Shown: one piece after another, positions 1-64,000 of the stretch | How positions within the stretch are numbered: position 1 is the first letter of the stretch | Layout of the letters: every line of letters begins with the position of its first letter | NCBI GenBank assembly: GCA_964428555.1 | Contig: CAYRYS010000002.1 | Span: forward strand, 1,086 to 65,085 | DNA length: 64,000 nucleotides | Direction: 5' to 3' | Source of the DNA: an uncultured Spirochaetales bacterium | GTDB lineage: Bacteria; Spirochaetota; Spirochaetia; CAYRYS01 | Notes under the pieces: model-generated | Databases searched by the model: none | What the model was told of the DNA's origin: nothing | Seen by the model: only the letters and a program-made list of their open reading frames with translations | Position numbers and translations under genes: made by a program

Positions 1-368
1 TTATAGCTGGAACAGAGCTACAACCTGGAATAATTTTCCAAGGAAGTATATTAATGTTAGGGCTTGTCTACATTTTGGTGCGGGCTGCAGGAAAGTATGG
101 GGGTGTTGTGCTCGGTGGTGCTTTGAGCAAAACGCCTTCGTATATCAAAAACAACCTAGGCTGGTGTATGCTTCCTCAGGCCGGTGTAGCAATTGGCCTG
201 GTACTTTTAGTTCAGGCTTCCCCGTTTACAGCCGGACTTGCAGAGAATCAGCGTGCAATAATTGGAGATATGGTAAACATTGTGCTTTTTTCTGTTTTTA
301 TCAATGAACTTGTGGGGCCGCCTCTGTCTAAGCACGGAGTTGTGAAAGGTGCTCATCTGGAGGATTAA
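1..368 (+). CDS. cation:proton antiporter (CPA/Kef-type Na+/H+ exchanger family), C-terminal fragment; 5' end lies outside the window
   Basis: Frame 3 is open from nt 3 with no stop. The translation IAGTELQPGIIFQGSILMLGLVYILVRAAGK...MLPQAGVAIGLVLLVQ is almost entirely TM-helix sequence, typical of the last helices of Na+/H+ exchanger family proteins. The stop overlaps the next start (TAATG at 366-370). Confidence 0.6.
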   Translation, partial: IAGTELQPGIIFQGSILMLGLVYILVRAAGKYGGVVLGGALSKTPSYIKNNLGWCMLPQAGVAIGLVLLVQASPFTAGLAENQRAIIGDMVNIVLFSVFINELVGPPLSKHGVVKGAHLED

Positions 369-1195
369 TGGAACTGTATAAAATATTAGAGAAACGCTGC
401 TGCACTGTCGGCTTAAAGGCAAAGACAAAAGAAGAGGTTGTTAGAAAATTAGCAAAGATTGCCTGTAAAAGCGAACTGCTTGCAGATATTCAGGAGAAAA
501 CGGTATTCGAAAAGCTTCATACAAGAGAGCAGCAGGGAACTACCGGCTTTGGCAATGGAATTGCGATACCCCATGCTCGAATTGAAGGAATGAAAGACTT
601 TCTTTTGTTCATCGTAGTTTCTCCGAAAGGTGTTAACTATGAAGCTATGGATAAACATTCTGTGCATATCTTCTTTGTAATTCTTGGACCTCCGGATAAG
701 GTGGATGCTCATCTGAAAATACTGGCAACGATTTCCCGGATGTTGTCTAAGACACAGCTTCGTAAAGAACTGCTTCAGGTAGGAAATCCCGAAACCCTGT
801 ATGAAACCTTTGTCCGATATACGCGCATCGAAGGCGAGCAGCAGGAGAAAACAAAAGAGAAGATGAAGCTTATGATAGTTGTACTTTATGTTGATGACTT
901 TCTCTATAATGTTCTTGAATTCTTCATAGAAGAAGGTATAGAGGGTGCAACTGTGATTGATTCATACGGAATGGGTGAGTATATATCAAATGTACCGCTC
1001 TTTGCCACATTTATCGGTTTTATGAATGAGAATAAAAACCAAAGTAAAACCCTTCTGAGCCTAGTCCCAGAAACAAAGGTTAAAGCACTAATTGAAGGAA
1101 TTGAAGAAATAACTGGAGATATGGATAAACGGCAGGGAGCCATGGTTTTTACAATGGATGTTGATTTTTATAAAGGTACAATGAAAATGATGTAA
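368..1195 (+). CDS. PTS EIIA type-2 (PtsN/EIIA-Ntr-like) domain fused to a C-terminal PII-like signal-transduction domain
   Basis: The N-terminal half carries the EIIA-2 phospho-histidine signature GFGNGIAIPHARI. The C-terminal ~110 aa (KLMIVVLYVDDFLYNVLEFFIEEGIEGATVIDSYGMG ... GAMVFTMDVDFYKG) follows the beta-alpha-beta / loop / beta-alpha-beta layout of GlnB-type PII proteins. A GGAGGA SD lies just upstream, and the gene is translationally coupled to the antiporter gene. Confidence 0.7.
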   Translation: MELYKILEKRCCTVGLKAKTKEEVVRKLAKIACKSELLADIQEKTVFEKLHTREQQGTTGFGNGIAIPHARIEGMKDFLLFIVVSPKGVNYEAMDKHSVHIFFVILGPPDKVDAHLKILATISRMLSKTQLRKELLQVGNPETLYETFVRYTRIEGEQQEKTKEKMKLMIVVLYVDDFLYNVLEFFIEEGIEGATVIDSYGMGEYISNVPLFATFIGFMNENKNQSKTLLSLVPETKVKALIEGIEEITGDMDKRQGAMVFTMDVDFYKGTMKMM

Positions 1196-1258
1196 GCCAA
1201 AACAATAAAACAGCATTTATCAGTTGCAATTGTAGGTACAGCTGTTTATTCTGTTGAT

Positions 1259-4200
1259 GTGGGAAAAAAAATACTATCATTAAAACTAGTATCACTGTGC
1301 GCCCTCTTGTGTGCAGTTTTCATACTCTCCGGCTGCGTCACTGACCTTTTTATTGAGCCGTTGGAAGCCCAATCTGCTCATCTCGACCTGGGTGATTGGG
1401 ATTTTTCTGAACATCCGATGGTTCAATTGGAAGGTGAGTGGGATTTCTATTGGCAGGAGTTGTATCATGATGATAACAGCTTACCTTTGCCAGATGAAAC
1501 GGTACGGATTCCCAGTTTCTGGCGTGAATATCAGAGTACTCCTGCAGATGCATTTTTCGGTTACTGTTCCTATCGGTGTGTTATTACCCTTCCGGATAGA
1601 GATGAAGTATATGCCTTCATTCTACCTGAAATGGGCAATAGCTATAACCTTTTCATAAACGGCGAGCTGTTCGCATCAAACGGCAGGGTAGGTGTTGACC
1701 GCGAATCCACTATTCCACAATGGGAACCACGGCTGCGAATCTTTGCGCCAGAGCAGAGGCAGATTGAACTGGTCTTGGAGGTAGCGAATTTTCATCACAT
1801 GAAGGGCGGAATATTTTATCCGATACAGTTCGGACGTGCCCTTCCGCTTATTCAGTACCAAAGATGGAATACAGGCGTCCGTCTTCTCATTTTCGGCGGT
1901 TTAATAATAGCTGCGATATATCATTTTTTTCTGTATCTTATCCGAAAACAGAACAAGTCAAGTCTGTATTTTGCCGGATTATGTGTGATTATTGGTATTC
2001 GAGCCCTCCTTGTCGGAGAATACCTAATTAATTATATGATTCCATTTCTGCCCTGGACGCTGCTCGTAAAAATTGAGTATCTCACTATCTATCTTACATT
2101 ACCGATAGAGTTTTTATATACTGCGTTCATGTTCCCAAAGGAGACATGGAAGCCTTTAAAACAGGTGTTTTCAGGAGTGGGAATTGTCATCAGTGCGGTT
2201 ATTATCATTACTCCTCCGATAATATTCACTTTTGTTAACAATGTATCTCTTGTTGCTTTTGCGCTTGCCCAGGTTTATGTTTTGATAATCCTTATCTCCG
2301 CTGCTTCAAAACAGAGACCAGGAGGTCTTACAGCTCTTATAGGCTTCATTCTTTTACTTTTTACCGTTATTAACGACATCCTTCACGGCTCTAATATTAT
2401 AGTAACCGGGAATTATAGTCATATTGGAACATTCATATTTGTCATCTCCCAAGGCATAATACTATCTCAGAAATTTGCCATTGCGTTTGATAAAAACGAA
2501 CAGCTTTCTAAGGATTTACAAAAACATACAAGAAAACTCGAACTGGTGAATATGCAGCTTGAGCGGATGAATAGGGTGAAGGATGATTTTCTTGCTCAGA
2601 CTTCTCACGAGTTTAAAACACCTCTTCACGGAATAATCGGTATGTCAGAAGTTTTACTGTCTCAGGATGAAGGGTTGTCAGAGACGCAGCGCAGAGATGT
2701 AGAGCTGATTTATGCAAGCGGGAAACGTCTTTCATATTTAATCAATGATATTCTAGATCTTTCTAAATTAAAGTATAAAGATATTATTCTCAATAGAAGA
2801 CCGATTTATCTGCATGCAGTTGTAGATGTAGTTATTGAACTCTCGCGCACAATATATATGGGGAGCGAGGTAATCATTAGAAATAATATTAGCGAGGATT
2901 TACCCCCTGTGTTTGCGGATGAAGGAAGAATTCAGCAGGTAGTACAGAATCTTCTTTCTAATGCAATGAAACATACAACAAGAGGCTCTGTTACTTTCAC
3001 TGCTGAAAAAGTGAGCGGTCAAGTAATTGTAAAGATTGCGGATACAGGACCTGGAATACCGGAAGATCAACTACAGACAATATTTAATGCTTATGAACAG
3101 ATCGAAAAGGGCGTTCCTGATGAGCGGGTTTCCGGAACAGGCCTCGGACTTGCCATCTGTAAGAAATTGATCGAGCTGCATGGAGGAAATATTTGGGCAG
3201 AAAATAATGAGGGTGCTGTTTTTTCTTTTTCTCTCCCTGCATATGCCGGAAGTATGCCGAGAGAGAAGAGCCAGGAACAGGAAACAGCGTTATCCGGTAC
3301 TCTCAGCCCAGTGGCTGAATCTAAATCTGACAAAACGAAAATCGTATCTACCATTGCCATTATTGATGATGAGCCTCTGAATCTCCAGCTTCTGACCAAT
3401 ATTCTTCAGCAGGAACGCTACATGGTTGTGTCGTTTCAAAATAGTGTGGATGCTTCTGTTGAAATCCCTAGGCGCAAAGATATTGATGTAGTTATCAGTG
3501 ATGTTATGATGCCTGGTCTCAATGGATACGAGCTTTGCAGGGAGCTGAGAAAAGGAGCAAGCATGTATGAACTTCCTATTTTACTGCTGACCATTAAGAA
3601 CCAGCCCGAAGATGTAGTTACAGGTCTTGAGTCCGGAGCCAATGATTTTCTCACAAAACCATTTGATTCTAGAGAACTGAAAGAGCGGGTAAGGACTTTG
3701 GTAAAACTAAAACGGCTTACTATGGCGAATGCTAGGCTCACAGAAGCAAATGCTGTGAATCAATGGATGATGCAGTTAATAACTCATGATCTCCGAAGTC
3801 CCTTATCTGGAATCTCAGGTGCTGCTGAGGTATTAGAGCAAAATCAGGATCTTTCTGTTGAATCTGAAAGGCTCTTGAAGAGTATTCGGGTTTCCTCAGA
3901 ACACCTTATTACATTAGTAAATAAAATGGCAGAGTTTATAAAAATGGAGAATGGAACAATAGTGCCGGAAAAAACGCAGCTGGATATAAATGTAGTATGT
4001 ACAGATACAGTAGAGCGTCTCAGGGCGCAGGCAAAAAAGAAGGACCAGAAGATCGTGCTCATACCGGACTATGAGCATTCTGCAGAGGTCAGAGCAGATC
4101 ACATCCGTTCAGTCGAGGTTATTGATAATATCATAAATAATGCTATTAAATATTCACCTCACGGCTCTGTGGTTACGGTCCAGATTGATGGCCAGGACGA

Positions 4201-4432
4201 AACATATGTGAGTGTGCAGGTTTCTGATCAGGGACCTGGAATAAAATCGGAGGAAAGGGAAAAGCTTTTTAAGAAATATTCTGTGCTTTCTGCTAAACCA
4301 ACAGGAGATGAAAAGTCCCTAGGCCTAGGGCTTTCCTTAGCAGCAGAGATTATGTGGAAACAGGACGGTTATATCTCAATTGATCCTGATTATATTGCAG
4401 GTACCAGGTTTGTAATACACTTTAAGAAATAG
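1259..4432 (+). CDS. 7TMR-DISM-type hybrid sensor histidine kinase with two kinase cores (DISMED2 - 7TM - HisKA/HATPase - REC - HisKA/HATPase)
   Basis: GTG start. Lipobox LSGC is at Cys26. The extracytoplasmic region has the GDWDF...LEGEWDFYWQEL motif typical of 7TMR-DISMED2, followed by about 7 TM helices. First H-box is SHEFKTPLH (His450, nt 2606) with N/G boxes (NLLSNAMKHT, DTGPGI, GTGLGL). The receiver has VVISDVMMPG (Asp748). Second H-box is ITHDLRSPLSG (His843, nt 3785) with NIINNAIKYS, DQGPGI and GLGLSL. Confidence 0.85.
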   Translation: MGKKILSLKLVSLCALLCAVFILSGCVTDLFIEPLEAQSAHLDLGDWDFSEHPMVQLEGEWDFYWQELYHDDNSLPLPDETVRIPSFWREYQSTPADAFFGYCSYRCVITLPDRDEVYAFILPEMGNSYNLFINGELFASNGRVGVDRESTIPQWEPRLRIFAPEQRQIELVLEVANFHHMKGGIFYPIQFGRALPLIQYQRWNTGVRLLIFGGLIIAAIYHFFLYLIRKQNKSSLYFAGLCVIIGIRALLVGEYLINYMIPFLPWTLLVKIEYLTIYLTLPIEFLYTAFMFPKETWKPLKQVFSGVGIVISAVIIITPPIIFTFVNNVSLVAFALAQVYVLIILISAASKQRPGGLTALIGFILLLFTVINDILHGSNIIVTGNYSHIGTFIFVISQGIILSQKFAIAFDKNEQLSKDLQKHTRKLELVNMQLERMNRVKDDFLAQTSHEFKTPLHGIIGMSEVLLSQDEGLSETQRRDVELIYASGKRLSYLINDILDLSKLKYKDIILNRRPIYLHAVVDVVIELSRTIYMGSEVIIRNNISEDLPPVFADEGRIQQVVQNLLSNAMKHTTRGSVTFTAEKVSGQVIVKIADTGPGIPEDQLQTIFNAYEQIEKGVPDERVSGTGLGLAICKKLIELHGGNIWAENNEGAVFSFSLPAYAGSMPREKSQEQETALSGTLSPVAESKSDKTKIVSTIAIIDDEPLNLQLLTNILQQERYMVVSFQNSVDASVEIPRRKDIDVVISDVMMPGLNGYELCRELRKGASMYELPILLLTIKNQPEDVVTGLESGANDFLTKPFDSRELKERVRTLVKLKRLTMANARLTEANAVNQWMMQLITHDLRSPLSGISGAAEVLEQNQDLSVESERLLKSIRVSSEHLITLVNKMAEFIKMENGTIVPEKTQLDINVVCTDTVERLRAQAKKKDQKIVLIPDYEHSAEVRADHIRSVEVIDNIINNAIKYSPHGSVVTVQIDGQDETYVSVQVSDQGPGIKSEEREKLFKKYSVLSAKPTGDEKSLGLGLSLAAEIMWKQDGYISIDPDYIAGTRFVIHFKK

Positions 4433-4446
4433 ATAGAAGGAAGAAG

Positions 4447-7155
4447 ATGAAGAATCGAATTGCATTCTGGTGTAATAAAGAGACATTTTTAAAACTCCCT
4501 CCGGAAAAAGTTCAGTTTTATCTATTTGCAGAATCTATGGAAAAGGTCCTCCAATATGTAGCTGAGGGAAGAGTTTACAGTATTCTTGTTGAGTTGGCTG
4601 AAGGTGAGCGCACCCTTCATGATTGCGAAAAAATTATTACTGGAACTGCATATCCTGTTATCGTGATGGTCGGTGCATGGGAAACCAGGCTTGGGGATGT
4701 TGCAGTACAGATAGGCGCAAATGGGTATGTAACCCGAACAAGCTTTTTCGATGATCAGGATGGAATTATTGAAAAACTGCTCCAAAAGCCGGAATCTGTT
4801 TCACACAAGTGGAATGAAAAATATGAAAAAGACAGCGATCTTTTCCGTGCATTTTTTCATGAATCATCTGTAGGTTTTACGGTTCTGGATGAGGAAGATA
4901 ACCTTCTGTATTTTAATGCTGCTTTTGAAGAAATGTTTTCTGTATCTACTAAGGCTGTAAATATCCGGATGAAATTGTTAATCCAGAAACAGGACCGGGA
5001 GGAATTTCTCCGCTGTTTTGATGATGTTCTCACAGCACGGAAGGAAGAGTGTTCTGTATCTGTGCGATGTGAAAATGGTGAGAAAGAGGATCGGTGGATA
5101 CAGATTTCCATTTCTTCTACATTTTTGGATAACTCTCCATATGTATTTCTTTCCTGTGAAGACATAACTTCTCAAAAAGCAAACATTGACAAACTTATTA
5201 ATGCAAAAGAGGTGGCAGAACGGTCGGATAGAATGAAGTCAGAGTTTCTTGCAAATATGAGTCATGAAATCCGTACTCCGATACATACTATTCTCGGTAT
5301 GAATGAATTGCTTCAGGATACTGACCTGGATGATGAACAGAACGGATATGCAAGACAGGTGCAATTTTCCGCAGACGCTCTGCTGAGTATAGTAAACGAT
5401 ATTCTTGATTTTTCAAAAATTGAAGCAGGAAAACTGAGTCTTGAAATAACTGAATTTGACTTGTACAAGGTAGTTCACGGAGCCGTGGATCTTATTACTT
5501 TGGAGGCCCATAGAAAAAATCTAGAGGTGATTGTTTACCTTGATAGAAATGTACCTCATCTGTTAAAAGGAGATCCGGTCAGGATACGCGAGATTATTAT
5601 GAACCTGATGAACAATGCAGTGAAATTTACAGATTCAGGTGAAGTGGAGCTGCGAGTCTCTACCAGATGGGAGAATGATGCAAAAGCAGGACTTCGTATA
5701 GATGTGCGTGATACTGGGGTAGGCATCTCTCACGAGGGTATCCAGCGTATCTTTCAGTCTTTTTCACAAGCTGATTCAACTACTACTAGGAAATACGGAG
5801 GCAGCGGTCTTGGGTTAACTATTTCTAGGAAGCTAGTTGAGATGATGAATGGAGAGATCCATGTAATGAGCACAGAAGGGGCAGGCTCTACATTTTGGTT
5901 CACCCTTGAGCTTGAAAAGCAGGAAAAGGCGAATATATATAAAGATTTTCCGGATATGTTTTTTGAGGATGTCCGTACGCTTGTTGTAGATGATAATGAG
6001 GCTGCAAGGAATGTAATGAAAACCTACCTTATGGATGCGGGTTGTACCGTTGTATTAGTACCTTCAGGAGAAAAGGCTCTTGAGGCAGCTGTTTCTCAAG
6101 CATCAGGATTTGATCTCTGCATTTTGGATTTGCGGTTAAAGGGTATGGATGCATGGCGTTTAGCTAGTATGCTGAAGGAGGATCCAAGGACAAAGGACCT
6201 GTCCTTAATCCTCGTTTCGCCAATTGGTACTGGAGAAGAAGAGTCCCGTATGAAGCGTCTCCATTGGTTTGAGTATTACTTGGATAAGCCGATAAAAAGG
6301 GGCGAACTGCTGGAGGTTGTATTTAAGTCTCTAAACAAGGAGCTTATCGAGGAACTTGATTCGACCCCTTCTGTGGATGAATTGGAACCTATAGAGTCTG
6401 CGGAAGACCAGTTTGTTGGAGATATACTTGTTGCAGAGGATCATGTGGTAAATCAGCAGCTTTTCTATACTATACTGGATAAACTCGGTTTTGCAGTTAC
6501 CCTTGTAGAGAATGGAAAGCAGGTGTTAGAAGCTGTTGAAATAAAAGGTTTTGACCTTGTTTTTATGGATGTACAGATGCCTGTAATGAATGGATATGAG
6601 GCAGCGCATCAATTAAAACAGAAAAGACCTGATCTGCCCATAGTCGCAGTTACAGCAAGCGCAATCAAGGGTGAACGGGAGAAATGTCTTGATGCAGGAA
6701 TGGATGACTTTTTAACAAAGCCTTTTAAAAAGAAAGACTTGATTCCGATAATAGAAAAGTGGCTTGAGCTAAAAAGTAAGGAACCAGCTGACCATAGTCA
6801 AGAATATCAGGAATACGAGGTATTTAATTACCAGGAGGCTGTTGAAACATTCCTTGGTAAAGCAGATGTTGTTAAGCGGCTTGCAAAAGGGCTTTCTGCG
6901 AAGATGAAAGGCCAAGTGGAAGAGATATCAAAAGCCTTAAATTCTGGAGATTTTGAATCTGCAGTTTCAGCTGCACATGCAATAAAGGGCGGTGCTCTGA
7001 ATTTACATATGAACCGAATCGGAAATGCTGCGAAAGATTTGGAGTACGCAGCAAAGGCTGAAGATCCGGATAAAAGTGCTTCAGCTTTGGATCGTCTAAG
7101 AGCTTCGTATTCAGCATTGCAAAAAAGGTTAGGGGAGCTTTTCTCAAATGAGTAA
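4447..7155 (+). CDS. hybrid sensor histidine kinase (pseudo-receiver-like N-terminus - PAS - HisKA - HATPase - REC - REC - HPt)
   Basis: GGAAG SD. PAS-like segment FHESSVGFTVLDEEDNLLYFNAAFEEMF. H-box SHEIRTPIH (His273). ATP-binding boxes NLMNNAVKFT, DTGVGI and GSGLGL. Two receiver domains (LVVDDNEA...ILDLRLKGMD and ILVAEDHVVN...VFMDVQMPVMNG...LTKPF). The C-terminal HPt motif is SAAHAIKGGALNLHM (His844). Confidence 0.9.
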   Translation: MKNRIAFWCNKETFLKLPPEKVQFYLFAESMEKVLQYVAEGRVYSILVELAEGERTLHDCEKIITGTAYPVIVMVGAWETRLGDVAVQIGANGYVTRTSFFDDQDGIIEKLLQKPESVSHKWNEKYEKDSDLFRAFFHESSVGFTVLDEEDNLLYFNAAFEEMFSVSTKAVNIRMKLLIQKQDREEFLRCFDDVLTARKEECSVSVRCENGEKEDRWIQISISSTFLDNSPYVFLSCEDITSQKANIDKLINAKEVAERSDRMKSEFLANMSHEIRTPIHTILGMNELLQDTDLDDEQNGYARQVQFSADALLSIVNDILDFSKIEAGKLSLEITEFDLYKVVHGAVDLITLEAHRKNLEVIVYLDRNVPHLLKGDPVRIREIIMNLMNNAVKFTDSGEVELRVSTRWENDAKAGLRIDVRDTGVGISHEGIQRIFQSFSQADSTTTRKYGGSGLGLTISRKLVEMMNGEIHVMSTEGAGSTFWFTLELEKQEKANIYKDFPDMFFEDVRTLVVDDNEAARNVMKTYLMDAGCTVVLVPSGEKALEAAVSQASGFDLCILDLRLKGMDAWRLASMLKEDPRTKDLSLILVSPIGTGEEESRMKRLHWFEYYLDKPIKRGELLEVVFKSLNKELIEELDSTPSVDELEPIESAEDQFVGDILVAEDHVVNQQLFYTILDKLGFAVTLVENGKQVLEAVEIKGFDLVFMDVQMPVMNGYEAAHQLKQKRPDLPIVAVTASAIKGEREKCLDAGMDDFLTKPFKKKDLIPIIEKWLELKSKEPADHSQEYQEYEVFNYQEAVETFLGKADVVKRLAKGLSAKMKGQVEEISKALNSGDFESAVSAAHAIKGGALNLHMNRIGNAAKDLEYAAKAEDPDKSASALDRLRASYSALQKRLGELFSNE

Positions 7156-7720
7156 TACATCGAATGGTAAAAGGCACATTGAAGATGTAAAAATACAGTT
7201 TGTGCTGGAGGTGTATGAATCTATTAATAAGCAGATCCAGCATATGGATATTAAAACTTCTATCTTGCTTTCTTGGAATGGAATCAGTGCTGTTCTGCTT
7301 GGAAGAGAATTGATTGTGATGGTTGCTGCACATATGCTGAATTTCGCAACAGGCATAATGGCAAGCTGTTCTCTTGTTCTGCTTATTATATCAAGTATTT
7401 ATGTTTACACAGTTCTAAAACCGCGGGTAGGCGCAATCCGGGAAACCAATTTTACCGGGCTTTTATATTCGGGCGACATCCTTTCCCTTGGAAAGGATGC
7501 CACAGAGCGTATGAAGCGGTATATTGATGAGCTAGTTGCAATAGAGTCGCAGGAAGAAATATACCAGCAGTTCGTTAAATCCATAGTCTTAATTGCAGAC
7601 ATACAGAACCAGAAGCACAAAAAGTTTATTCAAGCTTTAGCGTATACTGCTGTAGCTTTTGCCCTGCTTGTAGCTCTTATTGCAATAGTAGGAATTCAGT
7701 CTACAAATCCGGGGTTCTGA
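7148..7720 (+). CDS. small three-TM membrane protein, resembles the DUF5706 / Pycsar TM-effector (PycTM) family
   Basis: The ATG overlaps the last 8 nt of the upstream kinase gene, with a GGGGAG SD 11 nt upstream. An N-terminal amphipathic helix ends in HMDIKTSILLSWNGISAVLL, which recalls the aD-K-a..ll..ng motif I remember for DUF5706. There are two TM helices in the N-terminal half, a helical soluble segment, and a C-terminal TM (ALAYTAVAFALLVALIAIVGI). The family assignment is from memory only. Confidence 0.45.
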   Translation: MSNTSNGKRHIEDVKIQFVLEVYESINKQIQHMDIKTSILLSWNGISAVLLGRELIVMVAAHMLNFATGIMASCSLVLLIISSIYVYTVLKPRVGAIRETNFTGLLYSGDILSLGKDATERMKRYIDELVAIESQEEIYQQFVKSIVLIADIQNQKHKKFIQALAYTAVAFALLVALIAIVGIQSTNPGF

Positions 7721-8137
7721 TTATTCACCGATTATTTTTACTAGTACCCGCTTTCTTCTTTGTCCGTCAAACTCTCCATAAAAGATTTGCTCCCATGGCC
7801 CGAAATGCATTTTTCCTTTTGTAATTGCAACCACAACTTCCCTTCCCATAACCGAGCGCTTTAGGTGGGCGTCTGCGTTGTCCTCTCCAACATTATGGCG
7901 GTACTGTGCAACCGGTTCGTGGGGTGCGAGCTGCTCCAGCCATACATCCATATCATGATGAAGGCCTGATTCATCATCATTAATAAAAACACTAGCAGTA
8001 ATATGCATTGCGTTTACAAGCACAAATCCTTCCTCTATGTCGCTTTTTTGTACAAGCTTCTCAATTGTGGGGGTAATGTTAATAAACTCCCTCTTTCTTT
8101 TCGTGTTAAACCAGAGCTCTTCTGTTAATGATTTCAT
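7721..8137 (-). CDS. YjbQ/UPF0047 family protein (secondary thiamine-phosphate synthase-like)
   Basis: The 138-aa product has the family-typical FINITP..., [36 protein letters not shown] and [13 protein letters not shown] segments. It has an ATGA start/stop overlap with the upstream MscS gene. Confidence 0.85.
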
Positions 8138-8967
8138 GTCTCCTCCTCTTCTGTTTCTTTGGATTGATTTTCATTTATAATAATCCTATAGGGTTTTGGA
8201 ATAATAATTCCTTCTTTCTTAAAATCTTCCTGTATAGACTGGAAAATTGTATTTTTTACAGTGACGTAATTGCTCTTCTCAAACCAGACTCCAAGCAGTA
8301 CGGAAATAGACCATTCTTCGAACTCTTTAAACAGGATTATCGGTTCCGGTTCTTCCAGGCAATGAGTGTTTTCATAAGCTATTTTTTTTAAAACTTTTTG
8401 CAGTTTCGGTAAATCTGTCTGAAGATCAACGCGCAGTGAAAAATCAAGTCTCCGAATTGGGAACTTTGTAATATTCACTACGTTTGTATTTAGAATCCGC
8501 TCATTAGGAATTCGAACAAATTGATTGTCGAACTTCCGTATTTTTATGGAGAGCAGGTCAATAGAATGAATGATACCTGTTATATTCTCTACTGACACAA
8601 CATCTCCGATTTCGAAAGGTTTTTCAGAAATTAAAAACATTCCGCTGATAATATGGGAGAGGCTGGTCTGTGAAGCGATACCGACTGCAATACCTACTAC
8701 ACCTGCAGCACCGAAGAGAGTAGCTGCCTGTACACCAAGTTCGCTGAGTACGAAAAACACAATTATTGTCAAACCAGTATAATTTATTGTTTTGGTAACA
8801 AGCATTTTTATCTGGTCAGTTGCTTTTTTTAGCAAAATTTTTTGGGTTAGGGCAATTAGTATACGCAGAATGAGAATTCCCGTAATGATAAATACCAGTA
8901 ATGAGAGTGTCTGGGTGAAAAAATGTGGTGGTATACTATTGATAAAGTTAGTAAAAACTTCAGTCAT
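8134..8967 (-). CDS. small-conductance mechanosensitive channel (MscS family)
   Basis: Three N-terminal TM helices are followed by the MscS pore/beta-domain signature [39 protein letters not shown]...[25 protein letters not shown]. Confidence 0.85.
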
Positions 8968-8979
8968 CTTATTTCCTCG

Positions 8980-9768
8980 CTAAAATCCTGTGAAGTATTT
9001 TATTACTGTAAAGCTTTTTCTTAATATGCTCTGTTCAATCGGTATCCTTGGACCACTAATCAGTTTCGGGGCTTTGTATTCATGGGGCGGTTTTTTCGAA
9101 AAGTTTATTTGGCTTTCCTGGTCCTGTCCTTTAAACTGAATACTTACTTGGTTGGTGACCAATGCATCTTCTGCTGAGAAAAGACTGAGGTATTCAACCT
9201 GTATACAGCTCCTTTGGAAGGTGAGTGTGTTTCCTGTGGTGTTTTTAATCTGAACAGGACAGACTGCTTCTGTCATTACAGGATGGTAATCACAGTCCTG
9301 TGTTAGCAGGGAAGAACCAAGTGCATAGCTTAAAAAACCGGAATACATATCCCCAAACCATGTTTCAGATAAATCGACAATAGGAAGCTCAATTAGAAGG
9401 TCCTTCTTTTTTCCTGCCAAAGCTTGGACAAATAATGGGATGGTGAAAATGAAGGACCCGGATTGGCCGGGAAGTATACTAATATTTTGATTCGGTTTAA
9501 TGACTACCGGTTTATCAGGAAGCGTCGGCTTGAGCGTAAATAGGGGAGAGGAGGAATGAATAAATCGGTCCCATTCAACATCATCCGGATTTTCAGAACC
9601 AATCTGGAAATTTGCTTCGGTTTCTTCATTGTCATATGTATTTGTGTAGGCTATTTTCCATTCACCTTCTTTATGGTGTGCCCAAAGACTTAATGGTCCG
9701 AGTTTCCATGAATAGTTTTTTTGTGAGTCCAGGGGGTATTCCCTCCAGATAGTAGTGCTTTTCTTCAT
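8980..9768 (-). CDS. hypothetical protein (beta-rich, no TM helix, no motif recognised)
   Basis: A 262-aa ORF packed between neighbouring genes, with a 2-nt gap upstream and a 12-nt gap downstream, on the same strand. Coding is inferred from its length and operon context only. Confidence 0.55.
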   Translation of the reverse strand: MKKSTTIWREYPLDSQKNYSWKLGPLSLWAHHKEGEWKIAYTNTYDNEETEANFQIGSENPDDVEWDRFIHSSSPLFTLKPTLPDKPVVIKPNQNISILPGQSGSFIFTIPLFVQALAGKKKDLLIELPIVDLSETWFGDMYSGFLSYALGSSLLTQDCDYHPVMTEAVCPVQIKNTTGNTLTFQRSCIQVEYLSLFSAEDALVTNQVSIQFKGQDQESQINFSKKPPHEYKAPKLISGPRIPIEQSILRKSFTVIKYFTGF

Positions 9769-9770
9769 CT

Positions 9771-10739
9771 TTAGTAGTTTCTGCCTTTCCCTGAATCTGT
9801 TATTGACATGAGTTCCTTTGGGTAAGGATGCAGAAAGCTCTGATCTTTTAGCCAGTCATCTTCAAATCTGATAGCCCATGACTGGAGCAAGTGGAGCACA
9901 GTGCTGAGGGGAACTCTTTCATCACGATATTCTTCTGCAGTATTAAGAAAGAACTGCTTTTCATCCGAATTAAGGTTGTCCGATACGCCGCCGAATGCAT
10001 GGTGAAGTACATTAACAATAGATGAAAAATTCGGAGGCTCTTCGAATAAACTTCTGAGTACTGATTCGTATTCTGATATCAATTCATAAAAGTCCCGCTT
10101 TTTATGTGTGGCTACGATGTTTCCCAGTACCCTGAGCTTTGACTGACTGTATCCCATAAACAGGAGTTTGTTTTTTGTATGATACTCAAGCAGGGCTTGG
10201 AAATTATTCTCCTTTTTCACTTTGCGGAACCATGCAAGCGCCCATAAAGAAGTAAAGAAATGCTCGCGAATCGTGAAATTATTCAGTCTTCCTTCATCTT
10301 CCAAAGGATGGCCTGGAAACACTTCGCTCATTCTGCCGCCGAAAAAACCCGGCCCTTTTCCCGGTTGGCTTGGATTTTCTAAAGAATTGTATATCTTAAC
10401 ATCTTTAAATCCGCACGATGGAGAACGGGATTTTAAAATAATTCCGTCAATTTCAGGTAATGATGCTATGTATTCCTCGGTATATGTTTCCATTTCACGG
10501 GTGATTTTTTTCTGAGTAGCAGGCTGATACAGAATCCTTTCACCATTCTCATTAACTATTCGAATAGGGTCTCTCGGGACACCAAGGCCGATTTCTACTT
10601 CCGGACAGGAAGTAATAACTTTGGCAAATTGTCTCAGTCCAGAGACTGGATCTGAATTTATAGTTATCCCATTGTATCTGCAGCTTGCAAACCCAAGACA
10701 TTTACTGATAAATACTAGTGGCTCGATTTTTTCCGGCAT
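9771..10739 (-). CDS. DUF523 (TudS/2-thiouracil desulfurase-like) - DUF1722 (YbgA-like) fusion protein
   Basis: The N-terminus has the Cys-rich DUF523 pattern SKCLGFASCRYNG...CPEVEIGLGVPRDPIRI. The C-terminal half has the YbgA-like segment LLEYHTKNKLLFMGYSQSKLRVLGNIVA. Confidence 0.8.
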   Translation of the reverse strand: MPEKIEPLVFISKCLGFASCRYNGITINSDPVSGLRQFAKVITSCPEVEIGLGVPRDPIRIVNENGERILYQPATQKKITREMETYTEEYIASLPEIDGIILKSRSPSCGFKDVKIYNSLENPSQPGKGPGFFGGRMSEVFPGHPLEDEGRLNNFTIREHFFTSLWALAWFRKVKKENNFQALLEYHTKNKLLFMGYSQSKLRVLGNIVATHKKRDFYELISEYESVLRSLFEEPPNFSSIVNVLHHAFGGVSDNLNSDEKQFFLNTAEEYRDERVPLSTVLHLLQSWAIRFEDDWLKDQSFLHPYPKELMSITDSGKGRNY

Positions 10740-10748
10740 TGTAACTCC

Positions 10749-11462
10749 TTATCTTGCAAAATGAACCTCAACTTCTTTCATGGTACCATTAAATATGTCT
10801 TGGATATATGTTCTACCTCTCCTTTCCGCTGTTTCTAATATACCTTCTTCAATTGCTCTTGCTTCAGCATGGGATTGGATCACTCCGCTTAATTGCTGCC
10901 AGTTGCCTGGGGTAATATGAAATTCAGGATAGGGATAGGAGTCCGGTTGAAAATCTTCAATACTGGAATGAACAATCTCTGCATTAGGAAGGGTGATGAG
11001 AATACGGTCCTCTTCTTCTGTAATTGTAATCTCTCCTGAAGAATCCTCTGAGATATCGAATCCTGCAGTAATAATCGATGTTACAACCACAAAGCTTCTC
11101 GGGTTTCGTAATAAAGATAAGCCATACTCCTGCGCCATACGGTATACTTCTAGATATTCACGCTCCTGGTCTGTAAGCAGCTCAAGGTTCCGTCCAGCTG
11201 TGGACAGAATACTCGGCCAGTTTACATTTGCAGGAACAAAGTCGAATGGGAATACTGTTTCATAGATATACTGGACCGTGTGGATTTGAAAAATACTTCT
11301 AATTTGTGTAAGCATGATTTCTGAATGGGTCCTGGTCTCTGTTCGGATAATTTGGAAGTTTGGTAACAAAGCAGTTAAAGATGTATTAGTGAACAGCAGT
11401 ACAGCAGCAATAGTAGAAAACAGGATAACTGTTACTATCATGAGAAGGAGGATCTTTTTCAT
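10749..11462 (-). CDS. membrane-anchored DUF4230-like protein
   Basis: N-terminal TM anchor. The segment IRSIFQIHTVQYIYETVFPFDF and the overall ~230-aa layout resemble DUF4230. It has an ATGA overlap with the upstream paralogue. Confidence 0.5.
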   Translation of the reverse strand: MKKILLLMIVTVILFSTIAAVLLFTNTSLTALLPNFQIIRTETRTHSEIMLTQIRSIFQIHTVQYIYETVFPFDFVPANVNWPSILSTAGRNLELLTDQEREYLEVYRMAQEYGLSLLRNPRSFVVVTSIITAGFDISEDSSGEITITEEEDRILITLPNAEIVHSSIEDFQPDSYPYPEFHITPGNWQQLSGVIQSHAEARAIEEGILETAERRGRTYIQDIFNGTMKEVEVHFAR

Positions 11463-12022
11463 GGGGTCACCTCCTGTTCTTCAAAATAGGAAAACTCTAG
11501 CTCTCCCATATTCAGTGGAGTAAAAATCTCCCTGATAACACGTTCCCCGTTTGCCTGTGCAGTTTCAAGAATTCCTCTAGATACCGCATCGTTTTCTATT
11601 TCAGTCTTACCTATTGCAATGGGCCGATAATAATCAGAAAGCTCGATCTGTCTACCTCGCTGAAAGGAAAAGTATTCATGTATTGACTGTTCGTCCGCAT
11701 CAATAGAAAGAATCTCCGGTTCAGGTAGGTGTATTACTATACCGGATTCGGTACGGTTGAGAGAAACCCCATGGGTGAGATTGAATCCTGCATTTACTGT
11801 AATATTCACGGAGAAAAGGAGCTCTCTGTTTGATAATGAGAGAAAGAGTGCGGTTTCTTCTTCGCTGAAATAGATTACATCCCTGTATGTCATCTCAACT
11901 GTAGGAAGCAGTAATATTTCTTCTACTTGGGACCGTACTTCAGAAAGGGAAATTTCCGGTTCCTGGTTCTGGCAGCTGAAAAAAAGAACTAAAGTAAATA
12001 ATATAATAATACACTTTTTCAT
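11459..12022 (-). CDS. DUF4230-like lipoprotein
   Basis: Signal peptide with lipobox (LVLFFSC). The segment LLLPTVEMTYRDVIYFSEEE parallels the neighbouring paralogue. There is no SD, and a TTGTCT-18-TATAAT promoter ends 7 nt before the ATG. Confidence 0.5.
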   Translation of the reverse strand: MKKCIIILFTLVLFFSCQNQEPEISLSEVRSQVEEILLLPTVEMTYRDVIYFSEEETALFLSLSNRELLFSVNITVNAGFNLTHGVSLNRTESGIVIHLPEPEILSIDADEQSIHEYFSFQRGRQIELSDYYRPIAIGKTEIENDAVSRGILETAQANGERVIREIFTPLNMGELEFSYFEEQEVTP

Positions 12023-12029
12023 ACTGTCT

Positions 12030-12059
12030 ATTATACGATGTTATTCCTGTATTAGACAA
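12030..12059 (-). promoter_or_regulatory. sigma70-type promoter candidate (TTGTCT - 18 nt - TATAAT) for the 12022..7721 operon; likely gives a leaderless or near-leaderless mRNA
   Basis: On the minus strand, -35 is at 12059..12054 and -10 at 12035..12030. Only 7 nt (AGACAGT) separate the -10 from the ATG at 12022. Confidence 0.4.
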
Positions 12060-12089
12060 ATAGATTAATCTTCTTCAGCTGGCTGCTGT

Positions 12090-12701
12090 TTAGGCTCGCA
12101 GGTGCTTTCGAATTTCATGAAGCAGCTCTGAATGGGTTTGGGCAACCGGAATATTCTGATAGTCATTTACTATTGACTGTGGGGGGCGGAAAAGAACACC
12201 TTTTCCTGCTTCTTCAATCATGGTTAAATCGTTATATGAATCACCGGAAGCAATAACATTGTAATTCAATGCTTTGAGTGCTAGTACAGCTTTCCGTTTT
12301 CCGTCTTCTTGTCTGAGCTGGAAGCCGGTTATTTTGTTGGTGTTATCATCAACTATAAGAGAATTACAAAAGAGTGTCGGCCAGTCAAGCTGCCTCATCA
12401 GGGGTTTTGCAAACTGGGTGAAAGTATCTGAAAGTATGATTACCTGTGTTTCGCTGCGCAGGGTGTCCAGGAATTCTTTTCCTCCCTCTAAAGGAGCCAT
12501 AGAGCTGATAACATTTTGTATGTCCTGAAGTGTTAGGTTGTTTTCTTCGAGTATTGCAATTCTTCGGTTCATGAGCTGTGAATAGTCAGGAACATCTCTT
12601 GTTGTTAACCTTAGTTCTGAGATACCGGTCTTTTCAGCAAAGGCAATCCATATTTCCGGAACAAGAACACCTTCCAGGTCTAAACAAACAATATGCTGCA
12701 T
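12090..12701 (-). CDS. thrH: phosphoserine phosphatase / homoserine phosphotransferase bifunctional protein ThrH
   Basis: From MQHIVCLDLEGVLVPEIWIAFAEKTGI...TTRDVPDY...LSDTF..F..PLMRQL..PTL.C...QLRQ.D.KR...GDSYND the product is near-colinear with Pseudomonas ThrH as I remember it. An AAGGAGGG SD lies 6 nt before this ATG, so the 15 extra codons in the ORF track are probably not translated. Confidence 0.9.
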   Translation of the reverse strand: MQHIVCLDLEGVLVPEIWIAFAEKTGISELRLTTRDVPDYSQLMNRRIAILEENNLTLQDIQNVISSMAPLEGGKEFLDTLRSETQVIILSDTFTQFAKPLMRQLDWPTLFCNSLIVDDNTNKITGFQLRQEDGKRKAVLALKALNYNVIASGDSYNDLTMIEEAGKGVLFRPPQSIVNDYQNIPVAQTHSELLHEIRKHLRA

Positions 12702-12854
12702 ACATACCCTCCTTTTCTGTGCTTTGCAATTATACAAAAAGAACATGTCTTGTGTAACTCATTTATCTCTGTTTTCTTTTTTTCCTTGAGTTTTTTTTAA
12801 TGCTGTTCTAGGGTGGGATAAGGAGAGTCTCCGTTTTCCGGGCTGTATAAGAAG

Positions 12855-13019
12855 ATGATTGATCATTCTTTACTGGAATGTGTATGCAAGGCGTGCAGCC
12901 AGAAAACCGGGGTGCTAAAGGATGTGCAGCAGTTAGGATTGCCCTTAGCATCTGAAATGGATGGTCACCCTTCAATCGCCCGGTTTATTGAAGATGGATA
13001 TGAGATAATTTCTTACTAA
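12855..13019 (+). CDS. possible small Cys-rich ORF (54 aa) or gene remnant
   Basis: The ORF reads ATG...TAA and translates to MIDHSLLECVCKACSQKTGVLKDVQQLGLPLASEMDGHPSIARFIEDGYEIISY. It has a CxCxxC cluster and a D-x-H-x-x..GYEII tail faintly like a B12-binding motif. The SD is weak, and it sits in a 490-bp gap otherwise free of genes. Confidence 0.2.
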   Translation: MIDHSLLECVCKACSQKTGVLKDVQQLGLPLASEMDGHPSIARFIEDGYEIISY

Positions 13020-13236
13020 AAACTAAAGCTGGAAGAAAATGGGCAAAAAGAAATCCGTAATAGATGAAATTAATTCGGATATCTCTTTTGAGTTTCCGAA
13101 TGTATAATGAGCGTCTGACTTGATTATAAGACAGCGGTAAAAATCAGCTCCCTTTATTGACCTGTGTATCCTCTAGGTGTTAAAAATATAACAATAAATA
13201 AATCTGGAATACAGTTCAGTATGTGAGGGGTCCGGG

Positions 13237-13932
13237 GTGAAGAACAAAATAGCCTTTTTCATTGTAAGTATAATCATTTTATTCTGTGTTTCCTGTTTTG
13301 TTCCCCAAGGCGGAGAAACTCTATTGCATTGGGCAAGTGCAAACGGCCATACGGATATAGTAAGACAGGCAATAAGCACCGGAGCAGATGTTAATGCAGA
13401 GGACTTGAATCATGAGACGCCGCTGTACCTTGCTGTGCGCTATGGGCATTCAGAGATTGTGGAGTTTTTGCTGAGGGATGATCGAATTGTCCCTTCTCTG
13501 TACCCAAGAAACGGGACGCTTGTGCATGTTGCTGCCAGAGAAGGCCATTCGGATATTGTTGAAAGTTTAATACAGTGGGGACTGGATCCTTCTATTGAAG
13601 ATGAACACGGATATACTCCCCTCTATTTTTCATGCAAAAACAATCATCCGGATACAGCCCTTGTACTTGTGCAAAGCGGTGCTGTTCCGCAGGCTGAGCT
13701 CCCTGAAGGACGTACAGTGGCTCATTGGGCAGCTCTCTTGGGAGATTCTGAGCTTTTATCTGCCGCAATTAATGCAGGCATAGATCTTAATATATTAGAC
13801 GACTATCGAAAGGTCCCGTATCATTATGCAGCAGAACAGGAGAATTCTGAGCTTGTCACTATGCTGCTTGAGAATGGTGCGGACCCTTCAATTCCCTGGC
13901 CGGAGATAACAATTTGGGAATGGTTTTGGTAG
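13237..13932 (+). CDS. ankyrin-repeat protein with N-terminal signal peptide / probable lipoprotein
   Basis: GTG start after a GAGGGG SD. Hydrophobic leader IIILFCVSC. At least 5 ankyrin repeats are visible (TLLHWASANGHTDIVRQAISTGADVNA, TPLYLAVRYGHSEIVEFLL, TLVHVAAREGHSDIVESLIQWGLD, TPLYFSCKNNHPDTALVLVQSGA, VPYHYAAEQENSELVTMLLENGADP). Confidence 0.85.
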   Translation: MKNKIAFFIVSIIILFCVSCFVPQGGETLLHWASANGHTDIVRQAISTGADVNAEDLNHETPLYLAVRYGHSEIVEFLLRDDRIVPSLYPRNGTLVHVAAREGHSDIVESLIQWGLDPSIEDEHGYTPLYFSCKNNHPDTALVLVQSGAVPQAELPEGRTVAHWAALLGDSELLSAAINAGIDLNILDDYRKVPYHYAAEQENSELVTMLLENGADPSIPWPEITIWEWFW

Positions 13933-13945
13933 AGAGGCGGAATAC

Positions 13946-14677
13946 ATGGATTGGCAGCATTTACTAGAGAAAACAAAAGAGGTACTTGGGAAGACCGGAT
14001 CTGTATTGAAGGGGGTCTTTTCTTCAATCGGAACAGCAGTCACGTATGCGTGGAAACAGATTCAGAGGGCGGTGAAGCTGCGTCCTGTGCATTTTGTACG
14101 GGCTAAGATCCTTAGGTTTTATCTCCAGAGCAAGATTGATTCTCTCGGTTCAATCCAAGCATTTTGGCAGCCTGTACTCTGGGTAGCTGTGAAAGTTACT
14201 GTTGTTGTTCTGCTGTCAATAAAGATTTATAGCTTTCATGGAGCGGTTGGTAATTGGTTTGAAGAAGTGGTCGCCTTTTTTCGGCTTGAGGAAATCTATA
14301 ATTTTGACTTTCCCTCTTCGAGCTTTTTTCAGCGCATCTCCAGATATCTGTTTCTGTTTGTGATAGCTTACTATGGCTTGTATTTTCTGTACTATCAGAT
14401 TCTTGCCTTCTTTTCTGCCTTAGTAATTGATACAGAAAGTAATAGGGCGTATTACGTAAAAAATTCTCTGCTTTCTAAGGAACTATACATCCTCCCTCTC
14501 CCTGAAATGGATATGGTTGTTCTCAAGCAGAACCTGATTTTTCGATTGTTCAGTATGGGGTCGGTTGTTTTTCATAAAAACTCAGGAGAAACTATTACTG
14601 TCTCAAGTATTTTTATGGCGCCTTCAGCAGTAAAACTGCTTTCTGCTCAAAAGAAGGAAGAACCTGGAAAAGAGTAA
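13946..14677 (+). CDS. membrane protein with C-terminal bacterial PH (bPH_2/YdbT-like) domain
   Basis: TM helices are followed by NRAYYVKNSLLSKELYILPLPEMDMVVLKQNLIFRLFSMGSVVFHKNSGETITVSSI, which matches the bPH_2 pattern of a TM hairpin followed by a PH fold. It starts 13 nt after the ankyrin gene. Confidence 0.5.
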   Translation: MDWQHLLEKTKEVLGKTGSVLKGVFSSIGTAVTYAWKQIQRAVKLRPVHFVRAKILRFYLQSKIDSLGSIQAFWQPVLWVAVKVTVVVLLSIKIYSFHGAVGNWFEEVVAFFRLEEIYNFDFPSSSFFQRISRYLFLFVIAYYGLYFLYYQILAFFSALVIDTESNRAYYVKNSLLSKELYILPLPEMDMVVLKQNLIFRLFSMGSVVFHKNSGETITVSSIFMAPSAVKLLSAQKKEEPGKE

Positions 14678-14681
14678 AGAG

Positions 14682-16220
14682 ATGAATTCCAATGCAGCGG
14701 CACGCTCTTTATTCCTTCCAGTTCTGCTCGTGGGGATCTTCCTTGGTATCCTTTATTTTCTGTTTCATATGCACTTTATGCAGCAGTTTCTGGACTGGGA
14801 CCAAATTGTGTATGCGAATAATACCTATAGTGCTCTTGTTCCTGGAAGAATGCCACTATTAAATCCTCATCATCTTCATGTAGAGACCGGAAGCATGGTC
14901 TTCCATCAATTTATGTCAGAATACTTTGGAGATGCAGGATTTACTGATGTAATGTTTAACAATAGGATGAAATCCCTTCTTTTTGCTTCTATCGGTATTA
15001 TTTGCGCATTTCTTTTGCTGTACCGGATAACAGGCTCCATACTTCTATCATTGGCCGGCACCCTGCTTATTGGTGTAAGCCATGGATACCTTCATTATGC
15101 AACAAAATTCGACACACCGATATACCCAGCTGCAATTTTTATTGTGACTGTGTTTATTCTTGAAATATACAGGCATGCTGTGAAAAAACCCGTGGTTTGG
15201 CTCCTTGTTATCCCAACCGCTTTTCTTCTTTTTGCCGGTGTCATGGCACATCAGTATATGGGGCTTGTCTGTGTTTTGCTCTGTATAGCAATTGCACTTC
15301 CTCCATGGCTCTTCAATCTTCCTTGGAAGCCTGCACCTTTTTTATTGCATAGAAAGAAAGGTGTAGTTCCAGTACTCGAGACTAGCGCGCCCACACGGTG
15401 GGCTGCAGCAGTAAGTATTGCTGTTTTGGGAATTGTATTTATTGTTGCCGGATACTTTTGGGCCGGAAAGACAATGCAGAATCTTCCATTTCATGAGGAT
15501 GATCCTTCTGTAGGAAGGGGTGTTTTTCGCGATAGTATGTTTTACCAGTGGCTCTTTTTGTATGAAACCACGAGCGATCTGTGGGGAGATGGATTGGAAG
15601 AGTTTGCTCCTGAAGCTCCGCTGCGCGGATATACTGATGCATGGGTTGCCCAGCCGGGAAATGTAGACAGGTTTAACCGTAACTATTCCTTTGCTTATAA
15701 TTTCAGGGACTTTGATTCTGATACAGCAGTGATACACAATATCGTTGGACTCATCACTCTTATAACTCTTTTCGGCTGCGTCATCTATTTTCCCATACTC
15801 TGGGGCATGTATGGGCGCACCTTTTTCCTCGTGTTTGCAAGCTTTATTTCTTTTTCTTTGTTTACCACATACTGGGAACCATACTATTTTGAGTTCTGGC
15901 TTATTCCGCAGATATCGCAGGTGTTTTTATTTATTATGCTTATTGATGCTGTATTTACCAAGCTGAAGAAAGGCATTTCGGTAAACCTGAAGCCTCTTGC
16001 TGCAGGGATAGTGCTTTTCTTTGCATTTTCGCTCTGTGCGCATAACCAGTATTATTACCTGCTTCCCTATTCACGTACGAAACAGCTGGAAGGCTATTCC
16101 AGGGATTGGGATGAAGGGTATTATATGCCCTTGTACTCAGACGAGGTATACAGAAACCCGGATAATGTATACGGCAGTATATATAATACAGAGCCTGGTT
16201 CAGTGTTTTCGAGGGAATAA
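14682..16220 (+). CDS. polytopic membrane protein, GT-C-like glycosyltransferase candidate
   Basis: The 512-aa product has at least 11 hydrophobic helices. An acidic motif, LDWDQIVYANN, falls in the first loop after TM1, where GT-C enzymes (ArnT, PMT, PimE, Emb-type) carry their modified DxD motif. It starts 4 nt after the previous gene. Confidence 0.45.
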   Translation: MNSNAAARSLFLPVLLVGIFLGILYFLFHMHFMQQFLDWDQIVYANNTYSALVPGRMPLLNPHHLHVETGSMVFHQFMSEYFGDAGFTDVMFNNRMKSLLFASIGIICAFLLLYRITGSILLSLAGTLLIGVSHGYLHYATKFDTPIYPAAIFIVTVFILEIYRHAVKKPVVWLLVIPTAFLLFAGVMAHQYMGLVCVLLCIAIALPPWLFNLPWKPAPFLLHRKKGVVPVLETSAPTRWAAAVSIAVLGIVFIVAGYFWAGKTMQNLPFHEDDPSVGRGVFRDSMFYQWLFLYETTSDLWGDGLEEFAPEAPLRGYTDAWVAQPGNVDRFNRNYSFAYNFRDFDSDTAVIHNIVGLITLITLFGCVIYFPILWGMYGRTFFLVFASFISFSLFTTYWEPYYFEFWLIPQISQVFLFIMLIDAVFTKLKKGISVNLKPLAAGIVLFFAFSLCAHNQYYYLLPYSRTKQLEGYSRDWDEGYYMPLYSDEVYRNPDNVYGSIYNTEPGSVFSRE

Positions 16221-16224
16221 TATG

Positions 16225-16563
16225 TTATTTCAAAAGGAATACTCCGGAAGTGATGAGCAGAACTGCGATAAACCTTTGAAGCGTAAAATTCTCACCAAGA
16301 AGACCTACTGCAAGAAGAAAGGTGATTACATATCCGAGACTGGTAAATGGTCGGGCATAGCTCAGGTCAAAGTACTTGAGTACTGTCATCCATAGAATGA
16401 AACTGACTCCATAACAAAAAAAACCGGCAATTACACCCCAGGACTGCAGTAAGGAAAGATAAAATTCGAACCCTTCTTGTGGTATTCTGTTTATTCCGTA
16501 CTTAAAAAAGAACTGACCGAAAGCTCCGAGAGCGACAGACGAGAATAGCAGGAGGTATCCCAC
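16225..16563 (-). CDS. SMR/EamA-half four-TM protein, ArnE/ArnF-like lipid-linked sugar flippase candidate
   Basis: The 112-aa product has 4 TM helices. The pattern SSVALGAFGQFFFKYG ... YARPFTSLGYVITFLLAVGLLGENFT...ITSGVFLL parallels E. coli ArnE as I remember it. Confidence 0.6.
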   Translation of the reverse strand: MGYLLLFSSVALGAFGQFFFKYGINRIPQEGFEFYLSLLQSWGVIAGFFCYGVSFILWMTVLKYFDLSYARPFTSLGYVITFLLAVGLLGENFTLQRFIAVLLITSGVFLLK

Positions 16564-16564
16564 G

Positions 16565-16963
16565 TTAGACCTCTTTTTTTATGAAGACAAAGCGTTTGTC
16601 AAGAAAATACTTTGTAATATATCCAATGGTAAGTCCCAGGGCTCCGCCGATATATTTTGCATAGTCAGTTTGAAAGATAAAATGTGCGCTGAGTTCTGAA
16701 AACCAGAAAATTAATGTAGTAAACACACCCATGAATGAGTAGAGGAAAAACCTGGAGACATTTTCCGCATGTCCTGAAGTCTTATAGTAAAAAATAAAAC
16801 GCTTGTCTAACATGTATTTAACTATCAGTCCTGTTCCTGTTCCTGCAATTATTGCTAGGTATAGTGACAAGCTCCCGGAATAAATGAAAAGAACGGCCTT
16901 TTGCGTGGCTAGGTTGATTCCCATTGCTGTGAGCGCGAAAATTGTATATTTTACTGCAAGCAT
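16565..16963 (-). CDS. GtrA family membrane protein
   Basis: The 132-aa product has 4 TM helices and two copies of the GtrA hallmark (KYMLDKRFIFYYK and KYFLDKRFVF). It lies 1 nt upstream of the ArnE-like gene. Confidence 0.8.
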   Translation of the reverse strand: MLAVKYTIFALTAMGINLATQKAVLFIYSGSLSLYLAIIAGTGTGLIVKYMLDKRFIFYYKTSGHAENVSRFFLYSFMGVFTTLIFWFSELSAHFIFQTDYAKYIGGALGLTIGYITKYFLDKRFVFIKKEV

Positions 16964-16971
16964 ATGTTCTC

Positions 16972-17844
16972 CTATCCTGTAAAAACAAGCAGTCCGATAA
17001 TTGAGAGGGCCCAGAGGATGCAGGTTACTATAATTGATATATCGGTAGTTACCGCGTCAGTAGGATCTTCAATATCCGGATCAGTGAATAGCAAAAGAAT
17101 GTACCGGAAAATACCGTAAATTACAAAAGGAACAGTAAATATAATACTGGAAGTACCGGTCCTGCTGATAACCTCAATATCGATCGAGTACATTGCGTAG
17201 CAGATAATTGTTAATGCAGAAGATATAATAATAAAGATGTTCAAAGTTTCTAGAGAATACTCCTGCAGTACCTTTCTGGTATTGTTTTCTTGAACGTGGG
17301 CCAGCTCGTTTCTTCTTTTTCCGAACCCGAGAAAAAGTGAAAGGCAGAAGGTGGTAAGAAGCATCCAGTTTGAAAGCTGGACTCCAATAGCAAATGTACC
17401 TGCTGTCACTCTAAGCACAAATCCAAGTGCAATAATGATGACATCCAGAATAGGGAAGCTTTTGAGCCATTTAGAATATATAATATTCATTGTTATGTAG
17501 AGACAGATTACAACACCGGTTTGCAAGGTGCTGAATGAAAGCAGCAATACGGTTAAGAGCCCAAGTCCTAGTAAAAGCGCTGCTGCTTGTGTTACTGGAA
17601 CTCTTCCGCTGGCAATAGGCCGGTCCTTTTTCTTCGGGTGCAGTCTGTCCTGGTGTTTATCAAGGATATCATTGAGTATATATACAAATGAAGAGGCAAA
17701 ACAAAACGCAAAGAACGTTGTGGAAAGGTGAACCAGAATTATCTGCTCCACCCGGAGGGTGAAAAGAAATGGTGCAAGCACAAAGGCATTTTTAATCCAA
17801 TGCTTTATCCGAATAAGGGATACTATATCCTGGATTTTCTTCAT
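16972..17844 (-). CDS. UbiA-family prenyltransferase of the decaprenyl-phosphate 5-phosphoribosyltransferase (Rv3806c-like) type
   Basis: The first Asp-rich motif is NDILDKHQDRLHPKKKDRPIASGRV. The H-P-x-K-x-x-R-P-I-A-S-G context is the one I associate with the polyprenyl-phosphate phosphoribosyltransferase subgroup rather than with quinone or haem prenyltransferases. About 8-9 TM helices. Confidence 0.75.
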   Translation of the reverse strand: MKKIQDIVSLIRIKHWIKNAFVLAPFLFTLRVEQIILVHLSTTFFAFCFASSFVYILNDILDKHQDRLHPKKKDRPIASGRVPVTQAAALLLGLGLLTVLLLSFSTLQTGVVICLYITMNIIYSKWLKSFPILDVIIIALGFVLRVTAGTFAIGVQLSNWMLLTTFCLSLFLGFGKRRNELAHVQENNTRKVLQEYSLETLNIFIIISSALTIICYAMYSIDIEVISRTGTSSIIFTVPFVIYGIFRYILLLFTDPDIEDPTDAVTTDISIIVTCILWALSIIGLLVFTG

Positions 17845-17845
17845 A

Positions 17846-18883
17846 TTAAAAGAGTGCCTTTGCTAATTTAAGAATTCCCTGCTTCCATGGAACCCTGTGG
17901 CTCACTCCGCTATTTTGAGAAAAATTATCAAGATTATTTAAGTACCAGCGGTAGTTTCGTAGGAGAGCATCCTTGTTCGAAAACTTTGGGGTGAATCCAA
18001 GTTTTTTCTCTGCCTTTTCTATGTCCACAAAGGAATCTTTAGAAGCTGTTTCATATACCCATTTATAAAGCGGTGAGAGATGAAAGAATTCAAGAACCCG
18101 CAGTGTCCAAATCATTGGTGCTGCTGGAAAGCCTTTAATCTTTCTCCCGAATCCAGCTTCATCCAGTACTGCTTGGTAGTCTTCCTTCATGGTGGTAAAT
18201 TCCTTGGCTCCTATATTAAATGTATCATTGACCCGGTCTGCTTCCAGGGTCATGCACAAATAAATAGATTCGCAGAGGTCTTCAACATCCAGAAACTGAT
18301 ACCTGTTGTCCCCTTTTCCGATCATAGGGAAGTTTTTTCCGTCCTTTGCCCAATCATAAAACAGAGCAAATACTCCAAGCCGTTCTGGGCCGATAAAGGA
18401 TTTCGGTCTGATAATGGGAACGGTCATCCCCTTTTCCCTATATTCAAGACAAACGTTTTCTGCCTGGATCTTTGCTTCACCGTAGGGACCGACACCATCG
18501 AGCTTGTCCGACTCTACCAATGGGTGATGATCCGGTATTCCATATACTGCGGTGCTGGAAATTTGTATTGCCCGTTTGACATTATGCATGAATGCTGCAT
18601 CCATTACATTTCTTGTTCCCTCAATGTCAGTTGAAAAAATATCCTTTTTCGAATACAGAGGGAGCGCAGCTGCAGTATGGATAACAATGTCTGCTCCGTC
18701 CATACATTGGTCTACACAGACCCTGTCACGGATATCCCCTTTTACTGCTTCTATTTCATTCTTTTCCGGGTAATCGAAGTCGACAATGTCGAGAGAGATT
18801 ATATCATTTATTCCTTTTTCTTTGAGGTACCGGATTAGGTTGATTCCCAAAAAACCGCTTCCCCCTGTTATGAGTACGCGCAT
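17846..18883 (-). CDS. NAD-dependent epimerase/dehydratase (extended SDR, GalE-like)
   Basis: MRVLITGGSGFLG Rossmann motif and the YGEAK catalytic Tyr-x3-Lys. A GGAG SD lies 6 nt before the ATG at 18883. The ORF track starts two codons earlier at a GTG. Confidence 0.85.
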   Translation of the reverse strand: MRVLITGGSGFLGINLIRYLKEKGINDIISLDIVDFDYPEKNEIEAVKGDIRDRVCVDQCMDGADIVIHTAAALPLYSKKDIFSTDIEGTRNVMDAAFMHNVKRAIQISSTAVYGIPDHHPLVESDKLDGVGPYGEAKIQAENVCLEYREKGMTVPIIRPKSFIGPERLGVFALFYDWAKDGKNFPMIGKGDNRYQFLDVEDLCESIYLCMTLEADRVNDTFNIGAKEFTTMKEDYQAVLDEAGFGRKIKGFPAAPMIWTLRVLEFFHLSPLYKWVYETASKDSFVDIEKAEKKLGFTPKFSNKDALLRNYRWYLNNLDNFSQNSGVSHRVPWKQGILKLAKALF

Positions 18884-18931
18884 GGACACTCCTATGGATT
18901 TGAGTATGGAATTATTACAAATCTTTTTATT

Positions 18932-18961
18932 GTTATACTATGATTCAGTATTCAAATTCAA
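18932..18961 (-). promoter_or_regulatory. sigma70-type promoter candidate (TTGAAT - 18 nt - TATAAC) for the SDR-UbiA-GtrA-ArnE-like operon
   Basis: On the minus strand, -35 is at 18961..18956 and -10 at 18937..18932, about 50 nt upstream of the SDR start. Confidence 0.3.
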
Positions 18962-18983
18962 GGAATAAGGTTTTTACTGACTG

Positions 18984-20618
18984 CTATTTATTATAGGGAT
19001 TAATGATAATAGCCTGGGTCCAAGGGTCTTTCTCTTTCAGCCGTGTTTTTTTTGCCTTATAGCTGGGGTGTGTCTGGATAGCAATCTGTTTTTGTTCAGG
19101 TAGATAATTGTAAAAGTCTCTAGTAAAACATATTTCTCCAGTGTTAGCAATGTTGCACATTCTGGAAGCAAAATTTACCGGTTTACCGATTAGGGTATAA
19201 TCTAACCTAGTCTCTTCTCCAATATCACCGATAATGACAGGGCCTGCGTCAATGCCGATACCAATCGGTAAGAGTTTATGTACCCCAAGCCCTGCCTGGA
19301 TATCAATTGCGACATCGTAGGCTTCTGATGCCCTGGATTCAGGGAAGTAGGCCATAATACCGTCTCCCATCACTTTGTTTATTCTGCCGCCTTTTGCCCG
19401 TATGTGCCCTGCAATGTATTCCTGCTGTTGGTTCAACGTCCGTACAATCTCATCCGGAGGTAGTTCTTCACTCCAGCCGGTAAACCCGCGAATATCGGTA
19501 AAGAAAATAATGAGCTTTGCTTTCCTTGCCATTAGCCGTTTTTCAAGGAGCACATCCACGTTCTCTTCATTTCCATACTGCATGGAGTACTGGGCTTTCA
19601 TGAGCTTATTTCTGGCAGAGCTAATCAGTGTGTCAGATCTAACTGTTTTCATTCCGTCCCAGCTGTGGACCTTCTTTCGGGTCATAGGATTAGCTACCCC
19701 AAGTTCATAGCTCTTTCTTGCAACCGAGTCAGTAAGCAGAGAGATTGCTGCTGGGCCGAAATTAATTGCTTGGTTAATTACATCGTCAAAGGTTTCTGCT
19801 TCAACTGGTTCATTTGTCCAGAACTCGAGCCATTGGACAGCGCTTTCGATAATACTTTCAAGGTCTTTATCAGTTGGAGGATGCTGGAGCGTTTTTAGTA
19901 ATTGTCCTGGTTCTGCTTCTTTGAGTATCTCAAGATATTCAGGAACTTGTTCCATAATTATGCCGCCGTGCTGGGGCAGAATATGTTCAATATCCATTGA
20001 TTTTAATTTTGAATAGGCATAATCCACAGGTTCGTGAGAGGCAATGTAGTGGTCTATAAAGCCTTTCATAAGGTGTTTATGTTCTAAAGAGGCGAACAAA
20101 CTCCAATCCTTATTAAAGACAGCAAATAAGTCAGAGGAGAACAGGGTCTTGGTTGTTTTGTCGTAGGTGCCCATTGTTCCAGCAAAATGAAGGTATGGAA
20201 GATGTACAAATTGCAGGGTCCTTCCGGAGGCAAGCTTTAGGGAGTCACCGTCTCCTACCGGCAGAATATTATTACGGAGTCCGTAATAGGGCAGGAAGAT
20301 TGCAGTCCGGGGATGGGCAATAATTGTGCATTCTGGATGGACCAGTGATTCGAGAAAGGGAATAAGTCCGCAGATGTCTGGATCCTGATGATGGGCGATT
20401 ATGTACTTAATCTGGTCTGGTTTTATCAAGCTTTGAATTTTACCGAGGATTAGGTCTCTGAAAAAGGGATGTCCTGGACCCGGGTCTATAAGCACTGCTT
20501 CATTGTTGTCGATAATGAGATATGGGTTGTTTGCAAAGCCTGCTTCGTAGTCAGCAAAGCCTACCCAATAGATGTCTTTGAGAATTTTAACTGCCTGCTG
20601 ATCATCGAGTCTTTTCAT
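18984..20618 (-). CDS. metallo-beta-lactamase-fold (flavodiiron/ODP-like di-metal) sensor domain fused to a class III adenylate/guanylate cyclase
   Basis: The N-terminal ~250 aa has FDP-like ligand-bearing segments IIAHHQDPDICG, TIIAHPRT, FSSDLFA and ILPQHGG. The C-terminal cyclase core has LIIFFTDIRGFTGWSE, KVMGDGIMAYF, IGIGIDAGPVIIGDIG and LIGKPVNFASRM. Confidence 0.8.
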   Translation of the reverse strand: MKRLDDQQAVKILKDIYWVGFADYEAGFANNPYLIIDNNEAVLIDPGPGHPFFRDLILGKIQSLIKPDQIKYIIAHHQDPDICGLIPFLESLVHPECTIIAHPRTAIFLPYYGLRNNILPVGDGDSLKLASGRTLQFVHLPYLHFAGTMGTYDKTTKTLFSSDLFAVFNKDWSLFASLEHKHLMKGFIDHYIASHEPVDYAYSKLKSMDIEHILPQHGGIIMEQVPEYLEILKEAEPGQLLKTLQHPPTDKDLESIIESAVQWLEFWTNEPVEAETFDDVINQAINFGPAAISLLTDSVARKSYELGVANPMTRKKVHSWDGMKTVRSDTLISSARNKLMKAQYSMQYGNEENVDVLLEKRLMARKAKLIIFFTDIRGFTGWSEELPPDEIVRTLNQQQEYIAGHIRAKGGRINKVMGDGIMAYFPESRASEAYDVAIDIQAGLGVHKLLPIGIGIDAGPVIIGDIGEETRLDYTLIGKPVNFASRMCNIANTGEICFTRDFYNYLPEQKQIAIQTHPSYKAKKTRLKEKDPWTQAIIINPYNK

Positions 20619-20882
20619 ATTCTGCCTACATAATAGAGTATATATATAACCTATAGAAATACTATAAGAAAAATGAAAGAAACCAAATGAATCTTCTTAT
20701 TATTTTCCTTGCATTTTTCCATTAAGCAATATAAAGTTTTATAGTAGACAGAATAGTGTTTGCCGGTATTTCCATTAGTAGTCTGCTCTCCGTCTAAACA
20801 GGGTAGAGAATGGGTATGCAAAGCTGACTCTGTATTGTGTTATTATCTCCAGCAGCGGTTTTTTCTAATATTGGAAGTGTAA

Positions 20883-22583
20883 ATGGGAAATTTAATTGAT
20901 AAGTATTTAGGGAAAAAAGTTAAAGGCGCACGGGTCGTACCTCTTACTACAAAAATTATTATATTATTTGTAATATTTATCCTGGTGTCTAATTTTGCCT
21001 CCAACTATATTAACCTTATGCTCAACCGCGGTGAACTCTTGAAGCTTATGAACCGTCTTCTTGTAAAAGACTTGAAGGAAATGTATGGATTTGCGAATAA
21101 TCAGTATGAGATTTATCAGTATTCTCAGGATTTTGAGGAAGCGGTTAGCACTGTAGAAGAAAACGCACTTCTTGAAATGCGCGGAGAGCGCTCTGTTGGT
21201 TTAGGGATCCGTCCTGACGGCACCTATCTCTTTTTTGCATCTCCTTTGGAAAGAAGGGAAACTTTTACTGATGAAAATGCCCTCCAGAGAATGAACGAAG
21301 CCTTGGAAGAGGATTTGACGGAAAACAGCATTACCTTTATGCTGAATGGAGATCAGTATTTCGGTGTGTATAAATATAACCCCAGCTGGGACGTGTTTCT
21401 CCTCAGGGCTGAAGAGCTTAATGAGTTCTATGCTGAATCCTGGGCAATATTTAGAAATATTTCTTTGTTAATTATCCTTATTGCTCTTGTTTGTACTGCT
21501 TTAGGTACCTATATCATCAGGTATAATCTTCGTTTTGTTCACATTATTACTCATAAGATAATGGAGATGCATGAGAAACAGCATATTGATATTATCGATC
21601 TTTCCCATGCGCCAAATGATGAGGTCACGTATCTCGGTGCTTCCTTTAATGCGCTCTCTAGTACAATTAATAACTTAATGCGCATATTCCGGAAGTTTGT
21701 TGCGAAAGATGTTGCTCAACGGGCGTACAAAGAGCTGGAAATCCGTCTGGAGGGTGAGCCGAGAGACTTAGCGATTCTTTTCAGCGATATTAAGAGTTTC
21801 ACCTTTATTACAGAAACACTGGGAACTGATATCATAAAACTATTGAATATCCATTATCAGCGCGCGATCCACCGTGTTCACGATCACCATGGGGTAATCG
21901 GTTCAATTATTGGAGATGCCCTGCTCGCTGTATTCGGGACCTTTCATGAGAACACGGAGAATAAATCATTAAAATCTGTTTTAGCAGCTTATGAGATTCA
22001 GGCAGTGACTGCACAGTTGAGAAAAGAGATGAATGAACGGAGAGAAGAGGTTATTCGTGTTAAAGGTGGACTGACAAAGATTGAGGAACAAATATATAAG
22101 GCAGTGCTTCTTGAGGTTGGAGTAGGAATTGACGGAGGAGAGGTGTTTTACGGAAATATCGGGTCTACTGAGCGTATGACAAATACAGTCATCGGAGACA
22201 ATGTAAACTCTGCCTCAAGATTGGAAGGATTAACCAGAATTTATAAAGTGCCTGTTATCTGTTCGGAATATATAAAAAATGAAGTTCAAAAGGATATTGA
22301 CGATTTTTATTTTCTTGAGCTCGATACTGTCCAGGTAAAGGGAAAAACAATTGGAAAAAAAGTGTACTGGCCTGTAAGGAAAGAGTTTATTGATGCTGAT
22401 TTACAGAAAGATTTAGAGATTTTCCAATCTGCATTGGAGAAGTATTATGAAGGAGAATGGGAAAAAGCATACGAGATGTTCTCCTCTTGTAACTTGCCCC
22501 TTTCTGAAGTATTTGAAATGAGGACGAGAAATAGAGAATGTCCTGAAAACTGGAATGGTATATGGACAATGAAGACAAAGTAA
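20883..22583 (+). CDS. membrane-bound class III adenylate/guanylate cyclase (TM - extracytoplasmic domain - TM - HAMP - cyclase - C-terminal helical repeat)
   Basis: Two TM helices flank a ~170-aa external region. HAMP-like segment PNDEVTYLGASFNALSSTINNL. Cyclase motifs LAILFSDIKSFTFITE, GSIIGDALLAVFG, VGVGIDGGEVFYGNIGS and VIGDNVNSASRLEG. Confidence 0.8.
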   Translation: MGNLIDKYLGKKVKGARVVPLTTKIIILFVIFILVSNFASNYINLMLNRGELLKLMNRLLVKDLKEMYGFANNQYEIYQYSQDFEEAVSTVEENALLEMRGERSVGLGIRPDGTYLFFASPLERRETFTDENALQRMNEALEEDLTENSITFMLNGDQYFGVYKYNPSWDVFLLRAEELNEFYAESWAIFRNISLLIILIALVCTALGTYIIRYNLRFVHIITHKIMEMHEKQHIDIIDLSHAPNDEVTYLGASFNALSSTINNLMRIFRKFVAKDVAQRAYKELEIRLEGEPRDLAILFSDIKSFTFITETLGTDIIKLLNIHYQRAIHRVHDHHGVIGSIIGDALLAVFGTFHENTENKSLKSVLAAYEIQAVTAQLRKEMNERREEVIRVKGGLTKIEEQIYKAVLLEVGVGIDGGEVFYGNIGSTERMTNTVIGDNVNSASRLEGLTRIYKVPVICSEYIKNEVQKDIDDFYFLELDTVQVKGKTIGKKVYWPVRKEFIDADLQKDLEIFQSALEKYYEGEWEKAYEMFSSCNLPLSEVFEMRTRNRECPENWNGIWTMKTK

Positions 22584-23983
22584 AAGAACTAGTTATTCAA
22601 AGTAAGAACACTTTTCTCCGCTCTGCTGATCTTGGAGATCGGGGAATAAGTGGATTATATGATCTGGAGACTGAGTTTGCGAAGACAAAGAAAAACAGAA
22701 ATCCTATCATCGGGTTGATTGTCTTTCTCTTTATCGCGGTATTTGCAGTCAGTGCAGTAATTGTTACAAATTATATCCAAGCCAGAAGTACGGAGATCCC
22801 CATTGATATTGCGGATTTTCAGAGTGTAAATCTTAATGAGCTATTGGATACTGTACAGAAAACTGAGAACGACCTCAGGGTGCTGCGTAGAGAGCTGGTT
22901 ACAGTCAATAGGAGAATGGAACAGGAAATTCAGCAGATTAGGTCAGATTACGAAAGACAGCTTCAGATATTAAGCACTCAGCGGATTTCAGAGCAAGAAA
23001 GGCAGCGCCGTGCACAGGCCCTTGCTGATGAGCGTGATGCTGAAATAGAACAGACTCGGGAAAACTATTCAGGACCTATAACTGAATTGGAAACAGAGAT
23101 AGCTGCACTTGAAGACCAAGTATCAGCTTTTGATACCAGGCAGCTTGAAATGGCCAGAGAGCAGGAAGAGGTCCTAAGTAATGAGCGCAGACTGTTTGAG
23201 ATAGAGCGCCAGCAGCTTGTTGAAGATTATGAAGAACAGATAGATGAGTTGACAGAAGAGTACGAGAGGGAGATTGTAAGACTCGAAGAGCACAGACAAG
23301 AGCTGCTCGAAGAGACAAGGGAAAATTATCAGCAAGAGCTCCAGGAAGCTTTCCAATTGTATAATCCGGTTTTTTCGGAAGATGATGTTCTTTCCGTCAT
23401 AAACCAAGCCCTGTCTGAAGAAATAGATGAGTCAGGTATCCTTCATGGTTACCGCCAAGTACTTGCTGACAGAGACGTTATTTCCAATGAGGAATTTACC
23501 CAGCTGCGCAGCAGTATCGGAGAACTGCAGACTGTGCTCGACCGTTTGCGGGAAATACCCTATCAGAACAGCGTTCCAAGAGCCTTGAATAGTCTCGAAC
23601 AAATAGGGTTACGGATAGTTCGAGATTATGAAGACCTATGGCACAATGTTGCTCTCTTAGCAGAAGATAGAATTGCACGCTCTAATTACCTATATACTCA
23701 GCTAACTAGAGTTACCTATGCAATGGATTATCTTATTAGGGAAAGCGGTGAAAACGGCTATATTATTGATCCTAGAGACCAGTCCAATATTCTGGTTTAT
23801 ACAAATCAAATATTGAACCTTGAGACTGGCGATACCGGATACGTCTTTCGAAGCGACGATCAGTTTATTGCGACCATTGAATTCTTTTATCGGAATAATC
23901 AGGTCCGCGCCCGTGTTGAGGAGCTTGCAAATCAAGAAGAGCCGATTCGGCCGTTTGACATTATTCTGGTGGATGTGCAGTAG
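22562..23983 (+). CDS. membrane-anchored coiled-coil protein (hypothetical)
   Basis: It overlaps the cyclase gene by 22 nt. A single TM (IIGLIVFLFIAVFAVSAVIV) is followed by about 230 aa of E/Q/R-rich heptad-like sequence and a C-terminal beta-rich domain. Confidence 0.6.
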   Translation: MDNEDKVKELVIQSKNTFLRSADLGDRGISGLYDLETEFAKTKKNRNPIIGLIVFLFIAVFAVSAVIVTNYIQARSTEIPIDIADFQSVNLNELLDTVQKTENDLRVLRRELVTVNRRMEQEIQQIRSDYERQLQILSTQRISEQERQRRAQALADERDAEIEQTRENYSGPITELETEIAALEDQVSAFDTRQLEMAREQEEVLSNERRLFEIERQQLVEDYEEQIDELTEEYEREIVRLEEHRQELLEETRENYQQELQEAFQLYNPVFSEDDVLSVINQALSEEIDESGILHGYRQVLADRDVISNEEFTQLRSSIGELQTVLDRLREIPYQNSVPRALNSLEQIGLRIVRDYEDLWHNVALLAEDRIARSNYLYTQLTRVTYAMDYLIRESGENGYIIDPRDQSNILVYTNQILNLETGDTGYVFRSDDQFIATIEFFYRNNQVRARVEELANQEEPIRPFDIILVDVQ

Positions 23984-23992
23984 GAGAGTTGT

Positions 23993-24931
23993 ATGAAAAA
24001 AATATTGGTTATAATCCTTTTTACATTTATTTGCCTGTCTTTTGCTTTTGGGGCGGATTTTTCTTCAACTGCATGGAATGTTACTGAGGCAGGCACACAA
24101 GGGGGAGCTCAGCTTTATTCGGCAGAGAACAGCAGTGGACAGACCTTTAGGATAGCCAGCTACATTACTATCACCGATCAGATGGCACAAAACATTGCAT
24201 CAGCTGCTCAACGTTTTTACAACTGGCAGTATCTGGAAATAGACTCAATGAGCTTCGTTGTTTCAGAGCAGAACATTGAATTGAACATTGTGCCTGAAAG
24301 TTTTGTCTATAATTCAGCAGATCTATCTGAATACATGCCTTCAGGCATGCTTTTTTATATTGGTAATGAAATACTCTACAATTTCAGAATGCTTGCAAAT
24401 AACCTGTTTGTAAGGATGCGTGGCCAGCTGTACAATGAAACCCAGCTCTGTGAAAAAATACTTCGTGCTGTTAATAATCCGGTCGCCTTCATTCAAACCT
24501 ATGATCCTGAGTATATACAGACGAATTTTAGTGCGGTGTATGATGAGATTACTGCTCTCGAACAGACAGCTTTAGCACTAGCTGAAGAGACAGAATCCGG
24601 TGATGCAGTGCTCGCAGAATCTGTAGCTGAACTATTTGCACAGATTGCAGAACTTTCTGAGAGCCTATCTACTTTAAACTCGTCCCTTTCAGATCTTACA
24701 GAGCAGTTTCAAACACTTCGCCTTTCCGTTCTTTCTTTTGAAAACCGCGGGTTTTTCGGAGGGATTAATCAGGTTGATCCGAATGTTGTAGCTCAAATTG
24801 TTCAAATAAAACAGGATAATCCAGAGTTTACTATTAGCGATGTACAGGCTCGGTTGAGTGAGCAAGAGGTGAGTGTGTCTGTTAATGTAATAAGAAATGT
24901 ATTCGGCGCGTATTTTAATGAATTTGAATAA
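23993..24931 (+). CDS. secreted hypothetical protein
   Basis: AGGAGAG SD. Signal peptide MKKILVIILFTFICLSFAFG/ADF. The C-terminal third looks like coiled coil (ALAEETESGDAVLAESVAELFAQIAELSESLSTLNSSLSDLTEQFQTL). Confidence 0.6.
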   Translation: MKKILVIILFTFICLSFAFGADFSSTAWNVTEAGTQGGAQLYSAENSSGQTFRIASYITITDQMAQNIASAAQRFYNWQYLEIDSMSFVVSEQNIELNIVPESFVYNSADLSEYMPSGMLFYIGNEILYNFRMLANNLFVRMRGQLYNETQLCEKILRAVNNPVAFIQTYDPEYIQTNFSAVYDEITALEQTALALAEETESGDAVLAESVAELFAQIAELSESLSTLNSSLSDLTEQFQTLRLSVLSFENRGFFGGINQVDPNVVAQIVQIKQDNPEFTISDVQARLSEQEVSVSVNVIRNVFGAYFNEFE

Positions 24932-25031
24932 AATAAATAATTCAAGGACTACAACATTCCTGTAAACTTCTCTATAATGAAAAGCAAGCAATAGTATTAC
25001 TAAGTATAGCGCGCTATAGAGGTCAATAATT

Positions 25032-27686
25032 ATGATATCGCCAATTTTTGGAACAGCCTTGTTTACTATTATGCTGATAATTTCCATATTCTGTTTTATT
25101 GGATATTTGTTTAGGAAGAAGAATAAATCTGCCCTTTTGTTATCAGTAATGGCTTTCCTTGTTGGGCTGAGAGTTTTCTTTTCTTCTACCGTTGGGTTGA
25201 TACGTCTCATTCCCTCTGCTCCGGTTTTACTTACTGTATTAACCCCGCATATCATCACATTGGCCATTATTTCTGTTTCACTTCTTTATATGCAGATACG
25301 GATGAGTCAACCTGTAAAAAGAACAATGAAAATAGCATTTAGTACAATTTGGCTTCCTTGTGCTGTTTTACTCTTTGTGCTTATACCGAACCAGTCCTTT
25401 TGGGCTTTTAGTGTTTTTGCTTTATTTGCAGGGCTCGCCTTTATTTATCAGGCTGCAAGTTTTTACCAATATCTACAAGACTGGAGTTTGTATTCTGTAA
25501 GCGCAGCTGTGTCTGCATTTTTATTATGGGTAGCTGTAGTACATGAGGTTCTTGTATTTTTCGGTGTACTGGGGATTCCGGCTTTTAGCGAGTTCATATA
25601 CAGTCTTTTTTGTGTTTTAGAAGCATTGGTCATATTGCTGATGCTTATTCAGGATTATGCGAAGGCAGAGCGTTCCTCAGAGCAGGAAGCTACTCATGAG
25701 AAGCTTAGTGAAGAAATTCTGCTAAATGCAGTAGCCGAGGCTTTGGTGCCGGTTGATGGGGTCTTGGGTATAACCGAATCCATGATTCATGAACAGAATC
25801 TTAAGAAAATCAATGATTCAGCACTACCGATAGTATTTACCTCTCAGATGCGGCTTAAATACATGCTTTATAATATTAGGGATTATTTGCATATTCAATC
25901 CCAGCCATTGGAGCTGCAAAAGGATGCGGTTAAGATAGATGAGGTGATTGATTTCTGTATGGAAATAATGAAGCCGTATTTGGATAGTAAGTCTATCACT
26001 ATTGAATATACTGCAGAAGACAAACTGCCTGTGCTGTACCTTGATGAAGATCGGATTACTCAGGTATTTATTAACTTGTTTAATGTAATATCCAGGAATG
26101 TTGAGTCTGCTGCTGTTACACTCTCAATTCAACAGGGAAAGGAGTCTGTGGATGTAGCATTATCCGGAAACCTACCGGAAGTCCTATATTCCGAGGGTGA
26201 AATCTATCTAGCATTTCAACATGACTTAGGAAATGTAACTCATCCTACTGCAGGAACCGGGATAGAGGCTATAATGGTCAAACTTTTGACAGAACAGCTT
26301 GGAGGCGCAGTGAAAATGCGCTCTAAGACTGATACATACTCAGTTTATGAGCTTACGTTTCCTCTTTCAGAGATAGGAACAATAGAAGCAAGGCACTCTG
26401 ATCTTGCTCTGCATAGAGAAACGCTTCAACAGGAAGTCACAGCTTTAGAGCCGATTATTGATACTGACAAGTTTAAACTTTTAGTCGTTGACGATGATCC
26501 GGTATCGTTACAGGTAATGAAAAATTACCTTCTTAACGAAGACTATGTTGTTGACTCGACCGGTACTGGTGAGGGAGCTCTTGCAATAATTGAGTCAAGC
26601 GATCCTCCGGACCTGCTGCTTTTAGATATAATGATGCCGAAGATGAGCGGTTTAGAGGTGTGTGAGCGGGTTAGAAAAAAGTATTCCACCAGTGAGCTTC
26701 CGATTATTCTTACAACAGCTAAGAGCAAAGTTGCTGACATGGCTGAAGGACTCATTCGGGGTGCGAATGATTATCTGGCAAAGCCGTTTACCAGAGATGA
26801 ATTAGTACGAAGAGTAAGAACACATTTAGAATTGTCCAAACTGAACACGATATACGGCAGGTTTATTCCAAAGGAATTTCTCCGTTTCCTTGGGCATGAC
26901 AATATTGTTGATATTTCACTGGGTGAACAGGTTCAGAAAGAGATGACAATCTTATTTGTTGATATTCGTTCCTTTACTTCCTTGTCCGAGAACATGTCGC
27001 CGCAAGAGAATTTTAAATTCATTAATTCATATCTAAGCAGGATTAGCCCGATTATTAAGGAGCACAATGGGTTTATTGATAAGTACATAGGCGATTCAAT
27101 TATGGCGCTTTTCCCGTTCAGGCCTGAAGACGCTATAGATACAGCTGTTGAAATGATAAAGCATGTGACTGTCTATAATCAGCATAGACACAACTCCGGA
27201 TATGTACCTATTAAGATTGGTATTGGTATCCATACCGGAAAGCTGATTCTCGGAATTATTGGGGACAAACAGAGAATGGAAGGGACTGTTATCTCAGATG
27301 CAGTTAACCTCGCTTCCAGAGTACAGGACCTGACAAAGCTCTATGGTGCTAATATTCTTATAAGTCAGGATACTTTCATACGCCTAGACAACCCTACTGA
27401 TTATTTTTTCCGATTCCTTGGAAGGGTAAAAGTAAAAGGAAAAGAAAAAACAGTCTCTGTGTTTGAAATATTTAATGGAGAGGAAGATAAAATAGTAACG
27501 AAAAAGAATAATACCAAAAATGAATTTGAAACTGCAATTATCAGGTTTGCAAAACGGAATTTTGATGAGGCGAGGGAGATTTTTTCTGGTATTGTAAAGA
27601 AATGTCCCCAAGACCGGGCTGCACAGCTATTTTTGCAGAAAATAAAAAAATATTCGAAGAGTGAAGGTGCAGATACACAATTATAA
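25032..27686 (+). CDS. multi-TM sensor - degenerate histidine-kinase module - receiver - class III cyclase - TPR-like tail
   Basis: About 6-7 N-terminal TM helices. The kinase-like region lacks the phospho-His (AEALVPVDGVLGITESM where an H-box is expected) and has eroded N/G1 boxes (NLFNVISRNV, LSGNLPEV). The receiver is intact (LLVVDDDP...LLLLDIMMPKMSG, Asp532...YLAKPF). Cyclase motifs are TILFVDIRSFTSLSE, KYIGDSIMALF, IGIGIHTGKLILGIIG and VISDAVNLASRVQ. Confidence 0.8.
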   Translation: MISPIFGTALFTIMLIISIFCFIGYLFRKKNKSALLLSVMAFLVGLRVFFSSTVGLIRLIPSAPVLLTVLTPHIITLAIISVSLLYMQIRMSQPVKRTMKIAFSTIWLPCAVLLFVLIPNQSFWAFSVFALFAGLAFIYQAASFYQYLQDWSLYSVSAAVSAFLLWVAVVHEVLVFFGVLGIPAFSEFIYSLFCVLEALVILLMLIQDYAKAERSSEQEATHEKLSEEILLNAVAEALVPVDGVLGITESMIHEQNLKKINDSALPIVFTSQMRLKYMLYNIRDYLHIQSQPLELQKDAVKIDEVIDFCMEIMKPYLDSKSITIEYTAEDKLPVLYLDEDRITQVFINLFNVISRNVESAAVTLSIQQGKESVDVALSGNLPEVLYSEGEIYLAFQHDLGNVTHPTAGTGIEAIMVKLLTEQLGGAVKMRSKTDTYSVYELTFPLSEIGTIEARHSDLALHRETLQQEVTALEPIIDTDKFKLLVVDDDPVSLQVMKNYLLNEDYVVDSTGTGEGALAIIESSDPPDLLLLDIMMPKMSGLEVCERVRKKYSTSELPIILTTAKSKVADMAEGLIRGANDYLAKPFTRDELVRRVRTHLELSKLNTIYGRFIPKEFLRFLGHDNIVDISLGEQVQKEMTILFVDIRSFTSLSENMSPQENFKFINSYLSRISPIIKEHNGFIDKYIGDSIMALFPFRPEDAIDTAVEMIKHVTVYNQHRHNSGYVPIKIGIGIHTGKLILGIIGDKQRMEGTVISDAVNLASRVQDLTKLYGANILISQDTFIRLDNPTDYFFRFLGRVKVKGKEKTVSVFEIFNGEEDKIVTKKNNTKNEFETAIIRFAKRNFDEAREIFSGIVKKCPQDRAAQLFLQKIKKYSKSEGADTQL

Positions 27687-27702
27687 TAAATAGCAGTACA
27701 AT

Positions 27703-28533
27703 CTATTTAATGAGATGTCTTTGAAATTTCTGTTCGAGCAGAGATTTCATGGTAATGGCATTGCGTATGGCTTTGCCTTTATAATGATTATTAAAAGCAA
27801 CGATAAGGACAGACCCGCTTTGTATCTTCTGAATTATCTCGTCTGCCCTTTGTTCAAGGGCATTCTTTTCATATAAGTAATCATACCTGCTTACATTTGT
27901 TCCTTTCCACCAACTTTCATAATTCCTGCCATGGAAACGGCAGTATAGGGTTTCTGTGGTTCTGATAATCTGCCAATTCGGCAGGTTAGCTATCTCAGGT
28001 AAGTCTGTGGTAACCAGGGAGAGTTCTTTTTTCAGCATCGTATTGTAAACAGTTTGTTTATGCCAATCGCGGTTTCGAAATTCGATAAATACCGGGAAGG
28101 GTGCAAATTCATCACAGACTTTTGCGAGGTATATTCGGTTTGCCTTTGTGTAATGAAAGCTGTATGGAAATTGGAGGAGAACTCCTAAGAGCTTGCCACT
28201 TTCCGATAGAATATGTATATTCTCTTTAAATAGTTTAATTCTATTTTTGATAAAGTGGTAAGTCTCATGGGTGATCGATTTATGAGCTTTTATTGTGAAT
28301 TTAAAGTTTTCAGGTACAATCCGTGACATCTTTTCTAATTGGTGGAGAGAGGGTTCTCTGTAATAGCTGAAATTGAGTTCAACAAAATTAAACTGGTTAG
28401 AGTAGAACTTAAGCATGCCAGATTGCTTCAGGTCCTCTGGATAGAAAGTGTTCTTCCAATCTGAATAGGAATAACCTGAAGTCCCAATATACAGTTCCAT
28501 ATAAAGAGTATAGCATACGTATTGTGGAACCAT
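27703..28533 (-). CDS. DUF72 (YecE/UPF0759) family protein
   Basis: LYIGTSGYSYSDWKNTFYPEDL at the N-terminus plus the family-typical VEFRNRDW segment. The start is uncertain: ATG at 28533 or ATG at 28500 (MELYIGTSGY). Neither has a clear SD. Confidence 0.8.
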   Translation of the reverse strand: MVPQYVCYTLYMELYIGTSGYSYSDWKNTFYPEDLKQSGMLKFYSNQFNFVELNFSYYREPSLHQLEKMSRIVPENFKFTIKAHKSITHETYHFIKNRIKLFKENIHILSESGKLLGVLLQFPYSFHYTKANRIYLAKVCDEFAPFPVFIEFRNRDWHKQTVYNTMLKKELSLVTTDLPEIANLPNWQIIRTTETLYCRFHGRNYESWWKGTNVSRYDYLYEKNALEQRADEIIQKIQSGSVLIVAFNNHYKGKAIRNAITMKSLLEQKFQRHLIK

Positions 28534-28574
28534 CAATTTGAGAATGAATTATTGGTATATAGATTCGGGAGGGG

Positions 28575-28603
28575 TTGAATAAGCCTATGAAAATAATTAT
28601 ACT
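28575..28603 (+). promoter_or_regulatory. sigma70-type promoter candidate (TTGAAT - 17 nt - TATACT) upstream of the EF-G gene
   Basis: The -35 is at 28575..28580 and the -10 at 28598..28603, about 65 nt upstream of the ATG at 28670. Confidence 0.35.
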
Positions 28604-28669
28604 TCGACCCCAAAAGCAAATAAGACCTTCCGGCAAAAAGCCAAAAAATAAAGAGAGGTAATATATTCT

Positions 28670-30748
28670 ATGAACAATGACGTCCAAAATTTGCGGAATA
28701 TTGGAATTAGTGCGCATATTGATTCAGGAAAAACGACGTTGACAGAGCGGATTCTGTATTACTGTAATAAAATTCACGCAATTCATGAAGTCCGCGGTAA
28801 AGATGGTGTCGGTGCTACTATGGATTCCATGGAGCTCGAAAAAGAGCGTGGAATTACCATTGCTTCAGCATCCACCCATGTTGAATGGAAAGGCACTCCG
28901 GTCAATATTATTGACACTCCCGGACACGTGGACTTTACTATTGAGGTAGAGCGTGCGCTTCGTGTATTAGATGGAGCAATTCTTGTTCTCTGTTCAGTCG
29001 GCGGTGTACAGTCCCAGTCTATAACTGTAGATAGGCAGCTGAAACGGTATAATGTACCAAGGCTTGCGTTTATTAATAAGATGGACCGAACAGGGGGAAA
29101 CCCGTTTAAGGTAAAAGACCAGCTTGTTGAAAAACTAGGTCACAATGCGGTGTTGATGCAATATCCAATTGGTCTTGAGGACAAGCATGAAGGCGTAGTT
29201 GACCTTGTTACCATGAAAGCTCTTTATTTTGACGGAGGATCCGGAGAGGCAGTGCGTGAGGCTGAGATCCCAGCTGAGCTTGTTGATAAGTGCCAGGAGC
29301 TGAGAGAAGAATTGATCGATGCTGCATCCATGTTTTCTGATGAACTTGCTGAAGCCTTTTTGGAAGGTGAAGAAACAGAAGAGATGGTAATGGACGCAAT
29401 ACGGAAAGGAACCCTATCTCTCGATCTGACTCCGGTTTTCATGGGCTCTGCGTATAAAAATAAGGGAGTTCAACCTTTACTGGATGCAGTAAAAAGCTAT
29501 TTACCAAGCCCTGATGATATTACGAATGTTGCTCTGGATCTGGATAATGAGGAAGCAGAGGTTGAATTGGCTAATAAGAACAAGGAGCCTACTGTTGCGC
29601 TTGCCTTTAAGCTTGAAGACGGTCAGTATGGACAGTTGACCTATATTAGGATCTATCAGGGAACAGTAAGAAAAGGAAGCGACCTATATAATACCCGTTC
29701 TAGAAAGAAATTTAAAGTTGGTAGACTTATCAGGATGCATGCGAATTCCATGGAAGATATCAATGAGGCAGAAAGCGGAGATATTGTTGCGTTGTTTGGA
29801 ATTGACTGTGCGTCAGGTGATACGTTCTGCGATCCGAATCTGAACTATTCAATGACCTCCATGTTTGTACCATTGCCGGTTATTTCTCTTGCAGTTTCTC
29901 CAAAGGATAAGAAAGCTGCTGATAACATGGCAAAAGCACTGAATAGATTCACAAAAGAGGACCCAACATTCAGGACCTATGTTGATCCGGAATCTAATGA
30001 AACAATTATACAGGGAATGGGTGAGCTTCACCTTGATGTGTATATCGAGCGAATGAAGCGTGAATACAAAGCTGAGGTTGAGACCGGAATGCCTCAGGTA
30101 GCGTATAGAGAAGCAATCAGTCAGCGGGCAGATTTTGACTATACTCATAAAAAGCAGTCCGGTGGTTCCGGACAGTATGGCCGTGTTGCGGGCTATATTG
30201 AACCACTTGAAGAGGGCGATTACGAATTTGTTGACAAGATCAAAGGTGGTGTAATTCCAAACGAATATATACCTTCCTGTGATAAAGGGTTCAAATCTGC
30301 AATGCACAAGGGTCCGGTTATCGGATTTCCAATTGTCGGTGTCCGTGCTGTAATAAACGATGGTTCTACCCATTCTGTGGACTCTTCTGACATGGCTTTT
30401 CAGCAGGCTGCAATTGGGGCATTTAAAGATGCCTATCCAAAGGCTAAGCCGACAATTTTGGAACCGATAATGAAGGTTACTGTAGAAGGACCTACAGAAT
30501 TCCAAGGAAATATCTTTGCGAGCATTAATCAGCGCAGAGGTATTATTCTCAGCTCAAGTGAAGATGATGCCTTTTCTGTAGTTGAAGCTGAAGTACCCTT
30601 GAGTGAAATGTTCGGATATTCAACAACCCTCCGTTCGCTAACTCAGGGTAAAGCAGAATTTACTATGGAATTTGATAAATACGGTAAAGTACCTCAGAGT
30701 GTTGCTGAGGAACTGAAAAAGGAGCTTGCTGAAAAGAAAAAGGGCTAA
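28670..30748 (+). CDS. fusA: translation elongation factor G (stand-alone paralogue, not in an str operon)
   Basis: The G-domain motifs are present ([21 protein letters not shown]). The product is colinear with EF-G through domains II-V (for example [16 protein letters not shown]) and is 692 aa long. Confidence 0.95.
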
Positions 30749-30829
30749 TACCCTTCTTTTCAGTGACTTCTCAAGGAAAATGAATTATTCTAATAATAGA
30801 GGATTGAACGATAATCAAGGAGTTTATGA

Positions 30830-31531
30830 ATGGTAAAATCGGAGCTGATTAAAAGAAGCCCTTTGAGAATTCTGGAAAAATCAATTCATGGAGGACTTGG
30901 AAAAGGAAACATCGGTGTTATTGCATCTAGAAAAGGTGTAGGAAAAACTGCCTGTCTTGTCCATATTGGTACGGATAAGCTTTTTCAGGAAAAGCACGTA
31001 ATCCATGTATCTTTTTCGTCCCGGACTGATCATATTATCAGTTGGTATGAAGATATCTTTAAAGAAATTACAAAAAAACGTGAGCTGGAACATGCAATGG
31101 AAGTGCACAACACGATTATTAAAAATCGTGTAATTATGAATTTTAATCAGGATGGAATTCAGACTGAGCAGGTGCTGCACAGCCTAAAAGCTATGATCAA
31201 GGACGGCAACTTTGGCGCAGATATGGTTGTGGTAGATGGGTTTGATTTTGCAAAAGCCAACCCTGAAGACCTACAGCAGGTTAAGAACTTTGCAAAAGAG
31301 CTTAATATTGAAATCTGGTTTAGTGTGTCCCTTCCTGAGGGTTCTAATTTTGATGAGAATGGAACACCTATGCTGCTCAAGGATTTCCTTGGCCAGATTT
31401 CCGTGCTTGTTACATTAAAACCTGATAATAATCATATTAAATTGCAGCTAGTCAAGGACCATGGACATGTTCCTGTAGAGGAGCTGCACTTAATTCTTGA
31501 TTCAAAGAGTCTTCTTATAGTTGAAGAATAG
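30830..31531 (+). CDS. RecA-superfamily (KaiC/DnaB-like) P-loop ATPase-domain protein, function unknown
   Basis: AAGGAG SD 7 nt upstream. GGLGKGNIGVIASRKGVGKT resembles the KaiC/DnaB Walker A context but has Ser at the first Gly/Ala position. The Walker B-like segment is DMVVVDGFD. Single domain, 233 aa. Confidence 0.5.
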   Translation: MVKSELIKRSPLRILEKSIHGGLGKGNIGVIASRKGVGKTACLVHIGTDKLFQEKHVIHVSFSSRTDHIISWYEDIFKEITKKRELEHAMEVHNTIIKNRVIMNFNQDGIQTEQVLHSLKAMIKDGNFGADMVVVDGFDFAKANPEDLQQVKNFAKELNIEIWFSVSLPEGSNFDENGTPMLLKDFLGQISVLVTLKPDNNHIKLQLVKDHGHVPVEELHLILDSKSLLIVEE

Positions 31532-31537
31532 TATTTA

Positions 31538-31569
31538 GGGTCAGCATTATGCTGACCCTATTCTTTTTT
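31538..31569 (+). terminator. rho-independent terminator
   Basis: Perfect 9-bp stem GGGTCAGCA / TGCTGACCC with a 3-nt loop, followed by TATTCTTTTTT, 7 nt after the stop codon. Confidence 0.75.
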
Positions 31570-31757
31570 AAGCTGAATTAACTGATCCGGTGCTTGAACA
31601 AAGTAGAAAACATGATACATCCACATTAGAGTAACGGAAACAAGTGAATACTTTGCAACGCTAAAGATTATTTTTCGCGCAAAACCTTTTAATAGAAGAC
31701 TCCTTCTGTTTCGTTGTTTTTACAAATACGAATTAAGAACTGATACTCAAACAGCAT

Positions 31758-31786
31758 TTGTGTAAATCCGGCAGATTGCGTATAAT
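31758..31786 (+). promoter_or_regulatory. sigma70-type promoter candidate (TTGTGT - 17 nt - TATAAT) for the rubrerythrin-like gene
   Basis: The -35 is at 31758..31763 and the -10 at 31781..31786. A strong SD (GAAGGAGAGG) precedes the ATG at 31838. Confidence 0.45.
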
Positions 31787-31837
31787 TATAATAGGAAATG
31801 TAGAAATTGAACAGCATAAAACATAGAAGGAGAGGAT

Positions 31838-32326
31838 ATGGATATCCAGGAAGCATTTGATACAGCATTATCAGCCGAGCATGAGAGCGAGGTATTATAC
31901 AGGGGACTAGCTGAACAGACAGAGGATGATAGAATTCGTGAAATATTTTCGTATCTTGCTGATGAAGAGAAGTCCCACTACGCCGCAATAAACAGCTTGA
32001 AGAAACTCTACGGTTTACAAGAAGGAGATAATAGACCTGTGCTGCCGCAACGTAAGTTTGATATTGAGGCTTTAAGAACGCCTATTGTTACTGAGAAGCT
32101 GAAGCAGGACATCAAATCAGGCCGCTATGAATCCTCAACTTTGGCTTTTGCTGTACAGCTCGAAAAGAACGGAGTGGATCATTATGCGAAAATTGCAAAA
32201 CAAGTAGAGGACACAAATATAAAGACTTTTTTTGAATCCCTTTCCAGATGGGAACAGGATCATCATGATTTTCTTGAAAACCATTTTGAGAATATCAATA
32301 AGGCAGCAGTAAGGAAGAATGAGTAA
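31838..32326 (+). CDS. rubrerythrin/ferritin-like di-iron protein (no rubredoxin domain)
   Basis: Four helix segments carry E / ExxH-type ligand candidates: SAEHESEVLY, ADEEKSHYAAI, AVQLEKNGVDHY and RWEQDHHDFLENH. Confidence 0.7.
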   Translation: MDIQEAFDTALSAEHESEVLYRGLAEQTEDDRIREIFSYLADEEKSHYAAINSLKKLYGLQEGDNRPVLPQRKFDIEALRTPIVTEKLKQDIKSGRYESSTLAFAVQLEKNGVDHYAKIAKQVEDTNIKTFFESLSRWEQDHHDFLENHFENINKAAVRKNE

Positions 32327-32332
32327 ATTGAT

Positions 32333-32992
32333 TTAGAGATCCTGAAAAGCAGCCGAGTCGCAGTAAGACGATATCGGGCAGTGCTTGCATTTCGGATTTC
32401 GAGGCTTGCAGAAGTTCTGTCCGATTATTATCAGTTCTTCGTTAAGTTCAATCCAGTACTTTTGCGGGACAGTTTCCATTAGTCTGTATTCTGTTTTTTC
32501 AGGGGTTTTTGAATCTACCCAGCCAAGCTGGTTCGATACTCTATGTACATGGGTGTCTACACAAACTGCTTGTTTGTGAAAAGCAAGATTCAATACCAGA
32601 TTCGCAGTTTTTCTTCCCACTCCGGGAAGGGATAGCAGGTCCTCAGCTGAATCCGGTATAGAGCCTTTGTGCTGCCCGGAAATGATAGTTGCAATCCTTT
32701 TCAAGTTTTCCGCTTTTACACGGTAGTATGCACATGGATAAATGGCTTCTCTTATAGCATCTACGTCAAGCTTCATTAGTTCTTCAAAATTCTGTGCCTT
32801 CTCAAACAGCTGGTAAGATGATTCAAGTGTTACCTTGTCTTTTGTTCTTAAGGATATAACTGTGCTTGTTAGTATTTTGTAGGGGTCATTAGAGAACTCT
32901 CTAGCTATTTTACTGACAGAAGGCAGGTCATAGGCTGCCCGAATCTTTCTGAGAACAGTAAATACCTTGCTCCAGTAATCAGTGTTCTTCAA
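32333..32992 (-). CDS. nth: endonuclease III (HhH-GPD DNA glycosylase with 4Fe-4S cluster)
   Basis: HhH motif LLSLPGVGRKTANLVL, catalytic region VCVDTHVHRVSNQLG, and Cys cluster CKPRNPKCKHCPISSYC. The start is uncertain. TTG at 32992 gives an E. coli-like N-terminal length. The ATGs at 33040 and 33058 would overlap ispF by 60-80 nt. Confidence 0.85.
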   Translation of the reverse strand: MKNTDYWSKVFTVLRKIRAAYDLPSVSKIAREFSNDPYKILTSTVISLRTKDKVTLESSYQLFEKAQNFEELMKLDVDAIREAIYPCAYYRVKAENLKRIATIISGQHKGSIPDSAEDLLSLPGVGRKTANLVLNLAFHKQAVCVDTHVHRVSNQLGWVDSKTPEKTEYRLMETVPQKYWIELNEELIIIGQNFCKPRNPKCKHCPISSYCDSAAFQDL

Positions 32993-33476
32993 AATCCTTA
33001 TTCCTAAATATAAGTACTGCAGCCTGTGCAGCGATTGCATGTTTGCTGCCCACTGCATCGCAATTCTCGTTTGTTTTTGCCTTAACAGACACAGTATCAA
33101 TATTCAGCTCTAAGAGAGATGCAAGAGATCTGCGGATGTGTTGTATATGCGGTTTGAGTTTTGGTTCTTCAGTAATAATGGTAGAATCAAGATTGATTAT
33201 CCTGTAGCCTTCTTTGGCCAGAAGTGCGTGGATTTTTTCTAACAGCTTCCTGCTGGATATGTTTTTATACTGTTGGTCACTAGGCGGGAAATGTGTGCCA
33301 ATGTCACCAAGCGCTGCTGCCCCTAAGAGGGCGTCTATAACTGCGTGGATAAGTACGTCTCCATCCGAGTGGGCAATACAGCCGAGACTGGAAGGGATTT
33401 CTGATCCACCGAGAAAGATTTTCCTTTCCGGGGAGAGGCGGTGAATGTCATACCCGATCCCTATTCTTATGTCCAC
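32979..33476 (-). CDS. ispF: 2-C-methyl-D-erythritol 2,4-cyclodiphosphate synthase
   Basis: IGIGYDIHRL ... AHSDGDVLIHAVIDALLGAAALGDIGTHFP is the canonical IspF signature. The gene overlaps ispD by 10 nt. Confidence 0.95.
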   Translation of the reverse strand: MDIRIGIGYDIHRLSPERKIFLGGSEIPSSLGCIAHSDGDVLIHAVIDALLGAAALGDIGTHFPPSDQQYKNISSRKLLEKIHALLAKEGYRIINLDSTIITEEPKLKPHIQHIRRSLASLLELNIDTVSVKAKTNENCDAVGSKHAIAAQAAVLIFRNKDFEEH

Positions 33477-34135
33477 CGAATATCTTCCTTATGAGTAATT
33501 TTTTTGTTTTTTTCATTTCCAGGTACAGTTGCAACTGGTCCGCAGAAAATACTGAAAAGCTCTGCATCATCATGGGCGTTGTAACCGTTTTCTTCTGCTG
33601 TTTCATGGGCTGCGTATATTTCTTGAAAAGAAAAGCCTTGAGGGGTTTGAGCTCGCCTGAGGTTTGTACGGTCAAGTGCCTGTTGAATAAAGCCGTTGCT
33701 ATCTACTTCTTTCACTGCGTCTATAATCGGCAGAACGGGTATGCAGGCCTGGTGCTGTTTCATTGATGTAATTACCTGTTGAATAAGCGTTTGGTCGACC
33801 CATGGCCGTGCGGCATCGTGAATAAGAACATAATCAGTATGTTTTGGTAAAAGCTTCTTCAGTCCGAGAAAGACTGATTTTTGGCGTGTTGTTCCGCCTT
33901 TTGTAAAGCAGATATCTGCTTTGGTTTCCAGCGGGTACAGTGCGTTTTTGATATCATTTTCTGCGCCTGCAGAATGGGTGATAACAATATTCCGAATGTC
34001 TGGGATATTGTGAAAACATGAGACTGTCTTATTAATAACACTTTTCCCGTCAATCTCTGCAAAAATTTTGCTGCGTCCCCTGCCAAAGCGAGTGCTCTTT
34101 CCTGCAGCAGTAATTATGAGTCCAATGTTAACCAT
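33467..34135 (-). CDS. ispD: 2-C-methyl-D-erythritol 4-phosphate cytidylyltransferase
   Basis: IITAAGKSTRFG P-loop-like motif, VLIHDAARP, RAQTPQGF. 222 aa. Confidence 0.9.
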   Translation of the reverse strand: MVNIGLIITAAGKSTRFGRGRSKIFAEIDGKSVINKTVSCFHNIPDIRNIVITHSAGAENDIKNALYPLETKADICFTKGGTTRQKSVFLGLKKLLPKHTDYVLIHDAARPWVDQTLIQQVITSMKQHQACIPVLPIIDAVKEVDSNGFIQQALDRTNLRRAQTPQGFSFQEIYAAHETAEENGYNAHDDAELFSIFCGPVATVPGNEKNKKITHKEDIRWT

Positions 34136-34158
34136 GTTTTATCCTGTAAAACTATCGG

Positions 34159-34665
34159 TTATTCAGATTCCAGCTTGTTGAATATCATTTGCTCTACCTC
34201 ATCCTTCTCTTTTTCCAAGGAGTAGGTAATTTCATCCACAAGTAGACGAAGAGCATTATCAAAGAGCTTTCTTTCAAGGATGGGAAGCTCTTTGATCTTG
34301 CTTCTGTGATACAGTGAACGGACAACGGTTGCAATATCGGTGACGCTACCCAGTTTTAAAAGGTCCAGGTTCATTTGATACCGCATTTTCCAGTCTGTCT
34401 GTACAGGTTCATACTCTTCAGAAATAAGCTCTAGGGCTTCCTTTGCCTTCTTTTTGTCTACTATGGCCCGTATTCCCAGCTCTTCAGCTTTATCTACAGG
34501 TACCATCACTGTCATGTCTGTTACGTCTAGGTATATGACGTAATACAGCATGTTCTGCTCTTTGAATTCACGTTCCTGAATATCTGTTATTTCTCCAACA
34601 CCTTGTAACGGATACACAACGTGTTGATTTTTCTTGAATGTTGTTGAATTTGATTCTACTGCCAT
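34159..34665 (-). CDS. carD: CarD/CdnL family RNA-polymerase-binding transcription regulator
   Basis: The N-terminal Tudor-like segment FKKNQHVVYPLQGVGEITDIQEREF..., the 168-aa length, and the position upstream of ispD-ispF, as in many bacteria. Confidence 0.85.
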   Translation of the reverse strand: MAVESNSTTFKKNQHVVYPLQGVGEITDIQEREFKEQNMLYYVIYLDVTDMTVMVPVDKAEELGIRAIVDKKKAKEALELISEEYEPVQTDWKMRYQMNLDLLKLGSVTDIATVVRSLYHRSKIKELPILERKLFDNALRLLVDEITYSLEKEKDEVEQMIFNKLESE

Positions 34666-34771
34666 AAAGCATAGTATATCAAAAAGTTATAATATAGTAA
34701 AGCAGCCGGCCTTTTGAAATCCTATCTCCCTGTTTTTCAAACTGACGGTTTAATAAATATAAAATAATCAG

Positions 34772-34800
34772 TTGTTTTATTCACTGTTCCTGAGTATAGT
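34772..34800 (+). promoter_or_regulatory. sigma70-type promoter candidate (TTGTTT - 17 nt - TATAGT); very short SD-less leader before the 34815 ATG
   Basis: The -35 is at 34772..34777 and the -10 at 34795..34800. Only 14 nt separate the -10 from the ATG, and no GGAG-like element is present. Confidence 0.35.
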
Positions 34801-34814
34801 GTGTATACATTGCT

Positions 34815-35525
34815 ATGAAAAAGAAATTCCTGGATTATGTTCAGATTATTCTATTTCCTCTGCTGTTTATACTAATTATTGCGGTCACTATTATATTTTG
34901 GGATAAGCTCTGGCCCCTCTTTTCATCTGCAGAAAATCTGAGAAACTGGGTTGAGGGATCAGGAGTCTGGGCGCCGATCATTTTTGTGGGACTGCAGGTG
35001 CTTCAAGTTGTTATTTTTATAATCCCTGGAGAGGTTCCGCAAATAGCCGGGGGGTATCTTTTCGGTTTATGGGAAGGCTTTCTGCTATCATCCCTTGGAA
35101 TAGGTATAGGTTCTGCTGTAAATTTTTACCTCGCACGCTTTCTTGGCCGGCCTTTTGTGCAGGCATTGTTTAATGAATCCCAAATATACAGGTTCGAAAA
35201 GATTAGTCATTCCGGTAATGCCCAGATAGGCTTCTTCCTTTTTTTTCTTATACCTGGTATTCCAAAAGATATATTATGCTATGTAGCCGGTCTCTCGCCA
35301 TTGAGCTTACTTGCGTTCATGCTTCTTTCTTCAATTGCCCGTGCGCCCGGCATACTCGGAAGTGCAATGATGGGAAGCGCTGCAGCAAATAATCAATGGC
35401 TAGTCGCAATAATTGTCATGGTTTTAGCAAGTGTTCTTTTTCTTCTTGGCGTGTTGTTCCGGGATAGAATTCATAAAGTTATTGAACAGCTCTCAAAACA
35501 TACCAAAGAACCCAGTGAACAGTAA
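34815..35525 (+). CDS. TVP38/TMEM64 (DedA-related, SNARE-associated) family membrane protein
   Basis: IPGEVPQIAGGYLFGLWEGFLLSSLGIGIGSAVNFYLARFLGRPFV is the family core. 5-6 TM helices. Confidence 0.8.
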   Translation: MKKKFLDYVQIILFPLLFILIIAVTIIFWDKLWPLFSSAENLRNWVEGSGVWAPIIFVGLQVLQVVIFIIPGEVPQIAGGYLFGLWEGFLLSSLGIGIGSAVNFYLARFLGRPFVQALFNESQIYRFEKISHSGNAQIGFFLFFLIPGIPKDILCYVAGLSPLSLLAFMLLSSIARAPGILGSAMMGSAAANNQWLVAIIVMVLASVLFLLGVLFRDRIHKVIEQLSKHTKEPSEQ

Positions 35526-35561
35526 CCAGGCATGCTTTGTAAGCCCTGAATTGCCGATTTT

Positions 35562-37133
35562 TTAATCTTCAAGCAATGCTAATCCCGGAAGTTCTCTCAG
35601 AGCGCTGAATGCTAAATACTTAAACGGATGAAGGTCAAGGGGATTTGGAATCCATCCATCTATTACACCAAGGTCTATAATATTCAATGATGGTGTATGG
35701 CTTAATGGCAGCACAATTGCACCTTGAAGCAGTACTTCCTCTGCTTCAGAAAGGGCTTGATAGCGTTCCCTGCCAGTAAGGCTAGTGGCGTTTTCCATAG
35801 CGGATTCGAATGCAGGGTCGGTATATCCTGAGTCATTTAAATTAGATGCAGCAGACCACATTTGGAGAAAGGTCAGCGGATCTGGAAAATCGCCGATCCA
35901 GGTAAGAGTGCCTAGTGTGTAGCTTTCATTGTTTGCCAAGCTCTCAAAATAGCCGGTATAGTTCATTGCTGTAATGATGACATTTACAGAAAGAGTCTCT
36001 TCCCAGGACTCCTGCATTATTTCTGCGATCCTTCTGCTTTCGCTTCCTTCGGGTATATGGATTTCAATTTCAGGGAGTCCTTCGCCCTGTGCGTATCCTG
36101 ATTCTTCAAGCAGTCTCAGGGCTTCTTGCCTGTTAGGAGCTTCAATACCTTCAGGTTCAGGATAATAGGGGATATCAGGAACCAAGCGGTCTGTAGGGAA
36201 ATAGCGTTCTCCCCGAATGCTTTGCCAAGGCAGTAAAAGTGCAAGAGCCCGCCGAATGCGGTAGTCTTCCCATGGGCCGGAATCAACGTGAAAAAAGAAA
36301 TAGCTTGTTGCAAACATCGGATTGAGTACAATGGCATTTCTGTTGTGCAGTTCTTGTATGGAAAAAGAATCAGCAAGCCAATGAGCTTCACCTGAATTGA
36401 ATAATGCAGTAGCCCGTGATGCATTGTCAGTAAAGAGAATACGTATCTGGGGAATAGACACAGTATTTGAGTCCCAATAATAGCGGTTTCTCCTCAGTAG
36501 AATTTCTTCTTCGCTCTTTTCGTGGATATAGTATGGACCATTACCTGGAATTGAAGCATGGCCGGACCAGTCATCAATATCTATAAAGTCAGGATGGATT
36601 GGTACAAAACTATGGTGGCATAGGATCTTTAAAAAATGAGTTGCCGGTTGGGTGAGGGTAACTTCCAGTGTATTCTCATTGATTGCTTGAATACCTACCG
36701 AATCTCTGTCATCTGATTCGCCGCTTCGGTATTCAGGGACTCCTTGAATAATATCAAAAAGAAATGCGTAATCTGCATCCTCTTGGGGATCAATTAGTCG
36801 AAACCATGTTTCATAAAAGTGTTCAGCTGTTATCCTGTCTCCATTCCAGTACCGTGCATTCCTGCGGATTGTGAAGGTATATGTGCGTCTATCTTCTGAT
36901 ATCTCCCATGCGTGAGCTACTGCAGGAAGAGGCTCCATTGTAATAGGATGATAGGAGACTAATCCTTCATAAATACCTGTGTAAAACTGTGCTTCAAAAG
37001 CAGTAAAGGTATGATGCGGATCATAGGCTACATTCGTAGGAGAAGCTACCATTGTAAAAGTTTGTTCATCTTCTGCGTATAGAGCATTACATAAAATACA
37101 GAAGAGACTTAAAAATAAAAAGACACGTTTCAT
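35562..37133 (-). CDS. ABC transporter substrate-binding protein, family 5 (peptide/nickel/oligosaccharide type), orphan
   Basis: Signal peptide. YTFTIRRNARYWNGDRITAEHFYETWFRLIDP is typical of SBP_bac_5. No permease or ATPase genes are adjacent. Confidence 0.85.
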   Translation of the reverse strand: MKRVFLFLSLFCILCNALYAEDEQTFTMVASPTNVAYDPHHTFTAFEAQFYTGIYEGLVSYHPITMEPLPAVAHAWEISEDRRTYTFTIRRNARYWNGDRITAEHFYETWFRLIDPQEDADYAFLFDIIQGVPEYRSGESDDRDSVGIQAINENTLEVTLTQPATHFLKILCHHSFVPIHPDFIDIDDWSGHASIPGNGPYYIHEKSEEEILLRRNRYYWDSNTVSIPQIRILFTDNASRATALFNSGEAHWLADSFSIQELHNRNAIVLNPMFATSYFFFHVDSGPWEDYRIRRALALLLPWQSIRGERYFPTDRLVPDIPYYPEPEGIEAPNRQEALRLLEESGYAQGEGLPEIEIHIPEGSESRRIAEIMQESWEETLSVNVIITAMNYTGYFESLANNESYTLGTLTWIGDFPDPLTFLQMWSAASNLNDSGYTDPAFESAMENATSLTGRERYQALSEAEEVLLQGAIVLPLSHTPSLNIIDLGVIDGWIPNPLDLHPFKYLAFSALRELPGLALLED

Positions 37134-37223
37134 AACAGCTCCTGGATAAAAAAAAGAGGAACGGATTTCATTCCTCTAAAATACCATATTATAATTAGGA
37201 GAAAAAGTAAGCATAGGGGCTAA

Positions 37224-38021
37224 TTAGATAAAAAAGCTAATTATGAATATAGCTGCTGCAAGAACAACACAAGCAATGCTTCCGTAAAGAAAGCCCTTTA
37301 CTAAGCCCTCGGCAGAACGCGTCAGCTCCTCTTCGCTTTTTACGCTAATAATATATTTTTGTTCTTTTTCGTCAGGAAGCTGCATCTGAAGCTGTCCGCT
37401 TGAATCCGAGGCTTCGCCGATAATGTAAAGTTCACGGTTAAGCGGTACAATCTCTTCTTCGTAACGATATCCGATAGTCCTTCTTCCGGTTTTCGGGGCC
37501 ATATTTCCAAGGTTAATGTTGAACTTACCCATTGATACCTTCATACCCTGTGGTTCCCCTTGGTCAAACCTGGAGAATACCTTTTCGGTGACCATTTTCG
37601 CACCTTCCGGATTTATCCGAATTTTCCCAGTTCCGTCATTAATGTCGAATGGAACCATTCTGCTGTTGCTGCTTACAATTTCTGAACCTCTCCGCGTTCT
37701 TTGAACATTTCTGCCTTCAGAATCTGTTGTGTAATAAGTTTCCTCGTATTCTCTGCTTACCTTCATTGTATAAGAGACACATTGTATCTCAGCAAGTTCG
37801 GAAATAAGGGGCTCCTCTGTTTCAGATTTTCCCTTAACCTCTGTATATTCATGAAAAGACCCAGGACCAATGTCTTCAGCAACTGACTTTGCCAAGGTTT
37901 TTAGTTCCGCTGCTGTTGAGGTTTTTGTAGATTTCATAAGAAATACTTTTTTTCTCTGGAAATTCTGTGCAACAAACAGCCCGCCTGCTATACCAAGTAA
38001 TACTATGCTGACTATCCACAT
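37224..38021 (-). CDS. TM - GIDE-like domain - TM membrane protein
   Basis: It has N- and C-terminal TM helices. The central region (YTEVKGKSETEEPLISELAEIQCVSYTMKVSREYEE...RINPEGAKM...YIIGEA) resembles the GIDE domain layout known from MUL1-type proteins and their bacterial homologues. This is a memory-based call. Confidence 0.4.
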   Translation of the reverse strand: MWIVSIVLLGIAGGLFVAQNFQRKKVFLMKSTKTSTAAELKTLAKSVAEDIGPGSFHEYTEVKGKSETEEPLISELAEIQCVSYTMKVSREYEETYYTTDSEGRNVQRTRRGSEIVSSNSRMVPFDINDGTGKIRINPEGAKMVTEKVFSRFDQGEPQGMKVSMGKFNINLGNMAPKTGRRTIGYRYEEEIVPLNRELYIIGEASDSSGQLQMQLPDEKEQKYIISVKSEEELTRSAEGLVKGFLYGSIACVVLAAAIFIISFFI

Positions 38022-38031
38022 ACGCTCTCCT

Positions 38032-38388
38032 TTATTTTTCTGTTAGATAGGTTTTTACTATTTCATTATACACGGTTTGGTGTAAAGGTTTAATAAAAAC
38101 TTCGTTAAATCCTGCATGTTTTAATTCTTCAATAAGGGAGTCATCGCTGGTTATGGCAATTGCTGGAATATTATTTCCGTCTTGCCGCAGCTTTTTTACT
38201 ATATCAATACCATTCATGCCTGGCATATACTGGTCAAGTATTATCAGCTGGTAGTTCTTGTCCTTTGCGTATTTAAAGGCATCTACGCCATTAGATACTA
38301 GTTCGCATTCAATATTATGTTTTTGTAAAAAATGTTTAACAAGTTTTCGGTTTGTGAAATCATCCTCTGCATACAAAACGTGTTTCAT
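38032..38388 (-). CDS. single-domain response regulator (CheY-like receiver)
   Basis: VLYAEDDFTNRKL...LIILDQYMPGMNG...AITSD...FIKPL. All receiver landmarks are present. 118 aa. Confidence 0.9.
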   Translation of the reverse strand: MKHVLYAEDDFTNRKLVKHFLQKHNIECELVSNGVDAFKYAKDKNYQLIILDQYMPGMNGIDIVKKLRQDGNNIPAIAITSDDSLIEELKHAGFNEVFIKPLHQTVYNEIVKTYLTEK

Positions 38389-38534
38389 TGGTACAGTTAT
38401 CCTTTCTGAAAATTGGTACTTCCTGCATTTAACAGTATAAGGCTATAATGAATTAAATTACAAGAGTAATATTTTGGCAATGTGTATTTGTAACAGTTCT
38501 GGATTTTTTAGGAGTTTCCGGTTAGGATAAAAAT

Positions 38535-41500
38535 ATGGGAAAGAAAAAATGGCGAAAAACAGTTGCGCTCTTTCTTGATCGCATTGAGATGTATTACCAA
38601 AAAAATTTTTGGGCAGGTATCGGTGAGTATCTTGAGAAGAAAGGGATCCGGCTTTTTGTTGTTGCCGGAGGACCCATAGAATCCTCGGATTATGACTTAC
38701 TCTTTAATTGCAGAATATATTCGCTGCTGAACATTCCAATTATTGATGGAATTATTATAGTAGCAGGAGCGCTTGGTCATTTCTCGGAGAAAGAGCGTAT
38801 CCAGAAATTTTGCTCTTCCTTTTCCGATAAAAAAGTGATTAGTTTAGGGTTATTAATTGAAAATATAGTAAGTGTAGCAGGGGACAATGAGACAGGAATC
38901 TCAGATCTTATTTCGCACCTTATTGAAGCTCATGGGTGTAAGAGGATTGCCTTTGTCCAAGGACCAAAATCGCACCCAGATGCAATCGCACGCTTTTCCA
39001 GCTATCAGGAAACATTACAAAGATATGGAATACAGCTGGATGAGGAGCTTATTGTTAGAAACGGTACATTTTTTCCGGAATTCGGAAGCAGGGCAGTGGA
39101 TATACTTTTCCGGCAAAGAAAAGTAGAGTGCGATGCAGTTATGGCAAGCAATGACGAGGTAGCTATACAGATTATGTATGAATTAAACCAATACGGTTAC
39201 CTTGTTCCGGATGATGTAATTGTAACTGGTTTCGATAACATTCTAGGCAGTCAGTTTTCTTTTCCATCGCTTACTACTGTGTCTCAAAACATTAGTTATC
39301 AAGCAGAGCTTGCTGCACAGCAGATGTACTCCCTTTTAGAAGATGAGGATGTCCAAGAATGGATACAGCTTCCTTCAAGGCCGGTGATACGGCAGACATG
39401 CGGATGCTTTAAGCCTGAAATACAGCATGCCTCTGTAAGCAGTCTCTATATAAGCATGAATTCTTCAATTGCCATAGAAGAAAAACGCAGTCAGCTTAAG
39501 GCGAGGCTGCACCGTATTATGCAAATTCGTGCTGAAGATACTGAGTCAAAAAATCGTATTGATAAATTTGTTATTACTGGGGTTTTCGGCGCTGAGGATG
39601 AGTATCAAAATAATTTTCTTAATCTCCTAGATAGCATTTTGCGGCTCTGGGCTGTAAAGGGCTATGATGTCACAAAGTGGCAGGAAGGCCTTTCTGAATG
39701 CAGAAAAACCATACTTTCCTGTGGTTGTATAGAACATGACCGTGATGTTATTGAAAACTGCCTGCATGAGGCCAGGGTTCTGATTAGCTTAGCTTCAGAA
39801 CGAAAATACAGCTGGCAGATTGAATCATCTGAGAGAGTTAAGAAAAAAGCCAGAAGCATTGGCAATAGCATAATTTCAGCTTTTGCTCTGAAAGATATCT
39901 ATCAAATACTATCTGAAAGACTTCGGGAAATAAATATAACTGAATGTTTTATTGCTTTAACAAATAAAGATCTAGATACAAAAGGGAAGGCCCTTCTTTC
40001 ATTTGTTTTGTCAGACTCAGGTGAATACACGCACCTTGCGGGCAGGGAATTCCAAGTGAGCGATCTACTTCCAGGGGAGATCCTGGGTGCAATTCCGGCA
40101 TATTCCCTGGTCATACTCCCCTTATCAGTAAAACAGGATGTTCTTGGCTATATGGTAGTTAATGCTGATCCTGAAATGGGTGAAGTCTTGGAGTACTTCA
40201 GGGGAATCCTTTCCAATGCAGTAAAGGCTGCGTTACTCGTTGAAGAGGTAGAGGAGCAAAAAATGACCCTTGAGGAGAAGGTCAAGCTCCGTACAAAGGA
40301 ACTCTTTGAAAGTGAGCAGAAATATAGAACATACTTCCGTGAATCAATTACTGGTAATTTTATTTTGGATCAAAGAGGGGTAATTCAAACCTGTAATAAG
40401 GCTTTTGCAAAGATTTTCGGCTTTGAAAATGCAAACTATGTGCAGGGTAAGAAGATTGGGGATCTTATTTCAACAGCGCAGCTTGAAGAAATGAAACAGC
40501 TCTTCTATGCACAAGGCAGGCTGGATTACTATGAGGCAGAGCTTATACGGGAAGATGGTGCGAAGATAAGCATAATTGTTTCAATTGTTGGAGAGCCTGG
40601 GACAGTTCACAGCTATTCACAGATACGCGGGTATGTATTTGATATTACGCCGCGAAAGAACCTGGAAGATATGCTTCGGCAGTCCCAGAAAATGGAAGCC
40701 CTTGGCCGGCTTGCAGGTGGGGTGGCCCACGATTTTAATAATCTCTTAACTGCGATAAACGGATATTCAGAGCTTCTACGTGATACATTGGAAGAAGAAT
40801 CGGATTTGCATGAGGATGTTCTGGAAATAATTAAAGCAGGCAAACGGGCAGCAGCTTTAACAAACCAGCTGCTTGCATTCTCTAGGCGCCAGGTAGTTAC
40901 TTCTCAGCAGCTGAATTTGAATACAGTAATACTAGAGCTGCAAAAAATGCTGAGGCGGCTCTTACGGGAAGATATCAAGCTTATTACCGACCTTAAGCCC
41001 CAGATTGGTGTAATAGAGGCTGATAGATCGCAGCTGGAACAGGTGATTATGAATTTGGTCCTAAACGCAAGGGACGCGATGCCGGAAGGCGGTGAGCTTC
41101 GGGTTATGACAAAAATGGAACACCTGGAAGAAACCCGGTATAAGAAAGAGTTTTTTATGCTTCCAGGCAGCTATGTTGCATTAACTATTTCTGATACTGG
41201 AATTGGTATGGATGAAGAAACAGTTCGGCGGATATTCGATCCCTTTTTTACTACAAAGGAGCAGGGTGCTGGTACTGGTTTGGGATTAGCTACTGTGTAC
41301 GGCATTGTGAAGCAAAGCTCAGGACAGTTGGAAGTAAACAGTGTTCCCGGAGCAGGAACGAGTTTTGTCATCCATTTTCCTGTAACAGGGGTTAATGATG
41401 CAGAGACAGCAGGCCATCAGGTCACAGAGCTCTCAGGTGCTCATGGAACTGAGAATATTCTCGTAATAGAAGATGAAAAACAAGTACGTAAGTTTATTTC

Positions 41501-41828
41501 CCGGTTATTAACATACAAAGGATACACAGTTACAGTAAAAAATGATGGTGAGTCCGGTATTAAAACACTAAAAAAAGCAAAAAAATCTTTTGATCTTATC
41601 ATAACGGACATTATTATGCCTGGAATGACCGGATTTCAAACTGTGCGAAAAATCCGGGAGGAGCTCAAAGACCGGACACCAGTACTTTTCATGTCCGGAT
41701 ATACTGAAGAAAACATACGAAGGAATCAAATGCTCTACAAAGAGGGCTCGTTTATTGCAAAGCCCTTTACTTCCGAGAAGCTGATTCGCATGGTAAGAGA
41801 CATTCTAGATTCTGCAGAAAAAAGTTAG
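38535..41828 (+). CDS. cytoplasmic hybrid histidine kinase with N-terminal LacI/GalR-type (periplasmic-binding-protein-fold) ligand-binding domain, then PAS - HisKA - HATPase - REC
   Basis: No signal peptide or TM helix. The N-terminal ~290 aa includes IAFVQGPKSHPDAIARFSSYQETLQRYGI...DAVMASNDEVAIQIMYELNQYGYLVPDDVIVTGFDNI, the LacI-family effector-domain pattern, but no HTH precedes it. PAS segment FRESITGNFILDQRGVIQTCNKAFAKIFGF. H-box GGVAHDFNNLLT. ATP-binding boxes NLVLNARDAM, DTGIGM and GTGLGL. The receiver has LIITDIIMPGMTG. Confidence 0.85.
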   Translation: MGKKKWRKTVALFLDRIEMYYQKNFWAGIGEYLEKKGIRLFVVAGGPIESSDYDLLFNCRIYSLLNIPIIDGIIIVAGALGHFSEKERIQKFCSSFSDKKVISLGLLIENIVSVAGDNETGISDLISHLIEAHGCKRIAFVQGPKSHPDAIARFSSYQETLQRYGIQLDEELIVRNGTFFPEFGSRAVDILFRQRKVECDAVMASNDEVAIQIMYELNQYGYLVPDDVIVTGFDNILGSQFSFPSLTTVSQNISYQAELAAQQMYSLLEDEDVQEWIQLPSRPVIRQTCGCFKPEIQHASVSSLYISMNSSIAIEEKRSQLKARLHRIMQIRAEDTESKNRIDKFVITGVFGAEDEYQNNFLNLLDSILRLWAVKGYDVTKWQEGLSECRKTILSCGCIEHDRDVIENCLHEARVLISLASERKYSWQIESSERVKKKARSIGNSIISAFALKDIYQILSERLREINITECFIALTNKDLDTKGKALLSFVLSDSGEYTHLAGREFQVSDLLPGEILGAIPAYSLVILPLSVKQDVLGYMVVNADPEMGEVLEYFRGILSNAVKAALLVEEVEEQKMTLEEKVKLRTKELFESEQKYRTYFRESITGNFILDQRGVIQTCNKAFAKIFGFENANYVQGKKIGDLISTAQLEEMKQLFYAQGRLDYYEAELIREDGAKISIIVSIVGEPGTVHSYSQIRGYVFDITPRKNLEDMLRQSQKMEALGRLAGGVAHDFNNLLTAINGYSELLRDTLEEESDLHEDVLEIIKAGKRAAALTNQLLAFSRRQVVTSQQLNLNTVILELQKMLRRLLREDIKLITDLKPQIGVIEADRSQLEQVIMNLVLNARDAMPEGGELRVMTKMEHLEETRYKKEFFMLPGSYVALTISDTGIGMDEETVRRIFDPFFTTKEQGAGTGLGLATVYGIVKQSSGQLEVNSVPGAGTSFVIHFPVTGVNDAETAGHQVTELSGAHGTENILVIEDEKQVRKFISRLLTYKGYTVTVKNDGESGIKTLKKAKKSFDLIITDIIMPGMTGFQTVRKIREELKDRTPVLFMSGYTEENIRRNQMLYKEGSFIAKPFTSEKLIRMVRDILDSAEKS

Positions 41829-41932
41829 AAAATAGTCCTGTTTTTTTAGAAATTCAGCGATCCTCAGACTTGATTCTTTTGAAGGAAAATGTAAATTTCC
41901 TGGGACAATTGATCAGATTATCAACCGTAGAA

Positions 41933-42673
41933 ATGGGGAGGACGCTTATCAAACGGTTTGGAATATCAATAATGGTTATGGCATTTTCTGCATGTGTACA
42001 GAATCCTGCTGTAGTTGAGGTTGAAAGAGAAGAACGCCAGCAGCATACACAGCTTGCGGCTCAGTCACTCGATTTTGAAGTAATGAATAACATTGATCCC
42101 GAAGAAACAAATGACCTTGTTCTTACTCTTTATCGAAATCCTGTCTCCAGGGTCCGGGTTATCGATTTCTTTGTTGCATTAACCGGTTCGCAGCAGATAG
42201 CGCAGACAGTGCTTCAATATGCTGATGAATATAACATATCCCCTACGCTTGCGTTTGCTCTCTCTTGGGTAGAGAGTAGATATAACCCCTATGCGGTTAA
42301 TCATAATTCCCGCTCAATAGACAGGGGACTATTCCAGCTCAATTCCCGTTCTTTCCCTGAGCTTGGAATCGAAGACTTCTTTGATATAACAACGAATGTA
42401 GTAAATGCAATGGAATATCTTAGTTTTTGTCTGGAAGAGGGGGAAACTGAGGTAGTCGCACTTGCTATGTACAATGCAGGAAGACGCGGTGTTGATACTG
42501 GTACCCCGCGGAGTACCCTTGTGTATATCTCGCGAATATTAGATTATCATGCAGAGCTTGAAGCCAATTTTTCAGAGCATATGTGGCGTTTAAGCAAAAG
42601 GAACCAAGAGCTGCGGGAACGTAGTGAAATATCTTACAGGCTTGTGGTAGATGAGCAAACCCTGTTAAAATAA
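41933..42673 (+). CDS. lytic transglycosylase (SLT domain) lipoprotein
   Basis: Lipobox MVMAFSAC. The SLT catalytic region is LAFALSWVESRYNPYAVNHNSRSIDRGLFQLNS...AMYNAG. The ATG at 41933 is preferred to the upstream TTG of the ORF track. Confidence 0.85.
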   Translation: MGRTLIKRFGISIMVMAFSACVQNPAVVEVEREERQQHTQLAAQSLDFEVMNNIDPEETNDLVLTLYRNPVSRVRVIDFFVALTGSQQIAQTVLQYADEYNISPTLAFALSWVESRYNPYAVNHNSRSIDRGLFQLNSRSFPELGIEDFFDITTNVVNAMEYLSFCLEEGETEVVALAMYNAGRRGVDTGTPRSTLVYISRILDYHAELEANFSEHMWRLSKRNQELRERSEISYRLVVDEQTLLK

Positions 42674-42701
42674 CCTATCTGAATAAGCTCCGGAGAAAAA
42701 A

Positions 42702-44603
42702 ATGATTATTATCCTTCAGAAAGATGTTAAAACTGAAGAAAAGTTCAGGATCCGTGAATTCCTTGTAAAGCATGGATTCAAAGTAAAGGAAATTGTCGGA
42801 GAAGAAGAGACGATCTTCGGAGCAGTAGGCCAGATGACAATTGATCACAGGGAAGTGCTGGTGCTGCCGGGTGTAGACCGGGTAATACCGATCAGCAAGC
42901 CCTATAAGCTTGCTTCCAGAGAACTGAAAAAAGAAGATACGATCATAAATATCGGCCCTGTCAAGATTGGCGGTGCAAGAATTACTGTCATTGCCGGTCC
43001 CTGTGCAATAGAGAGCAGAGAATCTATTCTTGAGGCAGCATATGCTGTGCGTGAGTCAGGGGCTGTAATGCTACGGGGCGGAGCGTTTAAGCCTCGTACA
43101 TCTCCTTATTCTTTTCAGGGGCTTGGGGAAGAGGGGCTTCGGTATCTGAAAGAAGCAGGAGATGCTGTAGGAATACCTGTTGCAACAGAAATTGTTTCAA
43201 CTGACCATATCCCGGTTATGTCAGAATATGTGGATGTCTTTCAAATCGGTGCTCGGAATATGCAGAATTTTGAGCTTTTGAAAAAGGTCGGAGCGTTAGG
43301 AAAGCCGGTTATTTTGAAGCGGGGTCTATCGGCAACTATTCAGGAATGGCTCATGGCTGCTGAATATCTCATGGCTCATGGTACTGATGATGTAATTCTC
43401 TGTGAAAGAGGAATCCGGACTTTTGAAACCTATACCAGAAACACACTGGATCTTTCTGCTATTCCGGTTGTAAAAAAGCTTAGCCACCTCCCTGTTATTG
43501 TTGATCCGAGCCATGCAACAGGTATTAGAGAGAAAGTCCCGCCAATGGGACTTGCTGCAGTAGCAGCTGGAGCAGACGGGCTATTGGTAGAAGTCCATCC
43601 AAGGCCTGAGAAGGCAATGTCTGATGGTGCTCAGTCGCTCTACCCGGAACAGTTTGAAAAACTCATGCGTGACGTTGAAGCACTTTCTCCAGTGGTAGGA
43701 AAAGAGGTAGCACGGCTCCCAAAATCCCGGTCTGTACAGATTTCTGTAGAAAAGGCAATAAGCGAGGATGTTGCTTCTCCACATCTGCAGGTTGCCTTTC
43801 AAGGGGAACGAGGTGCTTTTAGTGAAATGGCTGCTGAGCACTTTTTTTCTCAATCAGATCATACAGCACTCCCCCAGCAGCACTTTAAGGATGTTTTTGA
43901 AACAGTCCTGGCCGGAGATGCGGATTTCGGAATTGTGCCCATAGAAAACTCGCTTGCAGGCTCTATTCATGAGAATTATGATCTTCTGTTACAGTACCCG
44001 GATATTCATATTGTGGGAGAGCAAAAGATCAGAATTGAGCATTGTCTAATCGGTCTCCCTGAAGCAGAAATAGCACAGATAGGGAAGGTTTTTTCCCATC
44101 CCCAGGGTCTTGCTCAGTGTGCAGATTTTTTAGAAGAGCACCCTTCGTGGCAGCGGGTACCATTTTATGACACAGCAGGTTCTGTTGCTCATATTGCAGC
44201 GGAAAATACTTCAGGTAATGCTGCAATTGCCAGTAGGGTTGCAGCAGAAGCATATAATATGCAGATCCTTAAAGAGGGCATTGAAACAAACCCCCGGAAT
44301 TACACCAAATTCTTTATTATTGCGAGAAAAGAACGGGATTTAGGTTTTGTTCCGAACATGGTCTCTTTTGTTTTTTCTACTCCGGATGAACCTGGAGCAT
44401 TATTTGCCTGCTTAAAAGTCCTTACTGAGGCAAAGCTAAATATGAAAAAGCTTGAGTCCAGGCCTATTCAGGGCAAACCGTGGCAGTATATGTTTTATGT
44501 GGATGTGGAGATCCCTTCAGAGGACTACGATATAGCCCCTGCTATCCAGAATCTTAAAGAGAAAAGCAGAGATCTTCGGGTGTTAGGCCAGTATAGATCG
44601 TAA
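42702..44603 (+). CDS. fusion protein: ferredoxin-like regulatory domain - type I-beta DAHP synthase - prephenate dehydratase - ACT domain
   Basis: DAHPS core: IAGPCAIESRE, LRGGAFKPRTSPYSFQG, FQIGARNMQNF, VILKRG, IVDPSH. From aa ~363 the PDT region is VAFQGERGAFSE...FGIVPIENSLAGSI...TKFFII. The ACT/ESRP region is FSTPDEPGALFACLKVL...KLESRPIQGKPWQYMFYVD. Confidence 0.85.
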   Translation: MIIILQKDVKTEEKFRIREFLVKHGFKVKEIVGEEETIFGAVGQMTIDHREVLVLPGVDRVIPISKPYKLASRELKKEDTIINIGPVKIGGARITVIAGPCAIESRESILEAAYAVRESGAVMLRGGAFKPRTSPYSFQGLGEEGLRYLKEAGDAVGIPVATEIVSTDHIPVMSEYVDVFQIGARNMQNFELLKKVGALGKPVILKRGLSATIQEWLMAAEYLMAHGTDDVILCERGIRTFETYTRNTLDLSAIPVVKKLSHLPVIVDPSHATGIREKVPPMGLAAVAAGADGLLVEVHPRPEKAMSDGAQSLYPEQFEKLMRDVEALSPVVGKEVARLPKSRSVQISVEKAISEDVASPHLQVAFQGERGAFSEMAAEHFFSQSDHTALPQQHFKDVFETVLAGDADFGIVPIENSLAGSIHENYDLLLQYPDIHIVGEQKIRIEHCLIGLPEAEIAQIGKVFSHPQGLAQCADFLEEHPSWQRVPFYDTAGSVAHIAAENTSGNAAIASRVAAEAYNMQILKEGIETNPRNYTKFFIIARKERDLGFVPNMVSFVFSTPDEPGALFACLKVLTEAKLNMKKLESRPIQGKPWQYMFYVDVEIPSEDYDIAPAIQNLKEKSRDLRVLGQYRS

Positions 44604-44613
44604 GTATCAGATA

Positions 44614-46035
44614 TTAAGACGGGTTGGTTTTAATTCCCAATTTCTTCATCTGTTCGAATTCCTCTTTTTCTGCAACATACTCGTGTTTCTTTTGGTTTGC
44701 CTTTGTCATACTGTTCTTAATTGCATTCAGTTCCAGTTTTATTCCTCTGAGTTTGTTTCTCTGTTCCCGCGGTATTTCAGATTTGAAAAAAGTATCTAAA
44801 GCCGCCATTCTCCTGTGGAGGAGCTGAACTTCTTCCAGGTTTTGATTCAAAAAATCAAAGAGCTGGTCTTCCTTTGCATTGCTTAGCTTCTTAAAAGCAG
44901 GAGACATCTTATTATTGAATCCGGACAAGAGCTTTGCTTTTTTTTCTGCTTCTTCGATAAACTGGTAAAAGTTTAGCTTCTCAGTTTTTGTTGCTGAAGT
45001 TGTAATATCAAAGAACTCTACTTCATAAATGAGTTTAGTATTTTCCCCTTGGACCATCTTTATAATCCAGTTTTTTAGCATTTCTCCAAAACTTTTTTTT
45101 CTGCTCGAAAGCAAGTTGCTGTTATCTGTCAGCTTTTTCACAGCATCATCAATCTGATAGGTTGCGCTTGCAAGTACACGCATTGCTTCAACGAGATGGT
45201 GCTTAAAAGTGACTTCCTTCTCTTCCTGCTCCGGTTTGTTTGATTGAACTGCGAGCTTTTTCAGAAGCGATGTTTGCAGGGTTTGGGAATCAGGAGAATG
45301 GTCTTCATCGAAAATCTCGCGGATAAGCTCAGGGTAAAAGGGCTTGTCCCCCAAGCGCTGGCTGAATCCACGTTTGACCAGTTTCATTGCTTCTTCCGGC
45401 TTTCTTGCAACAACACTAGGATCAAGGTTTATCTGGGAAATTACCTCTTCCCGCACTGTGAGTTTGTACTCTTCCCTGTGAAATCCGGTCAGTGCCTTTA
45501 AAATGGAGAGTGCCTGTTTAGAAGACTTGTCTAGTTGAGTAATCGAGTCTGATATAATTCCGGTTGAGAGGTTGTCCGTACCTTGCTTTACCTTGTTTAG
45601 CAGCTCTGCTAATACCCTGGTATTTAAACTGGTTGATGATTCAGAAAGGCTGGACCACCGAATATATTTTGTTAAAGCTATCAATTTTTTTATGCGCTTT
45701 AGTGAAAGGAAATTGATACTGAACTGGTAGTAGTTAACGAGAAATTCCAGCTGAGATTCATAGTCGGATAATCGTACAGAAATAGCGTCAGCTTTCTCTG
45801 ACTCCAGAAAAGGCCCTTCTGCAGGTGTAGATACCTCGGATATCTTTTGATCATATTTATAGGGGTCTTCGTGGATCAGCCCCTTTCTCATGAGAACATT
45901 AAAAACAGCTTGGAACGAGGAATACATAATTTGATATTGTTCCTTGAGTTTCGGCAGCTGCTTTTTTTCGATAAACTCTTTACGCTCTTCTATTACACGA
46001 GCTAGTTCATCTTGAAAGTTGTTATTATCTGTCAT
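44614..46035 (-). CDS. hypothetical protein (473 aa, largely alpha-helical/coiled coil, soluble)
   Basis: A long ORF with coding-like composition. No motif recognised. It is convergent with the aro/phe fusion gene, with a 10-nt gap. Confidence 0.6.
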   Translation of the reverse strand: MTDNNNFQDELARVIEERKEFIEKKQLPKLKEQYQIMYSSFQAVFNVLMRKGLIHEDPYKYDQKISEVSTPAEGPFLESEKADAISVRLSDYESQLEFLVNYYQFSINFLSLKRIKKLIALTKYIRWSSLSESSTSLNTRVLAELLNKVKQGTDNLSTGIISDSITQLDKSSKQALSILKALTGFHREEYKLTVREEVISQINLDPSVVARKPEEAMKLVKRGFSQRLGDKPFYPELIREIFDEDHSPDSQTLQTSLLKKLAVQSNKPEQEEKEVTFKHHLVEAMRVLASATYQIDDAVKKLTDNSNLLSSRKKSFGEMLKNWIIKMVQGENTKLIYEVEFFDITTSATKTEKLNFYQFIEEAEKKAKLLSGFNNKMSPAFKKLSNAKEDQLFDFLNQNLEEVQLLHRRMAALDTFFKSEIPREQRNKLRGIKLELNAIKNSMTKANQKKHEYVAEKEEFEQMKKLGIKTNPS

Positions 46036-46101
46036 ATTCTTATCCCAACGCTTCTATTATCGGACATATTGCCCGAACAGGCAAATTTTAGGTAGTATTT
46101 T

Positions 46102-46635
46102 ATGGGAAATATACAGAAATTTCAAAAGGAAAAGCTAATAATCGGTGTTTTATTGAGTAATCTTGATGAAATCTCATCAGTTAAAGCATGGCTGATTCCG
46201 GAGTATGGAGAGATTGACTATGAATCTGAGCCGCTTCTGTTTACCTATACAAAGTATTACACAAAGGAAATGGGCACCGAAATTTACCGCATATTCCTAT
46301 CGTTTAAGAATCTTATTTCCCCTGAACGGCTCTCAGATATTAAAATATTTACAAACACCCTTGAACAGCGCTTTGCTTTTGCGGGTGCGCGAAAGGTGAA
46401 TCTTGACCCTGGTATTCTAAACAATAGCAGGCTCATACTTGCCTCTACAAAAGATAATGTACAGCGGGTTCCTCTTAAAAAGGGGATTTTTGCAGAGATT
46501 ACTCTCCAATATATGCATGGCGAGTTTGTCGATCTTTTTTGGACATATCCTGATTATAAAAGTGAAGAGTATAAACAAATTCTTTCAGAAATACGAAAAA
46601 AATATAGCCTGCAGCTGAAGCAGGAAGAAAAATAG
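46102..46635 (+). CDS. DUF4416 family protein
   Basis: YYTKEMG, RKVNLDPGIL, LASTKDN and WTYPDYKSEEY match the DUF4416 consensus as I remember it. 177 aa. Confidence 0.7.
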   Translation: MGNIQKFQKEKLIIGVLLSNLDEISSVKAWLIPEYGEIDYESEPLLFTYTKYYTKEMGTEIYRIFLSFKNLISPERLSDIKIFTNTLEQRFAFAGARKVNLDPGILNNSRLILASTKDNVQRVPLKKGIFAEITLQYMHGEFVDLFWTYPDYKSEEYKQILSEIRKKYSLQLKQEEK

Positions 46636-46651
46636 CCGCGTATTAATAGGT

Positions 46652-47386
46652 ATGTACCGAATTATACTTTTTTCTATTGTTTTTACTTCCTGTTCTGTGT
46701 TTTCCCCAAACACTGCTGTGGATATAACAGTCCAGGAGGTTCCTTATGTTTGGAAGGGTTTGGAACAGCACCTGAGTTATTCCCTTTTTGTGTATTCACC
46801 CGACGGTCAGGTCCAAGAGTTTTGCCTGAGTCCGGGAGAAGTGATCAGATATGAAGCACAAAAAAACTACAATACTGCTTTTTTAGCGTATCCTGAATAT
46901 CAAGGTCTCCCTCTCCGTTTTCGGCCCGCAGGTTCTGTATGGCCGGATGGTTTGACTGAGGACGGAGGGTTGGTGTTAACCTGGGACCAGGGCTCCCTTG
47001 CAGCAGTTGTTGCTAAAACTCAGAGGTTATGCAGGGAAACTGTAAATACCGGGAGACTGAGTTCAGAGATTGCAGAACGCTGCATGGAGAACCCCTGGGC
47101 TTTTGATATTGACCGAACCTGCAGGGCTTTGTCGGAAAGCGGTTTTTCTGCGCGGCTTCTTGATCCCATTGATCCGGTGGATGTTGAGATGTCTTTGCCC
47201 GCAGGCTCGTGGATTTTTACCAATCCATTTCTGCCTATTCTCAATGCAAGGGGAGAGCCGGAAATGTATTCATTCATCTCCGGATATTATCAAGCAGTTT
47301 CTATTGATACATCTGCCTATTTATCCTTTCTTATAGATGAGGAAGGGGCTGTAGAAGTTCTCCGCTTAGATGTAAATAATTTGTGA
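46652..47386 (+). CDS. hypothetical lipoprotein
   Basis: Leader MYRIILFSIVFTSC. No other recognisable motif. Its 3' end overlaps the convergent peptidase gene by 21 nt. Confidence 0.55.
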   Translation: MYRIILFSIVFTSCSVFSPNTAVDITVQEVPYVWKGLEQHLSYSLFVYSPDGQVQEFCLSPGEVIRYEAQKNYNTAFLAYPEYQGLPLRFRPAGSVWPDGLTEDGGLVLTWDQGSLAAVVAKTQRLCRETVNTGRLSSEIAERCMENPWAFDIDRTCRALSESGFSARLLDPIDPVDVEMSLPAGSWIFTNPFLPILNARGEPEMYSFISGYYQAVSIDTSAYLSFLIDEEGAVEVLRLDVNNL

Positions 47387-48475
47387 CTTTGTTGGTATTT
47401 CCGGGCCCTGGGAAGTAATAATTACATCGTTTTCCAAACGGACCCCGCCTGCTTCCTGGTCATACAGGCCCGGCTCTATTGCAAGCACCATATTCTCTTT
47501 CAATTTCATGCTGCACTTTTCTCTTGTTCTAAATACAGGCAGCTCATGGGCTTCCAGGCCGATACCATGACCCAATGCGTGTGGCATTGAATAGCTGTTT
47601 TGCTTGAAAAAGTCCTGAATTTCACCAGTGATTTTCGTGGAATCAGCCCCAATTATGCATGAGCGGACGGCTTTTTTATAAGCTTCTTCCACAAGACTGC
47701 ACATGGTGCTTTGTTTTTGGGAAAGGGGGCCGCTGGCAATAGTCATGGTGATGTCAGTCCGGTAGCCGTTATAGTTAACGCCAAAGTCAATAATAGTAAG
47801 GCCCTTGCTTTGAATAGAACCGGAGGTATAGGCTGGAAATGCGTGTATACCCCAGCTTCTTTCAGGTCCTGCGCAAAGGGTTTCAAATCCAGTACCTTCG
47901 CACCCCAGTTCCCTGCATCGTTTTTCAATATGCATTGCTGTATCGAATTCTGTTTTTAGTGTACCTGCTTTAATTCCTGAAACAATTTCTCTCCGGATTT
48001 CTTCAGTTATTTCCCATGCAGTCCTGTATGTTTCTATCTCTTCCGTGGTTTTTACTGAGCGCATCTCCTGTAAAAAAGTGCTGAAACCATGATCCTTACA
48101 TACAGTACTGATTTCAGGAAGCTCTTTCTGTAACTCCAGCATGAGAGGGTAGGGGGTTGAGCTTTGGAATTCTGCCTTTTCATTCGCAGCCTTTTTTAGT
48201 ATATGTTTAGAAGCATTGGTAATTTTTCTTTCAAAATCTGTGTATGGGATAATTTTACTGCATACAGCTATTTTTTCTGCAAGGTGAAGGTCCCATGGAA
48301 CAAGGATTACCTCTCCGGATGCAAAGAAAAAAAGCAGAGCATCCCCTGGATGCCCTGTAAGATACCGTATTGATATATTCCGTCTGCCCTCTGTGTCTTC
48401 AAGTACTGCTGCTGCAAGTCCATGCTGTCTCAGATATTGGGCTGCAGCTTCTTGTCGTTTTGTATATTCATTCAT
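47366..48475 (-). CDS. M24 family metallopeptidase (Xaa-Pro aminopeptidase/dipeptidase type)
   Basis: Pita-bread fold metal ligand segments: DFGVNYNGYRTDITMT, HALGHGIGLEAHELP, LAIEPGLY, VRLENDV. The start overlaps the leuS stop (TAATG). Confidence 0.85.
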   Translation of the reverse strand: MNEYTKRQEAAAQYLRQHGLAAAVLEDTEGRRNISIRYLTGHPGDALLFFFASGEVILVPWDLHLAEKIAVCSKIIPYTDFERKITNASKHILKKAANEKAEFQSSTPYPLMLELQKELPEISTVCKDHGFSTFLQEMRSVKTTEEIETYRTAWEITEEIRREIVSGIKAGTLKTEFDTAMHIEKRCRELGCEGTGFETLCAGPERSWGIHAFPAYTSGSIQSKGLTIIDFGVNYNGYRTDITMTIASGPLSQKQSTMCSLVEEAYKKAVRSCIIGADSTKITGEIQDFFKQNSYSMPHALGHGIGLEAHELPVFRTREKCSMKLKENMVLAIEPGLYDQEAGGVRLENDVIITSQGPEIPTKSQIIYI

Positions 48476-50904
48476 TAGCTGACCACTATGTTTACCAGTT
48501 TATTCGGCACAGTTATCACTTTACGAACTGTCTTTCCTTCTGTCCACTCAGCTATTCTCTCATTTGCAAATGCAAGACGCTCAAGCTCGTCCTTGGGCAG
48601 GTCCCGTTCAACCTGAAGTTTTGCCCGAACTTTACCATTGACCTGGACTACTACTGTGAGCTCTTCATCCTTGGTCAGCTCTTCCTGCCATTGAGGCCAC
48701 TCTGCATTGGATATCGATGCTTTATTTCCCAGCTTCTCCCAAAGTTCTTCACCAAGATGGGGGGCATAGGGCGCTAACAGCTGGACGAATGGCTCCCATA
48801 TTGCTCTGGGTAAGTCATCAATCTTAAAAACTTCGTTTATGAATATCATCATTTGAGCAATTGCTGTGTTGAATTCAAGGTTTCCGGTGTCCTGGGATAC
48901 CTTTTTTATAGTTTTATGGAGGATCTTCAATTCGTTTTTTGTTGGTTCTCTGTCAGATAATTCTCGTTCAGATGTACGCCATACCCTATCCAAAAAGCGG
49001 TGGATTCCCGCAAGCCCGGAGGTGGACCATGGTTTTGATGTTTCAAGCGGTCCCATAAACATTTCATACATACGCATTGAGTCAGCGCCAAAGTCTCTCA
49101 CAATATCATCAGGGTTGATAACATTTCCCAACGACTTTGACATCTTCACTCCGCCTTCTCCAAGAATCATGCCCTGGTTCACCAGGCGTTGAAACGGCTC
49201 ATCATTTGCAACAAAACCGAGATCAAAAAGCACCTTATGCCAAAACCGTGAGTAGAGGAGGTGAAGAACAGCGTGTTCTGCTCCTCCAACGTATAAGTCC
49301 ACTGGCATCCAGTAATCAATCTTGTCTTTTGCTGCAAATTCTTTTTTATTGTGGGGGTCAAGGTACCGTAGATAGTACCAGCAGGAGCCTGCCCATTGGG
49401 GCATGGTGTTTGTTTCCCGTTTTCCCGGTCCTCCGCAAGATGGACATTCGGTGTTTACCCAGTCTTCAATTGCTGCTAAAGGAGATTCTCCTGTGCCTGT
49501 AGGTTTATAACTCTCAACCTCAGGCAGCTTTAGCGGCAGCTTGCTCTCAGGTACAGGTACTATACCGCATTTTTCGCAATGTACTAATGGAATTGGTTCA
49601 CCCCAGTACCGCTGTCTTGAAAAAATCCAGTCCCTGAGCTTGTAGTTTACCGCACGTTCTCCAAAGTTTTGTTCAGAAAGCCATGAGATAATCGCTTCTT
49701 TAAATTCTGCTGTCTTCATTCCTGAGAACTGTCCGGAGTTTACTGCTATTCCTTCTTCTGTAAATGCTTCTTTTAAGTCACCAGCTTTGCCGTCTTTTGA
49801 TACGACTTGGATAATAGGAAGGCCGAATTCTTTCGCGAACTCCCAATCCCTTTCGTCATGGCCAGGAACAGCCATAATAGCACCTGTACCATAGGAAATG
49901 AGGATATAGTCGGAAATCCAGATAGGAATTTTCTCTCCATTTACCGGATTTACTGCAAATGCGCCGGTAAAAACACCGGTTTTTCCTTTTGCAAGGTCTG
50001 TGCGTTCGAGATCGGATTTTAATTTTGCTTTGTCTACATAGTGCCTTACGTCTTCCTTTTGCTCCTCTGTGGTTATTTCTTCAACAAAGGGGTGCTCTGG
50101 TGCAAGAACCATATATGTAGCACCGAAAAGGGTGTCCGGTCGTGTAGTGTATACCTCAAGGGAATCTTCTCTTCCTTCGATCTGAAATTTAACATTAGCA
50201 CCCACACTTTTCCCAATCCAGTTTCTCTGCATTGCTTTGATAGAGTCTGACCAGTTGAGTTTGTCTAGGCCTTCAAGGAGCTTCTCTGCATAGGCAGTTA
50301 TTTTCCGCATCCACTGGCGCAAGGGTTTACGCTCTACCGGATGGTTGCCCCGTTCTGAACGTGGGCCTTCCGGGGTGTTCAGTACTTCTTCGTTTGCAAG
50401 CACTGTACCCAACTCTGCGCAGTACCACATCGGGATTTCTGCTACATAGGCGAGACCTTTTTTATACAGCTGAAGGAAAATCCATTGGGTCCATTTGTAG
50501 TATTCTGCAGTGTGAGTAGAAACTTCCCGAGACCAGTCATAGGAAAATCCAAGAGACTTGATCTGCTTGCGGAACTGCTCAATGTTCTTTTCAGTAGTTA
50601 CTTTTGGATGGGTGCCTGTCTGAACTGCATAGTTTTCAGCAGGAAGCCCGAAAGAGTCAAAGCCCATTGGATGCAGGACTTTGTATCCGTTCATTCTTAG
50701 ATACCTGCAGTAAATATCCGTAGCTGTATAGCCTTCAGGGTGGCCGACATGGAGCCCCTGAGCTGAGGGGTAGGGAAACATATCCAGTACGTATTTTCTC
50801 TTCTCTTTTGGCACTGAAGGATCTTCTTTTACTGAAAAGGTCTTGTTGTCCTCCCAGTATTTTTGCCATTTCTGCTCAATTTTGGTGAAATCGTAGTTAT
50901 TCAT
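48475..50904 (-). CDS. leuS: leucine--tRNA ligase
   Basis: [16 protein letters not shown] (HIGH motif), VKMSKSLGN (KMSKS motif), a CP1 editing domain and Zn-type Cys pairs (CEKCG, CPSCGG). 809 aa. Confidence 0.97.
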
Positions 50905-50957
50905 AATTGAAAATATCCTTTACAAGGTTGATGGTCAATATTGCCACTGTATCCGTA

Positions 50958-50986
50958 ATTTTATCCAAAGAACACTGTTTTGACAA
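50958..50986 (-). promoter_or_regulatory. sigma70-type promoter candidate (TTGTCA - 17 nt - TAAAAT) for leuS
   Basis: On the minus strand, -35 is at 50986..50981 and -10 at 50963..50958, about 50 nt upstream of the leuS ATG. Confidence 0.4.
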
Positions 50987-51124
50987 TGCAGCGGACAGGA
51001 ATTCAGTAACCCTAAAAAATACGGTTCTTTAAGCTGGTGTGTAGAGATAACTAGTATAGGGCTGTGTAATCTTTGAATCCTTGGAGGGGTTCTCTCAGCG
51101 TTTATCCTGATATTTCCATGCCTG

Positions 51125-53344
51125 CTATCTGCAGATACCGATATTATCAAGCATTACAGAGTATTCTTCATCCAGCTGGGGAAATAGAAAGGATATTTCT
51201 GATATTCTATGAATATTAACGTCAGATTCACTGATAAATGCTGTTGCCGGTATTCTGCATGTTTGGTAAACAGGTATATGCGGTTGTATTGAAAGTGCTT
51301 GATACAGCAGGTTTTGCTCGGTTTCTATTTGCGGCATTACTGGAGTGAAGTCTGTTACTATTGCTGAAGCACTTCTTCCCGCTGTATCGCTCACTGTTAT
51401 CTCAAGTTCCAGAAATACCTCGTGAAAATCCTGGTCAGCAGGGTGCGCGGGTTCCTGAAAGTAAGCAATGTCAAAGAGCAGAGCCTCTTCCAAAGAAAGC
51501 CGCGGCACAGATACCTGGTACCTTCCCGGGGTTTCTGGTGAAATGGTCAGATGAAGGACCCGTTCACTATCGCCGTAATGCGACAGTGTTGGCGCGCCTT
51601 CGTGCCAGCGGAGTATAGATTCCGCCTCACTAATACTTCCAGGAATGGACGCTGTTTCAGGATCCGTATCTTCGTTAAAATCTGCGATAGCCTGAAAGTA
51701 TGGTCCCTGGTCCCTTGTGAATACATATGTTTCAGGGATCCATTCTGCATACCTATTCGGGTCTTGAAGGAAGTTGAGATACTGCGTGTTACCAAAGAGC
51801 GATAAATCTAGAAATGCAGATGCTGTTGTTATTAGGTACTGCTGCTGGGCTTCAGGGCTCATTCTATATTGCTCGGGTTGAAAAAGGGATGCAGGGAAAA
51901 TGATATCCGTGCTTCCCCACCCGGTATTCCAGGAATTATGATTAGCCCCGTAAACAAGCATGGCGAAGCGGTAGGTGCTTTCTGCAGATACTGCATCATA
52001 CTGCTCCAACCCGTGAAACTGTTGAATGTCTCTGTCATGGGTTCCGTGAAGCACTAGGTAGCATGTGTTTTCCAGATGGAATTGTCTGTCGTAAGAACTA
52101 TACATAGAATTGGTAGGAGAAAGAGCAATGACTGAATCAATATCCGGAACATCGGGGAGCTGGTATGTAGCTTCTCCAGGCAGCCTGTCAATTGTAGCAA
52201 GATAGGCTGCAGCAGCAGCAGCCTCTCCGCCGCGTGAATGACCGATTACAGCGATTCTGCTTATATCGGCCTTGTTGTAGAATGGGTTTCCAGGAGTTTC
52301 TGTCCATTCCTGCCAATTGCGAAGGTGTTCTAAAAGCAGAAGCGACCGAATTTTTATATCGTTTTCAATGCCTCCGAACACTACATCATATAAACTCATA
52401 TTGAGAAAATTTTCATCTATCGATACTGCGATGTAACCTATACTTGCAAGATGTTCACCAAGGTATCTGTATCCTGGATCCGAAAAATCCTGCATTTGAT
52501 GATTTCCGTGTACAATAAGAACAAGGGGAAACCTCCCATCACCTTGGGGGTACCATACCCTGCCGTTTATTGGGAATGCTTCAGGGGTAAATCCCCAAAA
52601 TGAGGTACGAAAAAACCCGGTAATACCAGACCATCCCTGTATAACCGATGAAAAATCTACAGGGTCAGTCCTTAAATTTACATATTCTGAGTATTCGCTT
52701 CTTAGCTGATCTGTTCCTGTTCCATAGTACATTTCTAATACATTGTACTGCCCTCTTTCGCCCGGACTCTGCACTACCGGTGTCTCTACCATTGAAGCGG
52801 GAAAGTGCATTTCAGCCGGCTGGGTAAAGGCTGGGATAATCCAGAAAAATACAGAAAATGTAATAAGTACACTGCTTGAAAGAATGAGCTCGAGAATAAG
52901 AAAAATCTTCTGTGCATTTTTCAGTTCTCCGAAGCTGCCGGAAATAAAGATGAGGAGCGGTGTGAGCAATAGAATGATGAGAAAAAGCAGTACAACACTG
53001 AGAACAAGACCAATGTTTTCAAGTTGAAGCATTACTGCACCAGTAAAAACAAGAAAGAATGAAAACGCTGCAGCAATGGGGAATGATATATGCTTGAACA
53101 AGGCTTGTAAAAGGAGAAATACAATAGAGATAATGAATACGAGTAAAGGAAAAATGAAAAGAAGGAAAATTATAAGGAAAAACCCAGGGCCGGCAATAAT
53201 TTGAGAAAAACTGAAATTGAGCCAAATAATGAATGCAGATATAAGTATGCCAATGCTTAATTTATGTTCGACTAGCTGAAAAGGAAAAATGGTGTTGAAA
53301 ACACCTAAAAATGCTTTTCCAATACTTTGAATAATTGCTTTCAT
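51125..53344 (-). CDS. polytopic membrane-anchored alpha/beta hydrolase (PAF-acetylhydrolase/dienelactone-hydrolase-like) with extra C-terminal domain
   Basis: The N-terminal ~170 aa forms 5-6 TM helices. The nucleophile elbow is VIGHSRGGEAAA (GxSxG), with HGTHD further on. The ~200-aa C-terminal region is unassigned. Confidence 0.65.
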   Translation of the reverse strand: MKAIIQSIGKAFLGVFNTIFPFQLVEHKLSIGILISAFIIWLNFSFSQIIAGPGFFLIIFLLFIFPLLVFIISIVFLLLQALFKHISFPIAAAFSFFLVFTGAVMLQLENIGLVLSVVLLFLIILLLTPLLIFISGSFGELKNAQKIFLILELILSSSVLITFSVFFWIIPAFTQPAEMHFPASMVETPVVQSPGERGQYNVLEMYYGTGTDQLRSEYSEYVNLRTDPVDFSSVIQGWSGITGFFRTSFWGFTPEAFPINGRVWYPQGDGRFPLVLIVHGNHQMQDFSDPGYRYLGEHLASIGYIAVSIDENFLNMSLYDVVFGGIENDIKIRSLLLLEHLRNWQEWTETPGNPFYNKADISRIAVIGHSRGGEAAAAAAYLATIDRLPGEATYQLPDVPDIDSVIALSPTNSMYSSYDRQFHLENTCYLVLHGTHDRDIQQFHGLEQYDAVSAESTYRFAMLVYGANHNSWNTGWGSTDIIFPASLFQPEQYRMSPEAQQQYLITTASAFLDLSLFGNTQYLNFLQDPNRYAEWIPETYVFTRDQGPYFQAIADFNEDTDPETASIPGSISEAESILRWHEGAPTLSHYGDSERVLHLTISPETPGRYQVSVPRLSLEEALLFDIAYFQEPAHPADQDFHEVFLELEITVSDTAGRSASAIVTDFTPVMPQIETEQNLLYQALSIQPHIPVYQTCRIPATAFISESDVNIHRISEISFLFPQLDEEYSVMLDNIGICR

Positions 53345-53522
53345 ATGTTTCTCCTGCTAGACTATTCAAACAGCTGTTCACACAGCTCGGATTGTTTGTA
53401 GTCTCGTTGTATACGTTTTACCATAGCTCCATAGGAAATACCAGAATCATTTTTATTGTATTTACCAAATAGGCATTTTACACGATAATACTAGTAGCCA
53501 TGTTTTGGAGATATTGCCTATT

Positions 53523-55433
53523 ATGAAGTTTTTACAGTCCTTCAAATTATTCCGACTGTCTACTCCTGCAAAGGTCCTGTTCAGGCAGGAGGCGGTTATT
53601 GCAATTTTACAGGTGCCGGTTTTTACCTATATTCTTTCTGTTGTTCTTCCGCCAACCCTTGTTCATCCCGGGTTCTTCATAAGGATAGCTCTAGCTGCTG
53701 TTAGCGAAGTTATTGTAAATATAATATTTAAAAAGTTGACCTTTTCTTGGTATGGCAAAGCACAGAAGGAGCTAGAAAAAGACCAGCCTGATACAGAGCT
53801 TATGGGTAAGGCAAAAAAAGCAGCCTTCTCATATCCAGTTATTGATGCGCTGTGGATGCTCAGGATATTTTTTTTCGTGAATTTAATTGTTTTTTTTCCC
53901 TGGTTTTTTATTGAGTCTGCAGTTGCGTACATTGTTTACGGTAATCTGGTATTAACTGCTCTTCTTCTCGTTACATTGCCTATTTTCTTCTCAATTACTG
54001 AAAAGGAGTGTGCCAGATTCCTGGGTATACCTGTGGTAGAGTCTATTCACATAGACACGAAGAAGCTTTTAAAAATCAGTCTAGGATTCCGTTTGCTTTT
54101 CTCAATAATCTGTTCGGTCCTTTATCCGTTTATTATGTTAGCCACACTTATGGCGTATATAAATGCAGGTATTTTTGCAATAGAAGGGGTTGCTCCTGTC
54201 TTTCCGGTACTTTTCATTTCTGCAGTGCTTTTGCCGGTAATTGTGGCAGTATTGCTTGTATCCAATATCAAAAACTCGCTTAATGAAATGAGTGGTGTAA
54301 TGAAGTCTATTGTAAAAGGCAAAGGTGATCTTAGTGTACGGGTTGTGCAGAATACGAATGACGAGCTTGGATACTTGGGTCATTATTTTAATGAGTTCAT
54401 GGCTTTTATGAATTCAATGATCAATGATATCCGCCAGGTTAGTGAGAAGACAGCAATAAATTCACTCACCAATGCTGCGTTTTCAGATGAAGCAGCAGAT
54501 TCCCTGAACAAAATGAAGGATGCTGTAGAGGGAGTGAAAGTCCGTACGGGCGAGCTGAATGATGAGATTAACCGGGTATCTGATCAGGCTCAGGAGGTGG
54601 CAAGGTTTATTTCCGAGCTTGCTGATCTTATCAAGCTTCAATCAGCGGATATCGACGAGTCAGCATCTTCGATCCGTACAATGGCGAAATCTATTAAACA
54701 GGTAGCAGGAGTGGCGGATGAGCAGCAAAAGAAGTCCTCTGAATTATTGCAGCTTGCTGAAGAAGGCGGAAAGGAGATGGACGAGACAATAAATGCTATT
54801 ATCCAGGTCTCAGAATCAATCGGTGTTATCAGGAAGATGATGAAGATAATCAATAAGATTGCAGCCCAGACAAATATGCTTGCAATGAATGCAGCAATAG
54901 AAGCTGCGCACGCAGGAGAGATGGGACAGGGGTTCAGCGTTGTTGCTGGTGAAATCCGTGAGCTGGCAGAGGACACTAGTAAAAATGCAAAGGAGATCTC
55001 TGGGGCTTTAAAAGGTATTACTGAGTCTATAGAGCGTTCAGGTGAGTCAACCAAGCATACAGGAGCAATCTTTTCGAATATTGTAACAGGCGTTGAAAAG
55101 ATGACCAATGCAATCGGCTCAATCCATCACTCCACAAGCGAACTCTCATCCAATAGTCAGGATATTTCAACAGTACTTACCAGGCTGTTGGAAAAGACTG
55201 AAGGTGTTGAAAAGAATTCCAGTGACATGGAAGAGCAGATACGGTCAATTGCGGATTTTATTGGCAAAATGCGGTCTGTTTCAGGAAACACCTATGAAAA
55301 GACCCAGGACATTGTAACTAAAATTAGCCAGGTCTGGGATTCTCTTCAGCAGCTCTCAGATGTGCGTATAGAAAACGCAGAAAATATCGCAAAAATTGAA
55401 GGCCTTGTTAAACAATTTAATACAGAAGTATGA
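53523..55433 (+). CDS. methyl-accepting chemotaxis protein with polytopic membrane sensor module (no large periplasmic domain)
   Basis: About 6 TM helices, then a HAMP domain (NDELGYLGHYFNEFMAFMNSM), then the highly conserved MCP signalling hairpin IAAQTNMLAMNAAIEAAHAGEMGQGFSVVAGEIRELAE. Confidence 0.9.
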   Translation: MKFLQSFKLFRLSTPAKVLFRQEAVIAILQVPVFTYILSVVLPPTLVHPGFFIRIALAAVSEVIVNIIFKKLTFSWYGKAQKELEKDQPDTELMGKAKKAAFSYPVIDALWMLRIFFFVNLIVFFPWFFIESAVAYIVYGNLVLTALLLVTLPIFFSITEKECARFLGIPVVESIHIDTKKLLKISLGFRLLFSIICSVLYPFIMLATLMAYINAGIFAIEGVAPVFPVLFISAVLLPVIVAVLLVSNIKNSLNEMSGVMKSIVKGKGDLSVRVVQNTNDELGYLGHYFNEFMAFMNSMINDIRQVSEKTAINSLTNAAFSDEAADSLNKMKDAVEGVKVRTGELNDEINRVSDQAQEVARFISELADLIKLQSADIDESASSIRTMAKSIKQVAGVADEQQKKSSELLQLAEEGGKEMDETINAIIQVSESIGVIRKMMKIINKIAAQTNMLAMNAAIEAAHAGEMGQGFSVVAGEIRELAEDTSKNAKEISGALKGITESIERSGESTKHTGAIFSNIVTGVEKMTNAIGSIHHSTSELSSNSQDISTVLTRLLEKTEGVEKNSSDMEEQIRSIADFIGKMRSVSGNTYEKTQDIVTKISQVWDSLQQLSDVRIENAENIAKIEGLVKQFNTEV

Positions 55434-55474
55434 TACGATAGTGCAATTTTAACGTAAACATAAGAGGTGTCATT

Positions 55475-56881
55475 ATGGCGCAATCTCTTCCTTTCTGGAA
55501 AAAATTGATGTATGCGGCCGGCCAATTTGGATGGTGTATTGCAAGTTATGGTGTCGGGAATCTGCTTACGTATTTTTACATGCCCCCTGAATCAACAGGT
55601 GAGGCTGTATTCCCTGTGTACATTTTTCAGGGTTCCATTTTTCTCGGGCTCACTATTATCGGAGTTCTTGCTTTTGGGGGACGGGTCTTTGATGCAATTA
55701 CTGACCCGATAATTGCAGGGCTGAGTGACAGGTCTACATCCAAATTTGGAAAACGAAGGACCTTTTTATTGATTGGTTCTATTCCCTTTACCCTGTTTGC
55801 AATCCTGATTTTTATTCCTATTGTTCCGCAGCAAAGTGTTGTGAATGCAGTATGGGTAGCAGTATGTATTTTCTTATTCTACCTTTTTTTTACTATGTAC
55901 CTTACCCCGTATTATGCACTCCTATCAGAGCTCGGCCACTCCCCAAAGGAGCGCCTCCAGTTAAGTACAATTATTGCAATTACCTGGGCGCTTGGTTTTA
56001 TGGTTGGAAGCCAGGCATATGCGTTTCAAGGGCTATTTGAAGGATTCGGTTTTTCGCCTACGAATGCGTTTCAAATTGTAATTTTGATTTTCGGAGGTGT
56101 AGGCCTTGTAACAATGCTCTTGCCTGTTATTTTTATTGATGAACATACTTATGGAGATTACCATGTTTCCAAAGAGGGATCATTCGAAGCAGTTGTCTCA
56201 GCTTTAAAGAATAGAAACTTTCTCTTTTTCACATTCTCTGATCTTGTGTACTTTCTTGCACTCACGGTTATACAAATTGGAATATCCTATTATGTAATTG
56301 TGCTCCTTCAGCTTCCGAAAAACATGGCTTCCCTGTTTATGATTGTTCTTTTCATTGTAAGCTTCGCTTTTTATGTTCCTGTTAACCTTACTGCGCAAAA
56401 GCTAGGCAAAAAAAAGGTCATTGTTTTTGGGTTCTTCCTTTTTGCGCTTGGGTATCTTTTTATTCTTTTTATGGGCCGAATACCCTTTATGCCTGCAATT
56501 GTACAAGGGTATTTTATTATGGTTTGGTGCGCGGTTCCTATGGCAATTTTCGGTATTCTGCCGAATGCAGTAGTTGCAGATGTAGCTGAAGCTGATGGAA
56601 TTTTGACTGGCAACTATAAGGCAGGGGTGTTTTTTGGTGCAAGGGGGTTTGTACAGAAGCTTGGTATTTCCGCAGCAAACCTGATCTTTCCCTCACTTCT
56701 GCTTCTTGGCAAGAGCGTCCAGAATGACCTGGGCATCCGCCTCAGTGCTGTGGTTGCATTAGTTTTTTGTATTGCAGGATTGGTAATATTCCTTCAGTAT
56801 GATGAAAAGCATGTGCTTGAAACGCTCGCAACAAAAGAACCTTTATCTCAGGAGGAGCTGGAGGAAGTGCAGGATGAATAG
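55475..56881 (+). CDS. MFS transporter, glycoside-pentoside-hexuronide (GPH):cation symporter family
   Basis: 12 TM helices. GRVFDAITDPIIAGLSDRSTSKFGKRR is the GPH family loop 2-3 signature (DxxxDPxxGxxSDR...G.RRP-like). Confidence 0.85.
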   Translation: MAQSLPFWKKLMYAAGQFGWCIASYGVGNLLTYFYMPPESTGEAVFPVYIFQGSIFLGLTIIGVLAFGGRVFDAITDPIIAGLSDRSTSKFGKRRTFLLIGSIPFTLFAILIFIPIVPQQSVVNAVWVAVCIFLFYLFFTMYLTPYYALLSELGHSPKERLQLSTIIAITWALGFMVGSQAYAFQGLFEGFGFSPTNAFQIVILIFGGVGLVTMLLPVIFIDEHTYGDYHVSKEGSFEAVVSALKNRNFLFFTFSDLVYFLALTVIQIGISYYVIVLLQLPKNMASLFMIVLFIVSFAFYVPVNLTAQKLGKKKVIVFGFFLFALGYLFILFMGRIPFMPAIVQGYFIMVWCAVPMAIFGILPNAVVADVAEADGILTGNYKAGVFFGARGFVQKLGISAANLIFPSLLLLGKSVQNDLGIRLSAVVALVFCIAGLVIFLQYDEKHVLETLATKEPLSQEELEEVQDE

Positions 56882-56941
56882 TTCTGCGGGCTGATTGCTC
56901 CGAATGTAGGCGATTTATTTTGAAAGGTATAGGAAGAAAAA

Positions 56942-59281
56942 ATGACTATTAATTACAACTATGGAAAAGGCGAACACCGCAACTGGATTATCGAAGAAAC
57001 AGAATTTCACCCTGAATACCAGGGAAAATTTGAAACAATATTTAGTTTGGCAAATGGGTATATGGGTACCAGGTCTGTAACTGAAGAACCCTATGCCGGT
57101 CAGACCAGAGGCACGTATATTGCAGGACTTTTTGATGAGTTTCCGGGAGAGGTAACTGAACTCCCGAATCTTCCGGACTGGACTGGAATGGAGCTGTATT
57201 TACAGGAAGAAAAAATGGACCTTCTATCAGGCAGCGCACAGGAGTACTCCAGGCGCATAGATTTGAGAAATGCCCAGCTTGTCCGCGATTTTATCTGGAC
57301 ATCTCCGAAAGGCAATAAAACAAAATTCATTTTTAAACGGTTTCTGTCCCTATCGAACCTACATGCTGCAAATATGAAGGTTGAAATTATTCCCTTAAAC
57401 TATTCCGGAAAAATAACACTGGTTTCAGGAATTAATGGCCAGGTAACTAACTCCGGTGTACAGCACTTGCTGGACTCCAGAGTTCGGCAGTACAGCGAAG
57501 AAACGATCACGCTTTCAACGAAGACTCAAGAGTCCGGTGTTTGTATAACAGAAGCCGCATCATTTGCTTTTTCTCAAAACGGAAAATTCTTTGTTCCGGA
57601 TTATACAATGAAGATTGACAGGCGGTATATTGCTTTTCAATTTGAATTTGATTGCCTTCAGGGTGAGCCTTTGTCTTGCGAAAAATATGTGGTCATTTAT
57701 ACAGAACGGGATCCTGAATTTTCTGAAGGAACAAGCCCTGAGCAGGTAGAGGAAAAAGCCCTTGCAGACTTAAAAGAAATAAAGACTCAAGGCTATGATG
57801 CTCAGTTTTCCGAACATGTAAGTGTATGGCAGAAGGCATGGGAAAGGATGGATATAAAACTGGATGGTCCGGACTTTGATCAGCTTGGGATACGATTCAG
57901 CTTGTACCATATGTATCAAATGACTCCTTTTCATGATGATAGAATCAGTATAGCTGCAAAAGGCCTTGCGGGCGAGGGATATAAGGGCCACGTTTTTTGG
58001 GATGCAGAAATCTTTAATATTCCTTTTCATATGTACGTATTTCCTGAAATGGCGAGAAAGCTTCTTACATACAGGTATCATTGCATAGAGGGTGCGAAAC
58101 AAAAGGCTCGAGCAAATGGATATTCAGGCGCAATGTTCCCCTGGGAGAGTGCGGCTACAGGGGAAGAAACAACACCAATGTGGTGGAGTGTGGACCTAAA
58201 AACAGGTGAGCCGATCCGTATATGGACCGGAGAAAAGGAACAGCATATAACAGCGGATGTTGTTTACAGTATGTGGCAGTATTTCCAGATAACCGGAGAT
58301 ACTGATTTCTATGAAAATATATTTCTGGAGATATTGTTTGAGACATCCCGTTTCTGGGTAGACCGCTTAGAATATAATTCTAAGAATGATGTATACGAAA
58401 TCAATGGGGTTATTGGTCCTGATGAATATGGTGAAAACATCAATAATAATGGATATACTAATTTTCTCGTGCGGTGGCAGCTGAGAAAAGCAGCAGATAC
58501 GGTGAATTATCTGAAATCCGCGAATCCCGAGCTTTGGGATCGAGTGTCAGCAAAAATTCGATATAATGAGGAGGAATCTTCATTGTGGGCATCACATGCT
58601 GATAAACTAGTATTTACCATTGACCCTGAAACAAAGATTATCAGTCAATATGACGGATTTTCCATGCAGCCGGAAATAGATGTTACTCCATTCCGGGGAG
58701 AAGTAAATTCGATCTTGAAAAGGTACGGATGGGAGGAAGTTGTCCATTCTCAGGTTGTTAAGCAAGCAGATGTGGTTATGCTTCTGTACCTTATGGAAAA
58801 AGAATTTTCACGGGAAATACGGGAAAACAACTATAACTATTATGAATCGAGAACAGTCCACGATTCTTCTCTTAGCCCTGCTATGCATGCAATTGTCAGC
58901 TCAAGACTGGGGAAAACGGACCAGGCATATGACTATTTTCAAAGCTCATTAGAAATTGATTTTGGAAAAAAGATGAATTCCTCCAATTCAGGTATTCACG
59001 CTGCCTCGCTTGGGGGTAATTGGCAGGCTGTTGTAAATGGATTTGCAGGGGTCCGCGTGAGTGAGGCAGGTGCACTGTCTGTTAATCCTCACTTACCGCA
59101 ACAGTGGAACTCCTTGGAGTTTACAATGACATTCCGGGAGTTCTTGTTACAGGTAAAAATAAGCACGACCCGCATGAACATCATCCGCATTGACACTATT
59201 CCTGATGTACTAGTTCTCTATTCGGGTGGAGATGAACACCATATCAAGCAAAACGGCGCTATAGAAATAGAATTTACGTAA
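56942..59281 (+). CDS. glycoside hydrolase family 65 disaccharide phosphorylase (kojibiose/nigerose/trehalose/maltose phosphorylase type)
   Basis: The N-terminal beta-sandwich (NWIIEETEF...ETIFSLANGYMGTRS), GHVFWDAEIF, and the catalytic-acid region IGPDEYGENINNNGYTN are typical of GH65. 779 aa. Confidence 0.9.
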   Translation: MTINYNYGKGEHRNWIIEETEFHPEYQGKFETIFSLANGYMGTRSVTEEPYAGQTRGTYIAGLFDEFPGEVTELPNLPDWTGMELYLQEEKMDLLSGSAQEYSRRIDLRNAQLVRDFIWTSPKGNKTKFIFKRFLSLSNLHAANMKVEIIPLNYSGKITLVSGINGQVTNSGVQHLLDSRVRQYSEETITLSTKTQESGVCITEAASFAFSQNGKFFVPDYTMKIDRRYIAFQFEFDCLQGEPLSCEKYVVIYTERDPEFSEGTSPEQVEEKALADLKEIKTQGYDAQFSEHVSVWQKAWERMDIKLDGPDFDQLGIRFSLYHMYQMTPFHDDRISIAAKGLAGEGYKGHVFWDAEIFNIPFHMYVFPEMARKLLTYRYHCIEGAKQKARANGYSGAMFPWESAATGEETTPMWWSVDLKTGEPIRIWTGEKEQHITADVVYSMWQYFQITGDTDFYENIFLEILFETSRFWVDRLEYNSKNDVYEINGVIGPDEYGENINNNGYTNFLVRWQLRKAADTVNYLKSANPELWDRVSAKIRYNEEESSLWASHADKLVFTIDPETKIISQYDGFSMQPEIDVTPFRGEVNSILKRYGWEEVVHSQVVKQADVVMLLYLMEKEFSREIRENNYNYYESRTVHDSSLSPAMHAIVSSRLGKTDQAYDYFQSSLEIDFGKKMNSSNSGIHAASLGGNWQAVVNGFAGVRVSEAGALSVNPHLPQQWNSLEFTMTFREFLLQVKISTTRMNIIRIDTIPDVLVLYSGGDEHHIKQNGAIEIEFT

Positions 59282-59288
59282 AAAGCTG

Positions 59289-59317
59289 TTGACAGATAAA
59301 GAATTCGGGCGTATGAT
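59289..59317 (+). promoter_or_regulatory. sigma70 promoter (TTGACA - 17 nt - TATGAT) for the sugar ABC operon
   Basis: Consensus -35 TTGACA at 59289..59294, an exact 17-nt spacer, and -10 TATGAT at 59312..59317. Confidence 0.65.
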
Positions 59318-59332
59318 TTTGTTGAAAGTAAA

Positions 59333-59346
59333 GGAAAACGTTTTCC
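59333..59346. promoter_or_regulatory. LacI/GalR-type operator O1, perfect 14-bp palindrome GGAAAACGTTTTCC
   Basis: A perfect inverted repeat centred on CG, about 10-23 nt downstream of the predicted transcription start. Confidence 0.6.
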
Positions 59347-59384
59347 CTGTGTGCAGTGCATTGATCCTTTTTTTTAATCAACAT

Positions 59385-59398
59385 TGAAAACGTTTTCC
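59385..59398. promoter_or_regulatory. LacI/GalR-type operator O2, TGAAAACGTTTTCC (13/14 palindromic)
   Basis: It shares the GAAAACGTTTTC core with O1. The centres are 52 bp apart, and O2 lies immediately upstream of the AAGGAGGG SD. Confidence 0.55.
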
Positions 59399-59421
59399 AA
59401 TCAGAAAAAAGGAGGGTTTTT

Positions 59422-60699
59422 ATGAAACCGCGAAAATTATTTATACTTCTCACTGTCAGTTGTTTGCTTTTTACTGCAAATCTTTGGGCAAACGGCGGCC
59501 AGGAAGAAGAGACCGGACCTGTTGAAGTACGGATATCCGGATTTGGAGGAATTGACCAGAACATTGTGGAAGAGCTTCTGAGCAATTTTGTGACTCCGGT
59601 TATTGAAGACGAAGGAATAAGCGTTGTGTACGAACCTGTTCCGGAAAATTATGAGCAGAACCTTATCAATTCTCTGTCTGCAGGAACAGCAGCAGACCTG
59701 TTCTATATGGACATTTTCTGGGCACGGAATGTGATCAATACCGGAAGGGTAGCAGCCTTAAATGATTATATCGATGATTCAGATATAATTAATGATGGTG
59801 ATATTATTCCGTCTCTACTTGATGCATTCACAATTGATGGAGATGTCTATGGTATACCAAAGGACTTTAACAGTCTTGCACTCTTCTTTAATAAGGACAT
59901 CTTTGATATTGCAGGGGTTGAGTATCCTGATAATGATGACACCTGGGAAGAGCTTGAAGAGAAGCTTGCACAGGTCATGGAAAACACAGAAGACATGCAT
60001 GGTCTTGCTGTTCCTCCAGATTATGCCCGGATGGGTGCATTCAGCTTTGCTAATGGATGGCAACCCTTTGAAAACGGGGAAACTAATCTTATGGATCCTG
60101 CTTTTGTAGAGTCTTTTGAATGGTATACCTCATTAAAAGAAAATGGTACTGGTGTTGTTCCAAATGATATAGGACAAGGCTGGGGCGGAGGCGCTTTTGC
60201 GCAGGGCAATGTGGCAGCGTGTCTTGAAGGCGCATGGATACTTGGGTTTCTGCGCGACAATGCCCCTAATCTTAACTACGGCGCTGTTATGCTTCCACAA
60301 TCGCCAAACACCGGTGAACGCGGAAACTTTATATTTACTGTAGCCTGGGGTATAAATGCAGGCTCTGCAAATACAGAAGAAGCATTCCGGGTTGTTGAGT
60401 TGCTTACTAGTCCTGAGGCACAGCAGTGGGTTTTGGAGCGCGGCCTCGCGATTCCGAGCAGGGCAGCCCTCAGTGATAATGAATACTTTGACCAAGACAA
60501 CCCTGAAGCCCAGGCAAATAAAATCGTTTTCATGGGCGCTTCTGAAGGTAATGTGCTTCCCTATTTCTTTCATGAATACGGCGGGACATGGATGGAACCC
60601 ATTAATTCAGCTCTCAATGAAGTGTTCAGCGGCCAGACAGAAGTAAATTCTGCACTTGAAACCGCGCAGCAGCGCTTGGAGCGGGATGTGATGGATTAG
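59422..60699 (+). CDS. sugar ABC transporter substrate-binding protein (family 1, MalE-like)
   Basis: Strong SD. Signal peptide with possible lipoprotein Cys (LTVSC). The SBP_bac_1-type sequence includes AADLFYMDIFWARN and GIPKDFNSLALFFNKDIF. Confidence 0.9.
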   Translation: MKPRKLFILLTVSCLLFTANLWANGGQEEETGPVEVRISGFGGIDQNIVEELLSNFVTPVIEDEGISVVYEPVPENYEQNLINSLSAGTAADLFYMDIFWARNVINTGRVAALNDYIDDSDIINDGDIIPSLLDAFTIDGDVYGIPKDFNSLALFFNKDIFDIAGVEYPDNDDTWEELEEKLAQVMENTEDMHGLAVPPDYARMGAFSFANGWQPFENGETNLMDPAFVESFEWYTSLKENGTGVVPNDIGQGWGGGAFAQGNVAACLEGAWILGFLRDNAPNLNYGAVMLPQSPNTGERGNFIFTVAWGINAGSANTEEAFRVVELLTSPEAQQWVLERGLAIPSRAALSDNEYFDQDNPEAQANKIVFMGASEGNVLPYFFHEYGGTWMEPINSALNEVFSGQTEVNSALETAQQRLERDVMD

Positions 60700-60817
60700 A
60701 AGGAAGTCAAAGGTCCTGTAAGTAAGGTACTGTTCTGCTTTGTTTGTTTGAAAAAGGAACAACAGCTGGCTTACAAGCAGAGTAAATCAGAACTTCACGC
60801 TGACAGGACTTTCATAA

Positions 60818-60850
60818 CGGTGTGTCAGTTCTCTGGCACACCGTCTTTCT
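60818..60850 (+). terminator. intra-operon hairpin / partial terminator between the binding-protein and permease genes
   Basis: A 7-bp stem CGGTGTG / CACACCG with a 12-nt loop, followed by TCTTTCTC. The T-tract is weak, so at best this attenuates readthrough. Confidence 0.3.
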
Positions 60851-60869
60851 CAAAACCCTGGAGGTTACT

Positions 60870-62003
60870 ATGAAAAATGAGAATAAGAAAAAAACCAACT
60901 GGTTGGCACTAAAAGAAAAGGCTGCTCCATGGATTCTCCTGCTACCCTTTCTTTTTGTGCTGATTGTCTTTTTCGGATACGCTAGTGTCCGTGTTATTTA
61001 TTTTAGCTTTATGGATTATGATCTTTTTAATCCGCCGCAGTTTGTAGGGTTTCAGAATTACATTGATCTAATCGGAGAGTTTCTCTTTACAAAGGCCCTG
61101 AAAAACTCGCTCACCTTTGCAGTGATTGTTACATTTACTCAGACAATATTTGCTATGCTCCTTGCCTTGGCAATGAATCAGAAGCTGAAGGGGATCCGGT
61201 ATTTCCGTACACTCTATTACATGCCGAGCATTACTTCCAGTGTTGTTATTACGCTTATTTTTATGTGGATGTTCCAGAGGCAAGGGCTGATCAATTTTTT
61301 AATTACGCAATTTAATGCACACCTTTTTAATATTGGGATATTCATTCTTTTCGTAGCAGGGTGTCTTTTTCTGTTAAACCTTCTAGATCTTGCGCAAAAA
61401 AGAAAAATGACAATAGTTGACCCTGCATATCTCCTTATTTCCATATTTGTAACTAGTTTGGTGTTTATTCTTTTCAGTAGATTGGGTCTTATTTCACCAA
61501 GAGATATTGAACAGGCGAATATTATTTGGTTCAACACTCGGGAGTCTGTACCCAGCTGGCTCGGCCCTTTTGCGTGGCCCAGGCCTTTGGGCGCAATAAT
61601 GATGCTGAATATCTGGACCACCATACCTACTTTTATGCTTCTCTACCTTGCAGGGCTTCAGGATATTCCTAAGCAGTTGTATGAGGCTGCAGAAGTGGAA
61701 GGCGCCAATGGGTTTCAGAAGTTCTTCTACATAACAGTGCCCCAGTTGAGTAATATTACCTTTTTAGTAGTAACCATGGGGCTTATCGGAACTCTTCAGA
61801 TGTTTGACCAGGTTGCTATCCTCGGTAACCAGGCGCCGCTAGAGTCGGTTGTCACCCTTGCATACTATGTTTATAACAACGCGTTTCCTTCATCTGCTAT
61901 CCCGAATATCGGATTGGCAAGTGCTGCTGCAATTGTACTAGCAATAATTACTTTAACTGTTGTTGTTATTCAGCGCCTAATTCTGAAAGAAGGGAGGGAC
62001 TAG
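60870..62003 (+). CDS. sugar ABC transporter permease (MalF/UgpA-type)
   Basis: GGAGG SD before the ATG at 60870. The EAA-loop region is AAEVEGANGFQKFFYITVPQL. There are extra TM helices between the canonical TM3 and TM4. Confidence 0.9.
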   Translation: MKNENKKKTNWLALKEKAAPWILLLPFLFVLIVFFGYASVRVIYFSFMDYDLFNPPQFVGFQNYIDLIGEFLFTKALKNSLTFAVIVTFTQTIFAMLLALAMNQKLKGIRYFRTLYYMPSITSSVVITLIFMWMFQRQGLINFLITQFNAHLFNIGIFILFVAGCLFLLNLLDLAQKRKMTIVDPAYLLISIFVTSLVFILFSRLGLISPRDIEQANIIWFNTRESVPSWLGPFAWPRPLGAIMMLNIWTTIPTFMLLYLAGLQDIPKQLYEAAEVEGANGFQKFFYITVPQLSNITFLVVTMGLIGTLQMFDQVAILGNQAPLESVVTLAYYVYNNAFPSSAIPNIGLASAAAIVLAIITLTVVVIQRLILKEGRD

Positions 62004-62006
62004 AAA

Positions 62007-63443
62007 ATGAGTAACCCAATTGATAAACGCCACCCTGCGTTTGAAGAAGAAGTAGTAGGAAAAGACAAGGTATCTCATGAAGTTAAACAGAAAATATATG
62101 ATGAGAAAAGACGGAGATGGGCAAATGTTGCTGCTATATATGTGTTCATGCTGTTTATTTCTATTGTATTCATGGGACCATTTGTTTTTGGTGTAATATC
62201 CAGTTTTAAGGATAATGCTAATGAGTATCCTCCAAGGTTAACTGCCGAGCAGCTTAAGGTTAAAAATTGGATTGGTGCATTCTCACTTGCTAGTCAAGCA
62301 GGAGGCAATGGATGGGTAGGTGAGTTTCAGCCTGGGCACACCATTACGATGGAGATGACATACCTGTATCCAGCCGGAAGTCAGGTTAATCCGCCGGAAG
62401 GGACGGTTCCGAGACGAATGCCAGGGTCCGGAAGACAAGCACTGAGGTTAGATCAGGAATTTGCAGCTGATTTTGTTGCAGTTAATGATGCAGTTGAGCT
62501 GGACCGTACTACAGTGAATGAGGGTGTCCAGGTTACATGGGCAATTACTGTGCAGAATAACTCGGATTTGGCATTTCGCCATGTGCCGTTCGATGTTCTC
62601 ATAGATGCTGATGTGGAGTTTGTGGATGCAACACTGCATCCTAATAGAGTTGAGCGGTTGGGAAGGGTTCAAAGTTGGAATAATATTGCTGCAGGAGTGT
62701 TCCCATATATCTTTAAAAATTATAACAGGGTGTTCAGTGAAAATGTCTCTAGACGCACCGGCATTCCCCTCTTTCTTAGCTGGATTTTCAATAGTTTGTT
62801 TCTCTCAGTTTCCCGTATGGTAACTACTGTTCTGTTTGCGTCAATGGCAGGTTTTGCCCTTGCTAAATTCAAGTTTACTGGCGCAAGAGCAGTTTTTTAC
62901 TTAATGCTTTTTTCAATGATGGTGCCTCCACAGGTAATATTTATATCGAACTATTTAGTGCTTAGGGACGGTATTTTTGGAATTACCCAGATATTTGGAG
63001 TGGATAGTCTGTTGAATACTTTTACCGGTTTGATTATATCAGGTTTAGTAAATGCGCCTGCTGTTTTTATTATGAAGCAATTCTTTGAAGGTCTTCCTGA
63101 TTCTATGATGGAGGCTGCAAGGATCGATGGTGCAGGTACTTTTAAGATCTTTTCATCTATCATGCTGCCAATGGCAAAACCTGCTTTAGGTGCAGTAAGT
63201 ATTTTAACATTTCAGGGAGTGTGGAATGAATTTTTCTGGCCCCTTGTTGTTATTACTTCACCTGAAAGTAAGTTTCCACTTACTGTCGGTCTGTTGAATT
63301 TACGGCAAATGTACGGAGCTGGTGCAATGGATTGGGGCCTTATCCTTGCAGGTGCGATTATTTCTGCATTACCGATTGTTATTCTGTTTTTTATATTTCA
63401 AAAGTATTTTGTGGAAGGCGCAAGCTTTTCAGGAATTAAATAA
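62007..63443 (+). CDS. sugar ABC transporter permease (MalG/UgpE-type) with a ~186-aa extracytoplasmic insertion after TM1
   Basis: The EAA loop is EAARIDGAGTFKIFSSIMLPMAKP. At 478 aa it is well above the roughly 280 aa usual for this type. The insertion spans about nt 62202..62760. Confidence 0.85.
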   Translation: MSNPIDKRHPAFEEEVVGKDKVSHEVKQKIYDEKRRRWANVAAIYVFMLFISIVFMGPFVFGVISSFKDNANEYPPRLTAEQLKVKNWIGAFSLASQAGGNGWVGEFQPGHTITMEMTYLYPAGSQVNPPEGTVPRRMPGSGRQALRLDQEFAADFVAVNDAVELDRTTVNEGVQVTWAITVQNNSDLAFRHVPFDVLIDADVEFVDATLHPNRVERLGRVQSWNNIAAGVFPYIFKNYNRVFSENVSRRTGIPLFLSWIFNSLFLSVSRMVTTVLFASMAGFALAKFKFTGARAVFYLMLFSMMVPPQVIFISNYLVLRDGIFGITQIFGVDSLLNTFTGLIISGLVNAPAVFIMKQFFEGLPDSMMEAARIDGAGTFKIFSSIMLPMAKPALGAVSILTFQGVWNEFFWPLVVITSPESKFPLTVGLLNLRQMYGAGAMDWGLILAGAIISALPIVILFFIFQKYFVEGASFSGIK

Positions 63444-63448
63444 AGTAA

Positions 63449-63483
63449 ATTGCCGGAGCTCCGGTTCCGGCAATCCTTTTTCT
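63449..63483 (+). terminator. rho-independent terminator after the ABC permease genes
   Basis: A 9-bp stem ATTGCCGGA / TCCGGCAAT with an 8-nt loop, followed by CCTTTTTCT. Confidence 0.6.
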
Positions 63484-63526
63484 AGGAAAATTGCCGAACA
63501 CACTACAACAATAGAAGGAGCGGAGA

Positions 63527-64000
63527 ATGGGCATTAATTATAATGCAGGAACAGGCAATGAAAAAAATTGGATCATAGAAGAAACAAATTATCGTCCTGA
63601 ATATTCAGGAAAATTCGAAACGATTTTCTCGTTAGGAAATGGATATATGGGCTCGAGGTCTGCCACAGAGGAAGCTTATGCCTGCCAGAGAAAGGGAACC
63701 TTTATTGCAGGCCTGTTTAATGCCTTTCCTGAGGAAGTGACAGAGCTGGTAAATATACCGGATTGGACAAATGCTGAAATTTATATCCGCGGTGAGAGAA
63801 TGAATCTGCTTTCAGGAAAGGTGCTGCATTACTCACGCAGACTGAATATGAAAGCAGGGACAGTTACCAGAAGCTTTACGTGGGTTTCGGCTTCCGGAAA
63901 GGAAACACAGTTTGAATTTGAGCGCTTTCTCTCTCTTGCAGACCTTCATTTAGCAGTACTGAATATAAAAATCCGACCGGTAAATTACTCTGGTGATATA
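63527..64000 (+). CDS. second GH65 disaccharide phosphorylase paralogue, N-terminal fragment (continues beyond the window)
   Basis: GAAGGAGCGGAG SD, then ATG at 63527. The frame stays open to nt 64000. The translation MGINYNAGTGNEKNWIIEETNYRPEYSGKFETIFSLGNGYMGSRS... appears more than half identical by eye to the N-terminus of the 56942 gene. Confidence 0.85.
   Translation, partial: MGINYNAGTGNEKNWIIEETNYRPEYSGKFETIFSLGNGYMGSRSATEEAYACQRKGTFIAGLFNAFPEEVTELVNIPDWTNAEIYIRGERMNLLSGKVLHYSRRLNMKAGTVTRSFTWVSASGKETQFEFERFLSLADLHLAVLNIKIRPVNYSGDI

Follow-up and report, generated by a model that had tools for sequence, protein, structure and literature searches.

What might a spirochaete build with a UbiA-type enzyme encoded between an epimerase-like protein and two small membrane proteins, and facing an operon for a polytopic, transferase-like protein? 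The question is raised by positions 13237-18889 of a 64,000-nucleotide stretch of DNA from an uncultured Spirochaetales bacterium (the window, by which we mean the whole stretch analysed), where seven open reading frames (ORFs) form two convergent operons. In our reading, this island probably encodes a system of the 'three-component' type for extracytoplasmic pentofuranose glycosylation with a target in the envelope. The ORF check reproduced all positions given in the first-pass annotation, and its family assignments hold, that of the bPH protein by way of a PH fold:

13237..13932, plus strand: ankyrin-repeat lipoprotein, 231 aa (Ank_2 and Ank)
13946..14677, plus strand: bPH membrane protein, 243 aa (bPH_2, PH fold)
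14682..16220, plus strand: GT-C protein, 512 aa, polytopic (model, fold search)
16218..16227, no strand: convergent junction TAA-TATG-TTA, read directly from the sequence, with 4 nt separating the stop codons
16225..16563, minus strand: 4-TM protein, 112 aa (EamA/SMR)
16565..16963, minus strand: GtrA-family protein, 132 aa (NF037976)
16972..17844, minus strand: UbiA-superfamily protein, 290 aa (PF01040, NF008977)
17846..18883 from an ATG, or to 18889 from an upstream GTG, minus strand: extended SDR, 345-347 aa (Epimerase PF01370)

The convergent arrangement and the spacing of the stop codons had been described before and are confirmed. The junction leaves no space for a terminator, and no candidate there exceeds the shuffle background. 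Intergenic gaps measure 1, 8 and 1 nt on the minus strand, matching the 1-8 nt previously claimed, and 13 and 4 nt on the plus strand. The flanking genes, encoding ThrH, a DUF4230 pair, MscS and nucleotide cyclases, are unrelated to glycans, and the seven-gene island is a discrete unit. No acceptor-glycan gene cluster was found beside it or within the 64-kb window, and no gene for a pilin or any other potential acceptor is linked to it.

The UbiA protein had been assigned to the Rv3806c type, and closer comparison bears this out. It scores 254 bits against the decaprenyl-phosphate phosphoribosyltransferase equivalog NF008977 (cut-off 234), aligns over its full length (residues 5-282) with Rv3806c in PDB entry 8j8j at an E-value of 1.3e-31, and is identical in 12 of the 14 residues that contact PRPP, Mg or the 5'-phosphate, the exceptions being Q135, replaced by N, and Y157, replaced by F. 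Its residues 58-82 read NDILDKHQDRLHPKKKDRPIASGRV. Membership of the UbiA superfamily (PF01040) would also suit one of the usual UbiA/MenA/CyoE-type prenyltransferases with aromatic or haem substrates. However, the quinone, haem and chlorophyll equivalogs all score far under their cut-offs (CyoE 38 of 210 bits, UbiA 30 of 275, ChlG 20 of 313), so that the placement check set beforehand revealed no grouping with quinone or haem prenyltransferases, and the phosphoribose-binding residues retained here are absent from prenyltransferases according to the Rv3806c paper. Together, these scores and residues effectively rule out a quinone or haem prenyltransferase, a reading to which we give next to no credence. 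Judged by its sequence, the protein is a PRPP-dependent polyprenyl-phosphate 5-phosphoribosyltransferase, with lipid-linked phosphoribose as the predicted product.

At the other end of the putative pathway stands the 512-aa protein, which has no match whatsoever in Pfam, including the Arabinose_trans and Emb/Aft families, in NCBIfam or among PDB sequences. The first-pass annotation had likened it to GT-C transferases, pointing to the motif LDWDQIVY (residues 37-44), and the fold search agrees: with the AF2 model (pLDDT 89.5, pTM 0.92) as a Foldseek query against the PDB, the best 31 matches are GT-C enzymes without exception. AftA, AftB and Emb resemble the model only weakly in fold (E 0.02-0.3, with AftA and AftB at 0.02-0.08), and far-off sequence relatives bear PMT_2 and TMEM260-like domains. 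The protein has 11 transmembrane (TM) helices with its N-terminus inside, and the alignment and model together place the invariant residues D40, Y44, N47, N61, H63, H64, D144, T145, H190 and E404 on, or just at the border of, the periplasmic face. The model is almost all helical, with about 45 residues past the last TM helix and no C-terminal beta-rich carbohydrate-binding module. As modelled, this is a GT-C-fold glycosyltransferase with a periplasmic active site; its fold and topology are established in this way, and pentofuranosyl transfer in the periplasm is the activity that we predict for it. The public gene call (P0001, 480 aa) begins at Met33 and thereby loses TM helix 1; the 512-aa start is the one favoured by the model and by the alignment of homologues. 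The family is an orphan, restricted to Spirochaetota and new, with the caveat that ORF12 of Citrobacter youngae, the founding member of CAZy family GT136, was compared by description only. As an indirect stand-in for ORF12, we took the probable GT-C encoded at a Rhizobium CCGE531 locus from the list in PMC11127046; hhalign found no match between it and our family alignment. Genomes hold several paralogues of this GT-C each.

The gene just upstream encodes a near-constant partner of the GT-C and a newly described component, the bPH membrane protein. Among the 41 loci with enough upstream sequence, about 36 have it directly beside the GT-C gene, and the pairing extends to a GT-C subfamily of only 22-26% identity, where the bPH protein reaches 520-640 aa. 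Its bPH_2 score of 21.1 bits lies slightly below the Pfam cut-off of 22, and the C-terminal ~85 residues of its AF2 model (pLDDT 75.6) match PH domains only in the fold search. The family is very small, with 8 matches, all of them spirochaetal. The ankyrin protein (Ank_2 and Ank, E 1e-37 to 1e-38) shares a signal peptide with a terminal lipobox cysteine with six homologues (in loci L001, L003, L005, L006, L008 and L015), and 9 of 26 close-subfamily loci encode a homologue in the neighbourhood of the GT-C gene. It is thus predicted to be a conserved periplasmic accessory lipoprotein, likewise newly described.

Two small membrane proteins are candidates for moving a lipid-linked sugar across the membrane. 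The 112-aa 4-TM protein matches EamA with 39 bits (cut-off 28) and misses the equivalog cut-offs of both ArnF, its best NCBIfam match (56 versus 99 bits), and ArnE (32 versus 92); its sequence places it in the SMR/EamA superfamily in general and no more narrowly than that. It shares 29% identity with the EamA transporter encoded at a Marivivens phosphoribosyltransferase locus and has homologues in operons L013, L018 and L022, and we regard it as a candidate flippase subunit. The GtrA-family protein (NF037976 gtrA_1, 160 bits, cut-off 50), whose gene accompanies that of the GT-C in 8 of the 26 close-subfamily loci, is a second flippase or carrier candidate.

Do the two facing operons belong together? 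Elsewhere in the Spirochaetota these genes stand together in single operons, all in one direction, ordered SDR-bPH-GT-C-UbiA-GtrA-SMR-HAD in L018 and L022, SMR-SDR-UbiA-GtrA-bPH-GT-C in L013, and SDR-UbiA-GtrA-ank-bPH-GT-C in L015, which argues that the two operons of the island constitute one system. The co-conservation expected from the first-pass annotation is therefore seen in these four loci, but not across the GT-C family: of 26 close-subfamily loci, 7 have a UbiA gene no more than 6 kb from the GT-C gene, and of 19 distant-subfamily loci none does, so the family overall may use other donors. This partial linkage leaves room for a reading in which the ankyrin-bPH-GT-C operon serves a different lipid-linked donor, independently of the UbiA operon, and its convergence with the latter is coincidental; at L019, for example, the companions of GtrA-bPH-GT-C are not UbiA but a methyltransferase, an LtaS-like protein and a classical SDR. 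We consider this very unlikely, as L018 and L022 interleave bPH and GT-C between SDR and UbiA on one strand, the genes of L013 and L015 are contiguous, and the island contains no GtrB-type GT2 or other gene for donor synthesis, while the presence of several GT-C paralogues per genome would account for copies without an adjacent donor module.

Which pentose the one system would transfer depends on the SDR, in sequence the island's sole epimerase candidate for a lipid-linked pentose. It is of the extended type rather than adh_short (Epimerase PF01370, 135 bits; motifs TGGSGFLG and YGEAK) and has no NCBIfam match above cut-off. An SDR of this kind is the neighbour of a UbiA homologue in Streptomyces, Nonomuraea, haloarchaea and spirochaetes, and shares a locus with one in Neorhizobium and in Rhizobium CCGE531; Kelly et al. 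(PMC11127046) list the latter locus among their candidates, and one SDR in it is 34.6% identical to that of the island. The recurrence of this pairing across domains argues for a common pathway. However, proteins 74-78% identical to the SDR occur in several other phyla, and in Roseiflexus, WOR-1 and Anaerolineaceae a ~75%-identical SDR is solitary, with no UbiA inside 8 kb, so its substrate may be more general. The donor could then be plain polyprenyl-phospho-ribofuranose and the SDR a housekeeping enzyme of broader role, with, for instance, a nucleotide sugar or a different lipid as substrate; the lack of a specific curated family for it would fit, and C. youngae O1 functions without an epimerase (PMC11127046). 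Set against its pairing with UbiA, which in the window leaves a gap of 1 nt, this alternative appears distinctly improbable.

The island had also been labelled 'DPA-type', and this label finds no support: with one extended SDR as the only epimerase candidate, neither the window nor any spirochaete locus contains a DprE1, DprE2 or PAP2 homologue (the DprE1/DprE2 search being tblastn with Chondrinema DprE1-like and DprE2-like probes over the window and 46 spirochaete loci), and the mycobacterial route to arabinose is therefore not encoded here. The same pathway could still yield polyprenyl-phospho-D-arabinofuranose if the SDR acted at C2, one NAD-dependent enzyme replacing DprE1 and DprE2. In its favour, oxidation and renewed reduction at C2 would in principle be within reach of a GalE-like SDR that holds NAD tightly, the synthase has its closest relative in the arabinan pathway, and the presence of several GT-C paralogues in each genome recalls the Emb/Aft enzymes of mycobacteria. 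We hold this to be unlikely, given the missing DprE1, DprE2 and PAP2, the lack of kinship of the GT-C with Emb/Aft beyond its weak fold matches to AftA and AftB, and the survey of Kelly et al., in which Araf glycans tracked DprE1/E2 and Xylf glycans an ORF13-type SDR (PMC11127046).

The preferred reading, pentofuranose transfer by a three-component-type system, would then proceed as follows. In the cytoplasm, the UbiA-type enzyme would move ribofuranose-5-phosphate from PRPP onto a polyprenyl phosphate, presumably undecaprenyl phosphate. A phosphatase encoded outside the window would strip the 5'-phosphate: tblastn with HAD, PAP2 and PHP probes found no such enzyme in the island or anywhere else in the 64 kb, and the nearby HAD gene was excluded as the 5'-phosphatase, being ThrH. 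This gap weighs against the reading, as do the missing acceptor-glycan cluster, the scarcity of UbiA genes beside GT-C genes and the solitary SDRs of other phyla. In Brevinematales relatives, a HAD-IB phosphatase gene closes the operon; such a gene is present in L018 and L022, and that of L018 is homologous to the HAD-IB phosphatase adjoining a Lactococcus synthase (E 3e-28). The extended SDR, with NAD bound, would next epimerise the lipid-linked ribose, most likely at C3 to give xylofuranose, as ORF13 of Citrobacter youngae O2 would suggest by analogy. By homology, the GtrA protein, the SMR-like 4-TM protein or both would carry the lipid-linked pentose to the periplasmic leaflet, where the GT-C would use its periplasmic D38/D40 loop to pass the pentose to a periplasmic or envelope acceptor, probably in cooperation with the bPH protein. 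The ankyrin lipoprotein, as a periplasmic accessory, may, speculatively, recruit that acceptor. In outline, a polyprenyl-phospho-furanose donor that is flipped and transferred to an envelope acceptor is what the first-pass annotation had proposed; the proposal is supported at the level of sequence, and the three tests it named failed to refute it.

How new is such a system? The earlier description as 'undescribed' was overstated, since the logic was published in 2024: Kelly et al. [quoted passage not shown] What stands is that no spirochaete appears in their candidate list and that we found no literature tying spirochaetes to this pathway. The novelty of the island resides in its GT-C family, the bPH partner and the ankyrin lipoprotein.

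The closest likeness is to ORF12-ORF15 of C. youngae O1/O2 (PMC11127046), which share with the island a PRPP-dependent UbiA-type polyprenyl-phosphoribose synthase, a small 4-TM EmrE/ArnE-like transporter, a GT-C of ~11 TM helices with an acidic residue right after TM1, and a cytoplasmic GalE-like SDR with TGxxGxxG and YxxxK motifs. The island differs in that its synthase lacks a fused HAD phosphatase domain and has no linked phosphatase gene, its GT-C lacks the C-terminal carbohydrate-binding domain, GtrA is present on top of the SMR-like protein, the bPH protein and the ankyrin lipoprotein are conserved extras, and it lies outside any O-antigen or capsule locus. With the mycobacterial decaprenyl-phospho-arabinose pathway (Rv3806c, Rv3807c, DprE1, DprE2, Rv3789, Emb/Aft) it has in common a clearly homologous first enzyme with a conserved active site, a GtrA-family protein, and final transfer by GT-C enzymes with several paralogues per genome; it lacks the DprE1 FAD oxidase, the DprE2 classical SDR and the PAP2 phosphatase, and its GT-C falls outside the Emb/Aft family. 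In glucosylation of O-antigen by GtrA/GtrB/GtrC and in ArnE/F-ArnT, too, the lipid-phosphate-sugar is of cytoplasmic origin, is flipped by a small membrane protein, either GtrA or an SMR pair, and serves a polytopic periplasmic transferase, but the donor synthase of the island is a UbiA-type PRPP enzyme rather than a nucleotide-sugar GT2, and its 4-TM protein stays under the thresholds for ArnE and ArnF. D-arabinofuranosylation of pilin by TfpW in Pseudomonas aeruginosa Pa5196/PA7 involves DprE1/E2-type epimerisation (summarised in PMC11127046) and a locus adjoining the pilin gene, unlike the island; it nevertheless joins the same synthase to a GT-C in a Gram-negative organism, and its acceptor is a protein, as that of the island may be.

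What kind of system does the convergent island encode? Taken together, our results make it probable that the island is a pentofuranose glycosylation system working by the general mechanism of the three-component type, and apparently the first such system noted in Spirochaetota. Its seven genes are arranged as follows:

13237-13932, plus strand, ankyrin protein (ORF reading; Pfam/NCBIfam label)
13946-14677, plus strand, bPH protein (ORF reading; Pfam/NCBIfam label)
14682-16220, plus strand, 512-aa polytopic protein (ORF reading)
16225-16563, minus strand, 112-aa SMR-like protein with four TM helices (ORF reading; Pfam/NCBIfam label)
16565-16963, minus strand, GtrA (ORF reading; Pfam/NCBIfam label)
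16972-17844, minus strand, UbiA (ORF reading; Pfam/NCBIfam label)
17846-18883 or 18889, minus strand, extended SDR (ORF reading; TGGSGFLG and YGEAK motifs)

All seven reading frames are present as the first-pass annotation had placed them, both peptide motifs that it quoted occur in the predicted proteins, and Pfam and NCBIfam agree with every one of its family labels. Gaps within both operons amount to 1-13 nt, and 4 nt separate the facing stop codons (TAA-TATG-TTA, 16218-16227), a junction at which no terminator-like element was seen; promoter and terminator scans gave no site exceeding shuffle background. The neighbouring genes, which encode ThrH, a pair of DUF4230 proteins, MscS and a number of nucleotide cyclases, are unrelated to glycans, and the island is a compact, self-contained unit. 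No paralogue of any of its genes was found elsewhere within the 64-kb window. The DUF4230 genes form a tandem pair with a 4-nt overlap (10749-12022, minus strand), and their products carry N-terminal signal or anchor sequences. Just past the island, three genes encode class III nucleotide cyclases (18984-20618, minus strand; 20883-22583 and 25032-27686, plus strand), of which one carries a fused ODP-family metallo-beta-lactamase-like sensor domain and another a fused response-regulator receiver.

The UbiA protein had been proposed to be of the Rv3806c type rather than a quinone or haem prenyltransferase, and this assignment is borne out. It scores 254 bits on NF008977, the NCBIfam equivalog for decaprenyl-phosphate phosphoribosyltransferase (cut-off 234), and 20-38 bits on the models for haem O synthase, 4-hydroxybenzoate prenyltransferase and chlorophyll synthase, whose cut-offs exceed 200. 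Mycobacterium tuberculosis Rv3806c, of which the structure is solved, aligns to its residues 5-282 (E 1.3e-31). The residues binding Mg and the ribose, 5'-phosphate and pyrophosphate of PRPP have been described for Rv3806c, whose phosphoribose-binding sites are absent from ordinary UbiA prenyltransferases (PMC10994848). When mapped via the alignment, 12 of 14 such functional residues are identical in the window protein; the two changes are Q135 to N and Y157 to F, the latter also reported in some mycobacteria (PMC10994848). On the strength of the NF008977 score, the Rv3806c alignment and the conserved functional residues, transfer of phosphoribosyl from PRPP to polyprenyl phosphate is well supported as the predicted activity. 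Nor is a non-actinobacterial host surprising, since in our plasmid searches the annotation 'decaprenyl-phosphate phosphoribosyltransferase' was spread over Proteobacteria, Bacteroidota, cyanobacteria, Lactococcus, actinomycetes and haloarchaea. The partners of the enzyme are interchangeable: Marivivens pairs it with an EamA transporter and PAP2, Chondrinema with DprE1-like and DprE2-like proteins and GT39 enzymes, and Lactococcus with GtrA and a HAD-IB phosphatase. The sole phage-collection match to UbiA is a protein 37% identical over 98% of its length (MT837543.1, 4877-5746), on an unannotated contig of 6.6 kb that was obtained from human faeces and is recorded as 'Bacteriophage sp.'.

The 512-aa protein gave no match in Pfam, NCBIfam or PDB sequence searches and was placed entirely by fold search and exhaustive profile search. 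Searching 5.8 billion proteins by word index returned 23 relatives, none with a Pfam domain and the few named ones from Spirochaetales bins. From 1.84 billion representatives, the exhaustive profile search returned 272 matches (53 of them below 1e-30), with PMT_2 and TMEM260-like domains, both of GT-C families, in its weak tail. Scanning one genome per species yielded 41 GT-C loci, every one in Spirochaetota, Brevinematales and Leptospirales included. The suspected GT-C fold was recovered clearly: in a search of the PDB with an AlphaFold model built from the family alignment (pLDDT 89.5, pTM 0.92), all top 31 matches were GT-C glycosyltransferases, among them STT3/PglB/AglB, DPY19, Pmt4, ALG3/9, ArnT, AftA/B and Emb, followed by unrelated transporters with probabilities below 0.2. 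Model helices, hydropathy and the positive-inside rule give an N-in topology with 11 TM helices, the last of which (437-465) falls under the hydropathy threshold and was counted for its hydrophobic core. GT-C active sites are located on the periplasmic side, and the predicted periplasmic side carries the invariant polar residues D38, D40, Y44, N47, N61, H63, H64, E68, D144, T145, H190 and E399, with E404-W406 at its edge. Compared by profile with the probable GT-C proteins from the Rhizobium, Lactococcus and Haloterrigena loci, the family matched none of them, and it could be tied neither to their families nor to GT136; we call it an orphan relative to these proteins and to Pfam, NCBIfam and PDB sequences. 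Current databases carry it as 'hypothetical', and the window's own record in addition probably mis-calls the gene start: the public call P0001 (480 aa) begins at Met33 and loses TM helix 1 (14682-14777, plus strand), while the homologues conserve this upstream helix, which is also folded confidently in the model.

How new is such a system? The first-pass annotation put it forward as its best candidate for an undescribed system, which goes too far: a three-component pathway with this logic was characterized genetically and biochemically in Citrobacter youngae O1/O2 (Kelly et al., PNAS 2024; PMC11127046). There, a UbiA-type, PRPP-using polyprenyl-phosphoribose synthase is fused to a HAD phosphatase, the proposed flippase is a 4-TM EmrE/ArnE-like transporter, and the GT-C transferase is the founder of CAZy GT136 (PMC11127046). 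The candidate list of that study contains no spirochaetes (PMC11127046), and our analysis extends the pathway to a phylum without an earlier report of it. The mechanism originally envisaged, in which a polyprenyl-phospho-furanose donor is built, flipped across the membrane and used on a periplasmic or envelope acceptor, withstood the tests on UbiA grouping, GT-C fold and operon linkage. Distinctive of the window island are its orphan GT-C family, a near-obligate bPH partner, the conserved ankyrin lipoprotein and flippase candidates of both GtrA and SMR type. Unlike in C. youngae, no phosphatase gene is linked to the synthase: no 5'-phosphate phosphatase gene was found in the island or the rest of the window, and the HAD gene at 12090-12746, considered for this role, was rejected as ThrH, which is not conserved near the system. 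The spirochaete loci L018 and L022 carry a HAD-IB gene, a homologue of which accompanies the Lactococcus synthase (E 3e-28).

Whether the two convergent operons form one system was addressed by searching every fetched spirochaete locus with a profile for each component. Single co-directional operons were found in L018 and L022, from Brevinematales and a related bin (SDR-bPH-GT-C-UbiA-GtrA-SMR-HAD), in L013 (SMR-SDR-UbiA-GtrA-bPH-GT-C) and in L015 (SDR-UbiA-GtrA-ank-bPH-GT-C). That genes of both operons are interleaved on a single strand argues strongly for a common function. The expected co-conservation holds in these four loci but not throughout: among 26 non-redundant loci of the close GT-C subfamily, 7 have UbiA no more than 6 kb from the GT-C gene and four others have partial modules, and in the distant subfamily (22-26% identity) UbiA adjoins the GT-C gene in 0 of 19 loci. 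In several bins the GT-C gene is present as two to four paralogues on separate contigs, so that one donor module per genome may reasonably be read as serving several transferases. Such loci sharing a single bin are L007, L011, L017 and L042; L009 and L010; L008 and L021; and L023 and L045, most of the paralogues being without a donor module.

Which pentose is made? The annotation also entertained a DPA-type arabinose route. This is not supported: the mycobacterial two-enzyme route is not encoded, as neither the window nor any of the spirochaete loci has a homologue of DprE1, DprE2 or PAP2. The extended SDR is the sole redox enzyme of the island, and PHP and GMC homologues were likewise looked for in the window and these loci without a match. 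In C. youngae O2, the cytoplasmic GalE-like SDR ORF13 suffices by itself to change the side-chain sugar from ribofuranose into xylofuranose, and Araf glycans generally accompany DprE1/E2 homologues, Xylf glycans ORF13 homologues (PMC11127046). By this rule of thumb the SDR product would be xylofuranose, which we propose with much less confidence than the pathway itself. A role in the same pathway is supported by the closest plasmid-borne SDR relatives, which share their records with UbiA matches in haloarchaea, actinomycetes and rhizobia: they directly adjoin the UbiA gene in Natronococcus AD-5, Halostagnicola and Haloterrigena (47-50% identity) and in Streptomyces and Nonomuraea (41%), another lies about 3 kb from it in Natronococcus CG52 (49%), and the Rhizobium CCGE531 relative (34.6%) belongs to a locus named in PMC11127046. 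On the other side, the SDR is conserved far more strongly than its operon partners, being 74-78% identical to proteins of Chloroflexota, Margulisiibacteriota/Saganbacteria, Acidobacteriota, actinomycetes and others. The link to UbiA expected in such phyla failed in all three loci examined (L053, L054 and L055, from Roseiflexus, WOR-1 and Anaerolineaceae), where the SDR occurs alone with no UbiA within 8 kb; in Roseiflexus it adjoins LytR_cpsA_psr and MurJ genes. Because of this identity across phyla and lone occurrence, its substrate may be more general than a lipid-linked pentose. The subfamily is very large (at least 8000 matches at E <= 1e-40) and bears generic names only, and we flag it for its recurrence next to the phosphoribose synthase in groups as distant as haloarchaea and actinomycetes. 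The high cross-domain likeness of spirochaete and haloarchaeal SDRs suggests horizontal transfer. Haloarchaea have this module too: the Haloterrigena plasmid locus (NZ_CP149788.1, 5133-11056) encodes a PHP-domain protein, a phosphoribosyltransferase, an SDR sharing 47-49% identity with that of the spirochaete, and two GT-C enzymes, which bear the annotations DolP-mannose mannosyltransferase and GT39.

Little has been established about the envelope glycans that free-living and gut spirochaetes make, and the island predicts that ribo-, xylo- or arabinofuranose is added to some of them in the periplasm. No acceptor-glycan cluster is linked to the island among its flanking genes. A possible clue to the acceptor comes from L013 (1713-3737 and 11464-13560, one overlapping the GT-C gene end) and L019 (6802-8853), where the GT-C/bPH pair repeatedly has LtaS/EptA-type 'sulfatase' membrane proteins of about 680-700 aa beside it; they hint that an envelope polymer or glycolipid is modified. 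Besides a glycan or lipid, a protein may be the acceptor, because the best structural matches of the transferase are protein-glycosylating enzymes (STT3/PglB, DPY19, Pmt4) and ankyrin repeats are protein-binding modules; the ankyrin protein of the window and all six homologues have a lipobox Cys ending a signal peptide.

The tightest association found, and a specific lead, is the near-constant pairing of the GT-C family with the bPH membrane protein, whose gene adjoins the GT-C gene in about 36 of the 41 loci having sufficient upstream sequence, usually directly upstream on the same strand and frequently overlapping. The adjacency holds in the distant subfamily too, where the bPH protein measures 520-640 aa. 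The bPH family is tiny and confined to spirochaetes, and in the model of the protein a PH fold comes after the TM helices. We know of no function of bacterial PH-domain membrane proteins in glycosylation; a paper naming both bPH and GT-C actually concerns an unrelated phosphatase called Bph. It is conceivable, though rather unlikely, that bPH and the orphan GT-C would form an obligate two-subunit Spirochaetota transferase which, with the ankyrin adaptor, puts pentofuranose on periplasmic or outer-membrane proteins or, via its paralogues, builds a pentofuranose envelope polymer new to the phylum. The UbiA-less GT-C/bPH copies in L004 and L019 may use a different donor chemistry. Near these pairs lie adh_short classical short-chain dehydrogenases (L004, 9163-9963, minus strand; L019, 4880-5797, plus strand), and L019 also has a methyltransferase by its pair.

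Follow-up and report, generated by a model that had tools for sequence, protein, structure and literature searches.

An ODP-type di-iron sensor domain fused to a class IIIb adenylate cyclase in an uncultured Spirochaetales bacterium: a predicted oxygen- and iron-gated cAMP synthase

What might be sensed by a protein in which a di-metal domain of the metallo-beta-lactamase (MBL) fold and a nucleotide cyclase share a single polypeptide? The question is posed by a gene on the minus strand of the window, the whole 64,000-nucleotide stretch analysed here, which derives from an uncultured Spirochaetales bacterium. The gene (18984..20618, minus strand) is complete and consists of a single open reading frame, running from an ATG at 20616-20618 to a TAG stop at 18984-18986, that encodes 544 amino acids. 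The N-terminus of the protein, 'MKRLDD', agrees with the N-termini of the fusion family, and the open reading frame is genuine. Strings that a first-pass annotation had quoted are all found in the translation, in the sensor part as AHHQDPD (aa 75-81), IAHPRT (100-105), SSDLF (161-165) and PQHGG (215-219), and in the cyclase part as FTDIRGFT (373-380), MGDGIMAYF (417-425) and NFASRM (482-487). An AF2 model of the protein, which like the other AF2 models used here represents a monomer, has a pLDDT of 84.5. The answer favoured here, with a probability of roughly 0.6, is that the gene product is a soluble one-component enzyme in which a domain of the ODP family (di-iron proteins that bind oxygen) acts through a connector on a cyclase, making it an O2/Fe(II)-gated cAMP synthase.

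Profile score, fold, ligand signature and phylogeny all place the sensor domain (aa 1-235; 19914..20618, minus strand) among the ODPs. The Pfam ODP profile PF19583 matches aa 29-218 (nt 19965-20534) at 179.3 bits and E = 9.9e-53, with a cut-off of 27.2 bits, and the match spans profile positions 2-194 of 194; this score and that of the cyclase profile PF00211 on the same protein are both far above chance. The best sequence matches in a phmmer search of the PDB are the ODP entries 6qrq (1.8e-25) and 6qnm (4.3e-22), and the ODP crystal structures 6qrq, 6qwo, 6r9n and 6qnm are also the top Foldseek neighbours of the AF2 model, in which most of the domain has a pLDDT of 85-98. Superposition on these four structures yields TM scores of 0.80-0.83 (TMt 0.78-0.83) and an rmsd of 2.5-3.3 Å over ~240 residues, at a sequence identity of 26-29%. 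In the phylogenetic tree, a branch with 100/100 support splits flavodiiron proteins (FDPs) from ODPs and the fusions, and the sensor domain lies on the ODP side. Thus the first-pass annotation, which had proposed an FDP- or ODP-like domain with no flavodoxin domain following it, is supported on both counts: by profile, fold, ligands and tree the ODP likeness is the closer one, and a Pfam search detects no flavodoxin domain anywhere in the 544-aa protein.

Two other identities were considered for this domain and rejected. A true FDP is at odds with the absence of flavodoxin, with the 100/100 branch, with a motif that reads H-Q-D-P-D-I rather than H-x-E-x-D-H, and with the flavorubredoxin equivalog models of NCBIfam, which require 635-711 bits and reach 43-48 here. 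A hydrolytic MBL enzyme, such as RNase Z, glyoxalase II or a lactamase, had been named by the first-pass annotation as the grouping that would overturn its proposal; the only match in that direction is to the generic Lactamase_B model at 34.5 bits, as compared to 179 for ODP, the hydrolytic HxHxDH motif is absent, with H-Q-D-P-D-I in its stead, and the bla_subclass_B3 model, for which 240 bits are required, scores 15.

Whether the di-metal ligand set is complete, a point that the first-pass annotation had singled out for checking, can be read from alignment to ODPs. Seven ligand positions, H77, D79, D81, H144, D163, Q216 and H217, match the crystallised ODPs residue for residue, so that the set is intact and includes the ODP-specific Gln. 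Motif 2 (H77-Q-D79-P-D81-I82; 20373..20390, minus strand) aligns with 'HQDPDV' of ODPs and supplies three ligands followed by Ile. The presence of Ile in place of His at the fourth motif position had been noticed correctly; I82 falls at the position of H90 of the Thermotoga maritima FDP, a residue mutated in entries 4dik, 4dil and 5v8s, whose motif 2 aligns as 'H-T-E-P-D-[H90 mutated]'. In ODPs, a Gln at motif 5 takes the place of the third His of motif 2 (PMC7785958), and the same arrangement is seen here in Q216-H217 of 'PQHG' (19968..19973, minus strand), the ODP-specific Gln followed by the last His ligand. The corresponding motif is 'PGHG' in the T. maritima FDP and 'PSHG' or 'TSHG' in FDPs encoded by the same genome as the fusion. 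At the bridging-Asp position, D163 of 'FSSDLF' (20130..20132, minus strand) aligns with 'FSGDI' of ODPs and 'FSCDV' of FDPs. The remaining ligand, H144 of 'PYLHFAG' (20187..20189, minus strand), aligns with 'FLHSTG' or 'FMHSPG' of ODPs and with 'WLHWPD' of FDPs, and is thus the counterpart of the His in the flavodiiron 'HW' motif. Among the segments originally put forward as ligand-bearing, AHHQDPD, SSDLF and PQHGG are confirmed, whereas IAHPRT gives way to 'PYLHFAG'. H102 of IAHPRT was rejected as a ligand because crystallised ODPs have no His at the same position; across the fusion family the residue is His in 95 of 115 clusters and P, T, E, D, A or Q in the others.

The ligand signature is widely retained. 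All seven residues (H-D-D-H-D-Q-H) are kept in 106 of the 115 clusters, and position by position the counts are 111 for H77, 107 for D79, 111 for D81, and 108 each for H144 and D163, while Q216 and H217 are invariant (115/115); His never occurs at position 82, where the residue is L, I or V. The completeness of the set in 106 clusters, together with the invariance of Q216 and H217, points to selection, in most of the family, for a metal site that works. Nor is the ODP signature a product of drift, as is shown by two canonical FDPs in the same genome, which keep the HxExDH motif and 'SHG' and of which the complete copy has the flavodoxin part.

The C-terminal part of the protein (aa 363-544; 18987..19532, minus strand) corresponds to a class IIIb adenylate cyclase catalytic domain. 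The Guanylate_cyc profile PF00211 matches aa 366-519 at 53.4 bits (E = 3.1e-14; cut-off 21.9), the closest solved cyclases, CyaB (3r5g; 2e-22), OaPAC, bPAC, Cya2, sAC and CyaC, are all of class IIIb, and the pLDDT of the domain is ~87-95. Both metal-binding Asp residues and the Asn/Arg pair that the first-pass annotation had described are borne out as D375, D419, N482 and R486. D375 (19494..19496, minus strand) lies in FTDIRGFT and is Asp in 114 of 115 clusters. The adenine-specifying K415 and the second metal Asp, D419, lie in 'NKVMGDG' (K415 to D419, 19362..19376, minus strand), aligned with 'DKFVGDC' of CyaB, and T475, N482 and R486 lie in 'DYTLIGKPVNFASR' (19161..19196, minus strand), aligned with 'DYTIIGREVNLASR' of CyaB. 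In class IIIb enzymes a Thr, and not an Asp, is found seven residues before the catalytic Asn (AC2 D1018/N1025; CyaC T1139/N1146); T475 is this substrate residue, seven before N482, and N482 and R486 form the transition-state pair. The substrate-specifying residues, which the annotation had suggested determining, are thus those of an ATP-type enzyme, and from the K415/T475 signature ATP is the predicted substrate and cAMP the predicted product of this complete class IIIb cyclase. Lys415, a Lys in 114 of 115 clusters, makes a cGMP product unlikely. Conservation elsewhere in the catalytic set is equally high (D419, N482 and R486 in 115/115; T475 as Thr in 109 and Ser in 6), and the D-K-D-[T/S]-N-R combination is complete in 113 of 115 clusters, such that the ligand and catalytic sets alike show purifying conservation across the family. 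A single chain carries all six catalytic residues, implying that a homodimer is needed for activity.

Between the two domains lies a family-specific connector (aa 236-362; 19533..19913, minus strand). The first-pass annotation had taken this segment for a linker of ~110 aa, but it is ~127 aa long and folds as helices in the AF2 models, at ~250-268, 277-285, 289-306 and 329-344, with a conserved 'GVANP' turn at aa 307-311 and a flexible stretch at aa 338-362; the last 25 residues of the connector are modelled with low confidence. The connector has no match in Pfam even at E = 10, no neighbour among PDB folds (best E = 2.1), and no similarity by hhalign to the linker of an ODP-GGDEF-REC protein (probability 0.4%). 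Nor does it show a known transducer element of the S-helix or cyclase-transducer kind.

The ODP-cyclase architecture is represented by ~115 clusters at 90% identity and ~7 at 50% identity, scattered over Spirochaetota and other phyla. In the tree the ODP domains of the fusion form one clade with 96/92 support, showing that the fusion of the 544-aa family had a single origin. Its nearest outgroup (P0126) is a stand-alone ODP, 48% identical, whose gene lies 12 nt behind that of a NIT-HAMP-MCP chemoreceptor, which is the published sensor arrangement. Other ODP fusions recovered carry GGDEF-REC, REC, HK, SpoIIE or PAS-GGDEF-EAL, and a separate event, distinct from that behind the 544-aa family, joined ODP to a cyclase once more. 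A pattern scan of species genomes returned mostly cyclase-only matches, with a single full-length one in a Leptospiraceae MAG (L001). Within the fusion clade, seven clusters form a subclade in which at least two ligands are gone but the cyclase is intact, so that metal sensing is not needed for the scaffold to be kept; the branch leading to this subclade is long, as would be expected if function had been relaxed or changed. Fusion proteins at present carry the labels 'hypothetical' or 'class 3 adenylate cyclase/glyoxylase-like hydrolase', and their annotation can be changed to ODP-domain sensor adenylate cyclase.

No conserved neighbourhood or partner gene is found across nine homologue loci, so that the protein is self-contained, and neither in the window nor in those nine loci does an MCP or che gene adjoin the fusion gene. 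Rubrerythrin, methionine-sulfoxide reductase and AhpC-type peroxiredoxin are encoded close to some homologues, in 3 of the 9 loci, or close to the nearest stand-alone ODP. Promoter and terminator scans gave matches at chance level, no terminator was found between the gene and the downstream epimerase gene, and the inverted repeats of the divergent 264-bp upstream region are weak and rich in AT. The genome contains 24 matches to cNMP-binding domains. The sequence was found in microbial-mat metagenomes, all of them DNA runs, and microbial mats are habitats with steep O2 gradients.

How, then, might the parts work together? The first-pass annotation held that the sensor fold is wired directly to second-messenger synthesis; the domain fusion on which that view depends is supported, whereas responsiveness to O2, iron or NO is something that we infer from the kinship of the sensor domain. 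By analogy with the ODPs of Treponema denticola and T. maritima, the N-terminal domain would hold a non-haem di-iron centre through H77, D79, D81, H144, D163, Q216 and H217, iron being the probable metal, and the state of this centre, whether apo, diferrous or O2-bound peroxo-diferric, would report the availability of oxygen and Fe(II), either or both of which would be the signal. ODP reportedly changes between metal and O2 states (Muok et al. 2019). Such changes in conformation or subunit association may be relayed by the ~127-aa helical connector to the C-terminal domain, presumably within a dimer, where the class IIIb homodimer would convert ATP to cAMP (Lys415/Thr475) and could be either activated or inhibited. 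The cAMP produced would then be read by the many cNMP-binding proteins of the genome.

The first alternative to O2/Fe(II) gating concerns the signal itself. The same ODP domain might gate cAMP synthesis mainly on NO, H2O2 or redox state, as the fold and most of the ligands are common to flavodiiron NO/O2 reductases, and di-iron sites of the MBL-like fold do react with NO and H2O2. The oxidative-stress genes near some homologues and the stand-alone ODP point the same way, but they are sporadic, the ligand set is of the ODP and not the FDP type, and the sole characterised ODPs are described as sensors of O2 and Fe(II), so that this reading is considered unlikely. Lower in standing, and best described as improbable, is the proposal that the ODP domain senses metal occupancy (iron, Zn or Mn) or is a mere dimerisation scaffold, with the cyclase regulated in some other manner, for instance by CO2/bicarbonate. 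The ligand-less subclade demonstrates that metal-free scaffolds are viable, a Zn-bound ODP structure (6qwo) exists, and the Lys/Thr class IIIb signature places the cyclase closest to CyaB, sAC and CyaC, which are bicarbonate-responsive. Set against these points, the position of the ligand-less proteins on a long branch and the retention of all seven ligands in 106 of 115 clusters, with Q216 and H217 invariant, favour a functional metal site in most of the family.

Far less probable is a catalytic N-terminal domain, either an O2/NO-scavenging oxidoreductase or an MBL hydrolase such as a cNMP phosphodiesterase, which would make the protein a bifunctional enzyme. The MBL superfamily is mostly catalytic and Lactamase_B does match, yet the protein has no flavodoxin/FMN domain or other electron-entry module, the Pfam search gives no PDEase_II match, the hydrolytic motif is replaced and the flavorubredoxin and B3 lactamase models score far below their cut-offs as described above, and in the tree the domain falls inside the clade of ODP sensors. 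A Pycsar-like anti-phage cyclase making a pyrimidine cyclic nucleotide has a negligible claim and was rejected, as the PADLOC PycC models, whose matches to aa 361-520 reach 82 bits, detect no more than the fold common to class III cyclases, an adjoining effector gene (cNMP-binding plus TM or TIR) is absent from the window and from the nine homologue loci, the purine-type Lys/Thr pair is conserved, and the nearest solved relatives are adenylate and guanylate cyclases.

With O2/Fe(II)-gated cAMP synthesis as the preferred reading, a bolder version of it can be framed, although it is doubtful: the family would represent a one-component switch, based on a non-haem di-iron centre, that turns oxygen and iron status directly into cAMP, and would be the first of its kind. 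As the peroxo-diferric state forms or is lost, the helical connector, itself of a previously undescribed kind, would re-pack and the class IIIb cyclase dimer would open or close, so that mat-dwelling anaerobic spirochaetes could follow the diel oxic/anoxic cycle through cAMP. The ligand-less subclade, of gut treponemes, would then represent a naturally occurring 'signal-blind' form of the device, and inorganic carbon might also feed into the read-out, since the cyclase falls in the CO2/bicarbonate-responsive subclass.

Several known systems share parts of this design. FDPs (FprA, ROO and NorV; 1ycf, 1e5d, 4d02, 1vme) have in common with the fusion the MBL-like di-iron domain and five ligand positions, but differ in having H-x-E-x-D-H where the fusion has H-x-D-x-D-I, in lacking its motif-5 Gln, and in possessing flavodoxin. 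Other class IIIb cyclases, among them Pseudomonas aeruginosa CyaB (3r5g), the photoactivated OaPAC/bPAC, Spirulina CyaC and mammalian sAC, have the same core of metal Asp, Lys/Thr and Asn/Arg residues; their inputs are MASE2, BLUF and GAF/PAS domains, in contrast to the di-iron ODP of the fusion, which also has no recognisable coiled-coil transducer in front of the cyclase. The logic of fusing an O2-binding metal centre to a nucleotide cyclase is found in the hemerythrin-GGDEF protein Bhr-DGC of Vibrio cholerae, a non-haem di-iron enzyme of c-di-GMP synthesis, and in the haem-based O2-sensing cyclase HemAC-Lm of Leishmania, but the four-helix hemerythrin bundle of the former and the globin of the latter are unrelated to the MBL fold. 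More generally, anaerobes and microaerophiles sense O2 mostly through haem (globin, PAS, H-NOX), Fe-S (FNR) and hemerythrin sensors. To our knowledge, ODP is a recently recognised fourth type, which has been studied solely as a trans-acting chemotaxis sensor.

ODP domains fused to signalling outputs have been recorded before. In its summary of Muok et al. (2019), the TREND paper (2020; PMC7319448) names ODP fused to signal-transduction domains with MCP, Pkinase, START, GGDEF, EAL and HD outputs. These fusions, like the 544-aa family, place an N-terminal ODP input with the same ligand signature in cis, but their outputs are other than cAMP synthesis and the 544-aa family forms a separate clade. 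The first-pass annotation had regarded the architecture as uncharacterised. That view holds for the class III cyclase, which is absent from the outputs named there and for whose combination with ODP no paper was found in the accessible literature, but not for ODP signalling fusions in general; the sensor family is known, and the class III cyclase output is apparently new.

The closest comparison remains that with the ODPs themselves (T. denticola TDE2498 and the T. maritima protein; 6qnm, 6r9n, 6qrq, 6qwo), which belong to the same Pfam family, adopt the same fold, and have the HQDPD[V/I/L]...H...D...QH signature without flavodoxin. If the proposed function is correct, the cis fusion of ODP and adenylate cyclase would take ODP signalling beyond motility and into physiology under cAMP control. 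It would also simplify study of the ODP mechanism, requiring one soluble protein with a cAMP read-out instead of a reconstituted receptor/CheA/CheW array, with the ligand-less natural relatives as ready-made controls, and might serve as a genetically encoded converter of O2 or iron into cAMP. The T. denticola ODP acts in trans on a chemoreceptor that has no sensor of its own and on CheA, whereas in the fusion the same type of domain is covalently joined to an adenylate cyclase by the 127-aa connector.

The gene under study is a single open reading frame on the minus strand at 18984-20618 of the window (ATG 20616-20618, TAG 18984-18986), and its 544-amino-acid product holds all of the motif strings picked out by the first-pass annotation. 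A Pfam scan assigns two domains and no others, an ODP domain (for oxygen-binding di-iron protein) at residues 29-218 (PF19583, E = 9.9e-53, 179 bits, profile positions 2-194 of 194) and a Guanylate_cyc domain at residues 366-519 (PF00211, E = 3.1e-14), in agreement with the two-domain fusion without flavodoxin that had been proposed; the generic Lactamase_B model scores just 34.5 bits. The fusion is confirmed as an observation, and its interpretation is supported with two corrections.

The N-terminal domain is more than flavodiiron protein (FDP)-like: it is an ODP by every character of that family that can be tested, and it falls outside the FDPs and the hydrolytic metallo-beta-lactamases by the membership criteria of each. 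Crystallised ODPs head a PDB sequence search (6qrq and 6qwo, 1.8e-25; 6qnm and 6r9n, 4.3e-22), with FDPs behind them at 4e-13 and weaker. The same four entries are the closest structural neighbours of an AlphaFold2 model built from 32 family sequences (mean pLDDT 84.5, ODP domain mostly 85-98), with TM scores of 0.78-0.83 and rmsd values of 2.5-3.3 Å across about 240 residues. In ODPs, according to PMC7785958, a Gln at motif 5 replaces the third His of motif 2, and alignment identifies Q216 as this ODP-specific ligand. The motif H77-Q-D79-P-D81-I82 reads H-Q-D-P-D-V in crystallised ODPs and H-T-E-P-D-X in the T. maritima FDP, where X marks position H90 (replaced by A, N or D in the mutants 4dik, 4dil and 5v8s); because the alignment puts I82 at that position, the Ile reported earlier in place of the fourth-motif His is borne out. 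H144 corresponds to 'LHS' or 'MHS' in crystallised ODPs and 'LHW' in the FDP, D163 to 'SGD' and 'SCD', and Q216-H217 to 'PQHG' and 'PGHG', respectively. Thus, on alignment with the crystallised ODPs, the di-metal ligand set (H77, D79, D81, H144, D163, Q216 and H217) is complete and of ODP type. The string 'IAHPRT' had also been taken for a ligand segment, a reading that has to be withdrawn, as ODP structures have no His there and the position is variable within the family. NCBIfam scores do not place the domain among the hydrolases. Two candidate identities were rejected with these models, the flavorubredoxin type (43-48 bits, the cut-offs being 635-711) and B3 lactamase (15 bits against a cut-off of 240).

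The C-terminal domain is, as judged from its residues, a complete class IIIb adenylate cyclase with ATP as predicted substrate. Alignment with its closest match, CyaB of P. aeruginosa (3r5g, E = 2e-22), locates the metal Asp residues D375 (FTDIRGFT) and D419 (GDG) and the transition-state pair N482 and R486, so that the complete class III core claimed earlier stands, and it places the purine-specifying Lys at K415 (NKVMGDG). The second substrate residue of class III cyclases precedes the catalytic Asn by seven positions, as in mammalian AC2 (D1018/N1025) and Spirulina CyaC (T1139/N1146), and T475 has this spacing from N482. K415 and T475 form the Lys/Thr pair of ATP-specific class IIIb enzymes; the nearest solved cyclases (CyaB, OaPAC, bPAC, Cya2, sAC and CyaC) are all class IIIb. 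Because all six catalytic residues lie on one chain, the enzyme should, by analogy with the known class III mechanism, form a homodimer whose two active sites are symmetric.

Between the two domains lies a connector (residues 236-362) that had been described as a linker of about 110 residues; a linker is present, of about 127 residues and helical in the model, with helices at approximately 250-268, 277-285, 289-306 and 329-344, together with a 'GVANP' turn that is conserved at 307-311 and low modelling confidence at 338-362. It has no Pfam match, no fold neighbour in the PDB (best E = 2.1) and no resemblance to the ODP-GGDEF-REC linker, and appears to be confined to the 544-residue ODP-cyclase family.

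A word-indexed search finds the ODP and Guanylate_cyc architecture in about 115 clusters at 90% identity (540-580 residues, 36-52% identical to the query), and HMMER, run exhaustively against 1.84 billion representatives at 50% identity, finds only about 7 full-length clusters plus fragments; the family is therefore real but small. Source names include Spirochaetales, Leptonema, Leptospiraceae and Ca. Treponema faecavium, as well as Ca. Abyssubacteria, Anaerolineales and Victivallales, and of 401 genomes sampled from the window's phylum 4 carry the full-length fusion, as does one of 40 class-level relatives, a patchy distribution that suggests horizontal spread. The ligand pattern H-D-D-H-D-Q-H is kept in 106 of the 115 clusters, with Q216 and H217 invariant and position 82 always taken by L, I or V, in no cluster by H, and the cyclase hexad, allowing T or S at 475, in 113. 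Seven clusters (P0100, P0102, P0107, P0109, P0110, P0111 and P0113) lack two or more metal ligands, for example with TQVRPD for HHQDPD or IQAS for LHFAG, yet retain the cyclase with every catalytic residue intact. They include Ca. Treponema faecavium, a cluster of 119 member sequences and the gut-associated P0102 and P0113 (the latter at L109:5001-6647); the three placed in the tree form one long-branched subclade. Such relatives may be natural 'signal-blind' variants.

With an ODP-type site and an ATP-type cyclase both intact and jointly conserved, the protein is probably an adenylate cyclase regulated by O2 and/or Fe(II) (probability roughly 0.6). The ODP site would bind two irons, the change between its apo, diferrous and O2-bound states would alter the conformation or association of the domain, and the connector would pass this change to the cyclase dimer, with cAMP as the output. 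That the true signal is instead NO, H2O2 or redox is unlikely, and a domain that senses metal occupancy only or serves as a scaffold, with CO2/bicarbonate as regulator, is a rather doubtful proposition; a catalytic role for the N-terminal domain is highly improbable. A Pycsar-type defence cyclase can be set aside, as the PADLOC PycC models that match the protein reflect shared fold alone and neither the window nor nine homologue loci have an effector gene next to the cyclase.

The 3.5-Mb genome (97.6% complete) has 24 cNMP-binding domain matches, which gives cAMP many potential readers. The sequence is found solely in microbial-mat metagenome runs. Nine homologue loci share no conserved gene neighbourhood, and with no conserved partner gene the ODP cyclase is thus a self-contained one-component system. 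Downstream, after a 94-bp gap, genes for an NAD-dependent epimerase and then a UbiA-family prenyltransferase, GtrA and an EamA/SMR-like protein (16225-18889, minus strand) resemble a cluster for modifying lipid-linked sugars; the gap holds no detected terminator, so the genes may be co-transcribed with the cyclase gene, though nothing supports this. The divergent upstream neighbour encodes a second cyclase, a 566-residue membrane protein (20883-22583), and 4.4 kb further on lies a third, an 884-residue 7TMR-DISM/HK-like/REC/cyclase protein (25032-27686). Three class III cyclases with differing input domains lie within 8.7 kb (18984-27686); between the second and third (22562-24931) are two proteins without significant Pfam match, one probably coiled-coil. 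Beside the homologue P0048 (L100:6001-8345, on a 3.25-Mb contig), the next gene, overlapping by 4 nt, encodes a 221-residue sensor-less cyclase that could be a heterodimer partner, and just upstream are two genes for cNMP-binding proteins, one of them an HD fusion; together they could make up a local cAMP circuit.

In the sensor-domain tree FDPs separate on a 100/100 branch and the 544-residue fusions form one clade (96/92 in one sampling, 84/90 in the other), within which P0117, with a degenerate cyclase, nests. The 544-residue fusion has a single origin, and its sensor descended from chemotaxis-type ODP sensors. The nearest outgroups are stand-alone ODPs, among them P0126 (48% identical), which is encoded 12 nt behind the gene for a NIT-HAMP-MCP chemoreceptor (L111:1623-5006), the arrangement described for characterised ODPs, although this receptor has its own sensor domain whereas the published pairing is with sensor-less receptors. 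A 95-residue open reading frame overlaps the end of the P0126 gene, and 38 nt further downstream is an AhpC/Redoxin gene, which lies on the opposite strand.

Among the ODP proteins sampled at other sizes, the outputs are GGDEF-REC, GGDEF, REC, histidine-kinase ATPase, SpoIIE or PAS-GGDEF-EAL. A second cyclase design, P0143 (789 residues; ODP 35-226, cyclase 489-664), has its sensor in a different ODP clade (98/98) with ODP-GGDEF, HK and SpoIIE fusions, and ODPs have therefore joined class III cyclases at least twice, independently. The window's own genome has a second ODP gene (227 residues) on contig C12 (L086:6442-8475, minus strand), in frame with a degenerate-GGDEF/REC gene (432 residues) and split from it by one TAG (L086:7792-7794), with a 922-residue HEAT/GT2 polysaccharide-synthase gene directly next. 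The 677-residue read-through product is collinear with, and 41% identical to, ODP-GGDEF-REC proteins that form a single chain, for example P0119, where the codon in question encodes Lys. The TAG recurs in an independent Logan contig of sequencing run X1 (depth about 8), and could reflect a split gene, a nonsense mutation of recent origin or read-through at this site. The genome also encodes two canonical FDPs (C1:77819-78415, L083; C61:19639-20217, L084), both with H-x-E-x-D-H and 'SHG', one truncated by a contig end and the complete one with its flavodoxin part; because these coexist with two ODP-type genes, the detoxification of O2/NO is here a function separate from ODP-type sensing.

The ODP cyclase offers a simple way to read out the ODP sensing mechanism, through the enzymatic activity of one protein, and a direct link from O2 or iron to cAMP in anaerobic spirochaetes is likely. 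ODP fusions as a concept are already in the literature: TREND 2020 (PMC7319448), summarising Muok et al. 2019, describes ODPs 'fused with signal transduction domains', and the outputs named there are MCP, Pkinase, START, GGDEF, EAL and HD, with no class III cyclase among them; a literature search for ODP with class III cyclase found no report. The T. denticola ODP system is defined by its partner chemoreceptor, a genetic feature absent from the ODP cyclase. What is new is an uncharacterised cyclase output and a connector on a known ODP sensor module, rather than a categorically new system.
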